Of a DNA stretch of 16,632 nucleotides, positions 1-16,632 are shown one piece after another. How positions within the stretch are numbered: the first letter of the stretch is position 1; each line of letters opens with the position of its first letter. The notes under the pieces are model-generated. The model worked only from the letters and a program-made list of their open reading frames with translations. It was not told where the DNA came from and made no database searches. The DNA is taken from contig JBHGNT010000733.1 of the NCBI GenBank assembly GCA_043228905.1, positions 1 through 16,632 on the forward strand, written 5' to 3'. This stretch comes from Azolla caroliniana. Lineage: Eukaryota > Plantae > Polypodiophyta. A program made the translations under genes and the position numbers.

Positions 1-813
1 AAATAGTGTTCAGGCATTTCATCGGGTAGAATGAGACAGCATCTGCGAATGTTGAAGTAATGTCGGAAATGTTCTGTATCTAGAATCAACGTATTGTCGA
101 CATTATAATCTGGCCAGGTGTCCCAAAAATCAGAAAGTCTTTTCAATCTTGCAACATCCTTCTACTCACAATTCTCTCATGTCCACTGACCCTTGAAATG
201 TTGTCGCCACATCGGGAAGAATCTTTCTACACACTTCCACACATCTGTACGTGGTTTTTCGCTCCAAATAAACAAATCAAAGTATTGCATAGCCCACTCT
301 AGAAATTGATTTGCGTCCCTTGTTGGTGCCATATATCGCACACTCATCATGACTTTATCAAGGTCCAAGATCAAGGCTCTTCTTTCGACTTCTAATGGTT
401 TAGGTTTCCATTCCTATAACTTACCCTCTATTACACCAATTACTGGTAGCACATGATCAATTTCAATCAACTCAGGTTCTGTCGGCACAATTGGTGTCCT
501 TTTCCTCTTCAAACCCCTGGTCGAATGTGTTGGGCCTGGCTTTACATTCTGGTGCTCTTGTGTTGTCGACTTAGTCATTGGCTCGGTGCATGTAGATACT
601 GATATGGTTGGTATCATCCCACTAGTATCACATGCTGCATCTTCCTGCAAAATCAGATCATTTGTCCAACATGCTTGATCAACTTGCGTGACCAGATCAT
701 TTGTGTCAGTTGCTACATCTACTTTCAAGATGTGGCCCTCTAAACACGCAACAACATCAACAGTTTCCACACTGCCATCGGCCTTAGGAGCAATAGATTC
801 AACCGTTTAGACT
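1..813 (-). pseudogene. FCP1/NIF-like (CTD-phosphatase-type HAD) pseudogene, 3' exon; continues off the left edge
   Basis: ORFs 414-770 and 177-374 are one frame broken by in-frame stops (809-807, 416-414, 179-177, 164-162). Read through: ...RRALILDLDKVMM..APTRDANQFLEWAMQYFDLFIWS..GQWT*ENCE*KDVARLKRLSDFWDTWPDYNVDNTLILDT..FNIRRCCLILP. This matches the NIF motif order DxDx(T/V), F-L-(x)-F-D-x-x-x-W-S, K-x-L, NTL-x-x-D. Possible splice acceptor GCAG at 817-814. Confidence 0.65.
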
Positions 814-1095
814 CTGCGACATCAGAAAACACCAACATATTCACACTCACAAAGTAACTTACAGTCTCACAAAACAACATAATGAACATGAAATATTTTC
901 CATCGTAGAACAACATGAACATAATTATCTTGGAGAAACATCATAGAGTTCCATTACATAATGTGCTTAGAGCAACAAACAATATGGAGTTTTACTTGTC
1001 CAAATAGATCATAGTAAAACTTAATAAAACCCTAGGAAAATCGCTAACAATCATATCCCACTAATAAGTATTTCGCTCCATTTCAAGAGCCCCTT

Positions 1096-1551
1096 TGTTA
1101 CGGGCATGACCATTTAATATCCCATGGTGAGAATTTAACGTAGTATTCTATACACGTGGATAAGTGTGAGGGTTAAACGAGAGTGTAAAGAAGGGGAGGA
1201 TTACTTTTAATCCTCCGGATTGAGACAACCCATTAGGTCAAGTGTGAACTTGCCTGGGGGCCTTGGGTATCGCTATGAATAAGAGGCCTAGCTACCCTCA
1301 TTTGATCATCTTTTTGACTACATCGAGACTCTGCTCTTATGGTGGGTCAACTCTTGTAGCGAGTGCACCAGCACTAGGTACGACTCGACGCCATGGCGGT
1401 GGTATGGGACGCCGATCGAGGCTCGATTCCGTCTCGATCCCTCCGCTCGGGGGTGGTCGGGTGGATCGACACCCTTCTTTCTCTTTCTCCTTTCTATCTA
1501 TCATTAGTTTATCCTTATCTTAAGCTTACTTTAGTACCTAGATCTCTAATA
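1096..1551 (+). repeat. 5' LTR of element 1
   Basis: Begins TGTTACGGGC and ends CTCTAATA. Colinear with 8546-9001, with about 22 substitutions and no indels by manual alignment. Confidence 0.97.
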
Positions 1552-1553
1552 TT

Positions 1554-1565
1554 TGGTATCAGAGC
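1554..1565 (+). promoter_or_regulatory. Primer-binding site complementary to the 3' end of initiator tRNA-Met
   Basis: TGGTATCAGAGC 2 nt downstream of the 5' LTR; canonical plant PBS. Confidence 0.95.
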
Positions 1566-1853
1566 TATGTACTAATGTTTCTTTGTTTGTCTTTTGTCTT
1601 TTGATTGATGGTGATCGATCGATGTGCGGTCGGCCTTGATCCAGACAACGTTCACCAAAAAACTTCGGTAACTCTTTCTGTTATTTTTTTTTCTATTCTC
1701 TCTTCTCCCATCTAATCATGTCTTTAGTTTATATGTCTTTTTTTTTCATTAAGTCAATGATGTTGTAGTGGTCTTTAATTAATTATCTAAAATGTTTACA
1801 TATTTGCACAAGCTCAATACCTCGTTTGACATATAAATAATATGTGATGAGTG

Positions 1854-2066
1854 TCGTATGCGTACGAGGTTAATACCTCAAATACGTATTATGTTCACGA
1901 ACATATGTTACATTTGCGTATGAGTTTAATACCGTGATTTGTTGTAAGGGATATGCGTTTGGTCTCGTATGCGTAAGAGGTCAATACCTCAATTGCGTAT
2001 TACGATGATCTCTTATTTGTGGATGTTTCGTGTGCGTAGAGGTATATACCTTGATTACGTATCTCG
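1854..2066 (+). repeat. About 4 copies of a ~40-bp stem-loop motif in the element 1 leader
   Basis: TCGTATGCGTA-x-GAGGT-NNAT-ACCTC-x-TRCGTAT at 1854-1893, 1965-2004 and 2028-2066, with a degenerate copy at 1914-1939. Confidence 0.7.
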
Positions 2067-3240
2067 ATCACACCATTTGTGGCTATTTAATATAACGATA
2101 TGTTTAATATAGGCATATGTGGTCACGTATATACGTATTTGATTGTATATATGTGATAAGTAAACATATGTGTATATTCGTTATTGCATGATTATATCGA
2201 AAGTTGTCCTTGTCGGGAAAAGGATGTTGGTGGCCGTCCTCACATTTTTGTGAGAATGGCGTTGTCACCATCCCTTTTTCAACAAATTTTGATTGTTGAC
2301 AACCCCGTTGATGACCTCGATTTCGTTATGTAAAGAAACGCCTATAGCCATAATAATGTTGAGTACGTAGGGCTTGACCCACTTCAAGTGAGGTCGCTCC
2401 AATGTCACACGTATCCAACATCCCTCCCTCGTTACATGGATACGATGCCACCATGAGCTCGTTCTTACGAGAGGCATTCGTAATGACGTGACCATGTGAT
2501 GGGCCACGTGGGCCTACTATGAAACGACGGCTCATTTGGCTTGACCATTAGGTTTCACTTTGGCGTATGCCATCGCAATTACGAGACTTGAGGTTAGGTA
2601 ACGTACCAACATAGTTTTGGTAAATGAGGGCGAAATAAGGACCCTTGACATATATGTTCTTTTAAAAAAAACATATATGATCAAATGCCTCACATATCTC
2701 TTATACGCATCAAACATTAAGCATTCGAGAAGAGAAACTTACTTGGTTGGCTCAAGTGTTTAATGTATTTGTTCTTGAGGTCTCGAGTTCAAATATGACC
2801 AAGACCATACAACATCCTTGATACATATGACTATAACACATGTTTAGACTTAAGGTCTAAGTGCACCTCGAGGTCCTCGTAATAGGACTTAAAGAGCCGA
2901 AACCACATATGTGGGCAAAGAAACATAGTTTATTGTTAACATTTTTTTCGTGTATAAACTACTCATGATGCGAACATACATGGTTGAGCCTCGGGGAACC
3001 GCCATATAAAATCGATATAGAGATCAGGGAAAGACATTAAATTGTCACCCCCATGGTTTTTAAAACACCTTTGTGTTACCATAGTAACCTGATCTTGAAC
3101 CTCATCTCATACGTCTAGAGGGGTATTGACGTGAGATCATGATATCGATTAATGTTTGCCCATGATATGTTTACATCACGACATGATGTTATGACTATCT
3201 CTCTGACCTTATCCTATTTCTTTTCCAGAAATAATCTTTA

Positions 3241-4179
3241 ATGGCTCAAATTAATGACCCGATGTCATCCGCTCAAGCGGAAGGAACTCAAGGGACTCCT
3301 CTTGGACAAATGTCCACTGAGATGTATTTGGCACAAATAAGCCAATACCTTAGTTTCACCGCTCAACAAATGACCGAACTTCAGCAATCTCAGAGTGCTC
3401 TTGAGGCACGTGTCATTAGTCTACAACGTGAGACTAATAGACCTGATGAGCAACAAGGTGAACCATCATTTCTCGTTAAGCCATTTACAGGAGACAAAAA
3501 GGAAAGAACCGAAGAAGCAATCTGCACCTGGCTGGGACGATGGGAGTCTCATTTTCAGCTCTATCCCACGCCAGATAGTACGAAGATTGCATATGTCGGC
3601 CGAGAACTCGGGGGTAAGGCCGCCGCCTGGTGGCGTGGGCTCCGTACTATGGGGAAATTGCTCGATACCTGGACAGATTTTGTCACGGTTTTTAAGGGCC
3701 AATTTCTGCAACCTCCCTCTCGAACCGAGGCAGCACAAGCTTTAATGAACCTCTCTAGCAGGAAATTTTCCTCGCTAGAAGACTATGTTCACCATGCTAG
3801 AACCCAATTCCAAAAATCGGGTCTAGAAGGGGACAATTGGTTGATAGCTTGTTTTGTCAATGGCATCCCCAATTCGGACTATCACTGGATAGTGCATGAT
3901 AAGGATCCAAAATCCTTCGAAGAGGCCGTTGAAATAGTTCTTCGCTATCAACGCACTTCGAAGAAGGACCACAACAAACCCAATGAAGCGCCCGGGACTA
4001 AGAAGTCACAATTTGTTGGGAAACGCAAGACACCCAACGCATTCCTGGATCGCGATTGTAAGCAACAACATCCTTTTTGCGTATTCTGCAAAAAGAAGGG
4101 TCACACAAAAGAGCAATGTCAAAAGCTCCAACGGAAAGAGCACGACAACAAACTTAAAGCTTCAGACCATAAAGATTAG
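3241..4179 (+). CDS. gag: Gag of element 1 (retrotransposon capsid plus CCHC zinc knuckle)
   Basis: 312-aa ORF with L-x-G-x-A-x-x-WW...W-x-x-F-x-x-x-F capsid signature and CVFCKKKGHTKEQC (CX2CX4HX4C). Confidence 0.92.
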   Translation: MAQINDPMSSAQAEGTQGTPLGQMSTEMYLAQISQYLSFTAQQMTELQQSQSALEARVISLQRETNRPDEQQGEPSFLVKPFTGDKKERTEEAICTWLGRWESHFQLYPTPDSTKIAYVGRELGGKAAAWWRGLRTMGKLLDTWTDFVTVFKGQFLQPPSRTEAAQALMNLSSRKFSSLEDYVHHARTQFQKSGLEGDNWLIACFVNGIPNSDYHWIVHDKDPKSFEEAVEIVLRYQRTSKKDHNKPNEAPGTKKSQFVGKRKTPNAFLDRDCKQQHPFCVFCKKKGHTKEQCQKLQRKEHDNKLKASDHKD

Positions 4180-5688
4180 ATTCCTAATGTCCGTCAGGTC
4201 TATACACATCATTTAAGTAATTGTCAATGTTCTTTCCCTCACTATGTATTGGGTCCCAATGATTTACTACGTGCAAACAGGTATATCAATGGATCTCCTC
4301 TACAATTTTTATTTGATTCGGAAATCTCACACAATTTTGTGAATGATCGTTTGGTTCAGATATGGAGAATCCAACCCACCGTAAGTGATCACACCTACAC
4401 GGTGCAGTTGGCTGATGGAAGAGTACAATACATCAACGGGGCAATTCATTCATTAGGAATTTCTATTGATACTTATATAGAGGAACTAGACTTCCATGTA
4501 ATGAATCTTTGTACCACCGATGTAATACTGGGTTATCCCTGGTTTTATAATAAAAACTCTTCTTTATTTATTGGTTGGGTTCGCCATTCCATTTCTTTTG
4601 TACTGAACGATTTTACGCATTTTATTCAATGTATCAAAAAACAATCCCTCTCGATTGTTTCCTCGTGTTCATCAAAATCTGAGTTGTCTTGTTCTACGTT
4701 ATTTTATTGTGTACTTGATCCAGACATTCACATTTACAATATCGATAATGTCCTGGTTCAATTAACATATTTTGAACAACAACAACTTGATGAAATCTTA
4801 AATGATTTTCATGATGTTTTTCCAAGTGAACTACTTGATGGGTTACCTCCTAAACGTAATATAGACCATCGTATAGATATTGTACCTAGTGTTGCACCAA
4901 TAAGTATACCTCCGTATCGCTTAAGTCAATCCGAAGAAGATGAGGTATTTGAGCAAATCAAGGACTATTTACGAATGGGTTATATACGTTATAGTAAATC
5001 TCCATGGGGTGCACTAGTTCCCTTGGTAAAAAAGAAAGAGGGCACATGGCGTATGTGTATTAATTACCGACGCTTGAATAAAGTGACGATCAAGAATTCG
5101 TACCCATTGCCCCGGGTTGATGATCTAATTGACCGTCTCTAGGGAGCTCGGTATTTTACGAAACTTGATCTCCGTACTGGCTACCATCAAATACGAATAA
5201 GTGAGGACGATGTTCCTAAAACAGCATTTCGTACGCGCTATGGCCATTACGAGTTTTTGGTTATGCCTTTTGGTTTGACCAATGCTCCGGCTACTTTTCA
5301 ACAAGAAATGAATGACATTTTCCGAGAACAACTTGGAAAATTTGTCGTTATTTTCTTGGATGATATTTTAGTTTATAGCCATACATTAAAAGAACATGTT
5401 AGACATGTCCGCTTTGGTTTACAAACATTGTGTGACAAACAGTTTTATGCGAAGATCTCAAAATGTGAGTTCTTCAAGAAATCAATTACTTATCTAGGAC
5501 ATCTCATAACCGAACGAGGAGTTGAAATTGATCCTTTTCGCATTAAGAAAATCAAGCTTTGGCCCACTCTTCGGAATATTCGAGAAGTTCGATCATTCCT
5601 TGGTTTTGTCGGGTTTTTGCGAAAGTTTCTTCGTAATTACTCCCAATTGACGATGCCGTTTACTGATCTTTTAAAAGGTCAAACACGT
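4180..5688 (+). pseudogene. pol: pol of element 1, 5' part (aspartic protease and reverse transcriptase)
   Basis: Same frame as gag. Protease [12 protein letters not shown] (DSG changed to DSE); RT motifs [45 protein letters not shown]. Nonsense TAG at 5140-5142. Interrupted at 5688 by the solo LTR. Confidence 0.95.
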
Positions 5689-5757
5689 TGTCGTAGTGTA
5701 ATTTGCACACTACGTTAAAAATTACATTTTTGGTCTCTTCGGATAGGGCATGGAGTA

Positions 5758-5960
5758 CCCGGTGAGAACCGGAAGAAGGAACCGGTAAGGAGACCTGACA
5801 AGAGCCGGATGAAGAAGGCCGGTGAGAGTCGGTGAGAAACGGAAGAGGACCGGTAAGAAGGATTCGGTAAGAACTGGATAACGAAAATCGGCGAGCACCG
5901 GATTAAGCAGAACCGGAAAGAGCCGGATGAAGAAGGCCGGTGAGAGTTTCTCACCGGATG
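5758..5960. repeat. CCGG-cored, purine-rich degenerate tandem repeats in the solo LTR
   Basis: Many CCGG(T/A)RAG units; exact 30-bp repeat AAGAGCCGGATGAAGAAGGCCGGTGAGAGT at 5800-5829 and 5918-5947. Confidence 0.85.
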
Positions 5961-6015
5961 AAGAGACATATTTGTAAATAGAATAAAGTATAAATATATA
6001 TATCCTACATGCATC

Positions 6016-6076
6016 GGGCAAGATTCGAACCTTGCACCTCCATGTTAATAATGTTAAGCCTTATCACTATACTAGC
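6016..6076 (-). other. tRNA-like Pol III internal promoter module (A box and B box) in the solo LTR
   Basis: Minus strand TAGTATAGTGA (6074-6064) and GGTTCGAATCT (6031-6021), 32 nt apart; GCAAG/CTTGC T-arm-like hairpin. Confidence 0.6.
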
Positions 6077-6580
6077 GTATTATGAATTTTAAAGTTATAC
6101 TAAACTTTATCCCATGTAAAATTTCTAGACATGCATGGTACAAAAAGTTATTCATGCATAGACACTCGAGTAAAAAGAAAAGATGAGATAGAAACTAATC
6201 ATGCACATGCAGTGTGCATGAAAACTAAAAATAGGAAAAGCATGATGCTTGCATGTAATAAACTTAGACTCTTCCAACACTATATAAGGAAGAGAGAAAG
6301 ATGTATAGAGGTTGTTGATTATTTTACAAGGGTTGATCAATCTAATATATTCGTGGGATTCACGATTTTTTTCCATCTACTTCTCTCTTACATTCTAAGT
6401 ATCAATTAATACACTATACTCGTGGGATTCATGAGTTTCATATCTTCTTTCAAATATTTTTCTTTCTTGCAATCAATTCATAAGGAGCCTTATCTCATAT
6501 TCTTCTTTCTCCTAGTCCAAAACCTCAACGGTTCACACCCGACGCACGCAACGATCCGGAGCCGAAAGGCACGACAACGT

Positions 6581-8567
6581 AAGTCTACAAAACCTATTGT
6601 GTGGAATGCTACACTAGACCTCACCTTTAAGGAACTCAAGGTCCTGGTTTGCAAGGCTCCTTCACTTCTTTTACTTGATCCTTCAAAACCTTTTGACGTT
6701 GAAACCGATGCAAGTGATTATGCTATAGGTGCTGTCTTGTATCAAGATGGTAAACCAATAGCATTCGATAGTAAGAAACTTGATTCTGCTCAATGTCGGT
6801 ATACCGTTCAAGAAAAGGAATTATTTGCAGTTATACATGCGCTCAAAACATGGCGCCATTATCTTTATGGAAATCGCTTTGTGGTAACTACGGACCACGA
6901 GTCCTTGAAATATTTTTGTGACCAACAAGACCTAAAAGGTCGTAAGGCAGGATGGGCTGATCTTATCTAGGACTTTGATTTTTCCATACGATATCGTAAA
7001 AGGTTCCATGAACACTGTCACTAATGCACTAAGTCGCATCTGTGAAGTTAACATGCTTAGCTTCACTAAAATAACATCAGATCTTTATGATCACCTTCGA
7101 GGAAAATATCTTGATGACAGTTATTTTGCAAAATATTGGGCAAGAGTTGAGTCTGGAACAGACACCACCACATCCTCGAAGGAATACTTCCACATTGCTA
7201 ACGGTTTGCTCTACCGTAATGGGAAGGTTTGTGTTCCAGATTTACCTGAGGTCAAAAAGAGGATTCTTTTTTAATACCATGATGCACCCTCACCAGGGCA
7301 CCCTGGAATACATCGTACACTCGTTCTCATCTCCACTCAATTTTATTGGTCTAAGATGCGTCCTGACATACATAGCTATGTGACTAAATGTCACCAGTGT
7401 CAGGTTAACAAAGCCGAGCAACTTAAAGCCGCAAGACTTTTACATCCCTTGGACATTCCCAATAATAATTGGGAAAGTATATCCTTGGATTTAATTGTTA
7501 GCTTTGCTCGCACCGAAAAAGGTCATGATGCCATCTGGGTTGTCGTTGAAGGACTAACTAAAATAGCCAGATTTATTGCTACTAAAACCACGGTAACAGC
7601 TCTTGAATTGGCTTACTAATTCATTGACGAATTATTTCGTTTTTATGGGTTACTGATGGATATCGTGAGTGATCGAGATCCAAAGTTTACTAGTGACTTC
7701 TGGACGCAAGTCTTTAAGAAGTTAGAAACTACGTTGAGCATGAGCTCCACGGATTATCCTCAATCTGATGGACAAACAGAACGAGTAAATAAAATTATTG
7801 AGGACATGCTTCGAGCATATGTTGGTGCAAAACCAACAAAATGGGAATGTTATCTCCCAATTTTGGAGTTTGCTTATAACAGCTCCAAGCATACGTCGAC
7901 AGGATATAATCCTTTTATGTTGATGTATGGTTTTCAGCCACGAGCCCCGATTCATGTTAATATACATCATGATGAGTTGCGGAGTACGCAAAACTTTCTT
8001 TGGGATATGTAAGATATGTTGCATATTGCACGAGATAATATAAAAACAGCTCAAGATAGAGCGCGTTTTTATGGCGACCATCATAGGAAACCTCGTGTAT
8101 TCAACCCTAGACAGAAGGTATTTTTACGTGTACCTCACAATTCTAAGACATTGTCTACGGGTAAGTGCGCTAAGTTAGCCCCACGGTTTTGTGGACCTTT
8201 TATAGTCCTCAAACATATTGGGCCATCAGCCTATCGTCTCGCTCTTCCCGATGGTGTTGGAATTCATCCGGTCTTTCATGTGAGTCATCTAAAAGAACTT
8301 CTAGGTTCTGGTGACAATACAGTTACAACTGAAACTCTGGTTACTTCTAAAGATTTATGTTCTAAACCACATGTACCAGAAAGAATTCTCGATGTTAAAA
8401 CAAAAAAGTTACGTACTAAAGATATCCGAGAATTTAAAATTAAATGGATGGACAAATCTATCAAAGATGCCACATGGGAACGCGAGAATACTCTAAGAAC
8501 AAACTTCCCTAACTTTCCATTGCAATGTTTTAAAGAAGGGGAGTATGTTACGGGCATGACCATTTAA
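6581..8567 (+). pseudogene. pol: pol of element 1, 3' part (RNase H, integrase, chromodomain)
   Basis: RH motifs ETDASDYAIGAVL, EKELFAV, TDHESL; IN HHCC (YHD..GHPG..CHQC), SDRDPKF, DGQTERVN, RFCGPF; group-II-type chromodomain PERILD..FKIKW..DATWE. Stops end at 6970, 7274, 7619 and 8012, with a +1 frameshift near 6998-7001. Confidence 0.93.
8532..8543 (+). promoter_or_regulatory. Polypurine tract of element 1
   Basis: AAAGAAGGGGAG 2 nt before the 3' LTR. Confidence 0.9.
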
Positions 8568-9001
8568 TATCCCGTGGTGAGAATTTACCGTAGTATTCTA
8601 TACACGTGGATAAGTGTGAGGGTTAAACGAGACTGTAAAGAAGGGGAGGATTACTTTTAATCCTCGGGATTGAGACAACCCATTAGGTCAAGTGTGAACT
8701 TGCCTGGGGGCCTTGGGTATCGTTATAAATAAGAGGCCGAGCTACCCTCATTTGATCATCTTTTTTACTACATCGAGACTCTGCTCCTGTGGTGGGTCAA
8801 CTCTTGTAGCGAGTGCGCCAGCACCAGGTACGACTTGACGCCACGGGGGTGGTATGGGACACCGATCGAGGCTCGAGTCCGTCTCGATTCCTTCGCTCGG
8901 GGGTGGTCGGGTGGATCAGCACCCTTCTTTCTCTTTCTTCTTTCTATCTATCATTAGTTTATCCTTATCTTAAGCTTACTTTAGTACCTAGATCTCTAAT
9001 A
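8546..9001 (+). repeat. 3' LTR of element 1
   Basis: 456-bp copy of 1096-1551, followed by TSD CCCTT; retains TATAAAT at 8724-8730. Confidence 0.97.
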
Positions 9002-9535
9002 CCCTTGACCGAGAAATTGGTCTTGTCCCCGATCGTGGCCCCTTCTTCAGCCTTTTCTAGTTGGTTGCCCATTTAGCCTTGCTTCTTTGACCCATTGCGC
9101 AAGTGTCTCCTCCTCCGACAGCCTTTCCATCACCTCATGAGCGGCTTGTAGGTAAACCACATCTTGCACTAGCTTTTCCAGTACAATGGGATCAGTTTGG
9201 ACATTATCAGTAGTTGGGCTCAGTGGGGTGGAATCAATGTTTTGGGTTTCGAAGAAATGTTGCATCAAGTGTTCAAAAACACTATTGTTATGAACCTCAG
9301 ATTTACATGTTGTTTCCAATATTTCATGGCTTTTCACATCGTTGCCTAATTCATTACCATCTTCCAAAAGAATAGGGTGGAGTTGATCTGAAGGAGATGT
9401 GATAGCAGGACTCTTACTTTCAGCCACGTTGGCAACTATCTCCTCATCGGTTGCAGCGTCATCAGCACCAGACACCTCATGCGCCCTCCTTAATCCACAA
9501 GATTCTACAACAACATGGTCGCTAATTAGGTACAT
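9002..9535 (-). pseudogene. Probable upstream exon of the gene interrupted by element 1 (acidic low-complexity N-terminal region)
   Basis: 162-aa ORF. After TGA at 9049-9047 the frame continues RRGHDRGQDQFLGQG through the TSD into ALEMERNTY (1090-1064) on the other side of the element. Same strand as the NIF-like exon. Confidence 0.45.
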
Positions 9536-10440
9536 CTTAGCTAACTAGCTATTCTTCTAGACTATGACAGTAGCTAATTAGCTACCATTGAGCTAATTAG
9601 CTACTTCGCCTAGGTATGGTACAAGTTAATTAGCTACTACACTACAACCTAGTACCAACTAATTAGCCACTATAACTAAAGTATGGTAGTAGCTAATTAG
9701 CTACCACTTAGCTAATTCGCTACTACACTACAACCTGGTACTAGTTAATTAGCCACTATAACTAAAGTATGGTAGTAGCTAATTAGCTACCACTTAGCTA
9801 ATTAGTTATTGTACTAAACTATGGTAGCAGCTAATTAGCTACTCTACTAAACTATGGTAATAGCTAATTAGCTACCACTTAGCTAATTCGCTACTCAACT
9901 AAAGTATGGTATTCGCTAATTAGCTACTATACTAAAGTATGGTATTAGCTAATTAGCCATTATAACTAAAGTATGGTAGTAGCTAATTCTCCCACTTAGC
10001 TAATTAGCTACTATACTAAACTATGGAAATACCTAATTAGCTATGTGCTAGCTAATTAGCTACTGTACGAAACTATGGAAATACCTAATTAGCTATGTGG
10101 TACCTAATTACCTACTTAGCTAACGTATGGTAGTAGCTAGTTAGCTACCACTTAGATAATTACCTATTGTACTAAACTATGATAATAGCTAATTAGCTAC
10201 CACTTACATAATGAGTTACTCAGCTAAAGTATGGTATTCGCTAGTTAGCCACCACTTAGCTAATTTGCTACTATACTAAAGTATGGTACTATCTAATTAG
10301 CTACTATACTAAACTATAGTAATACCTTATTAGCTATGTCGTAGTAGCTAGTTAGCTACCACTTAGCTAATTACCTATTGTACTAAACTATGGTAGTAGC
10401 TAATTAGCTACACTTACATAATTAGCTACTCAGCTATAGT
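9520..10440. repeat. Degenerate tandem array of palindromic TAGCTAATTAGCTA units with TACTAAA(G/C)TATGG spacers
   Basis: Dozens of AGCTAATTAGCT variants; perfect 16-bp palindrome GTAGCTAATTAGCTAC, e.g. 9689-9704; 86-bp higher-order duplication starting at 9635 and 9721. Confidence 0.93.
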
Positions 10441-10569
10441 AAGGTCTCCCTCTCTTCGTCGATCGCGCCTCTCCTCTTCGCGATCCCGTCCTACAGATCT
10501 AGCATTGGCCGCGCCGCAGGCGGCTAGCATGATAACCGCCATGAGGAATATGATAGTGAGCTTCGCCAT
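10441..10569 (-). pseudogene. 5' stub of a second 2S-albumin-like gene copy (signal peptide plus start of repeats), truncated at the palindromic array
   Basis: ATG at 10569: MAKLTIIFLMAVIMLAACGAANARSVGRDREEERRDRRREGDL, then runs into the array. Near-identical to the N-terminus starting at 12686. Confidence 0.8.
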
Positions 10570-10946
10570 TGCTTGTGTTCGGAACTACCCCGGTTCTCTC
10601 TCCGCCTATTTGAGTGTGTCATGGTTGATCCACCCTTATATACACAAGGCCATGCATGTCTAGTAGATGCATGTCCCTTCCCACGTCCATTCCTATGGAT
10701 GTTAATTGCATGATCCATACTTGGGCCACGGAAGAGACCATTCATTTTTCACCACCCCCCTTTATGTGTCCAGGATCCTCCTCCTTCGACCTACCATATC
10801 ACTAGCCACATACTCACCTCCATCACACCAGGAGTGGGATTATGCACTTGGGCATTTCAAATCTACTAACCTATGGACGCTTCGTCCATATTGCAACGTA
10901 GACAATATGTAACCTCAGGATAGCCACCTACACATGTGATGCCATT
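10459..10946. repeat. Direct repeat copy A (promoter plus 5' coding part of the 2S-like gene); partner is 12576-13049
   Basis: Colinear, highly similar ~480-bp segments; the two ATGs are 2117 bp apart. Confidence 0.93.
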
Positions 10947-11451
10947 GAGGTTCTAGAGTACGTATCGGCCTCGTAAAACAAGGATAAGGTGGTGAGAAAA
11001 GGTTTTTAGGGTGTTGGTTCTCTCCACGAATACGTTTTTGACGGTTGTGGCCATGAGGGAGTTTAGAATCGATTGTGACCAGCATACGGACGATGACACA
11101 CGTTTTCATTGTGATTACAAGATCCATCGTCGCTATGGATGCTACAACACCTGAGGAATATGAAGGTGACACCATTAAAGGACAACATTTCTAGGTGAAA
11201 CGTGCGTGGGCTAGTGCACACGATGATGAAAATGGTAGATAGACATGGGAATGTCATGTGGAATCATATTCGTAGTAGGAGTTACAATCAGCCACTACTA
11301 TTGCGCACATCATGGTACGGCGAGACACGACATTGTATGAGGGTGGCTTCAATACAACATTGTGATGGCATCGACGTTTGACGAGTTTCGCGTTGCTCGT
11401 GAGAGAGATAGCGATAGATCAATAGAGATAGATATAGGTAGGGTGGGACTG

Positions 11452-11600
11452 GGTAGTGTGTGTGTGGGCATGCTACCTAATCATGTGTGCGTGAGAAACC
11501 GTGCGTGTGGAGTTTCATTTTGCTTGTGCAATGAGCGAGCGAGGGCACACGACTTGATCGTGTGTGTGTGCATGCATGCGTGTGTGTGTGTTGTGCGCGA
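11452..11600. repeat. Imperfect (TG)n microsatellite-rich tract
   Basis: Several GTGTGTGT runs, including TGTGTGTGTGCATGCATGCGTGTGTGTGTG. Confidence 0.75.
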
Positions 11601-11707
11601 GCATGGGAAAAATATGATTGAGAGGGTTATGAGAATGTCCAGACATCACAAAGCACACCATTTAAGATGTTCAGAAAGTGTATAGTTGAAAAAGTTATGT
11701 ACGTTCT

Positions 11708-12686
11708 TTAAAAGTGGCGAATACAAGCGTGTGGGCGAAGATCACATTGTTGGAGAAGGCGAGAGGTTGCCATGCTTAGAAGTTGTTCCTCCTCATCGGC
11801 CTTGAAACGACGACGTTGTTCCTCATCTTGTCGTCCGGTCATGCGATAACGACGCTCGTCCTCCTCGCGCCTACTACTGTCTCTCTCTCCTTGGCATCCT
11901 CTTCCCATTGACGACGTTCCCTGGACACTTGGCTCTGGCGGTGACCATCATGGCGTGCCTCTTCTCCGCTAATGTATAAGGCTTCGCGGAGCCGGTTGCA
12001 ACGCTCTTCTACGGGGATTTGTTCTACGTTCCTTGTAGCATATTTCGGAGGGCCTTGCATATCGGCTGATTTCATCCCAAGAGGTGCGACGGCTTCGTCC
12101 ACGTTCTTCCTTATCATTACGTTCTTGTAGGTGGCTGACTTGCCTATCGACGAAGTTTTGGCACTCTTGCCTCAACTCTCGGTCTCGTGGCTCATCGCGA
12201 TCGCGACTACGAGGATCCCGATCCTCTTCTGACTCTCTCCTATTGTCTCTGCGACGTCCTTCTTCGAGGGATCCTTCACGACGTCGGTCGCGCCTCTCGT
12301 CACGTGACTCATCATGATCATGACTGCGATGATCCCGTTCCTCTTTGGACTCTCTCTTGTTGTCTCCGTAGTGCCCCTCCTCGATGGACCCCTCGCGACG
12401 TCCCCCGTGCCTCTCCTCATCGAAATCCTCCTCCTTGCATTGATCACGACTGCGACGATCCCGGTCCTCATCCAACTCTCTCTTGTTGTCTCTGTAGTGC
12501 CTCTCATCGATGGACATCGATGGATCCCTCACGGCATCCGCCACGCCTCTCCTCTTCGACATCCTCCTCCCTACATCGATCACGTCTCTCCTCTTCCTGA
12601 TCCCGTCCTACAGATCTAGTATTGGCCGCACCGCAGGCGGCTAGCATGATAACCGCCATGAGGAATATGATAGTGAGCTTTGCCAT
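11708..12686 (-). pseudogene. Secreted 2S-albumin-like (prolamin superfamily) storage-protein pseudogene with an R/E/D-rich repeat extension
   Basis: Four overlapping ORFs join into ~321 aa after removing a 10-bp duplication (12505-12524), a 1-bp insertion (~12027) and a 2-bp (GA)n slip (~11880-11890). The result has signal peptide MAKLTIIFLMAVIMLAACGAA, charged repeats, then ECQNFV..RPSEICYKELEQIPVEERC..EEEQLLSMATSRLLQQCDLRPHACIRHF. Intronless. Confidence 0.72.
12170..12582 (-). repeat. Three and a bit coding tandem repeats (~117-126 bp; 39-42 aa)
   Basis: DRCREEDVEEERRGGCREGSIDERHYRDNKRELDEDRDRRSR / DQCKEEDFDEERHGGRREGSIEEGHYGDNKRESKEERDHRSH / DHDESRDERRDRRREGSLEEGRRRDNRRESEEDRDPRSR. Confidence 0.88.
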
Positions 12687-13049
12687 TGCTTGTGTTCGGA
12701 ACTACCCCGGTTCTCTCTCCGCCTATTTGAGTGTGTCATGGTTGATCCACCCTTATATACACAAGGCCATGCATGTCCCTTCCCACGTCCATTCCTATGG
12801 ACGTTAATGGCATGATCTATACTTGGGCCACGGAAGAGACCATTCACTTTTCACCACCCCCCTTTACGTGTCCAGGATCCTCCTCTTTCGACCTACCATA
12901 TCACTAGCCCTATACTCACCTCCATCACACCAAGAGTGGGATTATGCACTTGGGCATTTTAAAATCTACTAACCTATGGACACTTCGTCCATATTGCAAC
13001 GTAGACAGTATGTAACCTCATGATAGCCACCTACACATGTGATGCCATT
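12576..13049. repeat. Direct repeat copy B (5' coding part plus promoter), cut off by element 2 at 13049
   Basis: Aligns with 10459-10946. Similarity stops at GATGCCATT, exactly where TGTCATGG begins. Confidence 0.92.
12753..12872 (-). promoter_or_regulatory. TATA, RY and ABRE promoter of the 2S-like gene
   Basis: TATATAA (12759-12753, ~67 nt upstream of the ATG), RY element CATGCATG (12768-12775), ABRE cores ACGTGG (minus, 12788-12783) and ACGTGTC (12866-12872). TATA, RY and the first ABRE are conserved in copy A. Confidence 0.75.
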
Positions 13050-13212
13050 TGTCATGGCGACATACATTTTGGCCTTACAAGGATTCGAGCCCAAGACATC
13101 TTGGTCTATATGTTAGACCTTTAACCATTATACTAACATATATGATGTATAATTATAATAAATGTATTAGTTATTACAAGACATTTAGAGTATTCTAGAA
13201 CATTTAGAGTAC
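13050..13212 (+). repeat. Truncated 5' LTR (U3 start) of element 2
   Basis: Starts TGTCATGG; ACATTTAGAGTA repeated at 13181-13192 and 13200-13211; carries a tRNA-like module like the solo LTR. The partner LTR is outside the window. Confidence 0.6.
13077..13137 (-). other. tRNA-like Pol III internal promoter module (A box and B box) in the element 2 LTR
   Basis: Minus strand TAGTATAATGG (13135-13125) and GGCTCGAATCC (13091-13081), 33 nt apart. Confidence 0.6.
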
Positions 13213-16200
13213 TCTTGTTTCATGGATCGTGAGTTTGCTGTAATGCATAATATTCAGTTACATAAGCTCCCAAGCATAGTGTCAGTTGGAGTCATTGATG
13301 GACGCCCCATAGCATCAGGTGATATAGTTGAAGAGTCTGAACCAATTCATGTAGTCCTAGGCAATTTGGCTAGTGTCATCCCATTCAACATCATTAGTAG
13401 TCAAGAGCACTTCCTAGTTCTTGGTCTTCCATGGTTTGAGCTACATAACCCAACTATTGATTGGAGAAAAAGAACCATTGATGAAGTCACAATACAGTCT
13501 GAGCCTCTTAAAACTCCAACAAAGGATATGACATTGCAAAAGATTTCGACAATCTCTATACATCAATTACGTGAGGAAGGACAGAAGGAAGACATGTTGG
13601 TGTTCGCAGTTTTAGCAACTCCCACATCAAACTCACAAGAATCGGGGGTCCAACTACCGAAGAAATATATAGAATTTTCCGATGTTTTTGATAAGGTGAA
13701 GGCCAATAGACTACCAGAGCATCGACCATATGATTGCCCGATTGATTTGTAGCCCGGAAAAGAGCCTCCATGGGGGCCAATTTATAACCTTTCACCCACG
13801 GAGTTAGCGGTTCTTCGAGAATATATCGATGAGAACTTGGCGAATGGGTTTATCCAGCATTTAAGATCTCCTACCGGTGCACCCATATTTTTCGTTAAGA
13901 AGAAAGATGGTTCGCTTCGTCTGGTCGTGGATTATCGAGGATTGAATAAAGTAACTATTCGAAACCGATATGCTCTACCATTGATTGCAAGCCTTCTGGA
14001 ACGCCTCAATGGAACTAAGTATTTCACAAAGTTAGATCTTCGAGGTGCTTACAATCTTGTTCGAATTCGTCCTAGGGATGAATGGAAGACTGCTTTTCGT
14101 ACTCGCTATGGCCATTTTGAGTATACAGTGATGCCATTTGGTCTCATGAATGCACCAACAGTTTTCCAACATATGGCAAATGACATTTTTCAAGATTTCC
14201 TCGATATTTTCGTCATAATTTACCTAGATGATATCTTGATCTACTCAAAAACTCAAGAGGATCATGATATACACGTTCGACAAGCTTTGCAACGGTTGCG
14301 TGAATATGGTCTCTATGCAAAATTGGAGAAGTGCAGCTTTGACCAGCGTCAAGTGGAATTTTTGGGGTACATAGTCTCTTCACATGGCATCTCTATGGAC
14401 CCAGCAAAGGTTCAAACAGTTTTGGATTGGCAAACACCACAGTCTGTGTGAGATGTACAATGTTTTTTAGGGTTCGCAAACTTTTATCGCAAGCTCATCA
14501 AAGATTATTCAAAGATCGTATTGCCCCTCACTCAATTGACACAGAAGAATCAACCATTTGTGTGGAGTATAAATGCAAACTCTGCATTTGAAGGATTAAA
14601 GCAAGCATTTACATCCGCACCAATTTTGATGCATGTTGATCCATTGAAGCGCTTTATACTGGAAGCTGATGCATCTAACTTCGCACTAGGAAGCGTATTA
14701 TCCCAGATTAGCAATGATGGCCAACTGCACCCTGTGGCTTTTCATTCACGGAAATTCGAAGTTGCAGAAATCAACTATGAGATTCACGACAAAGAGCTTC
14801 TTGCCATTGTGGATTCTTTTCAACAATGGCGTCATTTTTTGGAGGGTTCATCTCAACAAATCATTGTCTATAATGATCACAAAAATCTAACGTACTTCCA
14901 AAGTGCTCGAGTCTTGAGTCGTGGACAAGCTCATTGGGCGCAGTTTTTAACTCGTTTTGATTTCGTAATTCTATATCGCCCTGGGACGCAACAAGGCAAA
15001 GCAGATGCTTTATCTCGGCGTTCATATATGGAACTTCAACCAGGAGAGGCCGCATTTGAAAGTCAGAAGCAAATCCTCTTGGTTCCTGACCGTCTACGAC
15101 TAATGGCTTTTCATGCTATAGACACACCCGAGGATTCAAGTCTTCTAGACTCCATTCGGGAGCATATTGAGACTGATGAATTCGCCCAAGATATTCTGAA
15201 CCATATTATCCCAGATCGTGCTTCTTGTTCACAATCTCAAAATCCTCATCAAGACTACAACCAGTTCAATTGGCATGATGGTTTACTTTTTCGACAAAAT
15301 CTCTTATATGTGCCTGATGGTCCTTCTCGACTCCAAGTCTTGCAACAATGTCATGATACACCAATGGCTGGACATTTTGGCATCCACAAGACTTTGGCAT
15401 TAATTTCTCGAAGGTATTGGTGGCCACGACTTCGCCATTTTGTTACAGATTATGTTCATAGTTGTGATACATGTTGCTGATCCAAAAAACCTCGACATCA
15501 TCTATATGGCTTATTACAGCCAATGCCTATTCTTGAGAGTCCATGGAAATCTATTTCATTGGACTTCATTACGGATCTACCACCTTCCAAGGGTTTTGAT
15601 TCTATTCTCACGGTAGTAGATCGTTTTACCAAGATGGCACATTTTCTTCCCTGCACAAAGGCCATTACGAGCCAAGAGACAGCCAAGTTACTCATGCGAG
15701 AGGTGTTTCGGCATCATGGTCTTCCTGATGATATTATCAGTGATCAGGGTCCCCAGTTCATCTCAAAATTTTGGCGGCACATGTTCAAACTCTTACATAC
15801 TTCTTGCAAACTCTCTTCCGGCTACCATCCTGAAACTAATGGACAGAGTGAGTACACCAACCAAATAGTAGAACAATATCGTCGTTGTTTTGTCAACTAT
15901 CAACAAGATGATTGGGTTGATCTATTACATTTGGTGGAATTTGCTTACAAAAACTCAGAACATTCTTCTACTGGATATTCCCCATTTTTTGCAAACATTG
16001 GGTACCATCCTCGTTGGACTATGCTTGAACATCCCGAACTCCTAACAAACCCAGATGCTGAAGATCGGCTCACTCGACTCCAAGAAGTTCAAGATATCCT
16101 TTTGCACCATTTATGTGATGCTCAAAACACTCAAAAGAAGGTTGTCGACCGTCATCGATGTGATTCATCAACTACGTTTCAAGTGGGGGTTCGAGTATGG

Positions 16201-16632
16201 CTTTTACAAGGTCGCATTAAAACAACTCGACCTTGTTGCAAATTGGATTATCAACGTTTTGGCCCATATGTGATATCTGGTAAGATCAATGATGTGGCAT
16301 TTCGCCTTGATCTTCCCCCTCATATGCATCTTCACACAGTCTTCCATGTTTCATTTTTGGAGTCGTACACAACCAGCTCTATTCCAGGCCGTCTTACATC
16401 TCCCCCACCTCCAATCGAAGTTTCGGATGGCTCCGAATATGAAGTTGCTGCCATTCTCGACTCCAAGATCGTTCGCAACAAACTGTATTATTTGGTTGAC
16501 TGGTTAGGTTATACACCTAATGATCGAACATGGGAACCTCTTGAGAATCTTCCTAATGCCTCCGAAATGGTTGCTGCATTTCACAACAAATATCCTCATA
16601 AGCCAAGTCCGAAATCTTGTCTTCCGACTCGT
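13213..16632 (+). pseudogene. pol: pol of element 2 (partial protease, RT, RNase H, integrase, classical chromodomain)
   Basis: Single frame with 3 stops (13750-52, 14449-51, 15478-80). Motifs: [75 protein letters not shown], and chromodomain EYEVAAILDSK..YYLVDWLGY..RTWEP (~16435-16590). Confidence 0.95.

Follow-up and report, generated by a model that had tools for sequence, protein, structure and literature searches.

Pol III promoters inside LTRs are already known, and the closest described system is Helenus (TRIMp3), in which, going by the excerpts of its description, a tRNA-derived LTR sequence keeps conserved A and B boxes, has lost the tRNA fold and is not the primer, with SINE capture as the proposed origin (PMC10886601). 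In the same excerpts, these elements are non-autonomous TRIMs of 311–1263 bp whose only plant host is Selaginella, the boxes lie in sense in the supplement's families and are presumed to be the main promoter, and tRNA-like parts are noted in "not a few" Repbase LTRs, the analysis there being limited to TRIMs (PMC10886601). Cassandra TRIMs likewise have a Pol III internal promoter in a plant retroelement LTR, which is 5S-derived (type 1), lies in sense and drives the transcript of a non-autonomous element (PMC10886601, excerpts). Autonomous foamy viruses carry LTR miRNA cassettes, which are A/B-box Pol III units giving hairpin RNAs with terminators (excerpts of PMC3993851). The cen1 tDNA barrier of fission yeast is a transcribed host tRNA gene at a fixed locus, with a barrier function that has been shown; in the part of its description drawn on here, this function depends on the A box, the TATA element and a complete Pol III complex, whichever way round the gene lies (PMC2040200). 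Among Gypsy elements, Tcn1 chromoviruses occur in mosses and clubmosses and combine a chromodomain with self-priming, and the non-chromovirus clade Phygy occurs in Physcomitrium and is marked by a 4-bp NCGN target duplication; the excerpts of the papers describing them report no Pol III-type LTR site for either (PMC6317226, PMC2864245).

Here we analysed a stretch of 16,632 nt (the window, meaning the whole stretch), which is a nest of Gypsy LTR retrotransposons, and found two tRNA-type A/B-box modules on its minus strand, one in a solo LTR and one in the LTR tip of a Tcn1-like chromovirus. Judged by its conservation among relatives, this LTR module is real and under selection. It shares with Helenus the tRNA-derived boxes, the lost fold and the absence of a primer role, and its origin was likely the capture of a SINE head. 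Unlike in Helenus, the module is carried by protein-coding elements that have a TATA box of their own (a pair of 888-bp LTRs is already longer than the longest Helenus), and its boxes point outward from the tip of the U3; neither a hairpin nor a terminator is conserved as in foamy viruses. The A box, the B box, the upstream TATA-like zone, the proposed function and its orientation independence recall the cen1 barrier, although ours is a fold-less mobile site with a putative function. The second element resembles Tcn1 in its chromodomain and self-priming, and the solo LTR resembles Phygy in its target duplication. The distribution of these two groups would suggest a moss as host. As far as the excerpts consulted go, an outward Pol III-type site in the LTRs of protein-coding Gypsy elements is new, LTR-borne Pol III promoters as such being known from Helenus and Cassandra; no description of such a site in moss Gypsy LTRs was found in the literature searched, a scope outside which lie Repbase notes and most subscription papers. 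The first module and its surroundings comprise the following features:

1096–9001, plus strand: outer chromodomain-bearing Gypsy element, host of the solo LTR (from Pfam and the LTR pair)
1096–1551 and 8546–9001, plus strand: LTRs of the outer element, 434/456 identical
5143–5718: RT ORF of the outer element
6410–6970: RNase H ORF of the outer element
5689–6576, plus strand (orientation inferred): solo LTR, 888 bp, with inverted ends and target duplication seen directly
5685–5688 (left) and 6577–6580 (right): 4-bp target-site duplication ACGT, from sequence and empty-site joints
6064–6074, minus strand: A box, tRNA positions 8–19, 1 mismatch to TRGYNNARYGG
6036–6039, minus strand: positions 44–47 (AGGT), in register with what the Tcn1-like clade conserves there
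6022–6031, minus strand: B box, positions 52–61, 0 mismatches to GGTTCRANYC
6075–6134, minus strand: AT-rich stretch upstream of the A box, candidate TFIIIB loading zone, also present in Tcn1-like LTRs
6281–6288, plus strand: probable TATA box for Pol II transcription of the solo LTR; distance to the A box 207 bp

The outer element is flanked by a 5-bp target duplication (CCCTT) and has a PBS that we take to be of tRNA-Met type. Between its RT and RNase H ORFs sits the solo LTR, which an earlier reading of the window made from the letters alone (the sequence-only reading) had recognised and which proved real, with 6-bp inverted ends (TGTCGT/ACGACA), the ACGT duplication and empty sites in other copies of the host element, where contigs skip about 892 bases at this place. 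An 8-bp inverted repeat lies just within its left end (5693–5716). The same reading had called an A box, a near-perfect B box and a 32-nt spacing on the minus strand, and these read as quoted (6074–6064 and 6031–6022), the two consensus motifs listed above being our assumed definitions of the boxes. With one mismatch allowed in the A box and none in the B box, the window holds one match against 0.025 expected per shuffled window (1/40 shuffles); with one mismatch in each, there are two matches, namely both modules, against 0.375 expected (2/40 shuffles reach two); and with two and one mismatches, the four matches do not stand out from chance (2.75 expected). The box signal within the window alone is only suggestive, and the strong evidence comes from relatives.

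The module had also been described as antisense and located in the U3. This holds directly for Tcn1-like LTRs, as shown below, and for the solo LTR, in which no PPT or PBS was seen, it follows from the plus-strand TATA at 6281, a motif that is kept at this place in one diverged contig of run X2. We consider the antisense orientation of the solo-LTR module to have a good probability, short of certainty because other TATA-like stretches exist (plus strand at 5989, minus strand at 6286 and 6002). The wording "these chromovirus LTRs" fits the second module and does not fit the solo LTR, which is probably a Phygy-like, non-chromovirus Gypsy family, since its ACGT duplication, known from one site only, matches the 4-bp NCGN mark of that clade; Galadriel and Bryco make 4-bp duplications too.

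The solo-LTR family is high-copy (4145, 3804, 2933 and 718 contigs in four runs), its module is covered by contigs from five coded organisms, and contigs of the four runs cover all 30 bins of the LTR. Among the joints listed in these runs, no common one removes the module, and one rare contig deletes part of it. A one-off insertion, the outcome that the sequence-only reading had named as fatal to its proposal, was thus not what was found, as the module is family-wide. We surveyed variants over 5940–6150 in runs of organisms A, C, D and E from two studies. Run X1 is possibly the window's own source. The module forms the depth peak of this region in organisms C, D and E, and only 5996–6099 of the 211 bases are covered in organism E (run X19). 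None of the few variant rows listed at ≥5% of depth (19 in the 211 bases) falls at the fixed B-box positions or at 44–47; the only B-box variant listed, at 6026 (2–18% of depth), is at the degenerate position 57. The window copy is off-consensus at 6064 and 6067, where the consensus-matching letter makes up 58–95% and 84–96% of depth, respectively, in the four runs; the main two A-box variants therefore go toward the consensus, and the window's copy is slightly decayed. Diverged copies (loose ends in the same AT-rich LTR setting) have a changed spacer and a kept A box. Searches with the LTR-end patterns gave no match in the prokaryotic genomes or viral contigs searched, and the two-module pattern gave none in the metagenome contigs searched, the two matches in the window being the pattern's own source copies; these searches recovered no internal region linked to the solo LTR. 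Pieces related to the solo LTR were seen at L072 1–135 (minus strand), where the piece ends at the contig end just short of the expected B-box place, and at L036 2039–2117 (minus strand).

A parallel module in a different LTR had also been proposed, and it is present, with a 33-nt spacer, in the following setting:

13050–13208, plus strand: 5' LTR tip of the Tcn1-like chromovirus, 80–83% identical to the 3' LTR starts of L003–L006 and L032
13082–13135, minus strand: second A/B module, antisense to the element
13082–13091, minus strand: B box of the second module
13096–13099, minus strand: positions 44–47 of the second module
13125–13135, minus strand: A box of the second module
13189–13752: ORF at the junction of LTR tip and protease region
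13209–16632, plus strand: Tcn1-like pol (RT, RNase H, integrase, chromodomain), ending at the window end, from Pfam, translation and tree

The match of 13050–13210 to 3' LTR starts places the second module at an LTR tip, which an internal deletion has joined to the protease region. The deletion from U3 to the protease region, which left the LTR tip alone, falls at an apparent short microhomology (13208–13215). The integrase of this element carries a chromodomain (Pfam Chromo, E 1.7e-14), and a protein search had no match in the viral contigs searched. Of 20 spacer positions, the two modules have 9 in common (the mean with Tcn1-like families is 6.6), which falls short of showing common ancestry: the two lineages may share one capture or may have captured the module separately. 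In the 5' leader of the outer element, a third and more worn tRNA-like stretch (2745–2800, plus strand) has AGGTC and a B-box-like motif in register; its matrix score is below 12, compared with 26.5 and 33.8 for the two modules, and it was not counted as a third module.

To follow the module beyond the window, 77 loci were fetched via alignment of integrase-chromodomain homologues, in which a PPT and then the LTR start follow 3' of the chromodomain; for 10 of them the rule applied gave no LTR start, and five offered less than 130 nt, leaving 62 that were counted. In 41/62 loci, the opening 130 nt of the 3' LTR hold an antisense module with at most two mismatches, compared with 0/62 LTR tips on the sense strand, 0/55 in the next 130 nt and 0.1% of shuffles. 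Using a matrix, 59 of the 63 matches in 298 kb of Tcn1-chosen loci are at LTR tips, two are tRNA genes and two are unexplained. The carriers are protein-coding, with open gag frames and pol frames of about 1200 codons, and their LTRs (415–516 bp) have a plus-strand TATA box; the B box is 12–63 nt from the LTR end. Module-bearing loci all fall within a narrow range of assembly accessions and possibly come from one campaign. Three tRNA genes (Asn, Thr and Asp; L013 552–627, L013 831–906 and L015 128–201) occur within 1.1 kb of 5'-truncated Tcn1-like pieces in 2 of the 77 loci, and none abuts an LTR end. Tandem Tcn1-like units with a common LTR (pol-LTR-gag), either real or the result of assembly collapse, were seen in L027, L030, L038 and L041.

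On a quick tree of 65 rows, from which 14 loci were excluded (short or stop-rich rows, unassigned state) and which has no named Tcn1 reference sequences among its rows, the module marks one clade (48/52 rows, SH-aLRT 96). None of the 12 outgroup rows has the full module; in five of them (L064, L066, L074, L075 and L076), a 10-mer resembling a B box occurs at about the same place, with no AGGT and a poor A box, and the clade boundary may be less sharp than drawn, given these 10-mers. Within the clade, the module is missing in L001, which has an open pol frame, and in L036, L026 and L053, and one subfamily (L017 and L020) is changed at B-box position 56, a critical base in yeast.

What selection has kept was evaluated in 25 module-bearing families whose pol ends are less than 85% identical to each other (mean 65%). 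Fixed A positions have a pairwise identity of 0.85, fixed B positions one of 0.89 and positions 44–47 one of 0.85. Elsewhere the values are far lower: 0.35 for the free positions of the boxes, 0.39 for the anticodon arm, 0.387 for four-fold sites in pol and 0.37 for each of the two flanks. Positions 47, 53, 55 and 58 are invariant, position 59 is free, the A+T content from −45 to −15 upstream of the module is 0.83–0.84, and the spacing is 32 or 33 in 24/25 families in a U3 that is rich in indels nearby. As anchoring on the best match inflates box identity, 27 families picked regardless of the module served as a control, together with sense-strand and shuffled controls: identities for A, B and 44–47 are 0.76, 0.84 and 0.79 versus about 0.4, 0.4 and 0.28, and a spacing of 32–33 occurs in 89% versus 21%. 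AGGT at 44–47, which was unused in anchoring, is found in 24 of these 27 families, whereas the sense strand has it in 2 and shuffles average 1.15. In a motif-blind alignment, the conserved columns lie mainly at the LTR end and in the module blocks. The proposal that this is a conserved tRNA-derived module is supported by these values, and the comparison of boxes with flanks that had been suggested as its check came out clearly in its favour in the Tcn1-like clade.

These data bear first on the possibility that the module is the neutral relic of a SINE or tRNA fragment captured once. Such a capture has a precedent in the SINE-head origin proposed for Helenus (excerpts of PMC10886601), and the sequence-only reading had listed a captured SINE head among its options. 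A mere passenger, however, should not show box identities of 0.85–0.89 where four-fold sites and flanks are at 0.37–0.39, or a spacing fixed in 24 of 25 families amid U3 indels. On these comparisons neutrality is refuted for the Tcn1-like clade, and overall we regard it as highly improbable.

What the module has not kept is a tRNA. ARAGORN found no tRNA in the window and Rfam none at E ≤ 10 in searches of the window and of 121-nt stretches, and the tRNA gene search that had been called for therefore returned nothing at either module; Rfam gave no 5S rRNA match either, the boxes being of tRNA type. Single-strand folds are weak (z of −2.1, −1.0 and −1.6). Watson-Crick pairs amount to 0.25 in the acceptor, 0.36 in the D, 0.26 in the anticodon and 0.42 in the T stem, none above row shuffles, and the anticodon is random, with 13 different triplets at 34–36 in 25 families. 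A functional tRNA was rejected on these grounds (no conserved stems, random anticodon, ARAGORN and Rfam negative). A run of four T that could act as terminator lies between the B box and the LTR end in 9/25 families (the match in L030 lies in a second LTR copy and was not counted). Because the boxes and positions 44–47 are kept and the stems, anticodon and terminator are lost, we infer selection on a linear TFIIIC/TFIIIB-type DNA site rather than on a tRNA.

The pattern fits reported TFIIIC contacts. According to the excerpts of two papers, the tRNA genes of yeast and nematodes show altered TFIIIC binding or altered transcription when +44 to +47 are changed, the A box is dispensable for TFIIIC binding and positions tauA and TFIIIB, and the commonest A/B spacing is 32 bp (PMC11724288), and TFIIIC makes base contacts in the B box, with a type 2 spacing range of 30–67 bp (PMC11811891). 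The module has this type 2 anatomy, namely an A box, a B box, a spacing of 30–67 bp and an AT-rich upstream zone. The families thus amount to a natural mutagenesis of a plant Pol III promoter, in which positions 44–47 are singled out. TFIIIC very probably binds the module; TFIIIB probably loads on it as well, since the A box is kept though dispensable for TFIIIC binding.

The Tcn1-like elements prime themselves. In ten related loci, the PBS matches the LTR 30–40 nt after the TATA box (12 nt in 8/10 loci, 7 nt and 9 nt in the remaining ones), and from family to family the two sites change together; the region is missing from the window's own copy. Both the R start and the PBS were seen in L014, L015, L017, L019, L020, L024, L030, L038, L046 and L067, and self-priming was also noted in L027 and L041. 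The self-primer sequences resemble a tRNA T-loop or B box in differing registers, possibly by chance. A self-encoded tRNA primer was rejected in view of self-priming, and, since these elements also have their own plus-strand TATA box, the module is neither main promoter nor primer in Tcn1-like elements.

A related idea is that the tRNA complement in the U3 of the plus-strand genomic RNA pairs with host tRNA and aids priming or strand transfer, for which the HIV-1 U3 and the bipartite primer site of Ty3 would be precedents, though neither appears in the excerpts consulted. The motif does lie in U3 beside the PPT, its strand is the one complementary to tRNA, and what has been kept is common to many tRNAs; however, the elements self-prime, no single tRNA is mirrored given random stems and anticodon, and a free position 59 with invariant 47, 53, 55 and 58 is the B-box pattern rather than that of wobble-tolerant pairing. 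We consider tRNA pairing very unlikely.

With its A box and AT-rich upstream zone, the module has a complete promoter anatomy, from which transcription would be expected, and foamy virus Pol III RNAs do arise from LTR A/B-box promoters (PMC3993851, excerpts). The module could thus be a working Pol III gene whose antisense RNA matters, running from the 3' LTR into the PPT and the integrase end and tuning copy number or silencing. However, a four-T run precedes the LTR end in so few families (9/25), no stem is conserved, and with the B box 12–63 nt from the LTR end RNA from the 5' LTR would enter unrelated host DNA. The earlier suggestion of an antisense ncRNA source is weakened accordingly by the missing stem and terminator, and we consider it unlikely.

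We propose instead that the module is a tRNA-derived A/B site under purifying selection that likely assembles TFIIIC/TFIIIB outward and would act as a chromatin barrier or as an open-chromatin anchor for the Pol II promoter, a proposal whose chances of being right we judge to be about even. Mechanistically, TFIIIC and TFIIIB would assemble on the module facing out of the element, and the Pol III complex would form a self-carried barrier beside the element's Pol II promoter, which lies 110–210 bp further in. A chromodomain element landing in silent chromatin would gain from such a barrier at its outer edge, and a chromodomain Gypsy element of Physcomitrium lies in heterochromatic islands yet is transcribed (excerpts of PMC7466625). 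That the benefit to the element is a barrier or open chromatin rather than an RNA product has, in our estimate, slightly less than an even chance. The barrier evidence stems from yeast, and conservation alone would fit barrier, enhancer, attenuator and RNA roles alike.

More tentatively, and somewhat further short of even, we suggest that, in two or more distantly related lineages of autonomous Gypsy elements, each LTR has at its edge a portable Pol III-complex insulator that faces outward and keeps heterochromatin-seeking elements transcribable, and that thousands of solo LTRs seed plant chromosomes with TFIIIC sites shaping chromatin boundaries. How chromoviruses stay active in silent chromatin is an open question, to which a conserved 55-bp LTR site would be one answer that is testable in a gene-targetable moss. 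If true, LTR-borne Pol III promoters would occur not only in small non-autonomous TRIMs but also in protein-coding elements, there in reversed orientation and probably with another function, and these genomes would hold a large unrecognised set of TFIIIC sites.

The distance between the module and the TATA box bears on a further alternative, in which the module directly tunes the neighbouring Pol II promoter independently of surrounding heterochromatin. It could activate this promoter through TBP supply or nucleosome clearing, or attenuate it, for which tRNA-gene-mediated silencing is a precedent. The geometry is divergent and the A box-TATA distance is similar in both lineages (114–209 bp in 9 distinct Tcn1-like LTRs, by hand; 207 bp in the solo LTR), and three-unit arrays resembling heat-shock elements, a motif that we presumptively assigned to the U3 repeats, lie between module and TATA in 12/25 families. 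Yet the distance varies by about 100 bp, and the excerpted literature on tRNA-gene-mediated silencing gave nothing on such LTRs. Direct tuning is in our view quite doubtful. Examples of the arrays are L038 LTR 148–225 and, in the window, 13190–13200.

A last alternative is that the module is a landing pad, at which retrotransposons that target Pol III sites, or further copies of the element itself, would insert at a fixed upstream place; the self-priming relative Tj1 does integrate upstream of Pol III genes (PMC4600332, excerpts). Upstream of the A box, the fetched LTRs have few breakpoints, and these show no fixed distance (25, 56, 59 and 88 nt), in contigs whose collapse hides rare insertions and weakens the test, and the carrier would have no clear benefit; a landing pad is most improbable, and the proposed outward TFIIIC/TFIIIB site remains our preferred reading.

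The part of the window between the outer and the Tcn1-like elements is repetitive. A tandem array with 33- and 52-bp periods (9504–10445) is rich in a short palindrome, which gives many inverted repeats. It is followed by a direct repeat of ~500 bp (10449–10946 and 12566–13049, 95% identical), whose two copies enclose a region of 117–126-bp repeats that also has a low-complexity frame on the minus strand. The end of the second copy is where the Tcn1-like element has inserted.
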